NCBI GenBank assembly: GCA_050575255.1
Contig: JBNZDD010013567.1
Span: 342,842 to 406,841, forward strand
Reading direction: 5' to 3'
DNA from: Harriotta raleighana
Lineage: Eukaryota
DNA length: 64,000 nt
Numbering within the stretch: position 1 is the first letter of the stretch; every line of letters begins with the position of its first letter. Shown here one piece after another: positions 1 through 64,000 of this stretch. A program made the position numbers and the translations under genes. The notes under the pieces were generated by a model that worked only from the letters and a program-made list of their open reading frames with translations, did not search any database and had not been told where the DNA came from.

Positions 1-371
1 TTGCCAAACAGCCAACATACCACTGTGCTCCGTTTGTTCCTAACGACTGATTTTAAAGATTTGATGTGAAGTTCTTTAATGCATTTCTGGTAGTATTGCC
101 TTACATTTGTGTAATATAGTCCCACATTCTACTTTATTGGTTTAAACAAATTTTAAATCGACATTCCAGTTGGAGAAGTCTCTCAAGGTGATGTTTTCAG
201 GAGAACAGTGTAATTTAATAAAGTCAAAAATAGTGATCAGGTCTTCATTTTGTAAAATTCTGTTGTTATATTCAAAGATGTTTTTTCTTTTTTTGAGGGA
301 TTAATATCACCAACAACATTTATATAATGAACCTTACAATAATAAAATAATAAATAAAATTTCAAACTATA

Positions 372-524
372 ACTGTTTGTGGGACACTGCTCTGCATAAT
401 TGGCTGCTGCATTTCGCCCACAAAAATACAGTCATTTCACTTTATAGTATATTCTTTGAAGTGCTTTGAGATTTCTAGAACACATAAAAAGCGCTATGTC
501 AAATGCAAGGATTATTATTATTAT
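372..524 (+). mobile_element. 3' part of tRNA-derived SINE (Deu-domain-related body, L2-like tail)
   Basis: gtttgtgggacactgctctgcataattggctgc...gcgctatgtcaaatgcaaggattattattat; the same family recurs many times in the window. Confidence 0.85.
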
Positions 525-865
525 ACAGTAGTCATAAAATTGTATATTGCAAATGTAGCTACTGTAGTAAATTCAAGAAATCAAACTATTTATTTTTATA
601 TGATGTAAAATCCTTTCCCACCTAGAATTTGTCTCAGTCACCTCAATCACAAACTGGTGGCAATAGCTAAATCTAGATGATATTCTGAATTCATGTTTAC
701 AGGTGCACAATAGTAGCTTACGGTGACTATTTATTTGGGGTTTTACATGCTTTACCATAACCCTTTAGAACCCTTTGAGATGTCTTTCGATGTGAAAGAT
801 TATATGTCAAATTCCAGGTTTATTATTGTTAGTTGTGGAGCAAATTGGACCTGTTCTGCTATTCT

Positions 866-920
866 GAGATGCCGTCCGGCGTGGAGGGCGCTATATAAAT
901 CCAAATTGTTGTTGTTGTTA
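866..920 (+). mobile_element. L2-type LINE 3' tail
   Basis: gtggagggcgctatataaat followed by a (ttg)n tail; similar tails at 20060, 51360, 54410 and 61940. Confidence 0.65.
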
Positions 921-1477
921 TTCCATGTTATTCTCCCTATGTAATGTACCTTTTCAGAGCTCATTTTGGAGACAGTAAGTAATATATATTTTAGACATCC
1001 CATTTAATAAATCTGTCATCTTTGTACATGTCAAAACTGGATTACTTTCAGGATTGAGGTTTGGAACCACTACAATTTCTTCAATAAGAAATTATTAGTA
1101 AATTTGACAAATAGCACCTTATAAATTTGAGGAAATCAGATTGACTCTTAAGATGAATGATACGGTCATTTTTGATTCCTTGATGAGAGTCCCATTCTTG
1201 AACATCAGGCTATGAACTCATGCCCAATATGGAACCCACAAACCTTCTTATCCAGATGTGAAAGTGCTACCAACTCCCTGAAGAGAGCATCCTTTTGAGT
1301 TTCACACAACGTGTTTTTTAAAATTTCCAATATAAATACGTACAGTACATAGTTGATATATGAAAATAAATACTTTACATTCTTTAAATTGCATGCTGAT
1401 GAGATAAAATTTAATTTATTTAGTGATCAAAGAGTACTCTTCCTGTGACCTGAATTATTTACTCTGCATTTCTTAGG

Positions 1478-1960
1478 TGCAGATTCCGTTTTTATAATGG
1501 CAACATCATGAAAGTAGAAACTAACTTTTGTCTGCTGATCTTATCAGGAAAATCTTACCCTGCTTGGTTTAACTGGAAAAAATTCCAGTACAGAAGCTCC
1601 TCCTTGGGGAGAAGAAGCAATAATTACAGTTATCTTGTGCCAATTGCTTATGAAGGAATGTAAAAAATTGGTAGGCAAATAGTTAGTAATGGAGAAGTTG
1701 ATATCAGTTTCCCTTGCAGCTCAAATGGGCGAAGCAGCTGTATGAATCTGTCCCGTTAAAAAGCAGTGCATGTCTTCTATACACCTGGCATAAAACTGCT
1801 TTATGATATGGACATGATGCACTTAACAATGTTTTATCGTACACCAAATCTGTAATATTCGTACCAGGTTTTAGAAAGTTGCATCATGGATATATTTCAG
1901 GATCACCAAATACAATTGTACTGTTAAATGAGGACCATTATTGGTATAAAACATTTTCTT
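1478..1960 (+). pseudogene. Decayed paramyxovirus-like receptor-binding protein (H/HN/G) fragment, EVE
   Basis: Translation across stops and a frameshift gives YLVPIAYEGM...FPCSSNGRSSC...DALNNVLSY...YISGSPNTIVLLNEDHYWYKTFS, colinear with HN/G propeller motifs IIFLGYGGL, CPGKTQRDC and GSPSKIY...FYQASFS (by eye). Confidence 0.4.
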
Positions 1961-2605
1961 TAGGTACATTTCTACCTCATTAGAGTCTTGAGAATGTATC
2001 CTCTTTCTCAGATGGGGTTTGCTCTTTCACAAAAAATCTTTAAAACTGGTATCGTGATTCTGCTATTCCAGCGCAATGTTAAATGAAAATATTGGGTTTT
2101 CGATCCTGGGCCACGCTCCTGGTCAGAATCAACTTTGGGTTTGACAGTCTTTTAGTGAATCATCTTGGTTTTACTGCTTGGTCTTCTGTCAATTTGTGCC
2201 ATTAGAGAGTTACAGTTAGTTGTGTTTTTTTTCTTAAATTATCCTGCTCAGGAAAAGTTACTTTGCATTATTTGCCAAGTTATTTAGCACTTTTTTCCCC
2301 TTATTTTGTTAGCTTTCCCATGCCAAGTATCGCTCTTTGGTTTAAGTGCAGACTGGAGGCCTTCTCCCAGATTTCGGACCATATTACTCTGAACAAGCAA
2401 CAGGAAAGGTAGAGGAATGATCCATGACAGTTGCCTCCCTCCCTTCCCAATGACTGCTTCGTTTTCTGCAGATGGCGTGACTGTAAAGAAACGACTTTGG
2501 GGAATAGTAGCTGAGAAATAAAATTCAGTTACTCTTTATTACATATTATTGCAGACCAGATGTACCTTTTGTCACAGAGTAGGTCCTTCCGCCATATGGA
2601 GGCAG

Positions 2606-3800
2606 ATGGCTGTTAATCTGAGGTTTGAGACAATAGCTGTTGGAAGGTGATACCTGGAGTCTGAAGCTGAAGTTTTGCCTGATCTGTGAGCAGAAGAACA
2701 GAAGCAAAGTTCTCCGCATTTTGTACTAAATTGTGCAGCTCATCAAGAAAACTGCGGATGTCATGCTATGTACCAAGTGAGGGCTCAAGCTTACTGCATG
2801 TCAAATGATCAACTAGTGACTGTCCTCCTTGGGGCTGATCTGACTCCAAGTTGACATGCTTGGCAATGAAATATCGGACTCGAGTTGACCCTTTGTGGTG
2901 GTCTCGATAACTATGTCCCAGACCAGGTGCCCTCGCTTGATGGCAAGGCTTGGAGTGTCAGATTAATCACAAGAAGCAGGGATTCTTGCCACTCCAGTTA
3001 ACTCTGAAAGCATCAATTTTATTTCAAAACGTTTGTGATTCACAAATTACCGTACTGCGAACACTCTTAGACAAGTTAAGTTTCAAGAAAAGCTGAGAGA
3101 GTTTGTGAAGATGTACATCGGTGATAACTACTTCAAATTTTCTTCGGCAGCTGGGATGCATTATGACACTATACCAAAATTACATTTCAGTTGGCATGAC
3201 AATAGAACACATGGCCAAAATAAATGTCTTGGAAGATTTTCATGGAAGATTACCAAACGTTTGCAGGGAAGTTAGAGCCAGTTTTATTGAAGCAGAAGAA
3301 TCGCATGATGATTCTAAATTCATTTAGTTAAAACATATGCACCTTCAGGGCAGTCTGCTTGCAAAAATACTTAAAAATTTGACTCCCAACCAAAAGTTTG
3401 TGAGCTTAAGTCTTGGGGCTGCTTGTAACTTCAACCTACTCTACATGCCAAGGTTATACAACTGTCAGCAATTATACATTATAGGAAAAACACACAGTTC
3501 GACAGATTACCCAGTTCATTGAAAATTTATAGTTTTTTTCAATGAGGTACGGAAAATTAGCTCGTCAAACAAAGTAAGTGAGGTATGCAGATCTGCCATT
3601 CCCTTATTTTGATGAGTTTCAACTTTTGAAATGACAATATCAACAAAGATGTTATGTTCCAAATTATCTAAGAATCTAATAATTTGCTCGATGAACAAGT
3701 TAGACCTTGGGCTTCTGGTTCCCAGATTTGACAGCTTTTTGGACTTCTTATTTGCCAAATATTGAGAGGTGTGGATGAAGATGATACAGAACAGATAATT
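2606..3800 (+). pseudogene. Decayed Mononegavirales nucleoprotein (N), EVE
   Basis: About 1.2 kb of protein-like frames; IMTLYQNYISVGMT resembles paramyxoviral DIDxYIxxxGL/MT, and QGSLL...FVSLSLGAA...NCQQLYIIGK resembles pneumoviral KASLL...FSSVVLGNAA...NQDLYDAAK (ORFs 3121 and 3337 of the track). Confidence 0.6.
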
Positions 3801-5485
3801 TGACCTAAATCTTCAATGTGGAACAAATAAAAATTATAAAATCTCGAGAGGTTTCATTTCTCCCTCCGTCCCACCCAGAATGATAGATATGGCTTAATCT
3901 TTATCTTGAGGCTTTATCAGAGAGGCGAGTGGAGAGGAATGGGTGGTTGACAATTGCTTGGTGTCTCTTTTTCACTCATTTGCCCTTATCATTCTTCTGA
4001 AATGAATGCTTTATTCTATCCCAAACAACCCATTGTGATAAACCATTTTAGTTTCCATCCACACAAAAAAAATTACATAATTCCATGAAGAAATTAATCT
4101 TCATGTCTGTTCAACATTTTTTTTATATACTGCGCATGAATGTTTGAGGCAGGATGATCAATCCTCCCACAAACTCTTTTATCTACTATTATATTTCAAT
4201 TTTAATACTCCTTGTATTTAATATAGTACTTGATTTTGCAACATCTTACAGGCTTCACAGGTAATTACTGTGAAATGTGGTGACTATATATATTTGTAGC
4301 AAACACAATTTGCACATAGCCAGGTTGCAGAAACACTTGCAATTTGAACAATTTATTTGGTGGATTGTTGCCATTGTCCTGCAAATGTTAAACGACCTAT
4401 ATTTCTACACGCAGAAAGGGCTGGCATATGTTTATGTTGTGTTACAATATTTGCTTTTGCTGAATATATAAATAAAACCTAGAAAGGATATTATTGCATA
4501 AGAAGAGATTTTCATCCTTCATTTTATTCTGTTTAACCTCCCTGTGGGGATTCCAAACCAATCTGCCATATTTTTCAATTGTCTTATCCGATTTGAATGC
4601 ATATTAGTTACAAGGTAAGACAAATAAACAAATGTTAGGAAAAAAGGATCCTATTTATTTAAAATGATCTATTTTAAAAGTATGCAGTATGTTCTGGAAT
4701 GCCTTCCAATATACCTGTAATATGAATTATATTTATTCCTCACAAACTTAACTCTTTTGGTTTCAATCAGTCTCCATATTCTCCACTGAATATTTGTTTT
4801 CATGTTTATTCTGTTCTGTCAATGAATCTTATAGAATCAAGTCAGTATTGTGCACATTGCTGACAAAACATGTAGTCAGTAATTTATGATGAGAGTTTGC
4901 CCTCTCGTTTTTATGTGGTCTGCCTCTATGTGATCTTTTTCTTCATCTTCATCAACCAATACCCAGGTCACATGAATGGTTAAAAACCCCCCACTAAGGG
5001 GTTTGTGTTCAAAATATGTGTGTTCTTGATTACATAGAAGTTACAAAGTACTGTATTGTGATTGATCAGACCTATATTTGGTGCCTAAATGCGCAACCAT
5101 GAAGTTGCATTTCTACAGTCATTGCACCTTATGGTTTGACAGATGTCACATTTTCAACACAAACTAAATTTGTTTTAACATTTTTCCAATTTCTAAAATA
5201 CCCCTTTTCTTTAATCACATCACATTTCCATCAATAAAAAGCATTTGATCCTTAAGTAGAATAGAAGTGCACAAAAACGCCAAAAATGTCTCTTCTGCAA
5301 AGACAAAAAATTTCTCATTGAAGCAACCTGCCAGAGAAGTGCTTGCTGAGTAATTCTTTTGTATTCTTTTCAAGCTGGGTTACCAAAGGCATTTTGTTGA
5401 TTAATGCTTTCGACATGACCCTCCCCCCCATGAGTTACATTTGCTCTGCTGTGAGGAAAGTATCAACTAGCTGCTAAAGAGTTCC

Positions 5486-5719
5486 ATGGACAGTTTCAAA
5501 CCTTGTGCTCTGATTGATATGGGAGGTAGCCACCCTTCTGGCAAGACTGATTTTGATATATTTTTGGCAGCGATTGGAGCTATGTAGATTCGAATGGCAA
5601 TTTGTAATCACTGTTCACGGGATGTAAGTCCTGAGGTCCGAAAGGGAAAAGATGGGCTACAGTACAGAGCAGTAACTTTGGAGAATGGTCGCCTACTGGC
5701 AAATAAAAACGAAACTTAA
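5486..5719 (+). pseudogene. Paramyxovirus-like matrix (M) N-terminal fragment, EVE
   Basis: FKPCALIDMGGSHPSGKTDFDIFLAAIG resembles M PQVRVIDPG...YMFLLG; shares ALIDxGxxxP with the copy at 11121. Confidence 0.4.
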
Positions 5720-5940
5720 AGTCATATTATAGCCAGTAACTAATTGTTAGTGTTACACACCTTAACATGATCAAAATTGTTGATGCTAACACATACCTGA
5801 GAATAATATGAGCTGTTCAAGCTCACACTGCAGAACTTGAAACATTTCTCCATTTTAGTCCAAAGTGGTAATTTCACTACCATCCAATCATATTATTTGT
5901 AATCCACCCTCTCTGTTCACAAACCCCCTGCTCGGGTCAA

Positions 5941-6202
5941 AATAATAATATTAATAATCCTTGCATTTGATATGGCGCTTTTCAAGTCTACTATAAGTCT
6001 CAAAGTGCTGGACAGAATATACTGTAAATTGAATTGACTGTATATTTGTGGGTGGAATGCGGTAGCCAATTGCTCACAGCAGTGTCCCACAAACAATCAT
6101 GGATTAAAATGACCATTAATTTTTTTGAGGAATTATTATTGAATTGAACACAGGTCTCTTGCTTGAAAGGCAAGTGCTCTAACCACTGAACTACAGAACT
6201 CT
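5941..6202 (-). mobile_element. tRNA-derived SINE
   Basis: Reverse complement has the head gagttctgtagttcagtggttagagcacttgcc...gttcaattc (A/B boxes), the family body and an (att)n tail. Confidence 0.9.
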
Positions 6203-6457
6203 CAAATGAGAGACCTGGGTTTGATTCCCGGCAGGGCAAAACCTTGGTCAAAATTCCTTACTCCAAATTTCTAATGATAATCAATTGAGAAAAAAAACAA
6301 TAATAAATTGGTCTGTTTATGGGACACTGCTGGCTGCAATTGGCTGCCATGTTTTGCCCAGAGTCAATTCATTTTAAGGTATATTCTGTAAAGCACTTTG
6401 AGACGTCTAGAAGCCATGAAAAGCGCTATATTAAATGCAAGGACTAATATTATTATA
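6203..6457 (+). mobile_element. tRNA-derived SINE, 5'-truncated, head-to-head with the previous copy
   Basis: gagagacctgggtttgattcccggcagggcaaaaccttgg...aagcgctatattaaatgcaagg. Confidence 0.9.
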
Positions 6458-6739
6458 TACTGTAGCACATTCAAATCCTGGGAAAGGTTTTTTTCCAAAG
6501 ATTCAAAAGCTGACATATATGTGAAGGCTCTTGTCTTTGTGACAATTGTTTCTGAACATTTTCAGCTCAGTCTCTGTGGCTGCAACATACAAATATTACA
6601 ATAAAGTTACCCAAACAACTTTATTACTATATTAAGGTTAGTCCACTTAATGCATTTAAAATAAATTTAGTTTAAAACCCAAAAGCAGTAATTTCAAAAC
6701 AATTTTGTGTTCATTCTTTGTGATTAGCCAGATATCTGA

Positions 6740-7030
6740 AACCTATTGGCCATGCTTACAATTATTCAAACCAGACTGAGAGTTCCACAATACGCATGAA
6801 AATTTACCCCTCATCAGTACTCTCCATGGAAGGACACACTATGAAAGTATTAGTCAAAGATTGGTAAGAGTTGAGGCCTCTGAGTCTAGAGTTTGTATTG
6901 GGGTACAGCTGGAGGATGACTAGCTAAACCATGTTGTTTGCCATTGGAAAGATTGTTTGATAAGATTCCAGTTGTTTATCCCACTAGGATAGCCCTAGCC
7001 AATAGGATTTGGGTTTGCAGAGTGAACATA
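6740..7030 (+). pseudogene. Paramyxovirus-like matrix (M) C-terminal-domain fragment, EVE
   Basis: LLAMLTIIQTRLRVPQ and LFDKIPVVYPTRIALA align with TLTVLKNIETKLRIPR and LLDQLEPSYPLRFWLA of the M remnant at 22005-22340. Confidence 0.45.
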
Positions 7031-7364
7031 TGCCAAGTGGGATGCCTGTCTGCTCTCCAAATCCTGCTGATGAACTGGATCAGCATCAACAGTACCTTGA
7101 AACACAATATACCTCTCTGGGTCAGGAAGTAAATACTGAGATGGCTGTGGAGGATTTGCTTGATTCTCATCATCCATCCGTCGGCAAATCACCTGGAAAC
7201 CGACTCAAACCTGACGGAATTATTTTCTCCCTCTCTCTCTCTTCTCTTTTCCCCGCCTTCCCCAGGAGGGATCAATATGCAATCACATTTTGATTTCAGG
7301 TTCATGCTGCTGATGTTATTCAGTGAATCTCTGAATGGCCATTTCTACTTCTCGAGATGAGACA

Positions 7365-7505
7365 AAGATATTTGTTAGCTCAGGATATTAAGAGATATGG
7401 GACAAGGGTGGGTAACTGGATTTGAGGTACAGATTACCCATGATTTTGTAAAATGGCGGAACAGTCTGTAGGGGCTGAATAACCTACTCTTGTTTCTATG
7501 TTTTC
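7365..7505 (+). mobile_element. CR1-type LINE 3' end
   Basis: aaatggcggaacagtctgtaggggctgaataacctactcttgtttctatgtt resembles the CR1 3'UTR and tail. Confidence 0.7.
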
Positions 7506-8250
7506 TAAAACTTGTCTGTTTTTTCAGATGATGATGCTAAGCAGTGCTTTGAACTAACTTTTAAAAGAATTAAGTGAAGCCAAGTGATAATTTTAAGGTT
7601 AGAAAATAGTTTTGTTTCTTACAATAAACACTGGATATGTTAAGAATTGCCATAATCCCTAGGGGCCAGTGAACTGGAATTTTTATTCTTCGATTGAATC
7701 AGAGTTGGTTCTCAGTGACAAACCTGAGGGTAAAAAAGTATCATTTTCTAGACAGTCTGTTGCCTTTATGTATGAGAAATGTGACACTTGGAAGGCTTTT
7801 TAAAAAAAATCTCATCAAAATACAGTACTATCAAACATCTAATTGACTTGCGTGCAATATTTGATGAACTCATACATCGGATGGTAATATAATCCAGGGT
7901 CTGTCAATTTATCAAATGTTTCGCCAACAAAATATACAGTCAATTCACTTCACAGTTATATTCCGTAAATACATATAAAATTTATATCAATGCATTAGGT
8001 TTTTGAGGCATTTTTGTTCTAGCTGTTTAATCAGTCTTCACCTCAGATGTTAAACTATTGCTCCAAACTGAGGCTGATTGTTTGCCCAATAGAGCAGAAA
8101 CTTGGTGAAAATACTGATTTGTTTTCAGGATAAAATAGACTCTTCATTAGTATGTTCCCATCGCAGCTGCACAACTGGGCAGCTCAGCAAAGAGCAGTCA
8201 TTAAATCTGGCACCTAATCCTTCTGGTGGTGCATATAATCAGAGTTATAT

Positions 8251-8396
8251 GGTTAGAGCCCTCGCCTTCCAAGCAAGTTTCCTTACTCCACATGCCTAAT
8301 AATAATTCACTTTACAGTATATTCTGTGAAGAGCTTTGAGACCTCAAGAATACGTGAAAAAGTGCTATATCAAAAAGCAAGGATTATTATTATTAT
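8251..8396 (+). mobile_element. Internally deleted tRNA-SINE
   Basis: Head fragment ggttagagccctcgccttccaagc joined to caagtttccttactcc and the family 3' tail. Confidence 0.8.
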
Positions 8397-8469
8397 AACT
8401 CCTGAGTCATAAAGGTATCTCAAAACAGCCCATTTCTAAAATTAACCGAGACAGATTGAGCTTGTCCTT

Positions 8470-9053
8470 TCTATGTCTTGTCACTGGAAACTTGACATTC
8501 GCAGTACTATTTTTGTTGCCATGAACTTCATTGAAATAAATAACCTAGACATGAAAACAGCTCATAAAGCAAAATTGATCATGTGGATACACTTGCTTGC
8601 TGCAGTGTAGAACACGTTTAGCTCTGAACTGAATTGGCCCCAGTATGAGTATTGGCACTGTTTATTTGATGCATTTCTATAACTAGATACTATAAAACAC
8701 ATTGCTTGGAATACTTTTGTGGCCACAGATACTTTTTAAATCATCATGATTGATTCTGGGAAGTTTCTGAACTGCCAATAGCTGTCCCCAGAGGATATCT
8801 GATTGAGATGATCACATGCAAACCCAAAGCTCAGCTGCAAATGCTCGCGATGACCAGGGCCTGTTGAGTATCTAGGTATCTTGTTACCCTTGAGTAAAAC
8901 GGACTTTGGCTCTGATGCTGTCATCTGTTTGGTTTGGTTTACAAAGCACCCAAATGCAAAATTGTATGCAATAGAAAAGCAGCAATTCTGAAATTGATTT
9001 GAATCACTGTGTTGCTCCTGAATTGAAATAGGTTGATTTAGCAACCTCACCAA
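8470..9053 (-). pseudogene. Paramyxovirus-like receptor-binding protein (HN-like) C-terminal fragment, EVE
   Basis: ORF 8736..9053(-) contains ASEPKSVLLKGNKIPRYSTGPGHREHLQL, resembling respirovirus HN [28 protein letters not shown]; decayed Cys-containing continuation downstream. Confidence 0.6.
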
Positions 9054-9548
9054 ATCTACCTCATCAAATCTACCTCAGTTGATTTCCAGTACATTACTCC
9101 CAAGGCACAGCTGATGATGGAAAACCAATCTAGGTAGAATTTGGGGTGGACAAAACTGGCTGACCCCCCAAAAAATCACAGGAACTGCTTAGCCCATCTT
9201 TAAAGTTGCAGGAAAACTGACAGAACAATGACACCAGCAACTCATGACAGGCAGGGATTCAAATGCTGAACTTTGTGGTTGAACAACCAAACTTTCTTCA
9301 ATCTCTTTTATTTACCAACAAATAAGATTCATGTTCTTGAGAGGGGAAAGCGAGGAATTTTAAAAAAAATCATCTTTCTATCTGAAATAAGTAAGCTGAA
9401 GAATGCTTCTTCATGTACAGTATATGTTTTTGGGTTTCATCGGGTATATCTGATGTGAATTCGGTGAATAAAGTTTATAGCTAGCAAGAAACAGGATTCC
9501 TGGTGTTTCAGTGGCTCATATGGTCATGCTGAGTGTGTTGTTTGGAAA

Positions 9549-10810
9549 ATGCCGGGCAATTTATTACCAAGGCAGGAGAGAGAGTATCCAAATTGTGTGG
9601 AATGGCCAGTTTCAGAGTAAATTCTGATTTCTAGAATATTAGTACGTGAAGAGGTTATAGAAGAGGAGTTATTGACAAACTTGTACACTGTTGTCAATGA
9701 TGATTTGACGACAGAGTCAACAGTGGATATGGTATTTCACTACTAGATACATTGAAGGTAACTGCGGCAGTGAACTTTTTTTTTGCTACTGGCAGTTTCT
9801 AGGCATCATCTGGAGACATCGCTGGCAAGAGCCAAGCTTCTGTCAGGAGGTGCAGTTGGAAACTACCAGAAGCCCTGCTCGGGAGTACTAACCAAAGTAT
9901 TTATACAAGCTGCGATGCCCAGAAGCAACATGCTTTTTAAAAAAAGATTGGATAGATTCCTCCTGTCCAAAGAATCATTGACATTTTGGATGGAGTCATC
10001 CGACCTCCAGCCAATAATCCCCTGCTATTATTAATAGGAAAGGGTTGCACTCCAACAGCATGCAGGTGGTATGGCCTTTGGTGCAAGTAATTCATATCAG
10101 TATAAAATAGCTTACCTGGACATGTGTTGCAATTATCTATGAGCTTCTTATTACTTGATTCGTTCCACGGATCCAACATAATCGATATATGTTTATTGTG
10201 GTGTTGGGGATCAAGAGTTATCTCCACGACTAAAGGTGCCTCTCATGAATCCTCGACCTCTTCGGGGAATGTAGGGACTTGTCAGATCCAACAATTATAT
10301 TGGAAGAACTTTGGCATATTAACGCAAGTGTTTTCACAGTTGAGGTGGAACACAACAATACTCTCTGTAAAACATTCAATAATTATACATTGGCATGAAA
10401 CATGGTATCCAATATATTAAAACCGGTGGCTATGCCTGCAATCCTGATGGTACCATAAGACTCCTTGTCCTACCAAGTGGTAAGTTGATGTCCTATCGTG
10501 TTTTCTACCAGATTCCGTGGTGCTGCTATTTTTAAATATTCCGCCCATCTTGTCCTCTTGCTACCCCTGATTTTGTGTGGGGAAATAGCAGTATTCATGC
10601 TGTTGGCTGCGTTTATGTAAGTCATTGCTTTTCAACAATTGCGTCTGCCTCCTGATGGAGCTTTTCAAGAGCAAATGTTTCCCGAGAAGAAGGGAAATGT
10701 ACTGCTAACAGAGTCAAATGCATCACTGAATATGCTCCATTAAAGTTAACTTCAAAGTCAATACACCTATTGCTCGCACCTCTTGTTCAAGGGCTTGCAT
10801 AGAAGTCATA
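9549..10810 (+). pseudogene. Paramyxovirus-like receptor-binding protein head (six-bladed propeller), EVE
   Basis: Colinear motifs MPGNLLP...CVEWP, WIWYFTTRYIEGNC...ATGSF, IYTSCDA (at the NRKSCS position), GMAFGASNSY, DGTIRLLVLPSGKLMSY, NRVKCITEY; several N-glycan sequons (NQS, NAS, NNT, NYT). Confidence 0.55.
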
Positions 10811-10939
10811 TGGAAATCCTTGCTTCTGCTTTGTATTCTCAATGCAAAACTACAGCCATAAAATTATAGCCATGTATAACATGTATTTACACTTATTATT
10901 GGGTGATTATAGACATAAATGGAGGCTTTATGCCAGCAG

Positions 10940-11020
10940 CTCAATCAATCAATCAATCAATCAATCAAAAATCAATCCAAATTACATTTACATAGTGCCT
11001 TTCACGTCGGGAGGTTGTCC
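10940..11020 (-). mobile_element. L2-type tail with (atca)n microsatellite
   Basis: (tcaa)n followed by ttacatttacatagtgcctttcacgtcgggagg. Confidence 0.65.
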
Positions 11021-11120
11021 GCTGATGTCCATAATCCAATGAATTAACTTTCACTGCATTGACTAACAGTACTTAGACATGTTCGGTGTAATCTGAGTGA
11101 TTTCACATGTCCCAGTCAGA

Positions 11121-11900
11121 ATGAAACAGATAGTTGCCCTGATTGATGTAGGTGATATCATCCCAGGAGCATCCTCTATGTTTTAGGGAATCTACACCAC
11201 ACACCCAACAACTGTATTGAGCCAGCATCAAATAATGAAGCTTTAAGTTCATTGTACACAGACAAAGCTAAAATTGATGAACCAATTGGATTGCTAATAT
11301 TCCTGTTTTGTGATATAAAAACATAAACGTACATATTCAGGTAGCAATAAATTGGAGCCATTTGATTCATGCAGAAATTATTGATCATCAAGATTTCAAA
11401 GCAAATTTCAGGTTTGTGATTTGGTTCAAAATGTTCTAATGATTTGCAGTGCATGTAGAACTTTAACCTTTGGCAGCAACTGAAATTGAAGTTCTCACCA
11501 GTGGCAATGTGAATTATCTATCATCTCATTGGAGTGTGGCAGTGCGGTGGCAGTTTACAAGGTTTAAGCTGCTGTGTGATTGCATTGCTGCTTAACAGTG
11601 TAGGATTTCAGCTGGGGAAACAAAATATTCTGCACACCAGGGATGAACTGGATAACCCAGATGGTAAAATGAATATGTTTCTTTTCTTCGTCTAGTATTC
11701 TGATTTTGTGTATTTTTATTACTTACTGGAACTTTTATTTCATGTGTAGATTTTGAAGAACTCTGCGAAGCATCTGTTTCTTGAGAAACAAGAAATCCCA
11801 AACAGATTTACTAAGATTGCGAATGAGTTGGGTAAACAATGCCCTGATGAACGTATGAGTGTACTTACGAAAGGCACATAAGCCAACAAAAGGTGAGTGA
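11121..11900 (+). pseudogene. Paramyxovirus-like matrix (M) remnant, EVE
   Basis: MKQIVALIDVGDIIPG...LYVLGNL, FKANFRFVI (cf. QRFRVVY), and NRFTKIANELGKQ (cf. GKMSKTLHAQLGFK), in M order. Confidence 0.4.
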
Positions 11901-12739
11901 TTGAGCTTCTATTATATATCATTTGATGAACCCTTTCCTGATGCCAGGTGAAATTTCATTCACTGGTATTACTGTACTATGGATTAATACTTGGAAATAA
12001 TGATACATTATTTCTATAAAGTGGTCAGCAATTATATTCACATAATGAGATTGATCGCTGTGCATCTTTCAATTTTAACCCGAGGTTTATTATTACTGTT
12101 TAAAATCATACTTGGACTTGATTTAAATAATGAGCTCAATTCAATTTTAGTTAAATATTTGGTAGAAAGTTAAATATACCTTGGGAGCAATTTGAAAGTA
12201 GTTTTTGTAAAACTACTTTCCCATGTTTGCTGAAAATGCTCCAAAAAAAGCAGATCTTACTTGGCAAAATGCGGTTCCATACAAATCTTTGTGACAACAC
12301 ACTATTCCTTACTAACATGAACAGCTCTTCAAATGTTTTGCTGGAAAATTAACTTTTCTTTCCCCCAGTAAAGTGTTGAGTTATGAATCCTGTTAACATG
12401 CCAAACCCATGCAAATGTTCACCTACAAAATATGCATTCACAACACTTTGAAGTGGATCCTATGCTTCGACATGCCCTCTTCTCACAAAAAGCACTATAT
12501 CAAATGCCTGAGTTTTAAAAAAAAAAAAAGTTTGTTTGTACTTCATCATTTGAAAATTACAGTTGTAGTTTGCCACCAAAATGTATAATATGGAAATGAT
12601 TTTACTCGAATCTGAAAGGCATGATTGAAGTGGGGAGTCCCTTCAGTGTGCACTCTCTGGATGACGATTGAGAGCAAAATTTTCAGGAGCTGAAAAGTAA
12701 GTTGCCCACACTATCTTACAATAAATCAAAGTTGTTGTT

Positions 12740-13560
12740 ACAATAAAATCATCTTTGAAAAGTTGCCTTCTGGTATGAGTTGTAATAATGAGTTTTTAGA
12801 ATGAGTTGTCCAGCAATCAGTCGTGGGAGGCCTTTGAGGAGACAGTGTGATCTGTCTAAATAATATTAACCATTTGATATTTCCTATTTCAACCGGCTGT
12901 GTGATTGAGACTTGGGGTGTACAACATTAGAAACTTGTGAAATGTGTTTTCATTGTGAAAAATCCCTCACCTGTGAATTGAGATTTCATGCATTAATGGT
13001 TAGTAAGAAACTATGTTATCTACACAAGATAACATAAGATCAAGTAAAGCAGAACAGATCAAAATCATGTTTAATCCATTAGTTTGGGAGTGGAATTTAG
13101 GTGGACTTGAGAGATGTCACAAAGTTGGAGATTTATTGGCAGTAGAAATACAGTACATCCTAATTATATTCCATGTCCCTATTAGCTGTCAGATTCCATT
13201 GCAATCTCCAAATACTGTAGTACCTTATTTTCTGTAGGAGTTTGAAAGCTGAATTGAAAATCCACAGGTTACATTGAGAACAGCAAGTTGTTATTGCTCA
13301 CTCTGAAGCTTTACTAACATTTAAAATAGATATCTGCTGAATATGACATCTATTTATTACCCAAAGTGCCTGACTATGTTATGCAAAGTTGATTTTCATC
13401 ACTGTCTCTCTCAAAATAACTGCTCAACAAGCATGATAAATGGAGGATGAAAGTCGTCACATGTGCACTGCTACCGAAACCAAATTTTCCTTTGGAAGCT
13501 GATTGCCAGTCAACGACATTCAATCTATATTATAAAAGCATATCAGAAGCCTGGCAATTT
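12740..13560 (+). pseudogene. Paramyxovirus-like fusion (F1) fragment A, EVE
   Basis: LPSGMSC, VGDLLAVEIQYILIIFHVPISCQIP (cf. [26 protein letters not shown]), KVPDYVMQ, NNCST...CYRNQIF. Confidence 0.4.
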
Positions 13561-13612
13561 TTTGGGGGAAAAGCTCTAATTCCTTATAAATGATTAATAT
13601 AGTTTTTTTAAG

Positions 13613-14110
13613 GCGATGATAGGGGAATGCATTTTGGCATTGTGGGTGCTACAGCGTAAAGATGAATTATATGGGTTGTCAGTGGAGGAGGATTGAATAT
13701 CTATCAGAAAGGCAGAAAATGTGTTCAGTTTATCCAGCAGTTCTGAATTTGTCTGGCTGGATGATATGGAAGTCTGTGCTAGGTAGAGACACCCACAGCC
13801 TGTAGCCACATTAATTCCACTATGCTTTGCTCAAATTAGAATTGGATGTGTTATAACAAATTCAAATGACACAAATGTTTAAATATCATTGTACCTAACA
13901 TTATTTTGTTGACTGGCTCTGGTTCTCATGAAAATTGTAGCAGGTGATTGCACAAATGCTGAAAACTGAGACCTGTAAGTCACTAGTTCACATCCTCTTA
14001 CTGATGAAATTATACTTTGCTTAAATATCTCTCACCATTTGCTCAGCGTCGAGAACAGCCCCAAATTTCTTATGCTTTTATGTCTGAGATCATTGTCTCA
14101 AAAATTTAAG
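13613..14110 (+). pseudogene. Paramyxovirus-like fusion (F1) Cys-rich region to HRB, fragment B, EVE
   Basis: Mostly one frame with several stops: WVLQRKDELYGLSVEED, ICLAG/DMEVCAR (cf. ECLxGSTxxCA/PR), LIPLCFAQ, MKIVAGDCT (cf. YIAADHCP), LNISHHLLSVENS (cf. PxDISxEL, HRB). Confidence 0.65.
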
Positions 14111-14149
14111 ATGGTGCAGAATTTTTGAATATTTTGAATTGATGATGTT

Positions 14150-14480
14150 AACGCCTTGGGTAAACTTATTAACAGAGTCAACCCACCCCCCACTTCTTGT
14201 AATTGTGCAAATAACGGTTGTGAAGTTGTCTATGCATTGTGTTGCAATATTTCTTTTCCCACATTAATATGTAGAAACATTTTATGTTGCAATACAAAAT
14301 AAGCTTGCTGATTATATAAACTGATGATGTTAAACAACTTCATGTCACATTTTAATTCATTGTGAAGGTACAGAAAGGGACTTTTTCAGGACAACAGGAG
14401 CCACACTATTGGCTCCTGTTATCGTTATCGTTCTTGCAGTTGTTTGTTTCAGGTTCACTGTGTGCTCATTCTTCTAATAC
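14150..14480 (+). pseudogene. Fusion protein C-terminal fragment C (Cys-rich end, heptad, TM), EVE
   Basis: LGKLINRVNP...ANNGCEVV (cf. GTIINQDP...ADHCPVV), IQNKLADY, hydrophobic GATLLAPVIVIVLAVVCF. Confidence 0.4.
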
Positions 14481-14936
14481 CTTGAATAAAATATTGTTGA
14501 GTGTTTGAGGTATATTAACTAAGTGGATTGTTTAAATTAAATTTTAATAATTTTCAGAACCATGATCTATTTGGATAATGGCTCCATTATGAAATTTTAA
14601 CTGGTGTGGTGATTCATGGATCATTGGGTCATTTGATTTTCTTGCAACTATTGGAGTCATTATATTCTGTACTTGAATGCCATTTAACTCATAATCTGAA
14701 AGCTTCAGATCTTCCGTTTCATGGGTACAGTATAATGATTATTTTAGTATTAATTTATCCAATTTGCACAATCCAAAGAAAAATGTGTAATTTTATTTAC
14801 TCAGAAAAATTTGTAAGAAATAATTTGGGTGGGGGAGCTGGAGTAAAGAATTTAGCATTAGACCAAATTTAACATGTATTGTCTGCAATGATGCAAACGT
14901 GTGTTGTACTTGAATGGATCTACAGCTCATTGACTC

Positions 14937-15098
14937 GTTAATAAATAAATTAATTTATATTTATATAGCGCCTTTCACGTCAGGAGGACATCCCAAGGCG
15001 CTGTACAGTCAAGTGGGGGGAGGGGTCGGGGGAAGAAAAGTAGGAAAAATTGACTGTATATTTGTGGGCAAAATGTGGCAGCCAAATTGCGCACAGAA
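14937..15098 (-). mobile_element. L2 tail plus SINE body fragment
   Basis: atttatatagcgcctttcacgtcaggaggacatcccaaggcgct followed by ttgactgtatatttgtgggcaaaatgtggcagcc. Confidence 0.75.
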
Positions 15099-16929
15099 AT
15101 GTTAACCATGTTAATGGCAAATTGCTCCTATTAAATTGCATGGAAGTTGGTGGTGCATTTGCTACTTTCATTCACAGCGTCAGTGATTTGTGCTTTGGCA
15201 GTACAATATATAGATAAACAATCAAACAGACCAAGTAGCATAGTTCTCCACATGATGAATATAACTTGGTAGAATTTCAAGTCAATTCTGTGTGAGTCAC
15301 CTTGTTAGCACCTTGTTAGTAAATGAAAGGAATTTTGTTGGCAGCAAAGATTGATAACTTCGAGCAAATAACAGCAATTTCCTAAATAATGCAGTTGTGC
15401 CGCAATATTTCCACACCAATTTAAAGTGATTAAGCGTAGAAGAATCAATTATTATAAATTTATTTTGTTATGTACTCCTGTAACATCACAGTTCAATTTG
15501 GCCAGGTCTAACCTTTTGTGGAACACACTGAACCTTTCACACATTTCTTACATCAAATACAGACCTGATTGCCAGCATTCCAATCCTGCTTCCAGATGGG
15601 AAACTTTCATTAAGTTGGCTCTCGATTCCAAAAGATGGATATTAGCTTTTTAATGTGGAACGGTGAGGTATTTTAAATGAGATAATGCCGGAGCCAGTAA
15701 TAGAATAATATTTACTGAAATGATAACTTTGTGGCTTTGCATGGTTTGTCGTCATCTAACTGAGCTACTGATTAATACATATCTGATAATTTCATTACTA
15801 TCTTTTCATGATTCAGGGATTATCTCAACGGCAATTTACCCCAGATGCAAATTTCCAAAGGAATGCAAGTCACCGTTTTAATTTGAGTGATTTCCTAAAA
15901 TGCTTTGTTGCGTCCTCCCAACGTGAAAGGCACTATTACCAAATACAAGGATTAGTATTATGTAGGAGTTCTGCTTCCAGCAGTTGGTTTTTCAACATAT
16001 TTTTCTTGAGAAAACTCCTAGATAATACAATAAATGCCATCTCATTCAATCAACTAAGTCTGACCTTGCATTTGACAGGAAAATTCACAAGAAGCCCATT
16101 TCCAATCCAGTCACAAACCAGCCTTGCTCCTGAGCCAGGTGGGTCTACAGTGCTCCATGACCCTGCTGATGCTGATCATCTGCAGAATGGGGTGAGTGAT
16201 TCTTCCCCTCAGCTCCTGTTAGTCCTGCCAAAGACAAAGCCCTACTTTGGATGGGGTAACTTGGGTACTTATAAATAGCGTTGAGGTTCCATAAGCATCA
16301 CACACCTGGTTGATCAAAAAAAGGTTAATCCATCAAATAGCATCATGGATCTGATTTGGAGAAAATTATGGAGATTGCGTTTTCTATTCTTGTTCCACAG
16401 TATTTGTTTTGAAATATAGAGAAGCAAATGTTATTACCAGAAATGTCTACTCATGAACTGGAAGCACTGAAATAACTCAAATACCTTTTTATTTATGAAA
16501 AACAGGTGAAGTTATCGACTATCACAAAGAATATTTACTATTTGGTAACATTCAGCAATAAAAAAAACTAAAATCTGTTTGTAATTATCTTCGACTGCAG
16601 GACTTCTTGATACTGGAAGTTTTGTATGTGGTAAAGCAATGACGTGTGTTGTAAAAATATTGGGAAAACAGTCATTTGTATTTTAACCTTCCCAAATGTA
16701 TTCACATTGCTGAGGCAGAACATATATATTATGATACGTTTCCATTTTAATGTTGCATTTGCTTAATGAAAAGAGCCACAGTATCCCTGCGACTTGGCAG
16801 GAGTGTGACTGCATATGATGCTTTTAGCACTCTCCAATATGTCACTGTTGTTGCCGATCTTTTTGGATGAAACTCCTGGAAAAAAAACAAGAACAGAAAG
16901 TTTCGATTTAGGGAAAAGGAAACTTAGTG

Positions 16930-17152
16930 AGGTCCCCTCTCCAAATTAGTAATGGATTCTACCTATTATTCCCTGGCCTCCTTCAAATCCCGCCTCAAGA
17001 CCCTCCTCTTTGTTGGTCCCATCAGCAACTCCTAATCCCCCCTTCTCTACCCCTCTATTCCCAGCTGAGTTCTGAAACAGTGACTGTCCGGCTCCTTGGG
17101 ACGTCCTCCTTACGTGAAAGGTGCTATACAAGCGTAATTTTGCTGTTGTGGT
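16930..17152 (+). mobile_element. L2-type LINE 3' end
   Basis: C-rich UTR followed by ccttgggacgtcctccttacgtgaaaggtgctatacaagcgtaattttgctgttg; reverse-strand homologs at 40370 and 56783. Confidence 0.8.
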
Positions 17153-17178
17153 TAACAAAATCTGAATGAAAATATATA

Positions 17179-17427
17179 CAGATAGGCCTCGCTTAACGTT
17201 GCTTCAGTCAACGTTGTTCCATTATTACGTTGCTGATACATAGGGGAACATATATGCATTTAACGTGGTGATGTTTGCCATTATGTCGTTCATGCGTGTG
17301 CAAATAAACTACTTTGGGTAGCGTAGGTGTGTATAGACGTTCAGTATTCTTGCACGGGATCATTTAATGCCGTTTCTCTTAAAGTTGAAATTTTCGCGAA
17401 CCCAACTGCGACGTTAAGAGGTAAGTG
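17179..17427. mobile_element. Tigger/pogo-like non-autonomous DNA transposon (MITE)
   Basis: TA|cagataggcctcgcttaacg ... cgttaagaggtaagtg|TA; imperfect TIRs and a TA target duplication. Confidence 0.7.
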
Positions 17428-18197
17428 TATCTTGTGAATTGGGCACCTACTATCATTTACAAAATTAGTGTCAGCATNGGTGTGTATAGACGTTCAGTAT
17501 TCTTGCACGGGATCGTTTAATGCCGTTTCTCTTAAAGTTGAAATTTTCGCGAACCCGACTGCGACGTTATCTTGTGAATTGGGCACCTACTATCATTTAC
17601 AAAATTAGTGTCAGCATTTGCTTGATTGCTACCGTTAGATAGCATAGATCATTTAATTTAAGTACATCCAGCATGAGAGTAATCCAGGATTCCACAAAAA
17701 TGTTTTGGGACCAATTGAATAACTGATTCTGACAAATCATCGGTCCAACAATAATGAAAAATGTATTGTGCGGAACAGTGGCATGCAGTCGTGTGAATCA
17801 GTAACTTGTGCTTGAAGACTCTAATGCACAGGTTCAGATTCACAAAGAAAAATCGGTATCAAACATTTCAAGACTGTTTAACTCAAAATACATGAGATTG
17901 AATATCTTTTTGGCAAGGACGAGAGCTCTGCTCTTGCATCAGGATGGCTAATAATACCAGATACGTGTGGAATTAGCACTTTAGTTGTGTTTCTCTATGT
18001 AGATTGAAGTAGAATAACTGTATGATAGAAATATTTTGATATACTATACCATCCAGCTTCTTTTGGTATTTGAACTTTGAAGGTCTTTTCTTTCCTCAAT
18101 ATCTTGCATTAAATCCTATAACAGTCCTTTTTTTTGTCCATCTTATCATAATTGGACCAATTTGTCCTTAATTGTGATTATGAAATTTATATACTGT

Positions 18198-18543
18198 AAT
18201 AATAATCCTTGCATTTGATATAACTCTTTTCATGACTTCTAGACATCTCAAAGTGCTTTGCAGAATGTAATGTAAAGTGAATTCAATGTATATTTGTGGG
18301 CAAAATGTGGCAGCCAATTGCACACAGCAATGTCCCACAAGCAGTCATGGATTGAATTGACCAATTTAAAAAAAATTTTTTTAGGGATTATTATTGCATG
18401 TGTTAAGGAAACTTGCCCAAGGTTTCGCCCTGACCTCCTGGGAATTGAACCCAGGTGNCAAGGTTTCGCCCTGATCTCCTGGGAATTGAACCCAGGTGTC
18501 TCGCTTGCAAGGCAAGTGCTCTAACCACTGAGGTGCAGGACTT
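18198..18543 (-). mobile_element. Full-length tRNA-derived SINE
   Basis: Head, body and tail present; contains an N-joined duplication at 18458. Confidence 0.9.
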
Positions 18544-18639
18544 CACTGTATATTAAACTGGCATTAGAAGTAGTATCCAGTGAAACCTACATCTCAGCTT
18601 TTTAAAACAATACATTTATTTGGTCTTTTTAAGACAGTT

Positions 18640-19560
18640 AATGGCAATATTTCTCCAATGGAGATGGGATTTGGGAGTTGGAATTTTGATAAGATTGATG
18701 TATAGCTTGTGCAGTTCAACAAAAAGACTGAAGAAATATCTGTGCAGTTTATATCTTCCCACACAAAACCTTAAGATCAGCAGTTATAGGATTTAGGGAT
18801 AGGTATGAACATACCATATCAGCAGGCTGTCTCAGTGTTGCATAATATTTGAAGTTCAAATACTGGTCATGCTAAACAGATGGTTTTTTTTATCCAGGTG
18901 GATTTGATTTACAGAAGTTTCGTCTGCCAGCAAACTCAAATCTCTAATGCAGTGTAATGTTATTCACAAAGAAACATTATTTAATTTTTTTTAAATTCCA
19001 ATATGCGAACATAAGTAAGAGTCAGTGGTCGGAGCTGCACTTCCCACTAATACACTGGTGTGATTAGTAGAATCTGCAGGTGTGGTTGGTAATTGTGAAC
19101 AGTCGTGTGACAAATCCTCTCTGTCTGGCATGTGGCCTTCTGCAAGTCCACTCAGTGCATTAAATAAAGACATTTCTGTCTGTACGGAATATGATTTTAA
19201 CGTCTGTTGTGCCTGGGGTTTGCTCTGTTTCAGTTAAATTGTATTGTGTTCACTGGTTTTACCATGTGCAATATCCACATGTTGTTTATAATTTCTGCAG
19301 TATGTTTCCTCCCGCACTCCCCCCAATTTAAGACCAGTGGAAACCTTATAACATACACTACCTATTGTTGGTATAGTCGGGCCTCATTGCTCGATATATT
19401 GCATAATTTCATGTCTCATCCATGATCCCATTCCTGGAATGTGCATCGAAATGGTGGAAGTTGTAGAATATTGTTCACATTATGGACATTCCAACAGAGA
19501 CATCTCCACTGGTGGGGAGAAAATTGTTGAGTCCACACTGATCATCATTGGGCTAGCATA
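18640..19560 (+). pseudogene. Paramyxovirus-like receptor-binding protein C-terminal blades, EVE
   Basis: GNCEQSCDKSSLSGMWPSASPLS (cf. SCPDGCITGVYTDAYPL) and IISCLIHDPIPGMCIEMVEV (cf. [20 protein letters not shown]); weaker DKIDVxLVQFN upstream. Confidence 0.6.
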
Positions 19561-19599
19561 ACCATCACAGTTAATGTGAGGAATCGAGAAGAGGAAGAT

Positions 19600-19900
19600 T
19601 CAGAATGGGATTGAGAAAGTGAACCCAGAACAATACTTTCAGTGCACCGAGACAGCAGAACAAGTGGTTTAAGAGTAAAGGGGGCAATTTTGGAATCGAC
19701 AGTAGGAATTCTTTATTTACGTGGAGGTCAACCAATGACTGGAGTAGGCTATCAGTAAGTGTTGTTGATGCCAGGACTCTGGACATGTTTAAGAAGATCT
19801 TAATGTAGTGATGGAAGAATAATGGTGTAGGGAGGGTCATTCTGGAAGGATGATATTGAATGGACCAAAGGATCTTTTTCATCTGAAATGATCTTTTGAA
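19600..19900 (+). mobile_element. CR1 LINE ORF2 C-terminus and 3'UTR fragment
   Basis: Region resembling the CR1 RxxFFTxRVxxxWNxLPxxVVxA end (aggaattctttatttacgtggagg...tggagtaggctatcagtaagtgttgttgatgcc...tttaagaag). Confidence 0.7.
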
Positions 19901-19994
19901 AACTTTATCACCACTGTATTTTCTACTAGCTGAAGGCATCATTTTAAACTTGTGTATTATATTTTTCCACATCTCGTGTCCAGCCCAGGTTAGA

Positions 19995-20115
19995 GCGACA
20001 ACAACATTATAGTTGTATAGGGCCTTTCATGTCAGGAGGATGTCCCAAGGCACTGAGACTCCGTCCGGCATGGAGGGCGCTATATAAATCGAAAATCAAA
20101 GTTGTTGTTATTGTT
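19995..20115. mobile_element. Two L2 3' tails in inverted, head-to-head arrangement
   Basis: caacaac...gcctttcatgtcaggagg on the left, ggcatggagggcgctatataaat...gttgttg on the right. Confidence 0.7.
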
Positions 20116-20258
20116 GGCACTGGAGCAGGTCGCGTACCAGCAGTTATGAGAATATTTTCTGTTGGAAATGATTGTTGACTCCCACTGTGTGTTTGCTTGT
20201 TGATCAACAGAAACATGTCAAGACCATAATAAGCATTCATTCTTCCATCACCACATTA

Positions 20259-20470
20259 ATAATAATAATAATAATCCTTGCATTTGATATAGCAGTTTTC
20301 ACATTTTATTGACGTCCCAAAGCGCTTCACAGAATATACTGTAAAGTGAATTGACTGTATATTTGTGGGCGAAACACGGCAGCCAATTGTGCACAGCCAT
20401 GTCCCACAAGCAGTCATGGATTGAAACGACCAATTATATTATTGTGTTTTTTTGCGGAGGGATTATTATT
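20259..20470 (-). mobile_element. tRNA-SINE 3' two-thirds
   Basis: (aat)n-ccttgcatttgatatagc...cagccaattgtgcacagcc family signature. Confidence 0.9.
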
Positions 20471-20977
20471 CTTAAACATGATTGGGTGGTCAGTTGTATC
20501 AATAACTATACAATCAGGTTCACAGCATGGTTTAGCGTCTCATTGGCTGAACATTTTTTTTTTAAAAATCTACTTTATTTGTATTGCCTTTGTTTTTGAG
20601 AATTAGCATTTAGTTCCAAATTGGACTTGATCTCCTCTGAGGAATGGAGATGTTCTCTGTGGCTGTCTCTTCAATTTAGCAATGGATTCTAATACAAGCA
20701 TCATTATAGAGGAAAAAGAATTACAGACAAACACAGGATTCCAAATGTTGGAAAATAAACCTTTGTAAACTTTACTTTTACTGAATTCTGCGATTCAACA
20801 GCTGAAATGCTTGGCATGCTGGACGTGGTTTAGAATCCGGAACGTATTGGTAATAGCTCTACATTCTGAGTTGCATTGCATTATTTTGGCATTTTTGATG
20901 GAAAGAATTGGTTTGTTATTGTTGAGGTACTTACTGTAGATGCAGCCAGTCACAATGTGGTGCATTGATTTCAATGC

Positions 20978-21155
20978 AATAATAATAATCCTTGCATTTG
21001 ATATAGCGCTTTTCACATCTTCCAGGCATCTCAAAGCAGTTCACAGAATGTGCTGTAAAGTCAATTGACTGTATATTTGTGGGCAAAATGGGGCAGTCAA
21101 TTGCGCACAGCAATGTCCCACAAACAGTTGTGGATTGAAATGACCATTTCATTAT
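20978..21155 (-). mobile_element. tRNA-SINE 3' part
   Basis: Family signature as at 20259. Confidence 0.9.
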
Positions 21156-21449
21156 TGTTTTGCTGGTCCAGGAGATTAAATTGAAATGGTGTATTTTTAA
21201 CTTCTCAGATTTAAGTTTGAATCCATCCATTATTGTAAGTTATTTGTAGCTTTAATTATACTGTTGATTGTTTTATTCTCTACACAATGAAGTTCACAGG
21301 TTTGAAGGTCAGGCTTTGAAGAATTATATACCAAATACTTTATTATTGACAGTAGATCTGAGGACATTTGTTTTTCTGAAGGAGCCTGTCAGAAGAGATA
21401 ATTATGATTAGTCTAATTTAGGGATCTCATAGGTTTGCTTTGTTTGATC

Positions 21450-22560
21450 AATTTATTATTTTGGGGATTGCACTCTTGTGATGAGTCCACAGAGCAGGCT
21501 GTCCTGCATGAAGTAGTTATATAGATCACTGTTTACCTAACCCTCTGACAAGCTCATCCTTTTCTGAATAAGTGTTCTGGGAGTTGACTTTGAATCCATC
21601 CGAGAAATGAGAGAATCCCCATCTGCTGGCAATAATGGTCCCATCAAAATTAATTAAGCATTTTCAATCTAGTTGGTGGTTTAGCTTGAATTTACTCAGA
21701 AATCTGAACATTGTTCAGCTATAATTGACACTAAATTGGCCTTTAAAAAAAATTCAGAAATTTCAGTTGTTCTCCTCTGAGGTTAAGCAATTCTGGGAGG
21801 AAAGTTGAAAAACTGTATTTTCCAGTGGCCTTAGGCATAGTCTGACTTGGAAGCACTTATGATGATAATCCTTGTGTTTGATGTAGTGCCTTATTCTGTT
21901 GAAACATCTCAAAGCACTTGACATCATTTTCAGGATACAGTGACTGGGTCACCTTTAACTAACTAGTCAAAACTTGACTCACTTTCACTTACTTTTTGAG
22001 GGGGCTCATCTGGATGTCTGACACAGGCAGAAACCCTCACTGTGCTTAAGAATATTGAAACCAAACTGAGAATTCCACGTATGCCTCTTACATATGGACA
22101 TTTCCCTGTGCTTGAATGGAACAATCTCTCTCTCTGCATGGATACATCTTGTTGAACTAATTCCAGACAGTTTTAGGCACAAGTTTTGCGAGAGCCAAGA
22201 TTCAGAGAGGCCCAAATGTTTCAAACAACTAAAACCGCCCAGCTTGCCATTGAAAGCACTGCTTGGTAAACTTCCTCCTGCTTGACCAGCTAGAACCATC
22301 CTACCCATTAAGGTTTTGGCTTGCAGGGTTAACAGGAGTCAGATGCGAAGAATTTGCGGCCGCCCATGAGCCAAACAGACAGAATGTTGACTTCATTCTG
22401 ACATTCTCCTTGTAGCTAGGTAAGCAGGGTTTATCTGGAGCTGAGCTGGCTCCGTGATGACATGTTTGGCATCTGAATGGCTGAACTCTAAAGCGTGCCT
22501 GTGAAACATGACACATTGTGGCTTAATCAGATTTCTAGTCCGTCTTTTACACCAGGTGTA
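21450..22560 (+). pseudogene. Paramyxovirus-like matrix (M), most complete copy, EVE
   Basis: IILGIA...AVLHEV...SDKLILF (cf. LPLGVG...LLKEA...NEKLVFY), TLTVLKNIETKLRIPRMPLTY (cf. SLTVVP...IPRTMLEF), SAWIHLVEL (cf. rubulavirus SVWIHV/LCN), LRFWLAGLTG, LGKQG, LAP..HVW; SINE tail inserted at about 21860-21925. Confidence 0.6.
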
Positions 22561-23164
22561 AGCTGAGTGCGGCTCTGCATCATTGGACATTGAAATACTC
22601 TGGTGAAACACCTCAAGAATACTGTGATGCCTGCAGCATTGGGGTGCAGCTTGTCAACTAAGTAGCATAACAGCATACAGTATATGACTAGTATAATGTT
22701 CTCTGGGACCTAAGCTAAAACAAACTTTAATTCAGGCTTTGTGGAGAGTCCCTCATTATTCAGAGTGTGGATCTAGAATCTGAATTTGCACCAATCACTG
22801 AATTCACCAAATACTAAATTAGCACCAATCTTACAGTTGAAAAATTACACATATATATGTAACATTAAAAGGTGCAATACATTTTCTGTGACAAGTTAAT
22901 TCTTCTTTTTCCTACGATTCTCATAGCTGGCAAACCATAGAGCTATTTTAGTCCTTTTAAAAAATTATTGTTGCCTCTAACCAGAAGGTTGTCCAATTGA
23001 TAGAAGTGACAATTGGTCTTTTTTGAATGACTGATAACATACACAGATGTAAGTAAATTTTATTTCATGTTTTTCCCCTCTCAAATTAGTGATCACGGAG
23101 AAATCTTTGTTCATCCCTAACTGATGGAGGCATGGACTACTTTCACTTTCCCCGAAGAGGCAGT

Positions 23165-23245
23165 AGGAATAGTATTTACAGGATTGATGGGCTGACTATG
23201 ACAAGATGGGCTGAATGGCCTCATTCTGTGCTGTATAATTCTATG
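23165..23245 (+). mobile_element. CR1 3' tail
   Basis: gatgggctgaatggcctcattctgtgctgtataattctatgatt. Confidence 0.7.
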
Positions 23246-23864
23246 ATTATCTCCTCTCTATCCTGGGATTGGACCAAAAATGACCCCAAATTCTCTTCAG
23301 AACAGCACATCTTGAAAATTAGACACTTCAGGGCACTTCTGAATGGGCCTTTTATGCATCCTTTTCTTTTGAGTCCCAATTCTTAAGTTTCTGCTAAACA
23401 CATCTGGCTTACAGGACGGTCCACTTTTGTAAAAGTATCTTTTCATTCAATTGGAAATTATAGCTAAGTTTTGATTTGATGGCTTAAGTTCCCAATTTAA
23501 TAATGCTGCTATTGAAAGGAAACTGCAGAGCTGTGTTCCCAAGTAAATAGTGAATTGAGTAACTTGTGCAAACATTTCCAGCATTAGGAATCCTAGTGCA
23601 CAACATTCATAAGCTTGTCAGCTCAATTTCTTATTATTTCAAAAAGCTCTCCATAATTTCCCTGAAGCAATTTTCAGATGCATTCTGCATCACATATCCT
23701 TGTCTTGTTTTAACGTGCCACATTTTGTTTCGAATATTTTATTCACATGTTTTATTTAACCCACAAAATCTGGTTGCCAATGCGCTTGACATTTTTTTAG
23801 AAAAAATTACTGGATATAATATTAAACCTGCATAGGAATCGAGAGATTTTTAACCCTTCTACCA

Positions 23865-25100
23865 TTGGCATGAAGAGATATCAATGCAGTTTCAGCAACA
23901 ATGCTCACAATGCTTACACACAAGTCCTGATGCAGAGCTACATTTAATTAAGCTAATTTATAGTTTCTGGTCAGATTTTCCATAGACTAATAGGCCATTC
24001 CTGTGAGCTATAACCCACAGGTACAGCACACATTGACACCTTTACAATGTTTTCAGATGAACAATCACAATCTTGCAAGAAGGGTAGAGTTCACCACCTG
24101 GACTGTTAAAAAGATCACCTATTTGTGCCATTATAAGCAGCAGTTGCTCAAAGTAGTAATAAAACCTGTTAAAATATTTTCACAAACGAATCACTGAAGC
24201 GAGATGCAAGCCTGTACTAGCTACAGACATCCTATTACACATGTTGGCTGCTCCAAATGACATTTCAACTACTTGGGTTTTTGATCATAAAAATCAGGTC
24301 AGTTCCTCTTCATTGCATTTCATGACCTAAATGGATTCCAGAACTGTTGGAAATAGCCATATTTTCAATATCCCATGTTGCCACAGACACAAAATGTGCA
24401 TTTATTGCCCCAAAGAGAGAAATTCTGTTTAGTTTTCCAATCTGAACCTTGGTAGACAAAAGTGAAAAATACCCAGGAATTTTAAAGGGGACTGAAAGGA
24501 TTGCTCTTAAAATAGCCAGCACTGATACACTGGGCCAAATGGCAAACTTATGTGCACGCAAATGTCTATGGCTCTACTGTTCACAATCAAATAATATTGG
24601 TCATCAATTGAGTGAATCACAGCATCTTATTTTTCTGGGTTTTCCCTCAAAGAAGAAAACCAAAGAATGAATAATAACGATGGTACTGTAATAAGCTATT
24701 TCCCGTAATTTAATGAAATATTTATTGACGTGTTGAACCTTTTTACTAATACTTTTGACTTCAACAGAAAACAAATACATGTAGTACTTTTATTTCAAAA
24801 CTGATGGTTTCACCTGAGAGGTATGCATGTAGTCCACATATGGGAAGGAGTACTGTACCATATTACTAATTGCATTTATTGCGTGGACTGTATTTAAAAT
24901 TTATATCAAATGACATTCAAGAAAATCACAAGGACACTGAGCTTTTCCAATAAATTCCCTGCTGCTGTTTTTCTTTTGCTCTTCACATAGAGAAAGACTT
25001 TTTCCACATTTTATTACCTCTGCAATTTGTAGTGCATTGAAGACGTTTCCTCTTGTTTTGCTATTTGTTATAGCTATTTTGCTATTTGGGTATATTAAAT
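23865..25100 (-). pseudogene. Paramyxovirus-like receptor-binding protein head, antisense EVE
   Basis: Minus strand, colinear: FNALQIAEVIKCGKSLSL (cf. YQVLQIG / GEVLDRGDEVPSL), FAIWPSVS (cf. AALYPSVG), RFYYYFEQ...MAQIGDL, SPGG, CVSIVSI (cf. CISIVEI). Confidence 0.55.
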
Positions 25101-26399
25101 GTTTGTGGTGTGTGTGCATGTATGTGTGGTCTCAAAGATTTTACGAGTTGAGTTCAAATTGAATTTGATCCTCTTATGTTTATTTCAGGGTTGTTGCTTA
25201 GTTGTTGGTCGAGTGACAAGGATTCGAATCTGTATGGCACCTCTTGAGTATTCGTTTCCGCACTCTGTGACACAGCTGTGTTGTCAAGTTTTGACTTCAG
25301 GTATGGGATACTTAATCAACATTATCCTGCAATCCTCTTTTCATATTTTCAAACTACAAATAAGTTGATATGTCCTTCAGAATCGATCTTTAAATTTATT
25401 TAAGTGTTTTCTTAAACATATGCAATTTTTTACTAGCAACAACATTTGCTCAGTCTTGTTTGCCAATTATGGCATAAGTCTTCTCCCTTTCATATGTGTT
25501 GAAATTATGCCATTTTCAGTTTTGTCTTATGTTAGCTGTTTATCTCCTTGAATTTGCAAAATAATGTGTGGTTCTTCACTCTTTTCAACAAACAATGGTT
25601 TGATGATTACTTGCAATTCCTCATTAATAACCATCTATTGTATTCAACTATGTTACCCTGCTCACTCTTTGTGTGCTCTCAGATAGGATTGGAACTGTGT
25701 CCTTCTTCTGGAGACTAAATTCACAAATATTTCTTATGGAGATCTTCCAGTTTCTGGTCTGTTTCTAATTCCACCATTGTAAAAGACCTTCTGCTTGCCA
25801 ATGTTTGAAACACACAAATTATTAAAATTACTGGTTAAATCTTAGAAGAAAGTTAATACTCGCAACTATATGAAAACTAGCTACATATTTAACTCTGTTA
25901 CACACATTACTCTGTACTGATTTTGTTTTACTGTTTCTGTTTCTCTGTTTTATAATTTTCCTCTTGAACAATTCAGGTTACCAGCTTTGTAAAGCTGGAC
26001 ATTTGTTAAAGGACATTTGTTAAAAGTATAATTTCATTGGTATATTTTTGCTTTAACAATTGCAAATTCTGTTTAAATAATTGATTTTTGGGGGGCACAC
26101 TTTGAATGGATTGTAAAATACGTACAATAAAATACAATCTACTTTATATAGTGCGTTTCAACATCAGAGGATATCTCAAAATGCTGTACATAGCTCAAGT
26201 GTTATTAATTTGTCTTCTTTTTTAAAACCAACGTTTCCACTATTTGTATTGTGTTTTATAAAGTGCACGTTAAGTATGACTAGCAACTACAAGCAAAGGT
26301 GAAACAATCCTCACTTTATGACAATGTAAGATGAGAGTAAACTTTTATGCAAAGTCTGATGAAATTGCAAATTGCAGTTTTGATATTTTCTGGACTTAA

Positions 26400-26920
26400 A
26401 CCAATCATATATCTATAGCTAATAAGTGCAATCTGCTCCCAGAACATGAGCTGCACTGGTTAAAGCAATTTACAGCTGGATACAAAATCATTGAGAAATT
26501 CAGCTGTTGAAATAATTTATGGATGATGTGGGTTATAAGAGATGGTCCCAGACTATTACAAAATGGATCCAAGGGGAAAAAAGTTGCCAGCTGTACTGAG
26601 GTCTGTGACAGAATTTCAATTAAGTTTCAAATTTGAAGTTAGACTACAATAAAATGCAGAGCAGTATTGTTGGAATTTTTCTTGATTTGGAACTACTGAT
26701 TTCTTAAAGCATTTGAAAAGGATCATTTAAAGTGTTCTATCACTGCGTTGGTCATGCGAAATACACACAGATCTCACCCGTGAAATGTGTGCAATTATTG
26801 TGGACACTGGAAGCTTTTGATGTGTTTTCTGCCATGTTATGTTTATTTCGTAATAGGTCCTAATTTTGTTTTGTTTAAATTCAAGTGAACTCTGGCTATC
26901 AGATTTTCCCAGGATCCAAT
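26400..26920 (+). pseudogene. Paramyxovirus-like matrix (M) remnant, EVE
   Basis: SNLQLDTKSLRNSAVEIIY (cf. DLRITVRRT...EMIVY), PRGKKLPAVL...LSFKFEVRL (cf. GIYMIPRTM...IAFNLLVYL), FVIGPNFVLFK (cf. DVLGPSVLVK). Confidence 0.45.
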
Positions 26921-27469
26921 CTGTATTTTTGATGCCTTTTTTATATATTTGTAAATTTAATCACTTATAAACAGGTAACAAAATACAAAACACAACAATG
27001 GAAGCAATTAAACTGTTTCTATAGTTTGGATCTGAAGTTACATGACACTATTTATAACTTCCTGTTTAATGTTTCCAACTCAGGGGCCATATTTCCCCCT
27101 TTCTTTGGCTGGAAATGTCTGGTTCATTGAGTTCTTTGACTGCTATCAGTACTAGTCTAGGGGTGTCTGATCTGCTTACAGGAGGTTGGCCTTGGCAGCA
27201 CTCCCCTTCTTTTCTCTTTCCCGACCACTCTTTCTAACAGTGTTGTTTTTTTCCCATTCTCCCTCATACTTGTAATTTAATTTGAATTTAATTTGTTTAA
27301 AATGTAATTTTTGTTGTTGTTGTTCTTGTTTAATTGTTCCTGTTTGCATCCTGGATTGTTCTCAAGTCTTGAATTTATTTGGAACCATCAAAAATATTCA
27401 ATGATTTACTGCTCATATGATTGTGTTGTTTATGAACACTACAGTCATATAATACAGGGACAAAGTAAC

Positions 27470-28420
27470 TTCACTCCATTCTATTTTGTATATGTTTTAT
27501 TGTTTCCCTCTGCACTGACACTGCTTGAACGTTGAGCCAAATTATGTGAACCTCTATGTCGGAGACAGTTATTGCTCTGGGAGGTATGGTTAGGGGAGGG
27601 AAAGCGATAATACAGAATGTTGTTCTTAAAAACAGAAGTTCAGTTTAGTGGCACAACATGGTGCTTCACGTGGAACCTGACTTAAGTTAAGTGATGTTCT
27701 GGGCAGGTCGTAACTATAATCACTCAGTGCTCAATGGGTTGCATGTCTCATGTCTGATATAACCTGGAAGGAATCTGTCTGAATATTCACAAGGGCTGCA
27801 ATTTGAAATGGTCTCTTGTTGTGTGCGATGACACAATGTTTCATGGACCATCCTAAGGTGAGGTTTGTTTCTATAACAGTCATATATTTTGGTAGCGTAA
27901 GAGTTACAAGATGAAAATACAGCTGGGTGTTCATGTGTTGAGTAAGTCAGGCTGGCTCTGAACAACCATGTCAATTTCATAAACCCTGGTGCCAGGGATC
28001 TTTCAGTCCAATCGGTTTGGTTCTGGAGTGGATGATCTTTTAAGTTTAATGAACATATTACCAATTTAAATCACCAACAGATTTGGCGGACACGTGAATG
28101 AGCTAATCATACTGTACTTGCACCAAAGATACTAACAGTTTCACTTTGAAGGTGTATTTGCCAAAAATAAACTTGGGATATCAAAAGCCTCAGGCATTGG
28201 CAACTATCACATTTGTGAGCAAACACTTGGCAGTGTTGTATAACATTATTTATGATTCAACTATTGCTTTCTGACATCAGTAAAAATAGATAATTATCTT
28301 GTTCCAATGGGCAATGTATCAAAAATTCAAAAGCATTTATCACGAACCTGTCAAGGGGTGTTTCAACAAAGCCTTCTGACTGCTTCTATTATTGTTGATA
28401 ATATCAAAGCAGTGATATTC
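27470..28420 (+). pseudogene. Paramyxovirus-like fusion protein (signal peptide, F2, cleavage site, F1 start), EVE
   Basis: Hydrophobic leader FYFVYVLLFPSALT, LGGMVRG...MVLHVEPDLS, KVR/FVSI, ELQD...VRLALNNH...INPGARDLSVQS...GVDDLLSLM (cf. TSPALTQLTIQAL...GNMDYLL), DTNSFTLKVYLPKI. Confidence 0.6.
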
Positions 28421-28699
28421 ATAAAATAAAACAAAGTACCTTTCCAGATCACTGCAATATTGAAGGATTAGGAATAAGATGTTAACTTCTTTTCATTCTG
28501 TGCTACTAATACAGCACTTCTTTTGTTTATCATTCTGAATATTGAAATGCAATCCTCTTATTTGTAATACTGCATATGGAAGTCAGGGTGTTTGTGGGCA
28601 GAGATTGGAATGGGTTCAGGAAGAGTAAACCTATAGATTTTTTTGAGAAGGTGTCTCATTGTGGGTAGATAATTTAAATTAATGTAAATTAAACATAAT

Positions 28700-28932
28700 C
28701 CTTCAATATTTAGATGTTGGCTCTGGCAAAATAACTAGAGGGGAGATGAATTGTTATGATCTGCCTGACGGAAGCAGATTCAATAATAACTTTCATAAGG
28801 ATATATACTTGAACAGAAAAATATTACAAGCTGTGGGGAAAGAGTGTGACTAATTGGATAGCTTTTCCAAAGAACCGGCACAGTACAATAGGCTAAATGG
28901 CTTCTAGCTATGATTCCATATAATATTCTATG
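28700..28932 (+). mobile_element. CR1 LINE 3' fragment
   Basis: ttggatagcttttccaaagaaccggcacagtacaataggctaaatggcttc; same family as 40010, 41945 and 61105. Confidence 0.7.
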
Positions 28933-29620
28933 AAATTCCCTATTATAAATCCAAGCCTTATGCACTGACAAGAAAATAAATGCCTCTTATTGGAAAACCA
29001 GCTTTGTGACTTTATTTTTGTTGATCAGTCTTTGACAACACACTATTTACTATTGCTATTCACTATTGCTATTTACATTAGCGACAAATGGGAACCTTTT
29101 CCTTTTAGTTTTTTTTATTAAAAAATCTCGAAAACCCTGGCAAAGGAATTGGAAATGATTAATAACCAAACACTGAATATGTCCGAGCAATATAAGACTG
29201 TTGCCAACACAACCAAACATTTTGTACGTTGAATCTGAATGTTTTCTGAATTACTTGGAAATAATTGAAAATGTGCTGGGCCCCTTCAGTTCTCAGTTTA
29301 CATTAATTGGTTTATCTAAACTCAGTGCAAGATAGTTACATATGATCCTAGGCTAGAAGAAACTGTGAGTTCCGAAATGGCAGCCAGGATCTTATGCTAC
29401 AATTTATATATATATAGAACGTCTTTCACATTGGGAGGATGTCTCAAAGCGCTTAGAAAACAAAGAGGCTGACATCGGATGTAGTGCGGATAATCACCGA
29501 TAAATGAAGTTCAATACTTAAAAGCAAATCACTGCACAGGTGATTTTTTTTAAAAAAAGGCACAAATAGTTACTGGCTGAATTAGAACAGGCAAAGGGTT
29601 GAATCAGGCCCAGAGATGCC

Positions 29621-29755
29621 AGTGCTGATGAAATGTCATGGATCTGAAACGTTGACTCACTTTCCTGTCTCCATAGATGCTGCCTGACCTGCTGAGTGTT
29701 CCCAGCGATTTCTGTTTATGTTTTAGATTTCCAGCGTCTGCAGTATTTTGCGTTC
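29621..29755 (+). mobile_element. Penelope-like element terminal repeat carrying a minimal hammerhead ribozyme motif
   Basis: agtg CTGATGA a atgtc atg gatct GAAAC GTT gact, followed by sequence shared with the arms of the 36247 element. Confidence 0.7.
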
Positions 29756-29869
29756 ATATATTGCTCAAAATAAGCAAATGCAAAATAAAAGGCAAACAGA
29801 ACACTGTACTTTGGTTATATTAGCAAATCAAAACCTCAGAAGTCCTGCTCAGGCTGTAAGATGATCTAG

Positions 29870-29972
29870 TCAGGAAAACTGTGATGTACTGAATATAGTT
29901 TTGGCTACCACAACATAATGAGACTGCTGAGGCACTGAAGACAGAAAAGAGAAGAGCAATGAAGCTGTTACA
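29870..29972 (+). mobile_element. CR1 ORF2 fragment
   Basis: Degenerate YCxQFWxPH...EALExxxRRAxKL-like coding stretch; similar stretch at 61005-61100. Confidence 0.5.
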
Positions 29973-31321
29973 TGGTTAATGCACAAAGATAACACCTAGA
30001 TAACACTGATGAACCCATATGGATGCCCTAGTTGAGAAGTTAATCTGCATCTACATTTGGTAGTGTCAGTCAGAGTCAGGAGGTGACAATTTGCATTTTG
30101 CTTTATATTGCAGCTAGCAAAGAATGCATGCAGATATACTCTCCATGTAAAATCGTTGCAGGCACTCCTGTAAACATCTTGTTCAGCCTCTATCTTGCCA
30201 AAGATTTGTTCGCCCCCACCCGTTAGTTTTGAATAAAACTAGCTTTAAGCTGTTAGAAATAAAACATAAAAGAAACACAAACACACACACATATAAACAC
30301 AGGTTTGAGTCATTCACAGCAATTCCCTGTCCTCTGCACCCTCACCCAACCTGGGCCTTCAAGTCTGGCAAACTTCCACAAACAAAGTTTAGAATTCTGA
30401 ACATGATTAAAATAAATTGGTTCTTGCTGGCTACCCAGCAAAATCTTCTTAGTATGTGTATGGGTGCGTCTCTCTTTTCTTTCTCTCCCCATATGGCCCG
30501 TCCCCCATCCCCCCCACTTTTTTTTCCCCAAAACAGCACATGTCTCTTCTGTAGCCAGACTAATTCACAAATGCCAAAAAAATTCGTAGTCACATGGGCT
30601 TTTAAATCTCTTGTCCAATGAGAAACTGCTACAAATCTCATGGACCACAGTACCAGACTCCCATGTGATCACTTCAGCCATCCACGTGATTCATTTTCAA
30701 ATTGCACTGTTTTTAAACATTACCCCCACCACCCCCCTGTGGGGATGTATGTGCCAAATGTTTCTACTGGAAAAACAGTAAAATGAGAATTCAGTGTCTT
30801 CCAAAGTGACAGAATACAGTTCACTTTCAGCTACATTTCTTTTGGATTACCTTTGATTTCCTTTCTTACAAACCACCACGTTTTGAAATCTTTATACAAA
30901 TATGTTTGTGACTTTAGAGTAGAAATATCATTGACAGATTGCCAAAACATAATTTGGCAGATTAATTTTAATTTAATTTTCATGAACAGCTTTGGCAGGA
31001 AAAATCAGATAACTCCGCCAAATGGTTTCATGTGATGTACCCATTTCACTCCGGCTATAATTTAAAACTGTTGGTGGGAGGAAAAACAAGCCTTAGACTA
31101 ATATCTTTCCTATAAACCATTGTTTAATTCTTTCCCACTTAATAGAAATTCACAGAAATGGGAAGGTGCTAGGAAATGAAGGGATTATCTGTTCATAGAT
31201 CAGGTCAATGTTTACTAGGCCTGAACATGCCACTTTGTACTTGAAGCATGGAACGGCTGGTGGGGAATTGTTGAAAGTTTATTTTTAATCTTTTAGAATT
31301 CTGAGTTGCAGTGCGATACTT

Positions 31322-31505
31322 TGCAATGATTTATATTTATATAGCACTATTCATGTCACTAGACATGTCACCCGAGCTGAGGTCTGGAGTGGAGGAACTG
31401 AAGAAGGTGAGGAGGGGAGAAAACATTGATCGAAAGCACGGTCAAATAGCTGAGGCTTGAAATGGGCTTTGAATGTGGGCTAGGGGTTGCAGGAGGGTGG
31501 AAACG
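31322..31505 (-). mobile_element. L2 3' end
   Basis: atttatatagcactattcatg followed by G-rich reverse UTR (ggcttgaaatgggctttgaatgtg). Confidence 0.6.
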
Positions 31506-31559
31506 TCAGAGGGACAGAATAGATGGTGGTCATCCTGAGGTATTAAAATAGAGCACAAA

Positions 31560-31910
31560 ATAATGGATTCCCCCAATCATGTTATTTTACGTACTAAGTG
31601 TATCAACATGTGCTGATGTGAATTTATCAATGTGAACAGAATCCTTGAGCCATTTCTCTTTTTTGTTGTTGAGTGCTTTATCATTTGGAGGTTTAGAAAC
31701 ACTACTTTGTACCCTTTACAACAGGAAGAACGTCGGATGTTTGCATGCAACATTCAGCTTTAATAAATGGACTGCTAATAACTTGCTTTGTCGCTCAGGT
31801 ATTCGGGCAGCCAACACTTGAGGTTGATTGATGGGATGACATTTATGGTGTACAGTCAGATGGGAAAGAAGCCAGTGATCATATTAATGGAAAATGTATG
31901 AATGCCAAAG
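31560..31910 (+). pseudogene. Paramyxovirus-like fusion (F1) Cys-rich fragment, EVE
   Basis: WI...PNHVILR...ADVNLSM.TES (cf. EWYIPLPSHIM...ADVKECIE), GRTSDVC, ALINGLLITC (cf. ALSNGVLFANC), YSQMGKKPVIIL (cf. ISQSGEQTLLMI). Confidence 0.55.
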
Positions 31911-32744
31911 GTGATAAATTGAAATGACAGAATAGAGTCTACTGGTTTGGCAGTGGGGCTCACTATAATACCTGCAGCAGTGTTTATTGAAATGAGGTGA
32001 AGTGATAGACTTTTGTGCAATCATAATTTCCCCCCACCCCATGCATTCAATGAATTAATTAAGCCATCTTTAAACATTTTTAAATATTTCCATTTTTGCA
32101 AGAAAAATTATGGTGAACTGTAAAATGCTGTGTAAAATTTTTTTTTGTTTACAGGTGAACAATACTGTGGGGATGAGGGTGTTTTTATCCGAAACATTCA
32201 CCCTATAAACACTTCTAACTGTATGCATAATTACTTGCACCTGAAGTGAGACTTTCCTACCTGTATCTATAAAATTGCATCTCAATAGTGATAATTATTG
32301 TATTGCGCCTTTCATATTGTGGTTGTTCATGATGTGAAAACAACAATGACAGCTTGCATTTATATAGTGTAGCCTCCCGGAGGACATTACAAAACGCTTC
32401 ACTGGATATATTGGAAAGTGCAGTGACTGAGCATTTATTTCTCTAGGCTAAAAAAGGTGTAGAAATTTAATTGGAACAATCCACTTTTCATTGCCTTTAG
32501 TCATTTAGAACAGTTTTTCCATGCTGAATATGAATTTTGGAGATCGACCATAATTAGATCTAATTGTGGATAGTACTGAACTATGTATTTATGAATGAGT
32601 ACTCAGATCGGTAACTCCATGGATATCAAGTGGGAGATTTGACAAAAGGTAGGCCACCACTGCCCTAGAGGGAGACAGACTGCCCAAAGATTGTTGAATC
32701 ATTGATGCCCATGTCAGTTATTTAAAAAAAAATGTCTCTACAAA

Positions 32745-33140
32745 GCGAGGAGACATTTCTATATGCCTCACTGAGAAAGTCTTCCTCATCATGTTGAAGC
32801 TCCTTACAAATGATTATTACCAAATCTAGTGATTGTTTTGTATGCAAGCAAGGCAGCTTTTTGAGCAGCAGGATATTGCAGCCACCCAGAGCTGGATGAC
32901 TCATTATTCTGGAAATAGGGTCCTCAGGAAATGTAAGAAACGACTTTCGTTTTTCCAACAGTGCCATGAGATCTTGTAACATTCACCTGAATAGGCAGGT
33001 GACATTTCAGTTTAACGTCTCATTTGAAAGATAGCAATGCATCTTGGACTGTCCTATAATGTCAACCTCAATAAGAGTTCAAGTCCTCAAGCTGGGTCTT
33101 GAGCCCAGTGGTGAGAGTGCTACCAACTGAACCAAGCTGC
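32745..33140 (-). mobile_element. Old Deu-domain SINE (SacSINE1/AmnSINE1-like)
   Basis: agtgccatgagatcttgtaacattcacctga...gtttaacgtctcatttgaaag...gagagtgctaccaactga is the reverse complement of the Deu core and tRNA head. Confidence 0.75.
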
Positions 33141-33261
33141 CCATAATGAAACAAACCATGACGGGCTTCCATTTCTGTTTAGCAGGGCAAAATCTATGGA
33201 AGGATACAGTTTATGCATTCAAATATTTCTATATATTAATATTTCTTTCATTCTTATTATT

Positions 33262-33365
33262 CACCCACAAATATAGTCAATTCACTTTACAGTATATATA
33301 GTATCCTCAGCTTTAAGATGTCGATAAGATGTGAAAAGCGTTATATCAAATGCAAGGATTATTTG
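33262..33365 (+). mobile_element. SINE 3' tail
   Basis: cccacaaatatagtcaattcactttacagt...aagcgttatatcaaatgcaaggattatt. Confidence 0.85.
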
Positions 33366-33774
33366 TTTATTACCTTTAATCTGAGACAGGAATTTTATCA
33401 AAGTGCTTATTGATATGATGATAAACTCAAAGTGGGGCATCTTTGCTCTACTTTTGTGCAGCCTTTTGCCCCCAACAGAACAGAATGGTGACACTTAATC
33501 ATAACTGTATCTCTATGGTATAAACAACCCCCATATGAATTAATCCTGTTGGGTCCATGCATTGATACCTTGAGGATTGCAGCTATGTACAGACACATGA
33601 AAGGAGCAGATCCTGAAGCTGAAGGCACTTTTTTTTTTCTAATTTGTGCTCGAATGGGCAAATGACCAAATATATGTTATTCTGCTGAGTAGCCAGCTCG
33701 AAGACAAATATTTGCATTCTGTCCTACATTCTATCCTACATCTCTGACTTGATGAAAATAAGTTTTAAAAAAAT

Positions 33775-34290
33775 AAAGTAAACTGCAGAGGTGGAAATCT
33801 GAAACAAGACCAAATGTAGGAAAATCACAGCAGGTCGATAGATCCGTGTCTGGAGAACAAATTATAGATTACGATGTCAGGCTTGGCACTTCATAACCAC
33901 TGAGATGGTGGCTACAGAGGCCCCTTAGGAAGATGGTAAGTAAAGAACACAAACATTGTAAAGATATTAGAAAATGTTTAAAGCAGGATGTGGTTTCGCT
34001 GGGCCATAAGCAAAGATGAAATAGTATTAATTGGAGGCTTGGGGGTGCGGGAGAGAAAGCCAATGAGACAGTAAGAGGAATGTAAAATTTCATTGCAGCT
34101 TAGAGAAATGGGAGAAACTCAAGCCTGGATGGTGGGATGGGGAGGGAAGAGACTGCTAACATTTGAGTGTGCCAGTCAGTATTCAACAATTCTATTCTTG
34201 TAGGTTAAACAATGTAGAGGGTCATGGATAGAGAGGTCACAGTGAAATTGGGAGCGTATGTTGAAGTGGTAGATGACACTATAATTACAT
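33775..34290 (-). mobile_element. Degraded Penelope-like remnant
   Basis: aaactgcagaggtggaaatctgaaacaagaccaaatgtaggaaaatcacagcaggtc resembles the left arm of the 36247 element; purine-rich continuation, boundary uncertain. Confidence 0.45.
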
Positions 34291-35267
34291 GGGGATCGAT
34301 CAGAAGAGGCATAAACAGGAGACAGGGAGAGTTTGAATTCCACTAATGTGTCTCCTCAATGTCTTATGAAGGCTTCTCCAGTCCTATGTCCCAGGTCTTA
34401 GAAAAGTTCTCACCCAAAATGTTGACCTTTCTCTTCATGATCTTAATGGAATGTTTGTATAATTCATTACTTGAAAAGAATTGCAGCTTTTCTACATTTT
34501 CCCAAATCTGGATTTTAATGGCAATTTTGTTCTTTCTATCTACTTCTCTTTCATCTATTATATTGCCCAAAAAACTGCAGGCAAGCTTGACTTTAGTCAA
34601 GTTGAAATGTGTTTTTAGTATTTTTTTTAAAACCAAGCTTCCGATGAACTTTAATAGTTGACATGCTGATAGTTCTCATTCTGTACTTTGATCGTGCCGT
34701 TGTAGAAATAACAGAGTGGACGTGAATTTGTCATGTGAGGAGCAGTAACCTGAGAAAGGCCTGAAGGGATCAGGAAGATGGGGCTGTCAAAACAATCAGG
34801 AAGACAGGATGGAACAGCAGGAGAGATCTTAGAAAGAGCTTCATTGTGATAGTGAGTTCAGTTTTGATAGGAAACGAGAGAGAAAGAGAGAGAGGGAGTA
34901 ATCAGAAGATCAGAAGTACAGGATGGAGCAGCGGGGAAGAAATGTTGAAAAGAATTTCATTTGGCGCCGATTTTGTTTCATCTTTTGACAAGAGAAGAGC
35001 CTGTTGAGCCCTGGGAGGAGGATTGTAATGTGTTGCCTATGAGCCCCAATGCACTCATAGTCACACAGTAAATCCATCCCTTAGTGCTGAAGATGAAAGA
35101 GCAAAGTTCCCAAACCCACTGTGCCACCGTGGCTTGTTGTGTCTTCCAATGTTGAGCTTCACAATTTCCATTTTGCGAATGATATTTAACAAACGACATC
35201 TGACATATAACCAGAAGTAAAACTTGCAAGAATAATACAATGACAAACATCTGGTGTCAGCCTGGCC

Positions 35268-35722
35268 CAGTGCTAGCATTCTTGCCTCTGATTCAGAAGG
35301 TTGTGAGTTCAAGCCCCACATTGGGATACAAAATCAAATAGTCTAAAGAGTGCTCGGGGTGTTTTGCATTGTCCGAGGCGCCATCCTTCAGATGAGATGT
35401 TAAGTCAAAATCTCATCTGCCTGTTCAGGAGGATGTTAAAGATCCCATGCACTACCTGAAGAGAGAAGGGAGTTTCTCCCACTGTCATGGCTAACAATCA
35501 CCCACATAAAATTGGTCATTCCATGGCTGTTTGTGGGACATTGCTGTGCGCAACTGGCTGCAATGTGTCCCCCACAAAATATATAGTCAATTCACTTTAC
35601 AGTACTGTATATTCTGTGAAGTGCTTTGAGACANATAGAAGACATGATAATGCATAATATCAAATGCATTATATCCTGTGAAGCAGTTTGAGGCATCGTA
35701 ATGACTTGAAAATACACTGTAT
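35268..35722 (+). mobile_element. Deu-domain SINE with duplicated tail
   Basis: tRNA-like head, Deu core (gaggcgccatccttcagatgagatgttaag...aaagatcccatgcact) and family tail present twice. Confidence 0.85.
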
Positions 35723-36246
35723 CAAATGCAAAGATTATTAATATGATGAACATTTGTATGGAGATCCCCTGAAATCTCTGGTAATTTTCTTTTACAGACC
35801 ATTGTCGGACAAAAATAAATTTAAATGTTTCCAGATTTTTTTAGGTTTCTTGTAGGATTTATTTAGTGTTTTTGTTAATGGCCAGCTTTAATAATGTGTT
35901 ACAACTACATTTTTGCATTGGTTTCATTGAATCAGTCTGAAAATCAGTTAAATTTTAATGTGTGGTTCTTTTCCAAACATCTTAGAAAGTTTAAAGGAAA
36001 TTCAGCGAAAATCTGTTAAAGGAGTAGGACGAGCAATCATGATGTTCGTCATTCCAGTGCATTTGCAGATACAGTACATTGAATTCAATTTGATTTTTAA
36101 CGGTGAATTAAGTAATGCTGTTGGGAAGTGATATTAAATTCAATTAAAGTGCAGTCACAGCAAGTCTCACTCCACTACAGTCTTATTTTATTATCCCAAC
36201 AATAGGAAATTCTGCATTCAACGCAATAGGCTACCATTGTTGACTA

Positions 36247-36487
36247 AACACAAAATACTACAGATGCTGGGAATCTGAAACAAAAACAGAAGTTGCTGAG
36301 GAAACTCAACAGGTCAGGCAACATCCATGGAGAAAGGAAAGCAAGTCAACGTTTTGAGTCAATGTTTCGGGTCCATGACCCTTTGTCAAAAGTTCTGACA
36401 AAAGGTCGTGGACCTGAAACGTTGACTCACTTTCCTTTCTCCATGGATGTTGCCTGACCTGCTGAGTTTCCCCAGCAACTTCTGTTT
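36247..36487. mobile_element. Palindromic Penelope-derived element with hammerhead motifs and 16-bp target-site duplication
   Basis: Inverted arms of about 100 bp centred near 36391; flanked by ctaccattgttgacta at 36231-36246 and 36488-36503. Confidence 0.85.
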
Positions 36488-36642
36488 CTACCATTGTTGA
36501 CTATTTTGTTTGCCAGTTACCCTGACCAAAAACACAGATTCCCATTTCATTGCTATTCGAGATGGAAAATGAAAGTATTGTACCCCAACATTTTCTTCAA
36601 GAAATCATTCATGACTGAGGGTCATTTGGCATGATTATCACT

Positions 36643-36752
36643 GGCTGTCAGCTTGTCTCAGTTGGTAGCATACTCACCTTTGGAGTCGGATGGTTGGTTG
36701 TGGGTTGAACGTCTATGTACAGACTTTGAGGTCAGACTATAAATGAACACTT
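36643..36752 (+). mobile_element. Old SINE tRNA-like head
   Basis: tctcagttggtagcatactcacctttggagtcggatgg...gggttgaac; reverse-strand heads at 1205-1275 and 42690-42812. Confidence 0.6.
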
Positions 36753-37289
36753 CAGCCTATATTCTGACCTGGGAGATCAAACTGGAGAAAAACGTAATTG
36801 GACCTCTTGCGGACAAAATCCATAGGTTCATAAATAAATTCAGAAAAGTGGTAAATAAATCCAACAAATCATTAGTAAGGTCATTTACAGAATATTTGTC
36901 TTTTAGGTGATCTCATTGTGGGTTCCCTAAAATCTAATCTAGACCCAAAGATGAAAATTCTTCATTTCTTATGTTACATAAAACTAGGAGGCATGCTAAT
37001 GTGGTTGATCTCTCCACAGAGGATAAAAGCTGTTTAAAATTAGACTTGTTTCCCCTTATGTAAGCAATAATTAACAAAACGCTCACTTTGTAAGTTATAG
37101 CCAAGTGAATGCTGAGGAATTTTACGAAATTCATTTTTTTAAAGCATGGAAATACTGGATGTTGGGAGGGTATGTTTATAATCTTTGTGTGACACTGTGC
37201 AGCTCAATCCACATGTCGTGTCATGATGTGATGCAGTATGATGTCAATGTGTATTAGAATATAACATTTGTTTGTTAAAACTCATATTT

Positions 37290-37530
37290 GATTGGGGAAG
37301 CTTTCGGCAATATAATAAAAAGGTTACCATGTGGTATACATCAGCACCAAGTAGTGAAGGACCGTTTCAGCTCTCAAAATTATCGCTTTATTTCTCGCTC
37401 ATTTTTGGGGACCATTATTCTCTCAAATTCCCAGTGATGACAGTTCTAAAGTATGTTAAACATGTAAGCACAAATGGAGAACATTGCTTGAATTGGATCA
37501 GTTGTGGACAAAAACTCAAAGTGTTGAATT
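37290..37530 (+). pseudogene. Paramyxovirus-like nucleoprotein core fragment, EVE
   Basis: HQVVKDRFSSQNYRFISRSFLGT fits the N signature F-x4-Y-x3-Phi-S-Phi-AMG (cf. SIQNKFSAGSYPLLWSYAMGV). Confidence 0.4.
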
Positions 37531-38204
37531 TTTGATGGCAGATGGTGAAATGTTAAGTCAAAAAGTGACTGAGTTGCTGAGAGAAGGTTGACTTGTACGG
37601 AAAGCAACAAAATGGACAACAAACACTGGTTGCTTATGATACACACTTCTGTTTTGCTAAAGACATTTCAGCAACTCTGTGAAAGAAGGTAGAGGTATGG
37701 CTAGAATAGCTGCTTAAGTTACTATAGAGTGAGCGAATAACACAGTGCTCACAAACACTGAGCACCACATTGCAGCCTACGTTTTGGTTCAGGTACTTTT
37801 GAATGTGAGGAGTTGTCAAAAAGGGGTCAGTTTATTTCTAGTTGGTAGAGGGTAAAGGGAAGCATGCTGCATTATTACTTAGTTTTGTTTTCCAAAATTC
37901 ATTGAAAAAAGAGAAGTTTTTTTTTCATTGAACGAATGTAGGTTATTCATCAATGGCATGGGGGAAGCTATTGGTTTGGACCAAGTGTGATTTCTTCTCC
38001 CACTGGCCACATTGGTAGCTTAATGCAATTTTGTTTTTGTTATTTCCTTGGGCTAGATGTAAGCAGGGTCTCATTGGAGCTCAATCAGTTCCAAGGTGAC
38101 ATGTTTGCAACTGAATGTCAGAATTGAGCAAGGTCTCTGTAGCAGTCTTGATAGTCCGGTTCCTGAGCTAGGCAGGGCTGCATTATTCCAGAGAGTCCTG
38201 TACC

Positions 38205-38432
38205 AAGATGGTTGGAGCACTCACCTCGTTCAATTCCTGGCAGGGATACTCCTGTTAAAAATCTCTCAAGAAAAAAACAATAATAAATTGGTCATTTCAA
38301 TCCATGACTGTTTGTGGAACACCTCTGTGCGCAATTGGCTGCCGTAGTCAACTCACTGTACAGTATATTCAGCTTTGAGATGTCTAGAAGATGTGAAAAA
38401 CACAATATCAAATGCAAGGATTGTTATCAAGG
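38205..38432 (+). mobile_element. tRNA-derived SINE (degenerate)
   Basis: ggttggagcactcacc...gttcaattcctggcaggg...tatcaaatgcaaggatt. Confidence 0.8.
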
Positions 38433-40009
38433 ATTATGATAAGCATGGGTTTGAGCCCTCACTCGGTGGAGAGTAGGTACCTCACTCTCTGTGAGCTTCC
38501 CAATGGGCAACACATCCCAGCATGGAACAGTGAGACCACTGCCACCATCTTCTTGCCGCAGCTCAGGTGAATCAGAAGAATGAATGAATCTGACTGTAAG
38601 AGAAAGTTCAGTGAACAATGGAACAACCTTGAAACAAATGGCAATTCAAAAATTGAAAGGACTTTTTCACTGTAATGCACATCATTGACCTTTCATTTCC
38701 AGCTTCATATAGATTTGTGTCATATTTGTTTTTGTCAAACAAACTGTTTATTCTTCGGAGCAGTTGATTGATAACAGCTTTGGAGTTATTTTAGGCACTG
38801 CACACACGACAACCCTTCATCCCAGATCATACACAACAGCTGTGACCCACAGATGCAAAGTAAGGAGTTATTCTTGTATCATTCAATAGACTCCCATTCT
38901 TTTAAAGAAGGCGCTAAATTGTTACCATCCAGCTTCCTTTGATATACGGTAGAGTTAAAATGCAAGAGGTTTGTACTTGGCACACACTACTGGTACTTGA
39001 CACATTTGACCCATTGTTTGAAGTATGTTGGTGATATTAGCTTTGATGTAGTAAGACTATTTATTGTTTTGCAGCACATCTGATTCAGATCAAAGGTTAT
39101 GGATAACAGCAAACGGTTTCTACCAGTACAATAACTGCGGCTAGATTCATGACTCAATGCAACTTTAATGACTGTAGTCATCTGCTCGCAACTAGCACAT
39201 GATGATTGGTAGTTTATAAGTTATAGTGATTGGTGTTTACGTTATTAATCGCATATCCACATCCTATGAGATAATTCACATTTAATAGTTCTTCCAGAGA
39301 CCACTTTATGTGAACTAAAATAATTTGCAGAGTCCTAAAATTATCCATAAGGAGAGAGCATTGTTCTCCATATTTAAATGCATAATCACACATTGCTGAA
39401 AATGACCCAATGAAATTTTGTTGCCAGTAAGCATTAGCTTTGTGGATTAATCATCTTGGCTGAACACGGAAACAGAAAAGTGTAGCCAACCTATATTTTC
39501 TTCCGTCATTTCAGCCGCATCCTTTTGTTACACATGAATACTTATAGATGTATAGATACTGTATATCATTCATTGTGTTGTACTGATTAGAAAAAAAATA
39601 ACAGATTCTAATCATAAATTAAACTTGACCCTGTATATTCATATTTCAGAGGCACTCCCAGACATCAAATTCATCCAGCTGCAAATCATGACCCTGTTTT
39701 GCTTGATGCAGCTTCTGCTATACTCCCAGGAGGCACAAATTGCCTCTCCATCACAATCCTCCCCTACAAAATTACATTGCAAGATGAGATCAATGCTACA
39801 TTGCCAGATACCAATTTTATCCTTCAAAACAATCAGCATTTCCATGAAATTGCTCACTTTTGAGAAACCTACCCATGCAGTCCGATGGTGATTCATTATG
39901 ATTTTTGTGTCCCACTCCAAACATTTGAAAATTAAAATATTATCACGGAGCGACATTACGTTCTTATTTCTTACCACTTCATATGACAAAATGATGCTGC
40001 ATTATCGTC

Positions 40010-40222
40010 GTAGAATTGTACAGCACAGAAGGAGGCCATTTGGCCCATCCTGTCTGTGTCGGCTCTTTGAAAAGAGCTGTGTAAATCAGTCCCACTCCCT
40101 CATCTCCCCATAGCCCTGCAAACCTGTCCCCCCAAATAATTATCTACTTCTCTCTTCAAAGTTGTTATCAAGCTGGCTTCCACCCACCCTTTCAGGCAAT
40201 GCTTTCTGGATCCAAACAACTC
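40010..40222 (-). mobile_element. CR1 LINE 3' end
   Basis: tagaattgtacagcacagaaggaggccatttggcccatc...ccaccctttcaggc. Confidence 0.8.
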
Positions 40223-40367
40223 GCTATGTATTGTACAGGAAGAAAATGTATTCCTTTTGACTGGAATCTCAGATGTGATTTGCTGATGTGGTTTTTACTT
40301 TACATCAACATGGCCTTCAATGCTGAGTTGGGGAAGGACTATTTGGAAAGTACGTTTAAGGAGCAGA

Positions 40368-40525
40368 GTAACAACAATAACAACAACAAAATTACATCTG
40401 TATAGCTCCTTTCATGTTGAGAGGACATCCCATGGTGCTGAACAGTCAATGTTGCAGACTCAAACTAGGGACAGGATCGGAGAGTGTGGAGAAGGAGGGT
40501 ATTTGGGATGACTAATGGGACCGTT
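40368..40525 (-). mobile_element. L2 3' end
   Basis: (aac)n-aaaattacatctgtatagctcctttcatgttgagaggacatccc. Confidence 0.75.
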
Positions 40526-41280
40526 GTACAACCAAATCAAATCCATGCCCATGAATCCCTAATGGCACTTGTCCAAAAAAAGTAAAATGATTAATGCAGA
40601 TTTGAGTATAAAAATTGAATTAACAGGAGTTGATGAGTTAATTCAATTTCACACTACCACTACCTCTCGCTCCACTGACATTTCCTACATAAATTTAGCT
40701 TGTAAACGATGATAAACAACCCCAAATTACAATATTAAAGCTACTTAAACACCGGGAGAGACTTATGACTGGAATATTCAGTCTAACCAAACAATTTGCA
40801 CCTTTCAGTAGGAAATCATTTTCAAAGCACTTTCAAATGTTCATTTAAATACTGAACTCTGGACTTTCCATGTGAGGCCAAGGTTTTTTCAATGCAATAT
40901 TGTAAACATTCAAGTGACTTTTATTTGCCTGAAGCATTGAGATAAATATATACATCTACTTCACTGAAGTAAATAGCTTTTTAACCGTAATGATTTATTC
41001 TGGATATTTTGCAATGCACAAACATGCGCACAAGTCATAAACATTTTATCTGTGCTGACTGTTTGTGTATTAATAACTCTGCACACACTCTTGAATATGT
41101 GACCCAAAGTGACCTGAAATTGAATGAAGTGTCCCAAAGTCGGATAAACAATGGTTATTCATATTTACCAGTTAATATTTAGTTAAATAACTAACAGGTT
41201 TTTTTCAAAGTAGATGAGATTACAGGTGTCTGCTATAATTATAATTATTATTATAGCATTGGTGTTAGGCATACCAATGT

Positions 41281-41392
41281 TATAATAATAATAATCCTTG
41301 CATTTGACTTACCGTTTTATCGCAACTTCGAGATATCTCAAAGCACAAAATAAACTGTTAAGTGAATTGACTATATATTTTGTGGCAAAACA
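41281..41392 (-). mobile_element. SINE 3' tail
   Basis: (aat)n-ccttgcatttga family tail. Confidence 0.8.
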
Positions 41393-41944
41393 GTATTTTC
41401 AACTTTTGCTGTTCTACTTTTCACTCTCTCGCCTCGCTTCCCTCCTGACTTTCTCACCAGACTGACTCTCCAGCTGCACTTCTTAGAGGTTTGAGAGAAA
41501 AACTGCCCCAAATTGGGCAGTGCAAAATCACATGGATCGTATTAGCATAATTGGGTCACTTGATACCAAATTAGATAAATGACTTAACTCATTCAAATTA
41601 ACATCTGGTAATAAAAATACAGCTATCCGTGTTCAGTTGTTGGAGGTGCCTGGTGGTTGAACCCACGGCTGATGAGAGCTGAATGACTCAATGGCAACTT
41701 CCCAACATGAGGATTTCTCTACCATGTAATGCTTTCAGACTATTTGCTTGGCAAAGTGAATGATTTGCATTGAAAATAACCCCCTCTCCCACCAATGTTT
41801 TCCTTTAACAAGACTAAACAAAACTTGCAATAATCCTCACATCAGTGTTTTTGAAAGGATATATTTGAACCATTTCAAGGCCCTTCACAGGATTCTAGTA
41901 AACATTAGTGACTGTACATGCAGAAACAAGAGGAGGACAAATTG

Positions 41945-42075
41945 AGGTGGATACGTTTGCAGGACTACGGGAGAGCGTGGGGGAGTGGGATTGATTTGGA
42001 TAGCTCTTTTCAAAGAGATGGCACAGACACAATGGGCCAAATGGCCTCCTTCTATTTTGTTTAATACTATGATTC
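41945..42075 (+). mobile_element. CR1 LINE 3' end
   Basis: ttggatagctcttttcaaagagatggcacagacacaatgggccaaatggcctccttct. Confidence 0.8.
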
Positions 42076-43134
42076 AATGTAGGCAAAAGAGACATCCAAT
42101 TTTAACAGCAATGTCCCACACACAGCCTTGAAGTGAATGGCTAATTTTCTGTTTCCTTGAGTGCGACCAAAGTATAATATCTTGCTATTGATTTTGTCGT
42201 TTGCAATAAAACAAAATGTGAAAATTTCAATACATTCCAAGTTTAGCAACTAAGTCTTTTACTTGCATTCTTCTTTACTTTTGTCCGAGTCAGAATTTTA
42301 AGCATCAAATAAACAAAGCTGGAAATGATATCGAGACCGTTCTTCTTTCCGTGATCAAAAACAGATCCAACTTTGTGTAGAAGATCAGTAAACATATCTA
42401 CATGATGCAACTCTTGCTTTGATCGGAAAATCTTTTTAATGTAATTTCTCAAGTTTATATTCATTTAAAAATAAATAAATGCAGCATTGATGAAAGCCTT
42501 TATTTTTCTTGAGCCTGCAAGGGGATGGATAGTTACTTCTGGCAGTATTTTCTACAGGATAGAAACACCAATTTTTCTATAGGATGTTCAATATGATATC
42601 AAAAAAGTATGGTTCTAATTAGAACATTACTTCAGTTCTTGTCAAATTATGGATACCTTGTTTTAAATGTAAGGTGGACTGCTACAATGTATTATTCCTC
42701 CCCACTACTGCAGTGGGATGTCAACCTGGATTAGGAGCTCATAACCTGACAATGGGGCTGGAATCTGCAATCTTCTCATTCCAAGGAAAGATTACCACCA
42801 ACTGAGCTAGTTGGAAATCGAACGAATGGAATAGAGCCCATGGTAGTGGAACATACTGTGCTTTCCTTGAGGAAAAATAATTATTAGAACAAATCATTCA
42901 AAGCCAGATGGTCGTTTCTTATCCGGACAATTGTTGTGTTGCCTTCCTTTCAACTAGTGTTATTTGTTGAATTTTGCAAGATTTGTTTCTAACTGCATGG
43001 AATCCTTGAAATATTTTTTCTCTCCGATCTTCACATCCCAATTAAGTATTTCCACAGTTTTTTGTTGTTACTTGCCTTGGACATATTTTATTGATATCCT
43101 AAAAGTGCTTAATAATATAAATAATCTTTCCGAT

Positions 43135-43388
43135 ATGCTTTACTATATCTTCCAGACATCTCATAGCATTTCATAGAATACACTGTGAAGTGAATTGACT
43201 GTACATTTGTAGGTGAAATGCGGCAGCCAATTGCGCACAGCAGTGACCCACAAACAGTCATGGATTGAAATTACCAATTTATTATTATTTTTGGGGGGAG
43301 AGATTATCAGACATGTGCAGTAAGGAAACTTGCCCAAGGTCTCTCACTTGCAAGGCAAGTGCTCTAACCACTGAACTACAGGTTACTC
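43135..43388 (-). mobile_element. tRNA-derived SINE
   Basis: Body plus head caaggcaagtgctctaaccactgaactacagg. Confidence 0.85.
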
Positions 43389-44114
43389 CAATGACGCTAA
43401 TGCCCATTGGTTCTTGCTGTTCCCTGGCATCAGTGCCAGGTATGTGTCAGAAAGTTTGCTCCCTATGAAGAATCTTTTCATACCCTGACATGCCCTGTGA
43501 AAGCCTGTGGTATTTAAACAGCTTCAAGCCGACAGGAGGTAGCTCATTTCCTGAATTAAATTTTTGCTGCTAGTGGCGTAAGGATGCTGAATACTGAAAT
43601 GCCACACTGTATTAGGATACTTCAGTCGTCGTTAGTCATCTTGCTAGTAACAGAATTCAGTGTGTAGCATTTGGACTTTTTAATTGCTGTTTTTCTTTTC
43701 AGGTTCACAGTGGTGGTCATGGAATTCTCAAACTTTTAACTCATAATCAGGAGTGCTTTTGACTTCAGTTCCAACCCAGTGCCAGCCACAATATTTTTCA
43801 GCCCATTCTATTTGTAGCAATCGTTGCTGTGCAAAATGGTTAGTGATTTCTCTTCCTTACCAGTTCACCTTTGTAAAAGCCAGACAGATAGCTGTGTTCA
43901 GTTTGTCTCAACTCATTGTTAAAAAAGGTTAATTGGCTTTTAGATTAGAAGACCCTACCCATAAGATTTTCTGTCAAGCACTCGGACCCTACCTTGGTGT
44001 GAAGGACGCTATGTAAATACAAGTTTATCTGAAAAAGGGTGGTGACCTACAGGATGCATATGCTTCATCTCCATTTTCAAATTGAACATTTTTTAACTCC
44101 CTTTTCTTTTCGAG

Positions 44115-44288
44115 TGGTGCCATAGGATCTTTAATGAACAAGCTGATGGGACCTCCGTTCATCTAAAGCATGGCACTCCGACCCTCAGAAAGATATTGGA
44201 GTGTTGGCTTAAACTGTAAACTGAAAGTCCCTCGTGGGGCTTGAACTCACACCCTTCTGACTCAGAGTCGAGAATGCTACCAGCTGAT
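44115..44288 (-). mobile_element. Deu-domain SINE 5' half
   Basis: gtgccataggatctttaa...ggggcttgaactcacacccttctgactcagagtcgagaatgctacc. Confidence 0.75.
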
Positions 44289-44850
44289 GCCGAGTATTGT
44301 GCCCTTATGGATGCCAGATGGATACAGAATGCTGTTGATTGACAGATTCGCCCACCAAATCCATACTCGAAGGCAATTTATTTTTATGTGATACTACAAA
44401 ACCTCGCATGCACAACCATTTTGCAACAGTAGAACAATGAGAGAATAGAGAACTTTATTACACATGAGCTATTGATTTATATGGGTAAGAGCCAATAAGG
44501 AAATTCCAGGGCCAAAGATGGCAGCGATACAGGAGGATAAACAAGAGCATATGGGCTTTTCACATCAAAAACTAACTTCTAACCATCAACATGTGCTTAA
44601 TATAAATTTGAATCATCTAACTAGTGAATTTGCTCTCAGATAGTTTCTATTATGAGCGTTTTATAATATGGGTGCAAATAAGTTAAACCCAGCATACAGT
44701 TTTGTGCACATTTTTCAGAATGCTGCATTACTGTATTTAGAATATAGGGTGCTTCTCTCACTGTCTGCTGTTGGTGTGTTGTTTGTAGCTGTTTAGAATC
44801 TACTTTGTTAATACCATGAACACTATTGAGCTATCCATTGCTCATCACTC

Positions 44851-44881
<31 letters not shown>

Positions 44882-44919
44882 NGAACACTATTGAGCTATC
44901 CATTGCTCATCACTCTCCG

Positions 44920-44956
<37 letters not shown>

Positions 44957-45374
44957 NGCACTGGGTTAAACTAATTTAACTTGGGCATAACATGGGTAGG
45001 AAGGGGTGAAGGGGAAAAAGGAGAGAACACTGCATATTTGTAAGTATATGTTACATATAATATGTATTAAATTTCGACAACAGTCCAGAAGTTTTATTCA
45101 ACCCGAAATGAAGATTGGTTCCTAGCTCTCTTGTATGAAGCATTACATTTTCTTTGCACATTGTGCAAAATAGTTTAGCCATTTTGATACTGAAGTGTTA
45201 GAAGTATCAGATTTCATTACTCATGAGGAAAGCATTTTGTAATGCACCGAATAATAATGTATAGTTTTTTTGGGGAGACAGATGAATGCCAATGGCTGTT
45301 ACATGAGGCTTTGGCCTATTTTTGTTATTGCTCTTGAAATAATAATAATACTATAAATAAATAATACTAATAAT

Positions 45375-45610
45375 ACTAGTAATCCTTGCATTTGATATAG
45401 CACTTTTCATGTTTTCTAGATGTCTCAAGGGGCTTCACGGAATGCACTGTAAAGTGAATTGACTGTACATTTTGTGGGTGAAACGCAACAGCACAACTGT
45501 CCACAAACAGTCGTGGATTGAAATGACCAATTTATTATTGGGTTTTTTTCTTGAGGGATTATTATCAGTCACTTGGAGCAAGGAAACTTGCCCAAGGTTT
45601 TGCCCTTCTG
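45375..45610 (-). mobile_element. tRNA-SINE, 5'-truncated
   Basis: Family tail and body up to aaggaaacttgcccaaggttttgccct. Confidence 0.85.
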
Positions 45611-46579
45611 GGAATCAAAATTCTTGAATAGGTGTTGAATCTTGTACGAGAACATAGAAATATTGGGAATCTCTTGTTTGCAGAGAGCAGTAAACCAATT
45701 TGAAATGATAAAGAGGGTTTCTCTTGACTAACAATCGGCCAGAAAAAAACATTCATGCATACGTTGGCTGTTGCTTGGTCAGTTTGATTGCTTCATCTGC
45801 CTGAAAAGACATACTTTAGAGAAAAACTCAAGCACTTTGAGAGATTGTGACATTATGAGGCAATGTATCAAATGCAAGGATTATTATATTACTCATTGTC
45901 CTGTATTCTAGATCTTTGAGAAGAACATCTGGCTTTCTATATAGGTTAAGATGATGTGAATGAAAGCAGAAGTACTATTTGCTGATACCTTGTGTGATGG
46001 TATCATCACATGAGCTCCATAGCAACTGCAAATGTAACAACAGCACGTCCTTCTGCACCAAAATGACAGGAACACTGCGGTAACAGTCTTTACTTATACT
46101 GCAGATTTATTTGAGGGTGATGCACGCATTTGTATTTTCTTGCCCCTAAAGTCTTTTCTTTGGAAGAATAGATTAGTTACTGCTTGACCCATAGTGTGGC
46201 TGAAACCTAGCTCTGAATTGTTGGGTTCCCCTTTCCCCTCTATAAATGTAATTTTGTTGTTGTTATTTTGTCCATTCTCTCTATCAAGAATCACACATGG
46301 TCAGACACAACCTTTTCATCTCTGGATCTCTTCCACTCTTTTGTCCCATTTCTCACAGTCTTGAAATAACCACACTACAAAGGTCTGGATTTAGTCATCT
46401 TTGGTAAAATTACATTTTCTCCAGATGAGTTGTAGCCTGTTATACATACACACACACTCATCAATCCTGGTAAAGAATTGCACATGTGCAACCACATAGA
46501 TTATCAATTAAAATTATAGGATTATCTTGGATCTATAAGAAAAGTACATTTACAGTTTAAATGTTGTATATCAGACTAG

Positions 46580-46988
46580 CAGAGCGATAACGCTCTCGCC
46601 TCTGGGTCAGAAGGGTATGAGTTCAAGCTCCACGTCAGGATTTGAATCACAATGTGTTATAGCTGACACTCCAATGGAGTGGGAGTGTGTTGCTTTGTTG
46701 GAGGTGCCGCCCTTCGGATGCGTTGTTAAACCGAGGTCCAATCTGCCTGTTCAGATGGATGTTAAAGACCTTATGGCACTATTTGTAAAGGGAAGGGAGT
46801 TTCTCTCTCTGGCCAATAATCCCCAAAATAAAATTGGTCACTCATTCCATGGCTGTTTGTGGGTCATTATTGTGCACAACTGGCCACCCACAAAATATAT
46901 AGTCAATCCACTTTACAGTGTATCCCGTGATACACTTTGAGATGTAATCACAATGTGAAAAGGGCTATATAAAATGCAAAGATTATTT
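46580..46988 (+). mobile_element. Full-length Deu-domain SINE
   Basis: tRNA-like head, ggaggtgccgcccttcggatgcgttgttaaaccgagg Deu core, L2-like tail. Confidence 0.9.
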
Positions 46989-47531
46989 TTAATGTCACTG
47001 TAAATATCCCACCTTTCTGCTGAAGGTTAAATCTGATTTTTTTTCAATGACACTGTTTGGGATAGCAAAAAGAAATCATGCCTAGTGGTGTTAGAAAGCA
47101 GAATAATCAGATTATTCTTTGTATAAAATTTAGTACTTGCTACATTTAGCAATGATTATGTGAATTCAGTTTTACACCTTCCTTGGGTGTCTTTCACTGA
47201 GGGGAAAGTGTGTTGGGGTCACTCATAACTAAAACAATAGTCATAATTTCAGCAGTAAGGTTGAGAGCTGTTACTGGAAAATAAAGGAAAAAAGAATGTA
47301 ATTCAGCGAACTGACTGGGATATGAATCATAGTATTTCTGCAATCAGGCTTGAGACTTTGTCCCAATTGTTGACTCATTGGATAGAGTCTAGCCATTTAA
47401 ATTTGTGCAAATTTAGAGGTGAAATATGCTACTACAGTAACTCACATTCCATAGCGTTGATTTTATTGTCAAAAGAAAAATAATCTCTATTGGTGGGTAT
47501 TCGTTGGTATTCATTTGCAAGCTCATAATTA

Positions 47532-48674
47532 GTTTTTAAGGGGAGTGATAACAGTTACATCAATATTTGGGTTGATGGCAGTGAGAATGCTGTAGTCTTG
47601 TTTTCAATCCTCAATATTCAATTTATACATAGGATTGCATAGAACATTACAACATTGAAACATGCCATTTGACATAACAAGGCCATGCTGATGTTTATAT
47701 TCCACCCCACCCGCCTCTCACACCTCCATCCTTCTATGCCCATCTCTTCTACCTCTCTATTTATTCCCTTCTCTCTCAGTGGAATCCTGTACTCAGTGGT
47801 TAGAGCACTCACCTTGCAACTGAGAGACTTTGGTTTGATTGCTGGCAAGGCAAAACCTTGGACAAGTTTCCTTACTCCACATGCCTAATAATAATCCTTC
47901 AAAGAAAAATAATGAATTGGTTATTTCAATCCATGACTATTGGTGGATTGCTGTGTACAATTTGCTGCTGCATTTCTCCCACAAATATATATTCAATTCA
48001 CTTCACAATTGAAGTGAATTGCATTCACTTCTAGACTTTGAGACGTTTAGAAAACGTGAAAAGCACTATATCAAATGTAAAGATTATTATTATTATACAT
48101 TCAAGTTCTTAGTGTTTAGGAAAATGGCTGTTTTAGGTAGGAATTCTTTCAACAAGAGGTTAACTCTCTGCATTCCTTTAAAAACCTCAAATGTTACTAA
48201 AATCCACACAATGTTCTGGAAGAAATGTCCTTGGAAAATCATAATTTCCAGACGTCTCTATTTAAGAGTGACTAAGAGAGGTTTAGGACCAACCAAAATA
48301 TGCAGCTTTCTCAGTTAGTTGTTTCTGAAGACTTCTGACAATGAATTTTGTTGTTGATCTTGCAACAGGAGTCTTTTTCCACCCAGCTTTCCTCCTTTGA
48401 AGTTTTCTTCCTTTGCTGAACTTGATCAGAACAATACCGAAGGTAAAGTATTTAACTGAACTATGGTTTTCAACAAAATATGATAGATTCTAGTTACAAC
48501 ACTCCCTTTCACAATTTGTTTTTAAGGGGAGTGATAACAGTTATATCAATATTTGGGTTGATGGCAGTGAGAATGCTGTAGTCTTGTTTTCAATCCTCAA
48601 TATTCAATTTATACATAAGATTGCATAGAACATTACAACATTGAAACATGCAATTTAACATAACAAGGCCATGC
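47532..48674 (+). repeat. 157-bp direct repeat (47532-47688 and 48518-48674)
   Basis: gtttttaagggg...acaaggccatgc occurs twice with a few substitutions and no N between the copies. Confidence 0.9.
47781..48096 (+). mobile_element. Full-length tRNA-derived SINE
   Basis: ggaatcctgtactcagtggttagagcactcacc...tatcaaatgtaaagattattattattat. Confidence 0.9.
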
Positions 48675-51600
48675 AGGTAAAATTCTGTAAAAATATGTTT
48701 TTCAGTAATTAAAAAAAATATATATTACATATTAATGTCAAAAGGACTAAATATAGCATACTTTTCACAATCCAATACCTGTGCTTTGTGTAAATACTGT
48801 ATATATGCCAAATGTTAAGTGGTTCCTATAGCACAAAGATACTGTGTGTTGGTGTTAGAGAAAGAGATTGTGAGTTTTTCATATGAGGCGCGAGCTGTGT
48901 GTTTTGACAGGCTAGATTTAATGAATGTTTAAATGCATGCATTGCTTTATCTAAATGTCATTTAAGAATTTTACCTGCAGGGAACACCGTCTGAAGTCAT
49001 TCCTCTGAGGAAAATGAACAACTTGGGTAATATTTTTTTGACCGCCTCAGCTATTAGTTGTGCAGATGATTAACAGTATTTATTGAAAGTTGATTCACAT
49101 TCCCCAAAAAGTGGATATTTCATAATTTATTCAAGATATGAATTATCTACATTCAACAGAACACTAGTAATAATAACCAGAATGTGTGCATTTAATACAA
49201 TGCATATAATGTCAAACCATCTCAAATCATTCAACAGGTGATTCATATTAAATGCAATTACTGTGTATTTGTGAACAGAGATGATGTCCCATTTGGATTC
49301 AACACATTTGGCCCCCACAAACAGCCATGAAGTGAATAACCAATTAATCCAGAGGGATTATTAGATTGCCGGTCAGGACACTGGTTCAAAGCCCCTTCTC
49401 TTTTCGAAAAGCTGTGACTCAGAGGCAAGCATACATTTGCTTGTTTAATCAAAGGCAAACAATCTTGTGAAGTCCCCGACAAGGGCAATTTATGTGAACA
49501 ATTATACTTGGTCCTGAACGTCAGAGATGTCTGCATTGCACTTTTTCGTAATTTTATATATTTTAATGTCAGCATCAAGCACTGGCCCATTATAGGGCAA
49601 ATATAGAGCAAAGCACTCTTTAGTTTACCCCCAGCAATTTTCCTTAACTGCACCCTGCACCCACATCAAACTTCTGAGATTACCAATGGGTAGCAAATTA
49701 TAGGTAGTTTTATTCTGTGTCCCACGCCCATTGCCAATTGAGCTGAGATTGCTGAAATTCAGCACCTCACTAAAGGCAGCAGTGGAAGTTCACATGTGTG
49801 CCTGGATCAGTGAGGCCTAGATTTCAGAGGTGAAGCTCATACAGTGTGCTAACCCACACTGCCTCCAGGCAATTATTCAGAGCTTTTCCCAACAATTTAA
49901 CGCAATACATAATAGATCATCACAGTAAGGTACGTAATCTTTTAATTGTTAATATCAATCTCTCTTGCCTGTCTGAAAAATGCATTTGTACTAGGGATGT
50001 GGAACATTCAACAACTGTGCTCCCAAAGTTTATTTTGTTGAAAGAAGCAACAAAAAAAAATGCATACTTTTAACCAGTCAAAAAAATCATGACTTCANGC
50101 ATACTTTTAACCAGTCCAAAAAATCGTGACTTCACCTTATGAAAAACACGAGGGTGCATTCAATTGAATGTACTTCCTAAGTTTCTATCAATAGTTTCAG
50201 TGTTCTGGCGGTCNATGCATACTTTTAACCAGTCAAAAAAATCATGACTTCACCTTATGAAAAACACGAGGGTGCATTCAGTTGAATGTACTTCCTAAGT
50301 TTCTATCAATAGTTTCAGTGTTCTGGCGGTCAAAACAACTGCTTGCAGAAGAACATATGAGTTATGCTAACTGGGATTATTTGGCAGCAACTCACGTTTT
50401 GTATGTAAAATGCTTAAATTTGTGCATTGATATTTAAAAATGTTACAGATCCAAGATTTGATTGGTGNCTGAGTTATGCTAACTGGGATTATTTGGCAGC
50501 AACTCACGTTTTGTATGTAAAATGCTTATATTTGTGCATTGATATTTAAAAATGTTACAGATCCAAGATTTGATTGGTGATGTTGAATGTATTGTACAGT
50601 AATTTGAAGTGACTTGTTTCTGCTAAAAGGAAACCTGCGTCTAGGAATTGTGACACAGTAGTTTCTAACACATCACCTTTCAAAACTCGCTTATTAAGTT
50701 AAACTAAATTCATCTTTGAGGCTGTTAGCATAAGGAAGAAGTTTAGTTCACAAACTCACTTTCATGCCAAGTATCTGGGAGTTCTGAGTTGTAGGAAGGG
50801 CATAAATTTTGGCATTGTTTTTCACTCTTCCCTACTAACCTTCAGATAAGACCACCTTTTCTTAGAGATCTGTCGGTTTTGGGTGTGACTGAGGGTCGCT
50901 CCAAACGGAAAATCAGAAATTGGGAGCATCGAGATAGATATTGATCTAAAAAAAATTCCGACCTCATCTCTGAGATTAAGGAAGTAAGTACTGGTTGGGT
51001 ACACATCATAATGTGAAGCAGTGCACTGCAAGAGTGAGCGAAGGATCTCTTCATTGGGATGCATGATTTGCAGTCATTTGAAGTATTTTGACATTTGGAA
51101 ATCAACATTTCAAATTTGATTCATAAATTTATTTTATTCACAATAGACAGAATTTTTAAAAAGTTGTATAATTTTACTTTCTTCTCTTGAGGGCAAATCA
51201 CAAAGAATGTATTTACATCAGCCTACAAGTCAAGCACTTTATCATGAGGTTACCAATAATTATTTTAGCATTCCTTCAGTCTTTGATTTCACGCCATACA
51301 CACCAACACTTTTGTAATCAATTAAGATTAAAGACATACCTGGGCACTACATACACAAGCACTTTGAGATGTCGCTCTGGGTGGAGGGAGTCATGTCAAT
51401 GCAAGTTGTTGCTGTCGTTGTGTTATTAAAACATAAATCTATGCAGCTGTAAGTCTGTGCCAGATCAATGAAGCGAATACGAGTGAGAACAAATCATTTT
51501 GTGAATCGAATGGTGATTATTGAGGAAAAAAATTAGCACTGGTACGAATAAACAAAAAATATAACTACGAAAACAGCAGTAGATCATGCAGTAATAAGCC

Positions 51601-51779
51601 TTTTTAACCACTGAATTATATAAACAAATACATCAGATGAAATTTACAAGCTAACACAAACTGGAGGCAAAGTTCTTTATAAGGCTAGTGTGGCAACCAG
51701 AGAACATTTGGTCCTGAAACAGGCAGGAAACTAAATAAATCTAAGGTGTTAAAGTACCATATTGTTTTGTAAATTGCAG

Positions 51780-53700
51780 CTGCGTATGTTTTATGAGGCA
51801 CATTTTCGGTTTAAAAGGGATGTTGGCTGAAACTCCAAAGAAATCAGCAATAATCTGTGATGGTGGAAATATCTTTTAATATTTCCTGACATTAGCTGTG
51901 CACGTTGAACTGGTTTAAATGGGTGGGGACTTCTGACCCCATCTGCTGTTTGAACCAAGGAAATGTAATGTGTGGGATTAAATCGAGCTTTATGGGGATG
52001 GATAGATTTTCTACAGTTTCATGTCATTATATTTGGTAGTTATATATAAATTGTACAGATCTTTATCCCCTTTTTAGTATTATAGTGGACTGATTAGAAG
52101 TTTGCATTTGTCCTTATCTGCTTCCAATTGCTTGTCTTGGCCTATGAAAAGCTATATGCAAGTGTGTGTGTGTGTGTATAAGATAACTAATGGCACATGC
52201 TGCTTGATGGTTTAATATTAAGGATGGGTCTAGCTTGTTTAAAAACATTTAAAAATGTTCCTTGCATGTTCTTCAATAAGAGCCATAATAGTTTTTGGGG
52301 CCGTATCTCAGTGCTGACATCATTGATTTGCAGCACTGCACAGAAACTGCCTAAATTCAATCTCTGTCCTCATGAAAGTACTTCCTTAATGTAATTCTGA
52401 TAGGTATTCACTAGCATATTTGTTTCAGGGTTGGATTTAACGTGTTATTGTTTTTTGTATTGATTTGATGTGTTGTTTGTGGTTTTATATTTTTTCCCCA
52501 TAATTTTGCATAAACCAAAGGATTCCAATAATAACAATAGCAAAATTACATTTATAGATGTATTATTTCATGCACCTTTCCTTAATAAATATAATTAAGG
52601 AATTTATAAAGAGTGGGGAAAACAAATGCGGGAAATGTAAATGCACATAGAATTGGATGTTCAGAATTACATTATAATGATACATGGTGACAATCCTTTC
52701 ACATTGCACATCACAAAGCATGTGGTTAAATGTCGTTAAGGTTTCATAAATTATGAGGTGGAAATTCCAACTTGCTCAGATTTATTGTGTTTACTTATCA
52801 TTTCAGAGTTTGCTGGATTTGGCAAATTTTCAAATGCAACTGTTATTTGAAAGTCAATTTTCTATTTCAGAACCATAGAAAAAATTGACTTCAGAATTAG
52901 TTGAGAATTCAACAAGTTGCCAAACTTCAGACAAATCAATAGAAATACACATCCATGTAGAATTTCTCCCTATATATTTGCACAAATAAGCACAAGGGAA
53001 GATAGCCAGGAATAGCATGATATGTTTCACTTCAATTAGCAGATGGTGCTTTTTCATCCAATTTGCGTCGATGGAGGATTCCTCAGATATTAACTGAACC
53101 AAGTTTGAGTGTTCAATACGTTTGCTAATCTGAAGAATTTTAACACCAACCCAACAATTAGCCATCAAGGATCGTTTGTTGCCAGCGGTAGGANGAGCCT
53201 GGCTAGAATTTGCTTGCTATAAAAACCCTGGCTTGTGAATGAACAGATGGTGATCAATTCATCGCCACACAAGTACAGTATTGCATAAAGTTATGGTCGG
53301 AAGCCCTGACTAAAATGAATCGTTCTTCAATTCTATGAATTCGAGACACTTATCAAAGATGGAAACTTGGGGACAAGAATTATGTTGCTTCTNTTTGCTT
53401 GCTATAAAAACCCTGGCTTGTGAATGAACAGGTGGTGATCAATTCATCGCCACACAAGTACAGTATTGCATAAAGTTATGGTCGGAAGCCCTGACTAAAA
53501 TGAATCGTTCTTCAATTCTATGAATTTGAGACACTTATCAAAGATGGAAACTTGGGGACAAGAATTATGTTGCTTCTTTTCATTCAGAGTTAGAAGAAGA
53601 ATGTGACTCTTTGACCCACTGTACTTGACCTTGAGTTGCGTAGTGTTGTGTAAGTGTTTCCAGTGGAAAGGCAATTAGAGCTTTTGCTTTGCTAAAGAAC
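51780..53700 (+). pseudogene. Decayed Mononegavirales L (RNA-dependent RNA polymerase) core, EVE
   Basis: In L order: LCTLNWFKWVG (cf. QCVDNWKSFAG), motif A-like TSLIC...LPKFNLCPHESTSL (cf. DLSKFN...RYES), motif C AHRIG/RIT/MIHGDN..TLHITKHV (GDN at 52686-52694; cf. MVQGDNQxIAVTxRV), PICVDGGFLRY (cf. PAPIGGFNY), WLEFA, QELCCFF. Confidence 0.6.
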
Positions 53701-54547
53701 AGCTAACATTTTCTGCCCTTTTATCAAATGATTAACTCTCTTGGCAATCCAAGTGATTTGTTTAAAATTGAGGTTAAGCCGTGCCATTTGTAAGCACAGT
53801 TGTAAAGATTAGTTATAGGGATAATCCAATTGCAGCTTCAATGTCAGTTTGAAACATCCAGCATTTTCAGTCCAATCCCAGATAAAGACCCAAATTCCTA
53901 CTAATAATGCAAAAATCAAAGGCAACAACGTTAAACCTAATCACTAGTAAGTTCAACCAGGGCGTAATGTGACTTATAACTAGTAGCACTACATAGACAG
54001 TAATTCTGCCAGTTAATGTAAAAAGAGAAGTTAGAGCCTTAATCCTAATGGGATATAAGTAAAGTGTCTTTGTGGTTTTATTGGAAACATAGCACCCACT
54101 GATGCTAAGATAATAACAGTCCCAATTTCTGTGGTTGGTTACTGTTGCAGTGACTCAGTCCTGCCTCTTAAAACCACACTGAATATTTATTCAGTTAAAA
54201 TGTTCTGGGGGGTCACAATATGCTTTGGGTAGACATCCTATTCCTTGAATCTTTAACTGATAGATTTGCTGACTTTCTCACAGTGCTGATGTCTGTGTAT
54301 TATTTATTGGTAAATTTATATGTCTGATTACAATAGTTCATACAACTGTCGTTTTTAGTAAAAGCTGACCAGATCATTTTAATCGCTTAGAATACTTGTC
54401 AGATTCAAAGCACTCCGAGTGTGAAGGGCACTATGTAAATGCAAGTTATTGTTGTTATTGTGTTTTAGGACAGAGATAAGTTCTTCACTGACCTGGCTCA
54501 GGCAAATAATTTGAAAATAATTTGGTGGTTCTTTCAGATTAGCAGTA

Positions 54548-55638
54548 CAGTTAACCCTCGTCGAAGGCGACTTTATCGATTGCGAATTCAAGAATATGCG
54601 ACGAAACAAAAGCATCACTTTTTTGTGCAGCGTGTGTAAAACTTGTGTGTACGTGCTGGCTGACCCCTGCGCACATGCGCACAGGTGAAGACGCCGATAG
54701 CTCCCGACTAAATCCGATGATTCCTTGGCTGGCTGGTCCCGCTCGGATGCACATTTTTAACGAGGCCGGCAGATCCTGACTAAAGCCAATGATTCCTTGG
54801 CTGGCTGGCCCTGCGCGCAATGCATTCCTGGATAAATATAATAATGTTTCGGCCTCGGAGAATCTTATTGGATTGCATGGTAGACAGAAGAGACAGAGAG
54901 ACAGGATCGTACAGTAATGTAGCCTAATCTACCCTATTGTTTTATTGCTTTTTTTAATTGCTTTACTGCTTTGTTATCACTTTATTATAGCAATAAAGCA
55001 ATAACAAAGCCTCTGTAACCTTTCTGCATCTCCCGTCCCAACCACCTGCGCCTTTCTGTCCCCCCGCGCGTCCCCGAGCAGTTCTCTGCCCCCATGTCCG
55101 CGAGTCCCCCGCTCTCCCCGAGTCCCCCCCACACCCGATCTACTCTCTGCCCCCCACCTCTCCGAGTCCCCCCCGCCTCTGATCGACTCGCTGCCCCCCA
55201 ACTCCCCGAGTCCCCCCCCCCACCTCCGATTGACTCTCTGCTCCCCACCTCCAAGAGTCCCCCCTGCCTCCGAATGCCTCTCTGTACCCTTCCTCCCCCA
55301 CCCGCCCGCTGCTCTCCCCGATTTCTCTCTGCCTTCCTCCCGGGCTGCCCTGATTTGTCCACTTCCTGGGTGGCAGGAGAGACAAGAGCAGGAAGAGTGG
55401 AGGGTGGGGAGCAACAAGAGCGGGGAGAGGTGGGCAAAGCGAGGAGCGGGCCAGCCAGCTGTAGCTTGCCTCAGTAGATACCTTGCATCGGATGTGCTTG
55501 GAGGCTTGAGGTGGGTAGCCTACGACTGGATTTCCCTAACCCCCCTTTTCCCATTACTTCTTAAGCTTCTCCAACGCAATTTTGTTGAGTCCGCAATTTT
55601 CCAGGAACATAACCCCTACGATCGACAAGGGTTAATTG
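54548..55638. mobile_element. Tigger/pogo-like non-autonomous DNA transposon with CpG- and C-rich interior
   Basis: TA|cagttaaccctcgtcga ... tcgacaagggttaattg (17-bp TIR, 2 mismatches); internal repeat atgattccttggctggctgg twice; no transposase ORF. Confidence 0.8.
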
Positions 55639-56782
55639 CTGTCAAGTGAGCAAGTTCGTATAATTGTGGACAGTTTTAGACAACTAACTTTCACAAATAT
55701 GTTGAAGAGCATAGAGAACATGAGCCAGGAACTTGGCTGCAGTTTTGAAGAGAGACTTACATGATTCATCTCTTCCAAATGAGAAGAGATTATATGGATA
55801 TAAGAAGGCTGTTTGACATAGACTGCTGAACTAGACTGTTTGACCTGGAGTAGAATTAGCAAAAGAATTCAATGCTGTGTCTCATATAAAAAGTAAATGA
55901 AGTATCTGCTCTTGGAATGGTGTTGGAAGATGTAGCAATAAATGAAATTTGGATACTCTAGCATGGTGATGGGTTTCCGCATGTGTCAGACACCAGGCTG
56001 ACCAAAAAAAAATATTCCACAGCAAGCAAATGTTAGGGGGTTATTATGTTTAAGGGGTATTGTCTGTGAGGGTTTGGAGACTTAATATTGAATGGATGAG
56101 TATTTTAATGTATTGATTAGTTACCTTGTGAGGATCTTGAGAATTGGTAGTGCAGTATTTGCATTGAAGTTCCCTGCTTGTATTACTTGGCTTTATTGCT
56201 GTTGCTGTTAGTTTTCTTTCATCTTTGCTACTGCTGTGAATACTGATCAGATTGAAGAAAACAAATTATGGAGTTTTATGGAGTCAGCAAGTGAGTTTTA
56301 ATCTGGTTATGATGCTGTTGACTTCAAGATGCCTGAGTAACTTTGTGGTAAGATATATTTGTGAATTGGGCTGGGAAGGAATGTTTGTGGATTGGGAAAA
56401 GAAGGAATACTTGTGGATTGTAACGGGATGAACTTTTTATTATTTTTTTAGAAGTACAGGCACACATTGTTTCCAGATAAATAAAAATCTGCTTATTATT
56501 TTTGGCTTGGTTAAGCAGTGTGGTGCTTGGCTTTAATTTTAAATGTTCCATGTGTCTCCGTTCCAAGATTAATGGCTATGAGATATAAACCCTTCCTCAC
56601 TTTAGAAACTTAATAACTACAGTAGTATGTAATCATATTGCAAAATACTCTTTGCTGCATTTATACAGATGCAGTATTTTATGCATTTTGTACTATCGTG
56701 GTATTTTAATTGAACCTGTTTCTAATTGCTTTATTCCTCCTCTTGCTGTGGTTTATGTTGTGAGTGATATTACAATTAAAAG

Positions 56783-57015
56783 TAACAACAACAACAAACA
56801 GCAAAATCACACTTGTATAGCGCCTTTCATGTCAGGAGGACGTCCCAAGGTGCTGGACAGTCATTGTTTCAAACCCTTGCTGGGGATAGAGAGGGTGTAG
56901 GGAAAGGGGGGGATTTGGAATGACCGATGGGACCGTCTAAGAGGATGGTCTTGAGGTGGGACTTGATGAAGGCCAGGGAGGGGCGGGAATGAGGTGGCGG
57001 GAATGAGGGATGGAG
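56783..57015 (-). mobile_element. L2 LINE 3' end
   Basis: (aac)n...cttgtatagcgcctttcatgtcaggaggacgtcccaaggtgct...ggtcttgaggtgggacttgatg. Confidence 0.8.
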
Positions 57016-60000
57016 TTTATCTTTACCTTCAATTGGCTGAGATTTTAAGGATGTTTTTGGTGCAGAAAGGATTTGACAAGAGTGATCTTCATTGGCCCTT
57101 GCTATGTATGGCAACTAATTGGATTGTTTCTGGTTAATCGTACAACCATTGCCATTTCTGTCATTGATCATAGTTTCAATGTTCCCCTTCTCGAACAGTG
57201 GGGGATTTTTTTTTAATCCAATAGATACCACACTGCTTGAGAACTGCTGCAAATTTAATGCACTACATGTATTTCCATCACTCTTTATCCATAATAGAAA
57301 AGATGATAACATGCAATTACTTTCTGTACATCTTGACTGGTGTAATCACTGGGTCATCTCCATCACACTTATAGAATCATTTTGTTTTGATGGGTCAATA
57401 GGAAATTAGTGATCTAGTGCATATCACCAAACATGATGCTATTTTTACTAATGAACTCCCAATCTGACAGAAAAGAAGCCTGATCACGAAAGGCAGATAG
57501 AGGAAGAACAGGACCGTATACAGTAACCATTGAAGAACAATTGCTTTCCCATTTCTTCAGTGTGAGGAAGCTGAGTGCAGTACAGTAATTGGATACACAA
57601 ATTAACCTGACGTGCTTTGATTATTGCATTTCAGCTATATTTTAATTCATCCCCTTCAATTGGTCAGGCATACTGATGTAGTATAACAGCTCCAAACAAT
57701 CAGTACTTATCAGTTAACTACTTCCAGAAACACATTTGTAAAGTATTGCATGCCAAACCTCACATTGCTCTTGGCAACTAATATGGAAAATTAGTTCTTA
57801 TAGTTAATACCTTTACCATTCATCAAATGCTGAATTAATTTTCTTTTTTGTATCATAAACAAAATATAAAATTGTCACCATTAGGAATATTTCCAGTAAT
57901 GTTGTTTACTTACAGTACATAAAGTTTAAATCTTTTCTTGTCAACTTTGCTCTTTTTCTTTCAGGCAGAATAAACAGGACAAGAACAATACCAAATTTCT
58001 AACTTGCACTCAAGACCGAGTTGAGTGTAGCTGAAATACACTCTAATAAGTCTGATATTTTGCATACGTCTGATCTGTGTAAATCATAGAATCGCCTATG
58101 GCGAACATCTGCCCAAGTCCTGTTCAAGAGTTTATATTCTATGCAAGTTTGACATAACTCATACGTTGCCTAAGTAATATTAAATATGTAGTCTCAACTG
58201 ATACGATTTATGTGAGGTCTACTGTATATCCAATGGTTTATGAAAAAATATAACAGGGTTCTCTACCTATCTTTGTGCACAATGATTGGATTGAACAAAT
58301 AACACACAAGCAACAGTTGCAAAATGTTATTTTACTGTTCTATTGACTACTTGTGTGAGTATCATAAGCAAAGGAACTACAACAGATCTTCCATTTGATC
58401 TGATGAGATATGCATTTCATTATTCATGTTTGTGTGAAAACTACAAATAGTAAGAAGTGATTGTGTTGGTTTCGAAACAACTAGATGAAGCACAATCAAA
58501 CAATCAGTTAAACAACCAAACACAACAGATCTAGGGATGGGAAATGCTGAATAAGCCTACTTTCAAGTTGACTACCTTACATGAAATTGGCCTTTGGGAA
58601 TGACTTGTTATTTTAATAATATCCTATTTGCACTGATTCACATGGGGTAAACAACAAGAAAGTTTGACAGGAATGTAATTTCAACAGTGTTCCGTTGTCC
58701 ACTGTGGAATCAATCAGCTGGAGGCCCATTATTTGCGATGACTTCTTTTGGCATTAATCAGAACCAAGCAATGTGTAAACACTCTGTGTATTTTTAGGGC
58801 TTTTGCAATGGCTGATGCATCAAACCATTGAGCAGCAAGTTAAGCACCCGTGAACTGCCATGCCTGCACATTTTAAATGTTTTAAGTTTACTAGCGAGTC
58901 AAAATATTTGAGGTGGCGGTCGTGTGACGATGCATGCAAATGTGGAACAGGCATGTGCCAGTTGTTTAGAGGTTATTTTACACAAGTGGAAATTAATTCT
59001 CTCTTATTCCCCCACCTTCCTATCCATACACCTATTGCCTTTTTTGCAGCTATTTTCCAATGCACTAACAGCAACCCTTCACGATTCATCAGCATCATTA
59101 GATCACACCTGTCCTCTCAGGGCTTAGTTGTGGCAAAACCATTGGGCAAGTCTGAGTTAGTTTCCCATATTTTATCTCTTATTCTAATACGGGTTGACTT
59201 TTCAGAATTCTTGAGCTGTATGCCTGTGGCAGATAGCCAATTTGAATTTGAAACTTAAAAATCATACCCTTCTATCAGGAGTATAGTCAGTGCAAATGCT
59301 GGCTAATTGATTTTGACATCAGCCGGAACAAAATGAAGCCGGTCTTTTAAAAGAATACTAATCCTTATATTTGATATGCCTCTTTCACATCAAGAGGACG
59401 TCTCAAAGCACTTGATAGTATATACTGTAAAGTGAAGTGACTTGGTATTTTGCAGGCCAAAGCAGCAACCAACTTGCATTCATAATAAGCCTGGAGTGTG
59501 TGAAGGTTCCTGAGAACATTGAAAGGGTAAAGTTACAAATATGACAATCTTGATATTTTGCATGCTGACCATAAAACATTTCAACATTATAAAAGCCAAC
59601 CACTTGAAACAAAACACTCACCACATTGCTGAGAAAGGTTTTGAGCCACATGTTTACCTGGGGAGAAGTGGAGTAGATGTAAATTGGGAAAGGAGTTTAA
59701 TTGGAGCCTGTCTGTCTGTTCGGCAGAAGCAGATAGAAAGAAGAGGTTCAGTAATATTTAAAATGAATCCTCCGCCAGGTCACAAGTGAGTAACAAGAAG
59801 CTGCTGAAAAACTTGCACAGCCTGTTTCTTGAATTGTTTCATTTGATGTTACCCTCAAACCCACAGAAATATGGAAATAATCTATATAGACCAGGAAATC
59901 AAATGGTTAAGCTACTCCCCAAAAATGTGGCATACACACCAGCGTAAAACAATTGAGATCAAAAAAAAGACGGCAGCACCTTGCGGATTATCATCAAATT

Positions 60001-60134
60001 ACTACGACATAGGTTAAATGACTTGACAATAATCAAACCTAATGCTTTTTTATTTGAACAAGTTTTGTTTAAACTTGCCTGATTTGTTCTTAACTTATCC
60101 ATCATCTCAACTTGGCATTCACTTACGACTTCTC

Positions 60135-60285
60135 CTCCAGCCCTTGCACTGTCACATGAGGCGTTCGTCACGATTCTGTCCTCATTAATATTTGCATGGT
60201 CACATTTGGCGGTGTCATCCGCTGTCATCTGATCAATTTCCACATGTATGCAGATGATACCCAACTTTGTCTCTTTGCCTCCAGC
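60135..60285 (+). mobile_element. L2-clade reverse transcriptase fragment
   Basis: CTVT*GVRHDSVL...GGVIRCHLINFHMYADDTQL matches the GVPQGSVL and YADD motifs of L2 RT. Confidence 0.8.
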
Positions 60286-60634
60286 GTCCCAACATGAAAG
60301 GAGCTAAATAAATACTATTTGTTGTATTTGTTTCCCAGCAAATGTGTGTGTTTTGCTCAACTTCACATATTTTGGAAGACAGTTCTATTCAGAGAAAACA
60401 ACAGAAATGATCCAGCTGGACGTGGCTTTCAGACCTGGCAGAATATCCACTACATTTACATACAGATGCATTTCCTCCCCAACCTCTGCTATCTGCTTTG
60501 ATGTGCTGAGTGTGCCCAAATGATTTGATCGTATGATCTTGGCAATCTGACTGCCTACACTTAGCTCAGTGAAATATTGATGATTCATATTCAAAAGAAG
60601 GATTGGAACAGGAATGAATGCTTTATTTATTCCT

Positions 60635-60924
60635 GGAGTCCCATAGCTCAGCGGGTAGAGCGTTTGTCTCTCAAGTGAGTGACCTGAGTTCAATTCCCAG
60701 ACCAGGGCAAAACCATGGGCAAATTTCCTTACTCCTCATGCCTGAAAATAATCCTTCAAGAAAAAAAAGCCGACTGTTTGTGGTGCCCTGCTGTGCACAA
60801 TTAGCTGCTGTGTTTCACCCAGAAATATACAGTTAATTCACTTTACAGTATAATCTGTGAAGCACTTTGAGACTTCCAAAAAACGTGAAAAGCTCTGTAT
60901 CAAATGCAAGCATTATTATTATTA
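60635..60924 (+). mobile_element. Full-length tRNA-derived SINE
   Basis: ggagtcccatagctcagcgggtagagcg...gagttcaattccc (A/B boxes), body and tail. Confidence 0.9.
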
Positions 60925-61104
60925 GCGCTCAGAGACAGTGAATGATGTAGAATTTTGGTTCGCAAGCTTTAGGAAGTGATGTGACACTTGTTATTCTACA
61001 GGTGAGAGTGTTGTGTGCAGTTCTGAGCAGCCCATTATAGAAAGTACACCAGAGCTTTGCACAGGAAGGGTATAGCACAGGTTTAAATGGGTATCATGGA
61101 ATTA

Positions 61105-61385
61105 TTATTATACAGTACAGCACAGAAGGAGGCCATTCAGCCCATTGTGTCTGTGCTGCCTCTCTGAAAAGACCTGTCCAAATCAATGGACACTCCTACG
61201 CTCTCCCCATAGTCCTGCAAACGTGTCTTCCACAAATAACTATCTACTTCACTCTTAAAAGTTGTTATCAAATTGACTTACACCACCCTTTCAGCTGCAT
61301 CAAAACATTTCTCCTCACCTCCCCTCTGTTTCTTTTAATGCCTATTTAAAATAGGTGTCCTCAGGTTACTGACCCACTCGCCAAT
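61105..61385 (-). mobile_element. CR1 LINE 3' end
   Basis: gtacagcacagaaggaggccattcagcccattgtgtctgtgc; homologous to 40010. Confidence 0.8.
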
Positions 61386-61737
61386 AATTCCATGGTTTCT
61401 GTTTATGAGAAGCTAGCCATTGTGGTCCACATTTTTGTTCTACTCTCATGATTAGTTATTTTTTATCATGGAAAAGTGGATCAGTTCTATGGCTCAAATA
61501 TCATTACTTATACGTGTGCCAAAACAGTGCTGCATAAGGCACTGGAAAATAACAAAGATAATTGAAGTTAAATGTACAGGTCTGCATTCCACACAGAATT
61601 CACATTAAAAAATCTGATTTATAACTCCTTGATAGATCCAAATTCATTCAAGCCTAACCATAGTGGCCATTATTTTGGTAAGCAAAGCTTGAAGAGGGTA
61701 ATAATCCCTCAAAAGAATAATACTTAATTTGGAGTCT

Positions 61738-62003
61738 CAATCCACAACTGTTTATAAGATGCTGTTAGGCACTATAGGCAGTCGCATTTTGCCTTCAAAA
61801 TATACAATCAATTCACTTTACAGTATATTCTGTGAAGCGCTGTGAGACGTCTCAAAGATATGACAAGGCACTATATCAAATGCATGATTTATTATTGAGG
61901 GGAGAGAGGGCAGTTATTGCTTCATGTACAGTTAATAGTCAGCGCCTTGGGATGTCCTCCCGACATGAAAGGCGCTCTTTAATTGTAATCTTGTTGTTCG
62001 GTG
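61738..62003 (+). mobile_element. SINE 3' part followed by an L2 tail
   Basis: attcactttacagtatattctgtgaagcgct... then gcgccttgggatgtcctcccgacatgaaaggcgct. Confidence 0.8.
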
Positions 62004-63289
62004 TTAGTTATACATGTACATAAAAATGACCAGCAAACTGATGAGAATTTGTTACATTGTTTCTTTATTTTAGTACCAAAAGTTGGCAAAAACCTCTGTA
62101 GAGCTCTAATTTTCTCCAGATTGTGTTAGGAATGTTACAAAATAAAATGTTGGGAGATTTCCAATTGACCCATTAAAAATCTGTACTGTTTAACCAGTGG
62201 GAAAGGGTGGGATGTCAATCATAAATCCATTAGATTTGAAGCCCAAAATGGGGAAATTGTACGTTTCTCCGATTTGTTTAAAAAAAGTAAATTATCAACC
62301 AAGAAAAGACAATGTGACTCACTCAATGTCCTTTTAATGAGTAATTAACCAGCAATTTCTGTATGTACAAAACAAAATACATCCAGATGTGAGAAAACAC
62401 TTGAAATGGCTGTTTTGCTTTGATTTCATGTTTCTAGCCGACTGGTATCTTGTCTGAGATTAGCATTTCTCAGTCTCATCCAATTAAACAAAATTTCATG
62501 GGCTCAAATGTGTCTGAAATTTTCTTCTTCTGCAAATGACTTCAGGCTTTCCCCAAATCACTGTAGTGCAATGTTAGGTACCATCTGGAGCCCTGCTGTT
62601 AATGCAGTATCAATTTTTTAAAATACCTTTAGTTTTAAGTAGAGATCCTGTCCAAAGGTTTTGAAAGTTCTGAAGGTTTGTGCTCTTTAAGTACCTAAAT
62701 TAGAACTGTTTTCCAGTTTTTTTTTATTTCTTATGTTATTCTTAACCTATACAGTAGGTTAAGTACAGTAACCTATACACTCATTGCTAACAGTTGACTC
62801 TTGGATTCTTGTATAATACTGCATATAAATTTTTCAAGATATAGAGAAAATAGAACTATGATATTCTCTTGTAATGTCAGGTTAATTCTGAGTATCACTT
62901 ACTCTCGTCTCATTGTACATTATCATCTATTTTGACTGTGGGAGGTTGGCACCTGTGCAGCTGTGGGACATGAGCCATTGTTTTTTTCTTACAGTTTGTC
63001 TTTTTAAAGCTTGATATTTTAGTACCTTTTAACACACCGAAGACTGTGCTTTGCCCCACTTATTGTTACCATGTTGAGAACAGTGCTCTACTGTTTTCTT
63101 TTTTGCTTTAACTGGCAGAGTCAGCATTTAAAGAATTGAAAGGTATAATGAAGCTTTGTTAGCTGAGTCATTATGTTACATGGCTGTTGCAAATGTCCTG
63201 TTATTTATGACAGTCAGCTTTTAACTCCATGTTTTTGTAACACAAGTTAATTCACTCTGAAAGAAATTGAGATTGTAGTTGTGTAGAAG

Positions 63290-63710
63290 AAGAAGAAATT
63301 TAAGATCCTGAGAGAGAAAATCCGCAGGCAAAGCTCAGACCCTCACGTTCGGAACAGGAAAGTTGATCCAATGTGTTCTAAGGAAATAATTTTACAGCTG
63401 ATCTGGATCTACTGTATTAGCGAAGGAATAGCCTGGTTAAGGTGCTGGTTTGTAATTTGCTACACTAAGGATTCCCAAACCAGACAACAACTGATTGAAG
63501 GCAAGAAAAATGTGAGTTACTTGATACTATTGTGGATTGCTGACCTTGATGCGCCTGCATTGGTGAAGGAACACTTGGCGATTAACTCTTTCCCAAATTT
63601 TGCTGAGAACAAATGGGGAATTTACAATGGCAAACATATGTAGCACTTTCAGTCTGCATTCGATATGCTAAAGATGGTGATTATTTCTTGCTTGTTTTTA
63701 GATGCCTAGT
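63290..63710 (+). pseudogene. Mononegavirales nucleoprotein (N) core fragment, EVE
   Basis: ILREKIRRQSS, QLIWIYCISEGIAW (cf. DIDNYIVEAGLAS), EHLAINSFPNFAENKWG (cf. LAPRSFPNLA / LSLxxxPNFASVVLG), KDGDYFLL (cf. DPAYFRLG); largely ORF 63371..63643. Confidence 0.6.
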
Positions 63711-64000
63711 TGACAAATACAAAATTACATTTGTCTGTTGGTCCTTGAGTGTAATGTAAGATTTGACGTTTGTTTCAGCTTTCAAATATATTGATGCAGA
63801 ACATTTCAAAATGGGTTTTAAGATAGTTATTATTCAAATGCTAATATTTAAGGTGCAAGGTTTCAATTAAGCGTGAATATTTATTTGCAAAGAAAAATCC
63901 TGTGCCAAACTGGATTATTTCTAACATGGATTTTGATCCAGACTTTAAAGTGCGCTCAAATTAAATTGCTGATGGAGTTAACAGATTTCTGTGGCAGATT

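Follow-up and report, generated by a model that had tools for sequence, protein, structure and literature searches.

A broken reading at positions 2606–3765 of the plus strand, in a stretch of 64,000 nucleotides from Harriotta raleighana (the window), may be the fossil of a rhabdovirus-type nucleoprotein (N) gene, that is, a dead endogenous viral element. Judged from sequence comparison, we give this reading about an even chance. We favour it because several blocks are collinear with rabies virus N, two features fall at the places predicted from those blocks, a neighbouring region resembles a rhabdoviral glycoprotein (G), and no host match was found. Membership in Rhabdoviridae is not established, and at most the locus resembles a dead retroposed viral gene. 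The first-pass annotation had described it as a near full-length nucleoprotein fossil with mixed paramyxovirus- and pneumovirus-like motifs. A decayed mononegaviral N is indeed the likeliest single reading, with zero confirmation from the libraries searched, and the mixed family assignment is not supported.

Layout of the broken reading

The reading extends over ~386 codons, for which the ~400 residues originally proposed is a fair description, and passes through three plus-strand frames with nine internal stops and at least two frame changes to a terminal stop at 3763. An intact ORF is absent at 2606–3765; three frames and all nine internal stops are needed to cover the span. The locus is present as a single copy in the window, with no paralogues. 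Segment A (2606..2986, plus strand) starts from the ATG at 2606, which is confirmed in the sequence, and is interrupted by stops at 2648, 2687, 2852 and 2867; it would correspond to the N-terminal lobe of N and is the least well supported of the three. Segment B (2988..3179, plus strand), in the next frame, has one internal stop at 3036 and carries the short matches NYRT (3045) and FVKM (3102) described below. Segment C (3181..3765, plus strand), in the third frame, has internal stops at 3325, 3520, 3610 and 3613 before the end stop and would contain the putative RNA-binding core and the C-terminal lobe. The four motifs quoted in the annotation are all found in this one frame between 3181 and 3489: YISVGMT (3181–3201), QGSLL (3346–3360), FVSLSLGAA (3397–3423) and QQLYIIGK (3466–3489). 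Ahead of the ATG, frame A is open for ~60 codons with one stop (2420–2605, plus strand). The same frame has an earlier ATG at 2450, and that at 2606 is a candidate start only.

Openness and coding signal were compared with those of other slices of the window and of shuffled versions of the locus. Along the best three-frame path, stops are depleted to a degree equalled by 152–179 of 404 other slices and by 41–66 of 300 shuffles. A generic coding score based on amino acids places the plus strand of the locus in the top 18–21 of 296 slices, and the same score is reached by 58–60 of 200 shuffles. From these two kinds of control, both the openness and the coding signal are therefore within chance; the motifs, the ATG and the length that had been noted are all present, and it is an excess over chance that is not seen. 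The window is AT-rich and CpG-depleted (GC 0.37, CpG observed/expected 0.32), and the base content and CpG depletion of the locus are close to those of the remainder. Both observations favour the explanation that the locus is not a viral gene: it would be non-coding DNA of unique sequence, or what is left of a transposon or pseudogene too old to be recognised, with short motifs that look viral by chance. We regard this as a substantial possibility, though one clearly short of even. An apparent excess of TGA (nine of the ten stops to 3765) was discarded, TGA making up 40 of the 68 stops across the three plus frames of the locus.

Resemblance to viral nucleoproteins

The N proteins of the paramyxo-, pneumo- and filoviruses share one fold, which counts in favour of the locus being the N of a deep-branching fish virus resembling these families, a reading that we consider unlikely. 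In the available text of PMC2577636, the paramyxoviral N motif is F-X4-Y-X3-aromatic-S-aromatic-A-M-G at residues 322–336, and a measles peptide containing it is given in the available part of PMC8955406. YISVGMT, which had been taken for this motif, is the best site in the locus for the pattern and to that extent speaks for such a virus; however, it has only three of the eight fixed positions and lies in the wrong place (codons ~184–198), while VSLSLG, which lies in the right place (codons ~265–270, for a motif at ~256–270), has two of the eight. In a scan that let any hydrophobic residue stand at the aromatic places, 0.12–0.20 equally good sites are expected per slice of the same size, and YISVGMT is thus at chance level. 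Paramyxovirus-like elements, many of them highly degenerate, are reported in teleosts, amphibians and one cartilaginous fish in the available text of PMC11089739 and PMC11521997. Against a virus of this kind are also the zero matches in Pfam and PDB to paramyxoviral, pneumoviral or filoviral N, where matches below the HMMER filters are not visible, and the region upstream, which resembles a rhabdoviral G rather than a class I fusion protein. With the paramyxoviral motif failing and no library support for pneumoviral likeness, the mixed assignment is unsupported. The blocks quoted for it appear to align by hand at least equally well with rabies virus N.

The rabies N sequence printed in the available text of PMC12737511, with peptides also in that of PMC6310296, was used as reference, and ungapped blocks were scored by hand with BLOSUM62. 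Seven plus-strand blocks are collinear with it: NYRT at 3045 (residues 160–163, score 20), FVKM at 3102 (178–181, score 16), EVRASFIEAEES at 3268 (268, score 21), SKFI..LQG at 3313 (284, score 22), FV..LG..N at 3397 (314, score 18), FFNEVRKI at 3535 (359, score 17) and RFDSFLDFLFAKY at 3724 (434, score 25). The offsets between codon and residue number are 13, 12, 47, 48, 50, 49 and 61, respectively, and the biggest jumps in register are at or close to the frame changes. The offset is 0 at the ATG at 2606, a start that was proposed independently of the rabies comparison, and two weak blocks in segment A (scores 13 and 14) also have an offset of 0 to the rabies numbering. In the part of PMC12634848 available, residues 273–283 of VSV N have S, L and L in common with 3313–3345 at exactly the same spacing.

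Each block taken singly is under the chance maximum, estimated by hand at ~28–31, and sites scoring equal to NYRT number three in the window on both strands. When random 450-residue proteins were set against the same three frames, 57–60 of 60 equalled the hand chain under three scoring schemes, indicating that such chains of blocks are cheap; this control ignores which columns are conserved, and rabies N scored in full would reach at least the hand value. Other N families can also be fitted by eye, and the ease with which this is done indicates that fits of this type are cheap too. These results, and the selection of the motifs after they had been seen (the patterns for the C-terminal block and the G-like region were likewise shaped after the matches), favour a chance origin.

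Two features at predicted places argue against it. The first is the rhabdoviral RNA-binding motif, G(L/I)SxKSPYSS, found in the central region of N (PMC4234470). It is not in the reading frame of segment C itself, and a near-match is located at 3342..3362 (plus strand) in a neighbouring frame (SGQSAC from 3345). Three of the nine fixed residues are matched there (L, S and S, spanning a frame change), at the spot predicted by the flanking blocks. Reading the motif here entails two further frame changes. At a specified position, give or take 2 codons, a match this good has a chance probability of 0.035, and equally good sites number 280 over both strands. Scanned without regard to position, the locus shows no enrichment of the motif, and 3342 does not come out as the top site. 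The second feature is the C-terminal block, SFLDFLFAKY (3733..3765, plus strand), which corresponds to residues 437–446 of the 450 in rabies N and is directly followed by a stop, four residues earlier than the rabies N end. For this pattern, 3733 is the sole site at that score on both strands of the window, and none occurs in 2 Mb of simulated sequence. By hand estimate, the block and its stop have a chance probability of ~0.01–0.02 after allowing for the choice of pattern, and that for the RNA-binding motif and C-terminal block jointly is estimated at ~0.001–0.003 with five families allowed for. The locus is thus like rabies N in the order and rough spacing of its blocks and in the C-terminal block before the stop; it differs in being ~64 residues shorter and in a similarity that is not significant by position-blind scoring.

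For library searches, the frame and stop breaks in the query translations were entered as X. Pfam identified no family for segments A, B or C, their sub-pieces or read-throughs of a single frame change, although three of the runs gave one chance-level non-viral family each, and none of the 300 longest stop-to-stop frames of the window reached the curated cut-off. NCBIfam gave zero matches for the locus, and seven queries from the N-like and G-like regions against PDB sequences gave chance matches only (best E 0.022, unrelated). Segment C had no match at E ≤ 0.001 in a library of 1.84 billion representatives, word searches with the N-like reading gave 244 and 245 candidates with zero at E ≤ 10, and plasmid blastn gave nothing significant. 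Part of segment B in its natural frame matched unnamed clusters in the Atlas (best 0.78). The Pfam and PDB libraries include these N families. The negative searches indicate that the locus has no close relative in these sets, and in particular there was no rhabdoviral N sequence or profile match, within the limit that the HMMER filters conceal matches weaker than about E 0.1–2. That every library search is negative is in keeping with chance; on the other side, these filters would probably also miss a distant virus whose copy had decayed heavily, and neither a host gene nor a transposon match to the locus was found, in searches that had no repeat library among them.

Fold searches were made with single-sequence models of pLDDT 33.8 and 43.0, which are too poor to use. 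The second (3178–3519, pLDDT 43.0) is all helical, as expected of N, at low confidence. Foldseek with these low-confidence models gave no match at E ≤ 0.001, and the best VIA match (Z 7.1, rmsd 3.6, 92 aligned) was among generic bundles. A nucleoprotein is absent among the matches listed and, as the models are poor, this is not evidence against an N fold. Of the observations that would bear against the annotated viral nucleoprotein, then, a host gene or transposable element match was not found, and the check on the fold yielded only these two models.

The glycoprotein-like region and the proposed origin

The plus-strand region upstream of the locus (1000–2300) was compared with VSV G, using Table 1 of PMC4206542 as reference. 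CH..WIT at 1014 (block 1011..1095) and SIRNY at 1081, on the other side of a frame change, correspond to C75 and S97 of VSV G and are 22 codons apart, the same as C75 to S97. SYLVP at 1628 (residue 319), NG at 1685 and PN at 1906 are within 1454..2230, which would be the remainder of a possible glycoprotein fossil in three frames with many stops, and a hydrophobic run at about 2140–2230 follows ~80 codons after PN. CH..WIT, SIRNY and SYLVP occur once each in the six frames and are collinear on the same strand, 1.0–1.6 kb 5′ of the ATG; two sites in the window score as SYLVP. The region is thus like VSV G in the order and rough spacing of the patterns and in the hydrophobic run ~80 residues after PN. 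Counting against it, the distances are 0.82 times those of VSV from 1081 to 1628 and 1.38 times from 1628 to 1906. The presence of three ordered G-like patterns adjoining the N-like reading, with all leads pointing to one virus family, argues against chance.

Other results are less favourable. A strict GPNG-like score gives zero sites in 1–2400, so the PN match is weak, and the hydrophobic run is not special, being matched at 34 places in the window. On the generic coding score, a coding signal is absent in the G-like region. Nothing significant was found for the region in Pfam, PDB, the Atlas (no usable match in its natural frame) or by word search (55 candidates, zero at E ≤ 10). A TATG(A)7-like word with one mismatch (1359–1369, plus strand), set in AT-rich sequence midway through the region, is the sole close one in 900–4000, and five such sites are present on the plus strand of the window. 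Its position inside the supposed G, away from gene ends, counts against the reading of G and N together. DE.YG (1155) and CPIW (1227) were tried as further G motifs and dropped, their spacing from SIRNY being a misfit. Further upstream, a short open stretch with a hydrophobic start (717–870, plus strand; zero Pfam matches), interrupted by a repeat fragment at 864–922, could be the beginning of the G-like region. That rhabdovirus-type fossils of G and N are both real and are neighbours in a cartilaginous-fish germ line, with G preceding N, is a conjecture that we hold to be somewhat doubtful.

The gap between the two regions is ~300–400 bases, in which P or M would not fit. The rhabdovirus gene order is N-P-M-G-L (PMC4334499, available text), and it is not found here; in contrast to the VSV genome, the G-like region precedes the N-like one with neither P nor M between. 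A fossil derived from mRNA need not preserve the viral order, and G before N, if real, would imply either a template switch between mRNAs or a virus with another gene order. Chuviruses and their kin have the order G then N. The two regions, adjacent on the same strand with no room for P or M, could accordingly derive in one piece from the genome of a negative-strand virus not yet sampled, with its own G–N order, copied from genome-length or read-through RNA, and chuvirus elements are common among vertebrates (available text of PMC11521997 and PMC11089739). However, the motifs lead to proteins like those of VSV and rabies virus, in which the genes run N-P-M-G-L, the chuvirus row in the table of PMC11089739, as far as available, shows zero in cartilaginous fish, no clear gene-junction signal was found between the G-like and N-like regions, and the G reading is itself unproven. 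We regard such an origin as very improbable.

For the rhabdovirus-type fossil that we prefer, we infer the following route. LINEs can make chimeras through template switching between two mRNAs. In the germ line of a fish-like vertebrate host, a LINE would have reverse-transcribed the nucleoprotein mRNA of a rhabdovirus-type virus, and the copy would have inserted in non-coding DNA, where it would then have decayed through stops, frame changes and deletions; at present the locus would encode nothing. The same round of copying may also have taken in a glycoprotein mRNA from this kind of virus, whose copy would lie upstream in the same orientation; G would then precede N through a jump of the reverse transcriptase to a G mRNA once it had reached the 5′ end of its N template. 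In the available text of PMC11089739 and PMC2987831, mononegaviral elements are single mRNAs copied by host LINEs, mostly of N and L and sometimes of G.

Signals of insertion are faint. An A-rich tract shortly 3′ of the stop (3815..3840, plus strand) is a weak candidate for a decayed poly(A); its best 25-mer has 15 A, a level reached by 0.65% of the 25-mers of the window, with ~95 starts examined. No target-site duplication was seen, the longest flanking repeats being 8–9 bases, the same as for random pairs of zones. TATG(A)7 sites with three mismatches at 2512 and 3817 are background (5.4 per kb), and so are the start words AACA(G/A) at 2392 and 2399 (4.3 per kb).

Known viral fossils and the rest of the window

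Rhabdoviruses infect fish. If the N-like and G-like readings are both correct, they would represent the first element of rhabdoviral origin in a vertebrate, judged against the screens of PMC11089739 and PMC11521997, as far as their available text goes. In that of the former, the vertebrate screen lists 19 paramyxovirus-like elements, one of them in a cartilaginous fish, and none detected from Rhabdoviridae or Pneumoviridae; it is possible that the cartilaginous-fish element is this same locus. The latter describes 17 L and two N paramyxoviral elements in teleosts, and "rhabdo" is absent from its main text; PMC11398700 gives no further information on the point. Known rhabdovirus-derived elements are in arthropods (PMC2987831, available text), and a vertebrate one is absent from the titles and abstracts of the literature searched, which lies mostly outside subscription journals.

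The tick and mosquito rhabdovirus elements described in the available part of PMC2987831 likewise preserve N and G, and the insect cases have no target-site duplication or clear poly(A); they differ from the present locus, which is in a vertebrate and has dead frames and homology too faint to detect. The paramyxovirus-like elements of fish and amphibians (PMC11089739 and PMC11521997, available text) are similarly degenerate mononegaviral fossils in fish-like hosts, but these pass tBLASTn screens (1e-5 in PMC11521997), whereas our locus does not and also fails the paramyxoviral motif. With the mammalian bornavirus- and filovirus-like N elements, as given in the accessible text of PMC2987831, the locus shares the proposed route, the LINE copy of one viral mRNA; those elements typically have a poly(A) and target-site duplications, in contrast to the weak A-rich tract alone seen here.

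A true fossil of this type would be too decayed for BLAST-based screens, and such fossils would lie under the limits of current screens; it would provide a test case for frameshift-aware profile searches. With G and N both real, it would be either a LINE-made chimera of two mRNAs or evidence of viruses whose genes had been reordered. Given orthologues in related species, it would put a lower bound on how long rhabdoviruses have infected jawed vertebrates. If the resemblance is due to chance, it would show how readily the reading of motifs in three-frame translations produces virus-like chains.

Elsewhere in the window, a tRNA-headed SINE is present ~19 times, for instance at 18197–18548 and 60634–60924; its copies share a 3′ tail that we take to resemble DeuSINE-type elements. 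Copies of this host type flank the viral-like region at 324–527 and 5941–6457. A weak match to DUF659 (9940–10242, minus strand; E 0.0027, below the cut-off) is possibly a decayed hAT transposase. The longest frames of the window are accounted for by an element at 54547–55638, which has inverted repeats at its termini, encloses a GC-rich tandem array and by eye is pogo/Tigger-like; 55443–56035, tried as a viral candidate, was rejected as it has no viral match and is mostly a repeat element. Two stretches at 11751–11892 and 14557–14722 (plus strand), with splice-like signals at their edges by eye and no evident coding match, are possibly exons of a non-coding transcript. Single Ns are found between near-identical tandem copies (17478, 18458, 44882, 50098, 50214, 50468 and 53393), and long C runs are present at 44852–44956; these are likely to be assembly joins, not real duplications. 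A 166-base segment that is not part of the SINE occurs twice, ~1 kb apart, at 47523–47688 and 48509–48674.
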